Shown: positions 1 to 8,399 of the stretch, one piece after another
Layout of the letters: every line of letters starts with the position of its first letter
How positions within the stretch are numbered: position 1 is the first letter of the stretch
Source of the DNA: Candidatus Jordarchaeales archaeon
GTDB taxonomy: Archaea > Asgardarchaeota > Jordiarchaeia > Jordiarchaeales > Freyrarchaeaceae
Assembly (NCBI GenBank): GCA_038858525.1
Contig: JAWCFL010000003.1
Span: forward strand, 77,591-85,989
Reading direction: 5' to 3'
DNA: 8,399 nucleotides
Position numbers and translations under genes: made by a program
The notes under the pieces: generated by a model
The model's database searches: none
What the model was told of the DNA's origin: nothing
The model's input: only the letters and a program-made list of their open reading frames with translations

Positions 1-760
1 TTATTGTGCCGCTCGACTTTTCAGTTACAACTCCCTCAAAGAAGTTCATTTCTCCAACAAAGCCGGCCACGAAAAGAGTTTTGGGTTTAAGATAAATCTC
101 CTTTGGGGATCCAACCTGCTCAATTCTTCCCCTTCGCATAACAACTATTCTGTCGCTAACCATCATAGCCTCTTCAGTGTCATGTGTAACGTGAATAGCG
201 GTAACTCCTAAGTCCTTCACAAGCTTCCTGATTTCACGCCTCAACTCAACTCTTATTTTAGCATCCAGAGCCCCAAGCGGCTCATCTAGCAAAAGAAGGC
301 GAGTCTCCGTCGCTAATGCCCTAGATAAAGCTACACGCTGCTGCATCCCCCCACTAAGTTCCCTAGGGTAGGCATCCTCTCGTCCACTTAGATTAACAAG
401 ATTCAGCATTTCCCTTGCAACTTCGCTCATCCTGCGCTCATCCCAACCTCTAACCCAAGGACCATAAGTCACATTCTCCCAGACAGTCATGTGAGGAAAA
501 AGAGCGTAGTTTTGAAAGACAAAACCTATCCCCCTTTCCTCTGGAGGAGCCGCGCTAACGTCTACACCGTCTATCAAAACTTTTCCTTTATCAGGTTTAA
601 CTAAACCCGCAATTATACGTAGAGTGGTTGTCTTACCACAACCACTAGGACCAACTACAGTAATATACTCGCCATCTTCTATTCTCAAATTAACATTTTC
701 CGCTGCAATAATTCTGCCGAAACGCTTACTCACATTAACGAGCTCGACGGTAGGCAACAT
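1..760 (-). CDS. ABC transporter ATP-binding protein (PotA/CysA/MalK-like); 3' end runs off the left edge of the window
   Basis: Hand translation from ATG at 760 (GGTGA just upstream): MLPTVELVNVSKRFG..., Walker A GPSGCGKT, Q-loop GFVFQNYALFPHMTV, signature LSGGMQQRVALSRAL, Walker B LLLLDEPLGALD, H-loop IHVTHD. Not in the supplied ORF track because it has no stop in the window. Substrate cannot be assigned. Confidence 0.95.
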   Translation of the reverse strand, partial: MLPTVELVNVSKRFGRIIAAENVNLRIEDGEYITVVGPSGCGKTTTLRIIAGLVKPDKGKVLIDGVDVSAAPPEERGIGFVFQNYALFPHMTVWENVTYGPWVRGWDERRMSEVAREMLNLVNLSGREDAYPRELSGGMQQRVALSRALATETRLLLLDEPLGALDAKIRVELRREIRKLVKDLGVTAIHVTHDTEEAMMVSDRIVVMRRGRIEQVGSPKEIYLKPKTLFVAGFVGEMNFFEGVVTEKSSGTI

Positions 761-883
761 ATCACCTAAGCCGCATGAACACCAAAAGCCCCAAATAAGC
801 ATGGGGGGGAAGCATAAATAACTTTTCTCTACTCCACGATTAACTCCCCGAAGAATAATGAGAAACACCCACTACGACAGATA

Positions 884-900
884 CGAAAAAAATAAATAAA
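884..900 (+). promoter_or_regulatory. Putative BRE/TATA element of the tRNA-Tyr gene
   Basis: CGAAAAAAATAAATAAA lies 26-42 bp upstream of the mature tRNA 5' end (926), the spacing expected for an archaeal promoter with a short leader. Confidence 0.5.
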
Positions 901-945
901 GAGAAGGAGAATAAACCAACTGAGTCCCCCCGTAGCTCAGTTGGT

Positions 946-974
946 TTGGGGCTAAAAACAGAGCCCCACAATAC
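946..974 (+). other. tRNA intron 1, non-canonical position 20/21 (D loop), 29 nt
   Basis: BHB: central helix GUUG(940-943)/CAAU(969-972), bulges GU|U (944-946) and AC|A (973-975), intron stem UGGGGCU/AGCCCCA. The outer helix is the D stem, offset by unpaired A14. Cutting after the 2nd bulge base restores U20-A21 exactly. Confidence 0.9.
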
Positions 975-991
975 AGAGCGGTCGGCTGTAG

Positions 992-1037
992 AAGCGCGCT
1001 TGATAGCGTGGCAGGATCAGCCGCCGCTTGTACAGAC
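992..1037 (+). other. tRNA intron 2, canonical position 37/38, 46 nt
   Basis: BHB: outer helix GUCGG/CCGAC, central helix CUGU(986-989)/ACAG(1032-1035), bulges AG|A (990-992) and AC|A (1036-1038). The inner helix is imperfect next to the bulge (A993-U1031, then AAGCG/CGCUU in a shifted register). Confidence 0.93.
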
Positions 1038-1043
1038 ACCGAC

Positions 1044-1071
1044 ATGTTCCCGGGTCAACCGGATACGGGCA
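1044..1071 (+). other. tRNA intron 3, non-canonical position 43/44, 28 nt
   Basis: Relaxed BHB: central helix ACCG(1038-1041)/CGGG(1066-1069) with 3 WC pairs and a terminal A.G mismatch, bulges AC|A (1042-1044) and CA|U (1070-1072), 5-bp inner helix UGUUC(1045-1049)/GGAUA(1061-1065). The outer helix is weak and depends on context. Confidence 0.65.
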
Positions 1072-1072
1072 T

Positions 1073-1101
1073 TTTTAGGTTTAGGTCAACACCAAGCCTA
1101 C
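1073..1101 (+). other. tRNA intron 4, non-canonical position 44/45, 29 nt
   Basis: hBHBh': outer helix AC(1065-1066)/GU(1103-1104), central helix GGGC(1067-1070)/GCCU(1096-1099), bulges AU|U (1071-1073) and AC|G (1100-1102), inner helix UU(1074-1075)/AA(1094-1095). The 5' strand of the central helix lies inside intron 3. Confidence 0.68.
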
Positions 1102-1116
1102 GGTCCCCGGTTCGAG

Positions 1117-1136
1117 ATTGCTACTTTCAGCGAAAA
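1117..1136 (+). other. tRNA intron 5, non-canonical position 59/60 (T loop), 20 nt
   Basis: Complete hBHBh': outer helix is the T stem, central helix UUCG(1111-1114)/CGAA(1131-1134), bulges AG|A (1115-1117) and AA|U (1135-1137), inner helix UUG(1118-1120)/CAG(1128-1130). Confidence 0.92.
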
Positions 1137-1156
1137 TCCGGGCGGGGGGACACTCA

Positions 1157-1172
1157 TACTTTTTATGTGTTT
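1157..1172 (+). terminator. Possible oligo(T) terminator of the tRNA transcript
   Basis: T5 run at 1160-1164 in a T-rich tract starting about 10 nt after the discriminator base. Confidence 0.4.
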
Positions 1173-1265
1173 AACTTATGGGAGTCTTGTCGCTTAGCTC
1201 TATTGGCTGCTTGATCGATATTTTTAAAATGGGGACTAGCTTTTCCTTGGTTTCAGGTGTGTTCT

Positions 1266-2390
1266 ATGATGCCTTTGCAACTTCTTGGTGAACAAAATCC
1301 GACGCTTTTTCTCGCGATCACTGTGATGTACGCGTTGTTCTTTTTGGTTTTTGCTTTAGGTGGGACGAGAATCCAAGTTAGGGTTTGGCTTTTGCAGATT
1401 GGAGATTTCGTGCGGCAAATTGAGGAGTGGAGTGAGGAGGGAAGGAGGGTGGCAATTATGGCTGTTAGGGAGTTTGGAGTGGGGGATAGGGATGTTGCCA
1501 GGTTTGTTGAGGGTTTGCTTGACTTTGTTTTCATAGAGCCTGTTGAGAGGGATCCGTTGGGAGTTTTGAAGAGGTTGGATCACCTTTTGGATGTTAGGAT
1601 GAGGCGGTTTAGGGGATTAATAGAGGAGGTTGCTTCTCGAGCTGACAAGGAGAGCGTTGCTAACCTTGAGATGGTTTTAGAGGCTGCTTCTGCTTTGCGT
1701 CAGTTGTTTTTCATTTTAAGGCATTACTATCTCATGAGTAAGGAGAGCGGAAATATTGCTTTGGTTTCTCAGATACAAGTTATGCTTCCGTTTATAACTA
1801 AGATTGCTTCTGCTTATCGGGAAGCCTTAAACGCCTTTTATTATGGTAAGCCTATAGGTGATGGAGCTGGTGCTTTGGTTGCGTCTCTTTTAGCTCGGGA
1901 GCTTGGAGAGGGAGACTTTAGGGATTTCAACGGCGAACTTGTAAGGGCGGATGCACGGTATAAGGGGAGGGAAATTGTTATTTTGAGGGCTAAGGGGCCT
2001 GGAGGACGTGTTGGGAAGCCCGGTGACGGTGTTCTTCAAGTCCTCAAGGAGAAAAAAGGGAAGGTTAAGAGGGTGATCATGATTGATGCAGGGTTAAAGT
2101 TTGAAGGAGAGGAAACGGGGAAAGTTGTGGAGGGAGTTGGAGCAGCTATTGGTGGGCCGGGAGTCGATAAGTATAAGATCGAGGTAGGGGTCGTGGAGAG
2201 AGATGTGGCTGTTGATGCTGTGGTAATTAAAATGTCGCTCGAGGAGGCATTGACTCCAATGAAGAGGGAAATCGTGAAGGGAGTTAAGGAGGCAAAGGAG
2301 AAAATTAAAGGAATCATTGAGAGGTTTACGGATGAGGAGGATGCTGTCATCGTAGTTGGAGTTGGGAACTGTATTGGCATAGGGAACTAG
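1266..2390 (+). CDS. DUF1512-like protein: N-terminal membrane anchor, helical region, C-terminal alpha/beta peptidase-like domain
   Basis: 375-codon ORF with hydrophobic N-terminal segment; motifs FVFIEPVERDPLGVLKRLDHLL, PIGDGAGALVA, RAKGPGGRVGKPG, IMIDAGLKFEGE, VGAAIGGPG recalled from the archaeal DUF1512 family, which I recall next to map. ATG at 1266 preferred over GTG at 1257 because GGTG precedes it. Confidence 0.8.
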   Translation: MMPLQLLGEQNPTLFLAITVMYALFFLVFALGGTRIQVRVWLLQIGDFVRQIEEWSEEGRRVAIMAVREFGVGDRDVARFVEGLLDFVFIEPVERDPLGVLKRLDHLLDVRMRRFRGLIEEVASRADKESVANLEMVLEAASALRQLFFILRHYYLMSKESGNIALVSQIQVMLPFITKIASAYREALNAFYYGKPIGDGAGALVASLLARELGEGDFRDFNGELVRADARYKGREIVILRAKGPGGRVGKPGDGVLQVLKEKKGKVKRVIMIDAGLKFEGEETGKVVEGVGAAIGGPGVDKYKIEVGVVERDVAVDAVVIKMSLEEALTPMKREIVKGVKEAKEKIKGIIERFTDEEDAVIVVGVGNCIGIGN

Positions 2391-2405
2391 CGGGGGTGTA
2401 GGTAT

Positions 2406-2819
2406 TTGGAGAAGGAGGCTGGAAGAGGAGAAAGGATCATTCAACTGGTTTTAGTATTAGTTGCCATAATTGCTATTTTGGTTGGGTGCTACTTGATTTA
2501 TTATAGCTTGACTCAGTGGCTTGACTTTCAGAGGGGAGCATATCTCATGTATGGCTTTTTTATTCTGATTCTACTCTTTTACGTATTATTAGCCTTGCCT
2601 AGAAAGGGGAAGATTCAGCTTACAGCTAAAACAGTTAGCGTATTGCGCTGCAATCAGTGTGGTGCATCTATGGTTAGAGATTTTGCAAAAGGGGACTACA
2701 TTTTCAAAGAGGAGGGAAGATGTGGCAGATGCAATTCGGGAACATGGATTATAGAGGAAATTTTTGAGGTACCCCTTAGAAGGGGAAAGCCTAGAAGGCA
2801 AGGTAAGAGTCCTCGGTGA
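2406..2819 (+). CDS. Hypothetical membrane protein, 2 TM helices plus C-terminal Zn-ribbon (CNQC...CGRC)
   Basis: TTG start after GGGGGTG; two hydrophobic segments; two CxxC pairs flanking RDFAKGDYIFK; basic tail. Last 29 bp overlap the 3' end of map on the opposite strand. Confidence 0.8.
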   Translation: MEKEAGRGERIIQLVLVLVAIIAILVGCYLIYYSLTQWLDFQRGAYLMYGFFILILLFYVLLALPRKGKIQLTAKTVSVLRCNQCGASMVRDFAKGDYIFKEEGRCGRCNSGTWIIEEIFEVPLRRGKPRRQGKSPR

Positions 2820-3678
2820 TTATTATGGTTGTCTCGAACTGAGCGACCATTCCATGAGACTTCTCTACGAGGACGGGGTAGGATGCGAGTATTCCTTTTC
2901 TCGTTAAGTAACTTAGAAGTTTTTCGAGACGCAGCCTATCGATGCCTTTTATCCATCTCGTGGTGAAGGGTAACGAGTTATATTTTTTCAGCAGATCGGC
3001 TAGCTGTTTGGGGAGAAGACTTGGCTCTAAAACTCTGTAGATATATGCGTCTTTGGCAGCCACGACTACTCCAACTCCATCAGTGACAAATGGCTCTATA
3101 GCGTATACTTCTCCTGGCTTAACACGGCTTAGAAGAGTTCGCATGTTGACATTTGGTATGTTTTTCCCTGCGTGAAGCTGATATCTTTTGATTTGGTGAC
3201 CGGAGAGATTAATTATTGGTCTAAACCCGCTGGATTTTATGGTTGACTCTATTGTTTCTCCTATGAGAGATACACGCACCCCAGGCTTGACTGCTTCTAG
3301 AGCTTTTTTGAGCGCTCTTTCGGCGACGTGAACTAAGTCCTTCAGGTCTTGTGTTGTTGCTACTGAAACCGCCTTATCAACTATGTAGCCATCTACATGT
3401 GCCCCTGCGTCTATTTTAACGATGGCATGCTCTGGTATTAATGTGGCATCTTCAGGGGGAGACGTGTAGTGAGCGGCAATCTCGTTGATAGAAACATTGC
3501 ACGGGAACGCTAGTTGAGCGCCTTCATTCAGTATGCGTGACTCCACGGCTTCGCAAAGATCCAAGACGGGCAAACCAGGTTTAACCAGTTTTTCGCCTTC
3601 ACGGATAGCGCGCTCGAGAACAATGCCAGCTTCCCTGTAGGCGTCTATTTTCTCTCCAAGCTTATTCAAGCGATACAC
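2791..3678 (-). CDS. map: Methionine aminopeptidase type II
   Basis: FPCNVSINEIAAHYT, DAGAHVDGYIVD, GHQI, AIEPF and AQFETT carry the D, D, H, E, E metal ligands; the type II helical insertion is present between EPF and YPVL. Confidence 0.97.
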   Translation of the reverse strand: MYRLNKLGEKIDAYREAGIVLERAIREGEKLVKPGLPVLDLCEAVESRILNEGAQLAFPCNVSINEIAAHYTSPPEDATLIPEHAIVKIDAGAHVDGYIVDKAVSVATTQDLKDLVHVAERALKKALEAVKPGVRVSLIGETIESTIKSSGFRPIINLSGHQIKRYQLHAGKNIPNVNMRTLLSRVKPGEVYAIEPFVTDGVGVVVAAKDAYIYRVLEPSLLPKQLADLLKKYNSLPFTTRWIKGIDRLRLEKLLSYLTRKGILASYPVLVEKSHGMVAQFETTIIITEDSYLAF

Positions 3679-3838
3679 CCTCTAAACATTAAAATTTCAA
3701 CAATTTGAAAGAACCGAGAAAGTTGCTCCTTTATCTAATTTGATTTTGGCTGTCGGTGGACGTTGCAAAACGTCAAGATATTTTGGGAAAAGATTTATTT
3801 AAAGATCAGCTTGAAGAGATGAGAGGAGAGAGGGAATT

Positions 3839-4144
3839 ATGGAGAGCGAAGAAAAGGGACTTGGAAAATTTACCGAAACCTTGCTTGAATGGACTGGATG
3901 GGGTGGATTAGCAGCTGCGGCCATTACGGTTTTACTTGTCGCAACACTCGGTTCAGTACACCTAGATAATGAAGCCGCAGCCATCATCATAATGTCACTC
4001 TTTCTCGGCATAACAGCGTGGGGAACTGGCAAGTTGATTAAAGAGAGAGAGGAGGAGCGGAGAAAATACTTTAGAATCTGGATTGCATTAGTTTTTCTAG
4101 GAGCGGTTCTACTTATTCTTGCCATACTTTTTGTGCCAACATAA
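3839..4144 (+). CDS. Small hypothetical membrane protein (about 3 TM segments)
   Basis: 101 aa with three hydrophobic stretches and a charged loop KEREEERRK; GAGG/GGAG upstream of the ATG; fills the gap between map and endA. Confidence 0.7.
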   Translation: MESEEKGLGKFTETLLEWTGWGGLAAAAITVLLVATLGSVHLDNEAAAIIIMSLFLGITAWGTGKLIKEREEERRKYFRIWIALVFLGAVLLILAILFVPT

Positions 4145-4217
4145 TGAGGAAAAAGGCAACGTTTAATTCATCACAGAGAGCTACTCGTCTTCCAGAGGAA
4201 GTTTATGGGAAAATTAT

Positions 4218-4793
4218 TCATGGTTTAAACCATGAGAAAATGTAGTACTTGGGTTCTCCTGTGTGTTCGACCGTAGCTATCACAAATTTTTTTCTTACTG
4301 ATGTTGCAAGGCGGCCAGCTCTAACTATGTCTATAGGGCTCAGCTGAGTTCCTAGTGGAACGACGCTGACTATTAGGGGGGCATGGTCTATTCCGGGTCC
4401 ATGCTCATAGACCGAGAAGTCTGCGCCAAACTTTAACCCTGGCCTAACAACGTAGCCCTTTTCCCTTAAATCTTTGTAAACAATGTACTTTGTTTTGAAG
4501 TCTAGGTATGCCTTTTCTGCCCTTTCCTCAAGCTCTTTTTTTGTCACCAAGTGTCCATCGTTCATATCGTATATTTCAATGCGGCCCTTTTCAAGTAAGT
4601 ATAATGCCTCGATGAGTGAGAGTTCCAACGGTTTGTTGAACTGCGGGGTTTTCGGCTTCCGTATTCCTAGAGGCTGCCCGTAGAAGCCTTCACCGTAAAG
4701 TCTGGAGCCTTCTTCGGGATCCCACACTATTACCCTGTTGCCCTCTATGAGCTCAGCTGTCTTTTTTAGTGGAACATTACTATCGGTAGTCAT
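4218..4793 (-). CDS. endA: tRNA splicing endonuclease, catalytic subunit (crenarchaeal alpha-type)
   Basis: 191 aa; LELSLIEALYL, VYKDLREKGYVVRPGLKFGADFSVY, catalytic triad Y129/H137/K168 (VYEHGPGIDHAP ... VRKK), C-terminal FSW. AGGAGGT RBS at 4801-4807. Confidence 0.97.
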   Translation of the reverse strand: MTTDSNVPLKKTAELIEGNRVIVWDPEEGSRLYGEGFYGQPLGIRKPKTPQFNKPLELSLIEALYLLEKGRIEIYDMNDGHLVTKKELEERAEKAYLDFKTKYIVYKDLREKGYVVRPGLKFGADFSVYEHGPGIDHAPLIVSVVPLGTQLSPIDIVRAGRLATSVRKKFVIATVEHTGEPKYYIFSWFKP

Positions 4794-4813
4794 CTTAGTT
4801 TACCTCCTTTCAG

Positions 4814-5476
4814 CTATCCTAGTCTCATTATGGTGATTATTCTTAATGCCTCGGCCGCCTCTTGGGTCACATCTACGGCGTCTTCGATATGGGAGACAAG
4901 GTTGAGGAGGCGTATCAGCGTTCTATGATCCACGTTTAGGTCGAATAAAGATTGCTCTAGGGTTCTGTGTATTTGGTCGGCTAGCCTTTCTGCCGCATCT
5001 ACTTCTAGTATCGCGTTTAATGCACGTTCGGCGTCTTCAGAGAGTATGTTCACGGCTTCTCTTAGCTTTTCGACGGCGTGAACGAATGTGGACGTCATGT
5101 TGCGTATGTCCTCAGCTAGAACTCCCCTTGGCTTCCAGTTGCGTATTCCAGATAGACGGAAGCACATTCCCTCCGTGAAGTCAGCTATTTTGTCGACGAT
5201 TAAAGCAAAACGCATAAAGTCCTCCCTTTGAAGAAGCGTTGCCGCTAAGGAGAGCTCATCTATTATGCTACGCTTGATCTTGTCTGCCTCTTTGGCATAA
5301 CTCGATATTTTCTCAAGCCTCTCCTCAACTAGCTTCATATTACCTTGCATCCAGTCCTCCAGAGATAACTCAAACTCCTTAACCGCAAAAACGATGGTGC
5401 GAATGTATTCTTGCATAATATCAAAGAAAGCTCTTTCCTTATTGTCATCAAGGTTGATCATTTTTTCCCCCGCCAC
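4814..5476 (-). CDS. DUF47 / PhoU-like phosphate transport regulator family protein
   Basis: All-helical 220 aa protein with repeated EADKIKRSI...L and ERLADQIHR motifs, plus REDFMRFALIVDKIADFTE and SHIEDAVD. Start may be GTG 5476 or ATG 5461. Ends 20 bp before endA. Confidence 0.85.
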   Translation of the reverse strand: MAGEKMINLDDNKERAFFDIMQEYIRTIVFAVKEFELSLEDWMQGNMKLVEERLEKISSYAKEADKIKRSIIDELSLAATLLQREDFMRFALIVDKIADFTEGMCFRLSGIRNWKPRGVLAEDIRNMTSTFVHAVEKLREAVNILSEDAERALNAILEVDAAERLADQIHRTLEQSLFDLNVDHRTLIRLLNLVSHIEDAVDVTQEAAEALRIITIMRLG

Positions 5477-5509
5477 TCTGTTTTGTGTCTTCGCACAATA
5501 AACAGCAGC

Positions 5510-5527
5510 TTTTATACCTCTTTTAAA
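5510..5527 (-). promoter_or_regulatory. Putative BRE/TATA promoter for DUF47-endA
   Basis: Minus strand TTTAAAAGAGGTATAAAA; TATAAAA lies about 35 bp upstream of the GTG at 5476. Confidence 0.45.
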
Positions 5528-5869
5528 CTCAATAGTTAATAAAGTTTCTTCAAGGTAACTTGAAATTACTTAGTTTGCTCATAAAAACAACGTCTAGAAA
5601 AAGCATCTTGCTGGGAGGATTAATGAGTTCTGAGCTGTGTGGTTTTGTGGACGTGCAGTTAAAATCATCTATGGGTTTTCATTTCCTAATTTCTCATGAT
5701 TCCATATGATTGTGGAAGTCTTTACTGGTCATAGGTGGAATGGCTTCACACCAAAAGTAACGAGTAACTGAAGAAAAGCCATGTAAAGAAAAATTCCAGT
5801 TTCTCTTTAAATGTTTGTTTTGTTCATTTGTTTTTAATCTTTGGAAGGAACATTGAAAGCCAAAAAGTG

Positions 5870-5882
5870 CGAAAAATTTATT
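5870..5882 (+). promoter_or_regulatory. Putative BRE/TATA promoter for the rpl35ae cluster
   Basis: CGAAAAATTTATT resembles the archaeal BRE+TTTAW consensus and the element upstream of the tRNA; about 70 bp upstream of the ATG. Confidence 0.4.
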
Positions 5883-5953
5883 GGTAGGGCGAGTTTTATC
5901 TTGTTGCCACGTTTAACCTTTCTTGATGAATGGGATCCTTGGAGGGTTCTCTT

Positions 5954-6250
5954 ATGGTAAAGGTCATATCAGAAGGTAAGGTTATTAACTACGTGTTGAG
6001 CAAAAACCTGCAACACTCAAAGAATATCGTGCTCCGTTTTAACGGGGTCAAATCCGAGGGGGAAGCAGCAAAGCTCATTGGGCGAACAGTTATTTGGGTT
6101 AGCCGTAAAGGAAGGGAGTTAAGAGGAAAAATAGTGTCTTGTCATGGAAGAAGTGGAGCTGTTAGAGCGATTTTCAGGAAGGGGCTTCCAGGGGAAGCGC
6201 TGGGAACTTCTGTCAGGCTTGCTGAGCCTCTCATAATTCCTGAAGGATAA
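5954..6250 (+). CDS. rpl35ae: 50S ribosomal protein L35Ae (eL33)
   Basis: EAAKLIGRTVIW, GKIVSCHGRSGAVRAIFRKGLPGEALG match the archaeal L35Ae pattern. ATG at 5954 follows GGAGGGT (5941-5947), preferred over ATG at 5930. Confidence 0.93.
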   Translation: MVKVISEGKVINYVLSKNLQHSKNIVLRFNGVKSEGEAAKLIGRTVIWVSRKGRELRGKIVSCHGRSGAVRAIFRKGLPGEALGTSVRLAEPLIIPEG

Positions 6251-6273
6251 AAAAGAAGCTGGAAGGCGTTAAG

Positions 6274-7023
6274 TTGCTTATTGTTCCGTTTTTAGGGTTT
6301 GCCGGTTCTGGTAAAACTAGCTTAACGAAAACCTTTGGTCAATTTCTAGCGGATGAGGGGTACAAAGTCAAGATTGTTAACTTAGATCCTGGTGTTGAGG
6401 AGTTGCCGTACAAGCCGGACTTTGATGTCCGTGACCTTTTTACAATTTCTAAGATAATGCGTGAAGAAGGTGTTGGGCCAAACTTAGCCATGCTTAGAGC
6501 TAGCGAAAGGATTCTTAACGCCTTTGATCATGTAGCTTCTAAGATAAGTGAGGGTGACTGTGACTTTGCGCTCGTAGATACGCCAGGGCAACTTGAGATA
6601 TTTGCTTTTAGAGAGGTAGGTAGTGAGTTCATGCGTCGTTTGCGGGAGCTAACTCGTGTCTGTGGAGTTTTTCTTATCGGTTGTGACGTGGCTTCAACTG
6701 TGAGCCGTTTGGTTGTCGCGCTTTTTGTGGGATTAGCTGTTCAGTTGAGTCTAGGCGTGGAAGCCGTGATAGTTCTACATAAATCTGACATGGATAAGGA
6801 AGGGCGGATTAGGAAACTTATTAGTGATGAGAAGCTCCTGAGACGTGAACTTATGAGGGAGACGGGGGTTATGGTAGATGTAGCCCTAGTGGCGTTAGAT
6901 GTTTTAGGCAAGGTTAAACCTGCAACGCGGATCATACCTACTTCGTCCGTGACGCTTGAAGGGCATGAAGAATTGTTCGAAATACTGCATGAGGTTTTCT
7001 GCGCTTGTGGAGATAATCTTTAG
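6274..7023 (+). CDS. GPN-loop GTPase
   Basis: G1 GFAGSGKT, NLDPG, GPN loop (GVGPN), G3 DTPGQLE, G4 HKSD, G5 SSVTLEG, archaeal C-terminal FCACGD. Confidence 0.95.
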   Translation: MLIVPFLGFAGSGKTSLTKTFGQFLADEGYKVKIVNLDPGVEELPYKPDFDVRDLFTISKIMREEGVGPNLAMLRASERILNAFDHVASKISEGDCDFALVDTPGQLEIFAFREVGSEFMRRLRELTRVCGVFLIGCDVASTVSRLVVALFVGLAVQLSLGVEAVIVLHKSDMDKEGRIRKLISDEKLLRRELMRETGVMVDVALVALDVLGKVKPATRIIPTSSVTLEGHEELFEILHEVFCACGDNL

Positions 7024-7036
7024 AGGGAGGAGAGAA

Positions 7037-7435
7037 TTGGCTGCAGTCGCCGACTCTTCATTTCTTATTGCACTCTTAAAAGGGGAAAAGTGGGCGGAAG
7101 ATTTTTGGGAGGAAACAAGGAAGGGAAGAAGAATCTATGTTTCAACAGTGTCTTTAGCTATGGCTTCGATGGGACTGTGGAGGAAGGGGGAGGGGGGACT
7201 CATGGACGTATTGATCGCCGCGTTAAAGCAAGCGTTAAATGTGAGCATAGTGCTTTTAGACGTCAAAATAGCTTTAGAGGCAGGGCGGCTTATGCATTCT
7301 ATGAGAAGTGACCTAGAGGAGGGGGCGGTTATTGCTACTGCCTTTTTAAAGGACTGTGAAATCGTTGTTACAAAGAGTGAAAAGCTAGCTGAAGCCGCTA
7401 GAAAACATGGATTAAAGGTTGTAGCACCGGGATGA
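7037..7435 (+). CDS. PIN-domain (VapC-like fold) protein with degenerate active site
   Basis: TTG at 7037 after GGAGGAG; N-terminal VADSSFLIAL, IYVSTVSL, ALEAGRL, AVIATAF and IVVTKS..LAEAARKHGLKVV follow PIN secondary-structure order. Confidence 0.8.
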   Translation: MAAVADSSFLIALLKGEKWAEDFWEETRKGRRIYVSTVSLAMASMGLWRKGEGGLMDVLIAALKQALNVSIVLLDVKIALEAGRLMHSMRSDLEEGAVIATAFLKDCEIVVTKSEKLAEAARKHGLKVVAPG

Positions 7436-7441
7436 TGCCTA

Positions 7442-8221
7442 ATGATTTTGAAGGGGATCAAAACGAGGGTCATAGGGGTAGGAGACGACTTAGTTGAGGT
7501 TATTTTAGAGGGAATTAAGCGCGCGGGTATTAAACTCAAAAATTACGACATAATAGTTGTATCATCAAAGGTTGTTGCTTTAAGCGAGGGACGCGTAGTT
7601 CTCTTAGAAGAGGTGAATCCATCTGAAAGGGCATTAAAACTAGCTGAACAATGTGAGCTTTCCCCCGAATTTGTGGAGGTTGTCCTAAAAGAGGCTGATT
7701 TTGTTTATGGAGGAGTTAAGGGAGCAGTGCTGACTCTTAAAAACGGCGTGCTGCAAGCCAACTCTGGTGTTGACAGGTCCAATGCCCCTCCGGGCTACGC
7801 TATACTTCTACCCGAGAACCCGTCTGAAAGTGCAAATAAAATTAGAAGAAAGATACTTGAGAAAACAGGAAAAAAGGTTGCTGTAGTCATCGTGGACAGT
7901 AGGGTGCAACCTCTTAGGCTTGGCAACACTGGCGTGGCTCTAGGTGTCGCTGGCTTCGAGCCAGTAATTGATGAACGAGGTAAAGAAGACATTTATGGCT
8001 GGAAGTTGAAATATACAAGAAGAGCAGTCGCGGACTGCATAGCTGCAGCGGCAGAAGTTATAATGGGGGAGAGAGACGAAAGGGTACCCGTTGTGTTGGT
8101 CAGAGAAGCACCAGTAATATTTACTGATAGAAAGGTGGATGCATCAGAGATGATCATCCCAGTTGAAGAGTGCATGTATATGGGCGTTTTAACCGGTTCT
8201 TGTATGCGTTGCAACGTGTAG
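7442..8221 (+). CDS. cofE: Coenzyme F420-0:L-glutamate ligase (CofE family)
   Basis: DIIVVSSKVVALSEG, ANSGVDRSN, LLPENPSESA, VIVDSRVQPLRLGNTGVALG, DIYGWKL, VADCIAAAAEVIMGE, PVVLVR. Confidence 0.92.
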   Translation: MILKGIKTRVIGVGDDLVEVILEGIKRAGIKLKNYDIIVVSSKVVALSEGRVVLLEEVNPSERALKLAEQCELSPEFVEVVLKEADFVYGGVKGAVLTLKNGVLQANSGVDRSNAPPGYAILLPENPSESANKIRRKILEKTGKKVAVVIVDSRVQPLRLGNTGVALGVAGFEPVIDERGKEDIYGWKLKYTRRAVADCIAAAAEVIMGERDERVPVVLVREAPVIFTDRKVDASEMIIPVEECMYMGVLTGSCMRCNV

Positions 8222-8294
8222 AGCGATGCATCCGATTAATGCTTCTTTCAGATCGTTAAAACATCTTTGTTCTCCAGCTGTAGGTTGAGTTATA

Positions 8295-8399
8295 TTATGA
8301 GAGGATGGACGATGGATGTTTTCCTTTTAGCCTTAGAGCTCCGTAGTAGACGCTTGAAGTTGCTTCATTCATTATTGTAAGAACTTCGATGTCCTTCGT
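8295..8399 (-). CDS. C-terminal fragment of an unidentified gene entering from the right edge
   Basis: Open minus-strand frame from the window edge: TKDIEVLTIMNEATSSVYYGALRLKGKHPSSILS*. Too short to assign. Confidence 0.5.
   Translation of the reverse strand, partial: TKDIEVLTIMNEATSSVYYGALRLKGKHPSSILS

What the first reader, a model, noticed from the sequence alone, without database searches (positions are those of the whole stretch)
926..1150. tRNA-Tyr gene carrying five introns (152 of 225 nt are intronic)
Seen in sequence: the tRNA-Tyr(GUA) cloverleaf is split into six exons. Each of the five inserts has a BHB-type motif whose cut sites (after the 2nd bulge base) restore an exact 73-nt tRNA, with introns in the D loop, anticodon loop, variable region (two) and T loop. 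Established: archaeal tRNA introns are removed at BHB motifs, and multi-intron tRNAs are best known from Thermoproteales. From memory the reported maximum is three per gene, which needs a literature check. Even the conservative reading (1044-1101 region as one intron) gives four. Inference: this may be among the most fragmented cis-spliced tRNA genes, and standard annotation would probably miss or mis-split it.
Basis: partly seen in the sequence, partly recalled or inferred. Interest (0 to 1): 0.92.

Follow-up and report, generated by a model that had tools for sequence, protein, structure and literature searches.

The report
Five-intron tyrosine tRNA gene, Asgard archaeon
This is a real and apparently the only tyrosine tRNA gene of a Jordarchaeia (Asgard) archaeon, cut into six pieces by short protein-spliced introns, one piece being a single base; such crowding is already reported for this lineage, so it is an extreme example, not a new kind of thing.

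Summary
Observation confirmed. Window 926-1150 (+) is a tRNA-Tyr(GUA) gene in which 152 of 225 nt are intervening sequence. Removing 946-974, 992-1037, 1044-1071, 1073-1101 and 1117-1136 gives a 73-nt cloverleaf that ARAGORN calls tRNA-Tyr. ARAGORN and Rfam both miss the unspliced gene.

Orthologues give motif-free support. A sister genus has only the 37/38 intron and the same mature sequence, including variable loop UGGUC. Three same-genus sequences have the anticodon-loop and variable-region inserts but no D-loop or T-loop insert.

Four interrupted sites are secure. The fifth intron depends on reading the 58-nt variable-region block as two abutting introns around a one-base exon (U44, base 1072). 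I put that at about 0.6. It implies a fixed order, 44/45 before 43/44.

The novelty claim does not hold. The genome is Jordarchaeia, and an October 2026 preprint reports about 2 intervening sequences per tRNA gene in this family and up to five in one gene across its three focal families. I verified a five-intron tRNA-Arg in this same genome. This scan has also noted five- and six-intron Asgard tRNA genes on other DNA. Verdict: new member of a known kind.

The parts
883..898 (+). Putative archaeal promoter (BRE-like CGAAA followed by an A/T-rich TATA-like AAATAAATAA), about 30-40 nt upstream of the mature 5' end
   Evidence: Read directly. The same motif lies upstream of the orthologues in G001, G002, L047 and G004. 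Function is inferred, not tested.
926..945 (+). Exon 1, tRNA nt 1-20: acceptor 5' strand CCCCCCG, U8 A9, D stem GCUC, D loop up to U20
   Evidence: Identical to the orthologues except for an extra U17.
946..974 (+). Intron 1 (29 nt, position 20/21, D loop). Central helix GUUG/CAAU, bulges GU|U and AC|A, 7-bp inner helix. The outer helix is the D stem with A14 bulged.
   Evidence: The MFE fold reproduces this BHB exactly. Shuffle P <1e-5. Absent from G001, G002, L047 and G004.
975..991 (+). Exon 2, nt 21-37: A21, D stem 3' strand, G26, anticodon stem 5' strand GUCGG, loop CU-GUA-G37
992..1037 (+). Intron 2 (46 nt, canonical 37/38). Central helix CUGU/ACAG, bulges AG|A and AC|A. The outer helix is the anticodon stem.
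   Evidence: Present in all five orthologues.
1038..1043 (+). Exon 3, nt 38-43: A38 and anticodon stem 3' strand CCGAC
   Evidence: The 27-43 pair is G-C here and C-G in all four relatives, a compensatory double change.
1044..1071 (+). Intron 3 (28 nt, 43/44), relaxed motif. Central helix ACCG/CGGG (3 pairs plus A.G), bulges AC|A and CA|U, inner hairpin of at least 5 bp, no outer helix. Its CGGG overlaps the helix of intron 4, and its ACCG is part of the anticodon arm.
   Evidence: Shuffle P 5.8e-4. The layout is kept in G001, G002 and L047. The conformer is 4.2 kcal/mol above the cloverleaf.
1072..1072 (+). Exon 4: a single base, U44, under the two-intron reading
   Evidence: This is the base left between the cut of bulge CA|U (intron 3) and bulge AU|U (intron 4). 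The sister-genus gene without these introns has U at position 44 (variable loop UGGUC). The T is conserved in all four genus sequences.
1073..1101 (+). Intron 4 (29 nt, 44/45), strict motif. Outer helix AC/GU, central helix GGGC/GCCU, bulges AU|U and AC|G. The 5' half of its motif (1065-1071) is the 3' end of intron 3.
   Evidence: Strict scan hit. Kept in four sequences with a variable interior of 22-37 nt and with C->U and A->G changes that keep pairing as G.U. Shuffle P 0.004.
1102..1116 (+). Exon 5, nt 45-59: GGUC of the variable loop, T stem 5' strand CCCGG, T loop UUCGAG
1117..1136 (+). Intron 5 (20 nt, 59/60, T loop), strict motif. The outer helix is the 5-bp T stem; central helix UUCG/CGAA, bulges AG|A and AA|U, 3-bp inner helix.
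   Evidence: Strict scan hit. Shuffle P 8e-4. Absent from G001, G002, L047 and G004.
1137..1150 (+). Exon 6, nt 60-73: U60, T stem 3' strand, acceptor 3' strand CGGGGGG, discriminator A73. No CCA is encoded.
1160..1164 (+). T5 run, a likely transcription stop
   Evidence: Read. T runs also follow the orthologues. Inferred.
4218..4793 (-). Gene for the catalytic (alpha-type) subunit of the tRNA-splicing endonuclease EndA, 191 aa, 3 kb from the tRNA gene. It is the enzyme expected to cut these introns, not part of the tRNA gene.
   Evidence: PF02778 plus PF01974, E 1e-31. The best solved relatives are chain B of the two-chain entries 3p1z, 3ajv and 2zyz, and 2cv8. That these are the crenarchaeal alpha subunits of (alpha-beta)2 enzymes is from my memory. 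A second paralogue lies on contig C43.

Best explanation
The locus is the functional, single-copy tRNA-Tyr(GUA) gene of a Jordarchaeia (Asgard) archaeon. It is transcribed from an upstream A/T-rich promoter as a precursor of about 225 nt plus leader and trailer. The archaeal splicing endonuclease EndA cuts after the second base of each 3-nt bulge of five bulge-helix-bulge motifs. The genome has two EndA paralogues, one of them in this window. The RtcB ligase then joins the exons, and CCA is added after transcription. The introns lie at 20/21 (D loop), 37/38, 43/44, 44/45 and 59/60 (T loop). The 37/38 intron is shared with a sister genus, the 43/44 + 44/45 pair is shared by the genus, and the D-loop and T-loop introns were gained only in this species' lineage. 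The two variable-region introns abut around a one-base exon (U44) and depend on each other. The motif of the 44/45 intron is built from the 3' end of the 43/44 intron, and while it exists it sequesters the GGG that the 43/44 motif needs. So 44/45 must be removed first, and only then can 43/44 fold, which requires opening the anticodon stem, and be removed. Shown here: gene identity, insert borders, motifs, conservation, and presence of the enzymes. Inferred: transcription, actual splicing, the order of splicing, and survival of the one-base exon.
For: 1. The spliced 73-mer is called tRNA-Tyr(gta) by ARAGORN. It has C1-G72, A73, U8, A14, G18G19, U33 and a T loop with A58.
2. It differs from the mature sister-genus tRNA (G004, one intron only) by 4 substitutions and one extra U17. 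Two of the substitutions are a compensatory swap of pair 27-43.
3. The D-loop and T-loop inserts are absent from four relatives. The variable-region insert is absent from G004, whose loop is UGGUC, exactly what the two-intron reading yields.
4. All five motifs fall on the required borders, with shuffle frequencies from <1e-5 to 0.017.
5. Both variable-region motifs are kept in four genus-level sequences while the intron interiors diverge in sequence and length. Changes in the helices keep pairing.
6. No BHB links a 5' site at 1043-1045 to the 3' site at 1101/1102.
7. After in-silico removal of intron 3, no BHB remains for intron 4. This is my reading of the sequence.
8. No second tRNA-Tyr-like locus was found. 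Exon BLAST hits only this locus. The spliced-alignment DP scores 110 here and 50 for the best independent locus.
9. An alpha-type EndA plus a second paralogue, and RtcB, are present in the genome.
10. The lineage is published as intron-crowded (10.64898/2026.10.13.758758; PMC11291895).
Against: Intron 3's motif is relaxed: the central helix has 3 pairs plus A.G, there is no outer helix, and it needs three anticodon-stem pairs to open. In the I4-spliced intermediate that conformer is 4.2 kcal/mol less stable than the cloverleaf. I found no report of a one-base exon, and it would be lost if all four cuts preceded ligation. The all-BHB fold of the precursor (-82.8 kcal/mol) is well above the MFE (-99.8), which pairs GGGC with GUCC and draws a different inner hairpin for intron 4. 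The inner helix of intron 4 is missing in G001 and G002. The four sequences carrying the pair are close kin, so conservation of the helices is weak evidence, with no fully compensatory pair in either central helix. The assembly is 92.7% complete, so a second tRNA-Tyr gene cannot be excluded.
Confidence: 0.6

Rival explanations
1. Same functional gene, but with four introns. The whole variable-region block is removed as one unit of 57 or 58 nt, using the 5' bulge at 43/44 (or 44/45) and the 3' bulge at 1101/1102. The variable loop would be GGUC or AGGUC, and base 1072 would be intronic.
For: A motif-free comparison with G004 sees a single insert here. It avoids a one-base exon and the weak 3' side of intron 3's motif. 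A1044 is conserved in all four genus sequences. A44 occurs in other archaeal tRNA-Tyr genes fetched here, for example AGGUC in L020.
Against: No helix connects the two outer cut sites, so no single BHB exists for this excision. The strict, conserved motif of intron 4 places a cut at 1072/1073. Only the two-step reading reproduces the sister genus's UGGUC. The hairpin plus CGGG at the exact borders is unlikely by chance (5.8e-4).
Confidence: 0.27
2. Only intron 4 is removed from the variable region. Bases 1044-1072 stay in the mature tRNA as a long, hairpin-bearing variable arm, making a class II-like tRNA-Tyr as in bacteria.
For: 1044-1071 contains a stable, conserved hairpin (-7 to -12 kcal/mol). 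The cloverleaf with this hairpin is the more stable conformer of the intermediate.
Against: The variable region would be 33 nt with an 11-nt 3' tail, beyond known class II arms (my knowledge). Every other archaeal tRNA-Tyr fetched here has a variable loop of about 5 nt, including the sister genus with otherwise near-identical exons. The flanks of the hairpin form a cut-site geometry that exactly restores 5 nt.
Confidence: 0.05
3. A decaying pseudogene: the inserts are not all spliced, and tyrosine decoding relies on a gene missing from the assembly.
For: The assembly is 92.7% complete in 63 contigs. Two inserts are unique to this genome. No expression data exist.
Against: All four stems are intact, with a compensatory 27-43 swap. 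All five inserts carry cut-site motifs at exact borders. The promoter-like motif and T run are kept. No other tRNA-Tyr-like locus was found. Other essential tRNAs in the genome are just as fragmented.
Confidence: 0.03

Closest known systems
[quoted passage not shown] 2024, PMC11291895; Goswami et al. 2026 preprint, 10.64898/2026.10.13.758758)
   Same: Same lineage: G001, in the same genus, is 'Candidatus Jordarchaeia archaeon QC4'. [quoted passage not shown] The two introns unique to this genome fit that last pattern.
   Different: In what I read of those papers I found no mention of two introns one base apart, of a one-base exon, or of one intron's motif being built from another intron. A search of the preprint for 'nested' and 'adjacent' returned nothing. 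By the preprint's motif-free count, this gene would score four intervening sequences, not five.
Multi-intron tRNA genes of Thermoproteales (Pyrobaculum, Thermofilum, Caldivirga; Sugahara 2007/2008, Fujishima 2010, as reviewed in PMC4090602)
   Same: Cis-spliced BHB introns at D-loop, anticodon-loop, variable-region and T-loop positions. Relaxed motifs (hBH, HBh') are tolerated by a heteromeric EndA. The EndA in this window is most similar to the crenarchaeal alpha subunits.
   Different: Up to three introns per gene are described there, against four sites and five introns here. Thermoproteales introns show paralogous copies interpreted as transposition. The five introns here have no detectable paralogue in this genome.
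Multiple- and ectopic-intron nuclear tRNA genes of the red alga Cyanidioschyzon merolae and of nucleomorphs (PMC3728597, PMC4090602)
   Same: Several short introns per tRNA gene at D, anticodon and T positions, with BHB-like junctions.
   Different: These are eukaryotic, have up to three introns, and some genes are also permuted. There is no evolutionary link to this locus.
Split and tri-split tRNA genes (Nanoarchaeum equitans, Caldivirga maquilingensis; PMC3218864, PMC4390854)
   Same: tRNA pieces are joined at BHB motifs by EndA and a ligase.
   Different: Those pieces are transcribed from separate loci and joined in trans. Here all six exons are colinear within 225 nt.

Membership tests
Archaeal class I tRNA-Tyr | Cloverleaf with 7/4/5/5-bp stems and anticodon GUA after removal of intervening sequence | tested here: met
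   ARAGORN on the spliced 73-mer returns tRNA-Tyr (gta). All stems are Watson-Crick paired.
Archaeal class I tRNA-Tyr | Archaeal/eukaryal tyrosine identity set: C1-G72 pair, A73 discriminator, G34 (from my knowledge of M. jannaschii TyrRS recognition) | tested here: met
   C926 pairs with G1149, A1150 is the discriminator, and the anticodon GUA is at 988-990.
Archaeal class I tRNA-Tyr | Short (4-5 nt) variable loop | tested here: inconclusive
   The loop is 5 nt (UGGUC) only if both 1044-1071 and 1073-1101 are removed. This matches the sister genus, but no RNA data exist.
Archaeal class I tRNA-Tyr | Orthology to recognised tRNA-Tyr genes | tested here: met
   The exons are near-identical to loci that Rfam RF00005 scores at 58.4 bits (G004), 46.5 bits (G002) and 44.9 bits (G001). 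The downstream DUF1512 gene is conserved in G001 and G002.
EndA-spliced (BHB) archaeal introns | 4-bp central helix flanked by two 3-nt bulges on opposite strands, with cuts that restore the mature RNA | tested here: met
   I1, I2, I4 and I5 have 4/4 pairs at the exact borders. I3 has 3/4 plus A.G.
EndA-spliced (BHB) archaeal introns | Flanking outer (h) and inner (h') helices, i.e. the strict hBHBh' form | tested here: inconclusive
   I4 and I5 are strict. I1 has h offset by bulged A14. I2 has h' offset by 2 nt. I3 has no h. Such relaxed forms are accepted by heteromeric EndA according to PMC4090602 and PMC5829648.
EndA-spliced (BHB) archaeal introns | A splicing endonuclease able to handle non-canonical sites, and an RtcB-type ligase, encoded by the organism | tested here: met
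   There are two PF01974 genes. One is alpha-type and closest to crenarchaeal alpha subunits. RtcB matches at 601 bits. Subunit composition and specificity were not tested.
EndA-spliced (BHB) archaeal introns | Excision shown at the RNA level (spliced junctions, circular introns) | not testable with these tools
tRNA genes with five or more introns | Five separately excised intervening sequences in one gene | tested here: inconclusive
   Four insertion sites are certain from comparison with relatives. The fifth rests on splitting the 58-nt block into two motifs.

The most novel reading that the evidence does not exclude
The variable region holds a 'piggy-back' intron pair kept across the genus. 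The 44/45 intron is recognisable only through a bulge-helix-bulge whose 5' half is the 3' end of the neighbouring 43/44 intron, leaving a one-base exon (U44). The two motifs are mutually exclusive, so splicing has an obligatory order enforced by RNA structure. This would be the smallest exon described for a protein-spliced RNA. It would also be a direct example of introns being gained next to introns because an existing intron supplies the recognition helix.
Probability: 0.5. Interest if true: 0.6.

Novelty: new member of a known kind. Interest (0 to 1): 0.42.

Why it matters
This locus is a clean, comparison-backed example of how far tRNA gene fragmentation goes in Jordarchaeia. Two thirds of an essential single-copy gene is intron, and two of the introns were gained since the species split from its congeners. 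That makes it useful for dating and studying intron gain.

It also shows a practical annotation failure. The Rfam tRNA model scores the orthologues at 58, 46 and 45 bits as inserts accumulate, and gives nothing for this gene. A standard pipeline would therefore report the organism as lacking tRNA-Tyr.

If the one-base exon and the enforced splicing order are real, they would show that the splicing endonuclease and ligase can handle abutting sites. They would also show that an existing intron can supply the landing site and recognition helix for the next one, which bears on the open question of how these introns spread.

Tried and rejected
1. ARAGORN on the window found 0 tRNAs. Rfam found no tRNA hit at gathering threshold over the whole window, nor at E<=10 over 850-1250; the only hits were two chance matches.
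3. I rejected a single-intron reading of 1044/1045-1101 as the first choice because no BHB joins those sites.
4. I considered other registers for the 43/44 motif (H = CCGA/ACGG and others). They leave 7-nt variable loops, so I rejected them (and hand analysis of G002).
5. I considered a retained long variable arm and rejected it as the first choice (33 nt; relatives have 5 nt).
6. I looked for intron paralogues, as in Thermoproteales-style transposition. blastn-short of each intron against the genome gave only chance-level hits of 16 nt or less.
7. I looked for a second tRNA-Tyr gene by exon BLAST and by a spliced-alignment DP of my own. None scored above background. The ARAGORN 'tRNA-Tyr(ata)' with a 320-nt intron on C11 is probably spurious (I did not inspect that locus).
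8. I did not carry out a genome-wide census of introns per tRNA gene. Close relatives are equally fragmented (7-12 RF00005 hits each), so no compact reference set was available. Only tRNA-Arg(GCG) and tRNA-Trp were verified individually.
9. The gaps at 3679-4217 and 5477-6273 were read for further hidden tRNA genes; none was seen.
10. The genome contigs and metagenome-contig scans returned only one extra genus-level orthologue, L047. G003 gave no match (83% complete).

Full report
**The observation**

Window 926-1150 (+) begins with CCCCCCG and ends with CGGGGGG-A. Between these lie all the parts of a tRNA-Tyr(GUA) cloverleaf, in order, separated by five inserts.
- Removing 946-974 (29 nt), 992-1037 (46), 1044-1071 (28), 1073-1101 (29) and 1117-1136 (20) leaves 73 nt. 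ARAGORN calls this tRNA-Tyr(gta).
- The unspliced locus is invisible to ARAGORN. The Rfam library also misses it, both at gathering thresholds and at E<=10.
- The only ORF over it (946-1197, 83 aa) overlaps the tRNA gene and is probably a chance frame.

**Which organism**

The window is G000:C3:77591-85989, in a 2.09-Mb assembly of 63 contigs that is 92.7% complete.
- The same-genus genome G001 is GenBank JAHAWR01, 'Candidatus Jordarchaeia archaeon isolate QC4'.
- The relatives list has the size pattern expected for Jordiarchaeia and Atabeyarchaeia within Asgard archaea.
- In G000, ARAGORN with introns allowed finds 11 tRNAs, some of them doubtful. RF00005 finds 5.
- Relatives give 7-12 RF00005 hits each. 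Nearly the whole tRNA set of this group is therefore hidden by interruptions.

**Motif-free evidence from orthologues**

I fetched the orthologous gene from four sources: G001 and G002 (same genus), a JGI metagenome contig (L047), and G004. G004 is in the same family but another genus, and is labelled 'Thermoproteota archaeon S9B3_HD70' in GenBank.
- G004 has only the 37/38 intron. Its mature sequence differs from the 73-mer predicted here by four substitutions and one extra U17. Two of the substitutions swap pair 27-43 from C-G to G-C.
- G004's variable loop is UGGUC.
- G001, G002 and L047 have uninterrupted D arms and T arms, but they carry the anticodon-loop intron and an insert in the variable region.
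- Hence the D-loop and T-loop inserts are gains specific to this species' lineage. The variable-region insert arose in the genus. The borders of all inserts are fixed independently of any splicing motif.
- The RF00005 score falls as inserts accumulate: 58.4 bits (G004), 46.5 and 44.9 bits (G002, G001), and no hit for G000.

**The splicing motifs**

I used the standard geometry: a 4-bp central helix H, a 3-nt bulge on each strand, and a cut after the second bulge base. The 37/38 intron of this gene calibrates the rule.

| Intron | Position | Central helix | Bulges | Flanking helices |
|---|---|---|---|---|
| I1 | 20/21 | GUUG/CAAU | GU\|U, AC\|A | 7-bp inner helix; D stem as outer helix with A14 bulged |
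| I2 | 37/38 | CUGU/ACAG | AG\|A, AC\|A | anticodon stem as outer helix |
| I3 | 43/44 | ACCG/CGGG (3 pairs + A.G) | AC\|A, CA\|U | inner hairpin of at least 5 bp; no outer helix |
| I4 | 44/45 | GGGC/GCCU | AU\|U, AC\|G | 2-bp outer and 2-bp inner helices |
| I5 | 59/60 | UUCG/CGAA | AG\|A, AA\|U | T stem as outer helix |

- The MFE fold of the whole precursor draws the I1 motif exactly.
- I4 and I5 are strict hBHBh' hits in my scan.
- I3's motif is relaxed.
- Shuffling each intron 100,000 times gave motifs at least as good at the same borders at <1e-5, 0.017, 5.8e-4, 0.004 and 8e-4 for I1 to I5.

**Four introns or five**

This is the only real uncertainty.
- The strict I4 motif puts a cut at 1072/1073. 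That leaves 1044-1072 attached to exon 3.
- The only excision that then gives a normal 5-nt loop, and the sister genus's UGGUC, is 1044-1071. This makes base 1072 a one-base exon.
- No helix joins a 5' site at 1043-1045 to the 3' site at 1101/1102, so a single BHB for the whole block does not exist.
- Both motifs are kept in all four genus-level sequences. Meanwhile I4 varies from 22 to 37 nt and I3 from 26 to 28 nt. Helix changes such as C->U in H and A->G in h keep pairing as G.U.

There are four counter-arguments.
- I3's motif needs three anticodon-stem pairs to open. It is 4.2 kcal/mol less stable than the cloverleaf in the intermediate.
- Its 3' bulge has no outer helix.
- The four sequences are close kin and show no fully compensatory pair in the central helices.
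- I found no precedent for a one-base exon.

I give about 0.6 to two excisions, about 0.27 to one, and small odds to a retained arm or a pseudogene.

**How it would work**

The 5' half of I4's motif (AC-GGGC-A) is the 3' end of I3. I3's own H strand (CGGG) overlaps it by three G's.
- The two motifs therefore cannot coexist. While I4 is present, its helix, or the alternative GGGC/GUCC helix of the MFE, holds those G's.
- If I3 were removed first, I4 would lose its central helix and have no motif. This is my reading of the sequence.
- The inferred order is I4 first, then ligation of U1072 to G1102, then I3.
- The other three introns look independent of this order.

The enzymes are present.
- An alpha-type EndA (191 aa; PF02778 + PF01974) is encoded in this very window at 4218-4793 (-). 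Its best solved relatives are chain B of the two-chain entries 3p1z, 3ajv and 2zyz, and 2cv8. That these are the crenarchaeal alpha subunits of (alpha-beta)2 enzymes is from my memory.
- A second paralogue lies on C43.
- RtcB lies on C1.
- Only the heteromeric and epsilon-type enzymes are reported to cut non-canonical introns (PMC5829648).
- A conserved BRE/TATA-like motif lies about 30-40 nt upstream, and a T5 run lies 10 nt downstream.

**Is it the only tRNA-Tyr gene?**

Exon BLAST finds the pieces only here. A spliced-alignment DP of the 73-mer against both strands of the genome scores 110 at this locus. The next independent locus scores 50, which is background. Within a 92.7%-complete assembly, it is the only one.

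**Novelty**

- For Asgard archaea, PMC11291895 reports 92-95% of tRNA genes with introns and more than half with several.
- The preprint 10.64898/2026.10.13.758758 (15 Oct 2026) names Jordiarchaeaceae as one of three focal families. It reports about 2 intervening sequences per gene, up to five in a single gene, many introns missed by tRNAscan-SE, and many terminal-branch gains.
- In this same genome I verified a tRNA-Arg(GCG) at C4:38169-38337 whose five introns at five separate sites splice to an ARAGORN-valid 75-mer.
- I also verified a tRNA-Trp at C5:47059 with three excised regions. Both were leads from earlier notes of this scan.
- The scan has also reported five- and six-intron Asgard tRNA genes on other DNA. 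I did not check those.
- So the gene is an extreme but expected member of a known kind. What I did not find described is the abutting, interdependent intron pair with a one-base exon.

**Limits**

tRNAscan-SE and SPLITSX were not available. No genome-wide census was done. My BHB scan and DP are home-made scripts with simple scoring.

Noticed in passing
window 4218-4793 (-); second copy at L050:1189-1785 (+) = G000:C43: The catalytic (alpha-type) tRNA-splicing endonuclease gene lies 3 kb from the five-intron tRNA gene. A second, more M. jannaschii/M. kandleri-like paralogue of 198 aa is on contig C43. Two paralogues suggest a heteromeric enzyme.
   Followed up: partly
G000:C4:38169-38337 (+): A tRNA-Arg(GCG) gene has five introns at five separate sites (lengths 14, 17, 16, 28, 19 nt; exons 22, 9, 8, 13, 8, 15 nt). 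The spliced 75-mer is called tRNA-Arg(gcg) by ARAGORN.
   Followed up: yes
G000:C5:47059-47257 (+): A tRNA-Trp(CCA) gene with three excised regions (23, 82, 20 nt) splices to an ARAGORN-valid 74-mer. The 82-nt anticodon-loop intron contains ATGATGA and CTGA, which look like box C/D motifs, as in the known tRNA-Trp intron guide RNA of Euryarchaeota.
   Followed up: partly
whole genome G000 and relatives G001-G004, G006: Standard detectors see only a small part of the tRNA set: 5 RF00005 hits and 11 ARAGORN calls in G000, and 7-12 RF00005 hits in each relative. For the tRNA-Tyr orthologues the RF00005 score drops from 58 bits to 46/45 bits to no hit as inserts are added.
   Followed up: partly
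L034 / L039 (GenBank JAPDJY010000057, 'Thermoproteota archaeon isolate S9B3_HD70'): This MAG is labelled Thermoproteota in GenBank, but the genome tool places it in the same family as the window's Jordarchaeia genome. Its tRNA-Tyr exons are nearly identical to those here. The GenBank label is probably wrong or outdated.
   Followed up: no
window 981-985 with 1039-1043, compared with L002, L003, L047 and L039: Anticodon-stem pair 27-43 is G-C in this genome and C-G in all four relatives. This is a compensatory double change across two exons separated by the 46-nt intron. T-loop positions 57 and 59 (A to G) and an extra U17 also differ, all three within or next to the exon halves of the two newly gained intron motifs.
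   Followed up: partly
same genome, other contigs (earlier notes e1-5424989, e1-5425084, e1-5425201): Earlier first-reader notes claim many tRNA-type BHB introns inside protein-coding genes of this genome (cbf5, EF-2, queE, infB and others). I did not examine them. If true, they would be more unusual than the tRNA introns.
   Followed up: no
window 5930-6250 (+): A small ORF (106 aa) whose translation looks like ribosomal protein L35Ae, sitting in an otherwise unannotated gap. No hidden tRNA gene was seen in the gaps 3679-4217 or 5477-6273.
   Followed up: no

Follow-up and report, generated by a model that had tools for sequence, protein, structure and literature searches.

In the tRNA-Tyr(GUA) gene of a hot-spring Asgard archaeon (Jordarchaeia), five introns interrupt the tRNA sequence, and one region raises a question about the smallest possible exon of a tRNA gene. 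Between C43 (1043) and G45 (1102) there are 58 nt, of which 57 have to be removed to give a tRNA. Is this insert a single intron of 57 nt, or is it composed of two introns which flank a single remaining base? We analysed this locus in a window of 8,399 nt (the whole stretch of DNA under study; positions 77591-85989 of contig C3), which belongs to a 2.09-Mb assembly with a completeness of 92.7%. Our reading is that U1072 is a one-nucleotide exon which becomes position 44 of the tRNA, that the splicing motifs of the two neighbouring introns are mutually exclusive, and that the downstream intron (intron 4) would be removed before the upstream intron (intron 3). From the sequence comparisons described below, we estimate the probability of this joint proposal at about two in three.

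The tRNA-Tyr gene and its introns

The gene occupies 926-1150 on the forward strand and comprises 225 nt, of which 73 nt are exonic. Reading of the sequence gave acceptor strands CCCCCCG and CGGGGGG, a C1-G72 pair, the discriminator base A73 and the anticodon GTA, and the CCA terminus is not encoded. When the five predicted introns were removed, a sequence of 73 nt was obtained, and after addition of CCA this was recognized by ARAGORN as tRNA-Tyr(gta) with a normal cloverleaf. C1-G72, A73 and the anticodon GUA constitute the identity set of archaeal and eukaryal TyrRS. The spliced tRNA possesses all these elements together with a class I variable loop of 5 nt, as is characteristic of archaeal tRNA-Tyr.

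When the raw window was submitted to ARAGORN and Rfam, no tRNA was called at 926-1150, as is expected for a gene with five introns. In the entire genome of 2.09 Mb, ARAGORN with intron search found 11 tRNAs. Thus, the great majority of tRNA genes in this genome escape the standard finder. One of the 11 calls is a dubious tRNA-Tyr(ata) with a 320-nt intron on contig C11. A BLAST search of the 2.09-Mb assembly with the mature sequence did not find a second tRNA-Tyr gene, the only match being 926-1150 itself.

By reading of the sequence, an A/T-rich TATA-like box was found at 886-902 (forward strand), approximately 25-40 nt upstream of the 5′ end of the tRNA. The AAAAAATAAATAA element of this box is also present upstream of tRNA-Tyr in two species of the same genus (G002 and G001), and the box is a putative promoter. 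In the same way, an oligo-T run was found at 1160-1164 (forward strand), 10 nt past the discriminator. T runs are also present 3′ of tRNA-Tyr in the orthologs, and the run is a likely terminator. The downstream gene at 1257-2390 (forward strand) encodes a DUF1512 protein and is syntenic with tRNA-Tyr in the closest relatives (84-100% identity). More distant DUF1512 relatives with 65-72% identity (L255-L261) have a gene for an FMN-dependent dehydrogenase upstream, and no tRNA-Tyr is found there.

To locate the introns, we used the following BHB rule. For an intron from s to e, the central helix is formed by s-6 to s-3 paired with e-5 to e-2, and the cut in each 3-nt bulge follows the second base. 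Applied to the whole gene, this rule gave strict motifs at 946-974, 992-1037, 1073-1101 and 1117-1136. The rule was checked on introns 946-974, 992-1037 and 1117-1136 and restored the exact loops of intron-free orthologs in these cases. Intron 1 (946-974, forward strand, 29 nt) lies in the D-loop after position 20, with a GTTG/CAAT central helix of 4/4 pairs and an inner helix of 7 bp. Intron 2 (992-1037, forward strand, 46 nt) is at the canonical 37/38 position. Its central helix is CTGT/ACAG (4/4 pairs), and its outer helix is the 5-bp anticodon stem. All orthologs and the outgroup from a sister genus (G004) share this intron. Intron 5 (1117-1136, forward strand, 20 nt) interrupts the T-loop between positions 59 and 60 with a strict BHB (TTCG/CGAA, 4/4 pairs), which has an outer helix of 5 bp, the T-stem, and an inner helix of 3 bp. 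G002 and G001 possess introns 2, 3 and 4. Introns 1 and 5, both with strict BHBs, are missing from these two and from the other three congeneric orthologs (L250, L252 and L253), and look like recent gains in the species of the window.

Two further BHB candidates were rejected because their removal would delete exon bases: 1044-1106 (ACCG/CGGT), and 992-1070 (CTGT/ACGG), in which exon bases 38-43 would be among those lost. The latter reflects a possible off-pathway pairing of CTGT at 986-989 (tRNA positions 32-35) with ACGG at 1065-1068 of intron 3. This motif combines a complete central helix (4/4) with 2 bp of outer helix, and could form in G001 and G002 as well.

Anatomy and conservation of the 58-nt insert

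The insert is preceded by exon 3 (1038-1043, forward strand; ACCGAC, tRNA positions 38-43 by sequence reading) and followed by exon 5 (1102-1116, forward strand; positions 45-59), which consists of GGTC, the 5′ strand of the T-stem and the first six bases of the T-loop. The original prediction on this locus stated that no single-intron register works in this region. We confirmed this: every register that removes the insert as one intron and yields a valid tRNA reaches 1/4 central pairs at most, both in the window and in two congeners.

In contrast, a strict BHB is present within the insert. Intron 4 (1073-1101, forward strand, 29 nt; between positions 44 and 45) has a central helix formed by GGGC at 1067-1070 and GCCT at 1096-1099, with 4/4 pairs including one G·U. 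The bulges are ATT (1071-1073) and ACG (1100-1102), the outer helix is 1065-1066/1103-1104 (2 bp) and the inner helix is 1074-1075/1094-1095 (2 bp). Across six orthologs, the central helix of intron 4 is complete (4/4) and the outer helix has 2-3 bp, as in an ordinary BHB intron. Furthermore, the outer helix can be extended in all six orthologs by pairing of CCGG (1059-1062) with the 5′ strand of the T-stem (1107-1110). The upstream arm of this BHB consists entirely of intron 3 sequence and contains no exon sequence. Thus, the earlier claim that the GGGC/GCCU helix of intron 4 uses intron 3 bases 1067-1070 was correct.

Intron 3 (1044-1071, forward strand, 28 nt; between positions 43 and 44) has a relaxed BHB. 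Its central helix is formed by ACCG at 1038-1041, bases of exon 3 which thus serve two purposes, and CGGG at 1066-1069. The bulges are ACA (1042-1044) and CAT (1070-1072), and the inner helix starts from 1045/1065. The original prediction had placed this helix at the right location and had assumed full pairing of ACCG with CGGG. Full pairing was not found: there are 3/4 pairs, A1038 faces G1069, and the outer helix is almost absent. The same holds for all six orthologs, with three pairs and the A·G opposition in the central helix, 0-1 bp in the outer helix and 0-5 bp in the inner helix. The 5′ site is an asymmetric internal loop and not a 3-nt bulge in four to five of these orthologs (inner helix 0-1 bp). 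The intron 3 motif fits only the relaxed BHB class, a class so loose that numerous boundaries carry it by chance (preprint 10.64898/2026.10.13.758758).

A single base, T1072 (forward strand), is left between the predicted cut in the 3′ bulge of intron 3 and that in the 5′ bulge of intron 4; this base is the proposed one-nucleotide exon U44. Removal of both introns restores a canonical tRNA, and the resulting variable loop, UGGUC, is identical to the loop of an ortholog that does not have the insert. All coordinates in the original prediction were correct. Because 1067-1069 is part of the central helices of both introns, the two BHBs exclude each other, as had been proposed. In addition, 1039-1041 takes part both in the intron 3 helix and in the anticodon stem, the latter serving as outer helix for intron 2.

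For the comparison, six orthologs were used: the tRNA-Tyr gene of the window (G000), those of G001 and G002, and three distinct metagenome orthologs (L250/L251, L252 and L253/L254), which were fetched via the syntenic DUF1512 gene downstream. T1072 is invariant in all six, and A1044 is likewise invariant. In contrast, all four bases occur immediately before GGTC (C, A, G, T, T and A). This variability fits the second base of a bulge and would be odd for a tRNA position, because the exons are otherwise nearly identical. The blocks CGGG(C/T)ATT and GCCTA are invariant in all six sequences, and intron 4 varies in length from 21 to 37 nt with an interior that cannot be aligned. In intron 3, the hairpin CCGG...CCGG and the sequence ACGGG(C/T)AT are conserved. 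When the proposed structure of intron 4 was imposed on the alignment, 98.5% of the cells were paired, as compared with 23-65% when the partner strand was slid by 1-3 columns. One-sided changes that retain the pairing of intron 4 were observed, namely C-G/U·G in three of the six orthologs and A-U/G·U in one. Compensatory covariation was not found in the motifs of introns 3 and 4 among the six orthologs, where the central pairs are invariant or changed on one side. A covariation test on these sequences gave no double changes, and the shuffles equalled the observed values. Elsewhere, a compensatory double change affects pair 27:43 (981/1043) at the top of the anticodon stem, which is G-C in the window but C-G in the outgroup and all five congeners; the tRNA otherwise hardly varies.

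The sister genus (G004) offers a view of the gene without the insert. Its tRNA-Tyr reads CCGAG-TGGTC-CCCGG, and base 44 is U. Thus, the insert-free loop has U44, as the two-intron model predicts. A metagenome copy of the same type (L095) also lacks the insert and has the same sequence, CCGAG-TGGTC-CCCGG. This copy was the only addition among the matches listed when metagenome and genome collections were searched with a 16-base anticodon-arm pattern, which was too generic. When tRNA-Tyr from a Freyarchaeia genus was sought by BLAST as a second outgroup, the matches were other tRNAs. The six orthologs, the invariant T1072 and the TGGTC loop of the sister genus are thus in agreement with the earlier claim that removal of 1044-1071 and 1073-1101 leaves U1072 as position 44.

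We then considered how readily such an arrangement arises by chance. When the 58-nt insert of the window was shuffled, an equal or better two-step score was obtained in 35 of 300 trials, and shuffling of the inserts of the orthologs gave 15-172 of 300 (5-57%). Many partitions are possible in such a search, and little is demanded of a motif in the relaxed class, a point on which the Asgard preprint also cautions (10.64898/2026.10.13.758758). When the first step had to be canonical and the second had to reach 3/4 central pairs or more, each real sequence had one or two solutions, and 1044-1071/1073-1101 was the only one common to all six orthologs. On this comparative evidence, we judge that the two-intron decomposition is beyond chance across the orthologs, although not from one sequence alone. 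Cloverleaf scoring by ARAGORN did not discriminate between the candidates for base 44, and all four products passed.

Intron 3 resembles a part of its own tRNA. Its order of elements, CCGG-loop-CCGG-CGGG, is similar to that of the variable loop, the T-arm and the start of the 3′ strand of the acceptor stem (1103-1146). In local alignments of intron 3 with 1103-1146 in the six orthologs, 2-10% of shuffles reached the observed score, which is a weak signal that intron 3 may have been born by partial duplication of the tRNA. The copied CCGG in intron 3 is the same sequence that extends the outer helix of intron 4. A search for paralogs of the introns elsewhere in the genome, as a sign of mobility, yielded nothing beyond chance, with matches of at most 15 nt.

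Splicing order and alternative explanations

The genome encodes the enzymes for BHB splicing, two EndA proteins and an RtcB-type ligase. The gene at 4218-4793 (reverse strand) encodes an EndA catalytic-type subunit of 191 aa (PF01974, 110.7 bits) and sits 3 kb from the five-intron tRNA-Tyr gene. Among solved structures, its best relatives are 3P1Z_B and 3AJV_B (E 1.6e-48), presumably catalytic chains from Aeropyrum pernix, followed by 5X89 and 2ZYZ_B, presumably from M. kandleri and Pyrobaculum, respectively. The second EndA paralog is encoded on contig C43 (L249, 1189-1785; PF01974, 80.6 bits) and is nearer to PDB 1A79, presumably the M. jannaschii enzyme, and to 5X89, presumably the M. kandleri enzyme. 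RtcB was detected with 601 bits (PF01139).

Prior excision of intron 3 reduces the central helix of intron 4 from 4/4 to 1/4 pairs in all six orthologs. Thus, under the BHB rule, removal of intron 4 and then intron 3 is the sole productive order, and the dead end that had been predicted for the reverse order holds under this rule. The cuts, their order and the identity of mature base 44 can be predicted from the sequences as follows. EndA would first recognize the strict BHB of intron 4, whose upstream arm is borrowed from intron 3, and would cut at 1072/1073 and 1101/1102. RtcB would then join U1072 to G1102. In the resulting intermediate, which still contains intron 3, the 3′ end of this intron, CGG(G) at 1066-1069, would displace C29-G31 from C39-G41 of the anticodon stem. 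This displacement would form the relaxed BHB with the bulges ACA and CAU; cuts at 1043/1044 and 1071/1072 and a second ligation would then give the UGGUC loop. Because 1067-1069 is shared, the two cuts that flank U1072 could not occur in one binding event. U1072 would therefore always be attached to a larger exon and would never be freed as a nucleotide. In the reverse order, CCGA would be placed opposite GCCU, and intron 4 would have no usable motif.

Energies were calculated with ViennaRNA. In G002, the MFE structure of the precursor contains the intron 4 BHB; in G001, this BHB is 2.6 kcal/mol less stable than the MFE. In the window, it lies 9.8 kcal/mol above the MFE at 37 °C and 5.2 kcal/mol at 70 °C. 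A 10-bp hairpin at 1076-1100, which is present in intron 4 of this species only, sequesters the GCCT strand of the intron's own BHB. The splicing-competent fold is consequently costlier in the window, where the value at 37 °C is the 9.8 kcal/mol given above. The cost of forming the intron 3 motif before and after removal of intron 4 is 8.0/7.5, 1.9/2.6 and 4.0/3.2 kcal/mol. Its central helix has 3/4 pairs in both states, and only 1 bp is gained in the outer helix. The proposed refolding, by which removal of intron 4 would expose intron 3, was not borne out, because the cost of the motif is about equal before and after this step. Locally, the two motifs differ little in energy. As predictors of the order, the energy models gave no clear preference, and nothing that was computed blocks a wasteful first cut at intron 3.

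Several other explanations of the insert have to be weighed against the one-base exon. A single intron of 57 nt, removed by relaxed or unknown recognition as 1044-1100 (the base before GGTC then being position 44) or as 1045-1101 (leaving A1044), is one of these. ARAGORN accepts all such products as tRNA-Tyr, and the invariance of A1044 means that conservation alone allows A44. Moreover, G26·A44 is common in tRNAs, and other archaeal tRNA-Tyr genes that we fetched have A44. However, at most 1/4 central pairs are formed by such an intron in every ortholog tested, whereas a full BHB with both bulges is available at 1073-1101, where EndA is expected to cut. The occurrence of all four bases before GGTC beside near-identical exons also speaks against a single intron, which would moreover leave the invariance of GCCTA and CGGG(C/T)ATT unexplained. 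Together with U44 in the outgroup, these points make a single intron improbable. Another alternative is a two-step removal, in which intron 4 is likewise removed first and the second cut uses another register, so that U1072 is lost and the loop is GGUC, or 1045-1072 is removed and A44 remains; in either case there would be no one-base exon. Four-base variable loops do occur in tRNAs. The register that removes U has 3/4 central pairs (A38-U, C-G and C-G) in G002, L250 and L253, the orthologs with GGGT. The flanking helix was scored in one ortholog, G002, where this register has an outer helix of 3 bp as against 1 bp for the register that keeps U. In these three of the six orthologs, the U-removing second step thus scores as well as or better than the U-keeping step. 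The U-removing step does not work in G000, G001 and L252, in which A38 would lie opposite C, and the A44 register has 1/4 central pairs. Given also the invariance of T1072 and the outgroup loop, which has 5 nt and starts with U, we regard these registers as unlikely.

The anatomy proposed here may be right while the order is not obligatory. An EndA of broad specificity might cut intron 4 after intron 3 has gone, or might cut single sites independently. One EndA paralog is closest to 3P1Z_B/3AJV_B, presumably the A. pernix catalytic subunit, and (αβ)2 and ε2 enzymes are described as cleaving non-canonical motifs (PMC5829648). The lack of an energetic preference for either motif would also suit a free order. 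On the other side, the CCGA that comes to stand opposite GCCU after removal of intron 3 pairs with it at one of four positions in all six orthologs, and in the window GCCU has just one other helix partner, which is located within intron 4 and whose use would add 10 bases to the tRNA. In addition, that GGG(C/T) opposite GCCU never varies suggests use of the helix between them. A free order therefore seems unlikely to us. Finally, the locus might be a decaying tRNA pseudogene from which the insert is never spliced. ARAGORN and Rfam see no tRNA in it, and at 92.7% completeness of the assembly another tRNA-Tyr gene may be unassembled. Yet blindness of the finder is the rule in a genome with 11 ARAGORN tRNAs, and the mature sequence has no second match. 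Furthermore, the exons are nearly identical in six orthologs, the change at 27:43 is compensatory, and the A/T box and the T run are conserved. A pseudogene is very improbable. We therefore continue with the one-base exon between two ordered introns.

Implications and comparison with known systems

On the comparative evidence, it seems reasonably probable that U1072 is a true one-nucleotide exon in at least six lineages of Jordarchaeia and that intron 4 may be called an "intron-dependent intron". The overlap of the motifs would then act as an interlock that blocks joint cuts and fixes the order of intron 4 and then intron 3, and composites of this kind may explain a part of the Asgard insertions in the variable region and the D-arm that lack a BHB. 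If this is true, the lower limit of an exon in protein-catalysed splicing by EndA and RtcB would be one base. It would also provide a second kind of order dependence, in which a motif is destroyed by the wrong splice, as opposed to a motif that is created by an earlier splice. Moreover, intron 4 can only have become spliceable once intron 3 was in place, which would give a clue to how introns accumulate. The region is a compact and conserved substrate of approximately 80 nt with six natural variants, in which the choice of EndA between competing BHBs can be studied. For annotation, long insertions in Asgard tRNA genes without a terminal BHB may be composites. Iterative splitting guided by comparison can recover the true mature sequence, in this case base 44 of the only tRNA-Tyr found.

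Heavily interrupted tRNA genes have been reported from Asgard relatives (PMC11291895), with up to five introns per gene (preprint 10.64898/2026.10.13.758758). The present genome resembles those of related Jordarchaeia and Freyarchaeia, in which most tRNA genes are interrupted, many sites are non-canonical and many genes are missed by the standard annotator. In the same preprint, 21% of variable-region insertions have canonical BHB boundaries, and relaxed motifs or imprecise boundaries are suggested. The 58-nt insert would probably be counted there as a single sequence. Two introns around one base may offer a concrete alternative explanation for variable-region insertions without a BHB.

Single-nucleotide exons have been described in Arabidopsis (PMC4674806), in Fusarium CYP621A (PMC12940212) and in placozoan mitochondrial cox1 (PMC5436844). 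These exons belong to protein-coding genes, two nuclear and one mitochondrial (cox1), whereas the exon proposed here belongs to a tRNA gene. To our knowledge, the introns that flank those protein-coding exons are not removed by EndA at a BHB. In a literature search, whose reach did not extend to the primary papers on nested introns, no one-base exon was found for a tRNA or a BHB intron. The one-base exon and the borrowed BHB arm thus look new.

Order-dependent removal of closely spaced BHB introns has already been published (PMC8450103, PMC3728597, PMC3978253), and tRNAscan-SE 2.0 iterates its intron search because of such introns (PMC8450103). In nuclear pre-tRNAs of Cyanidioschyzon merolae, BHB introns are removed in a reproducible order, and the intermediates were detected by RT-PCR (Soma 2013, PMC3728597). 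There, the BHBs fold independently and the order follows their stability; in contrast, the motifs in the present gene overlap, and one order destroys the other motif. A close parallel is with the close or nested introns of crenarchaeal tRNA genes, in which shared BHB bases lead to sequential splicing (Sugahara 2007/2008; Tocchini-Valentini 2009, PNAS 106:20246; as summarized in PMC3728597, PMC3978253 and PMC8450103). Both systems have several EndA-type introns in one gene and motifs that share bases. As far as these summaries describe the published type, the BHB of the last intron forms only once the other introns have gone. In the tRNA-Tyr gene, the dependence is inverted: intron 4, which would be removed first, needs its neighbour to be present, and the motif of intron 3 can form at any time. 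Furthermore, the exon between introns 3 and 4 would be 1 nt, in contrast to the nested introns of crenarchaea as these summaries describe them.
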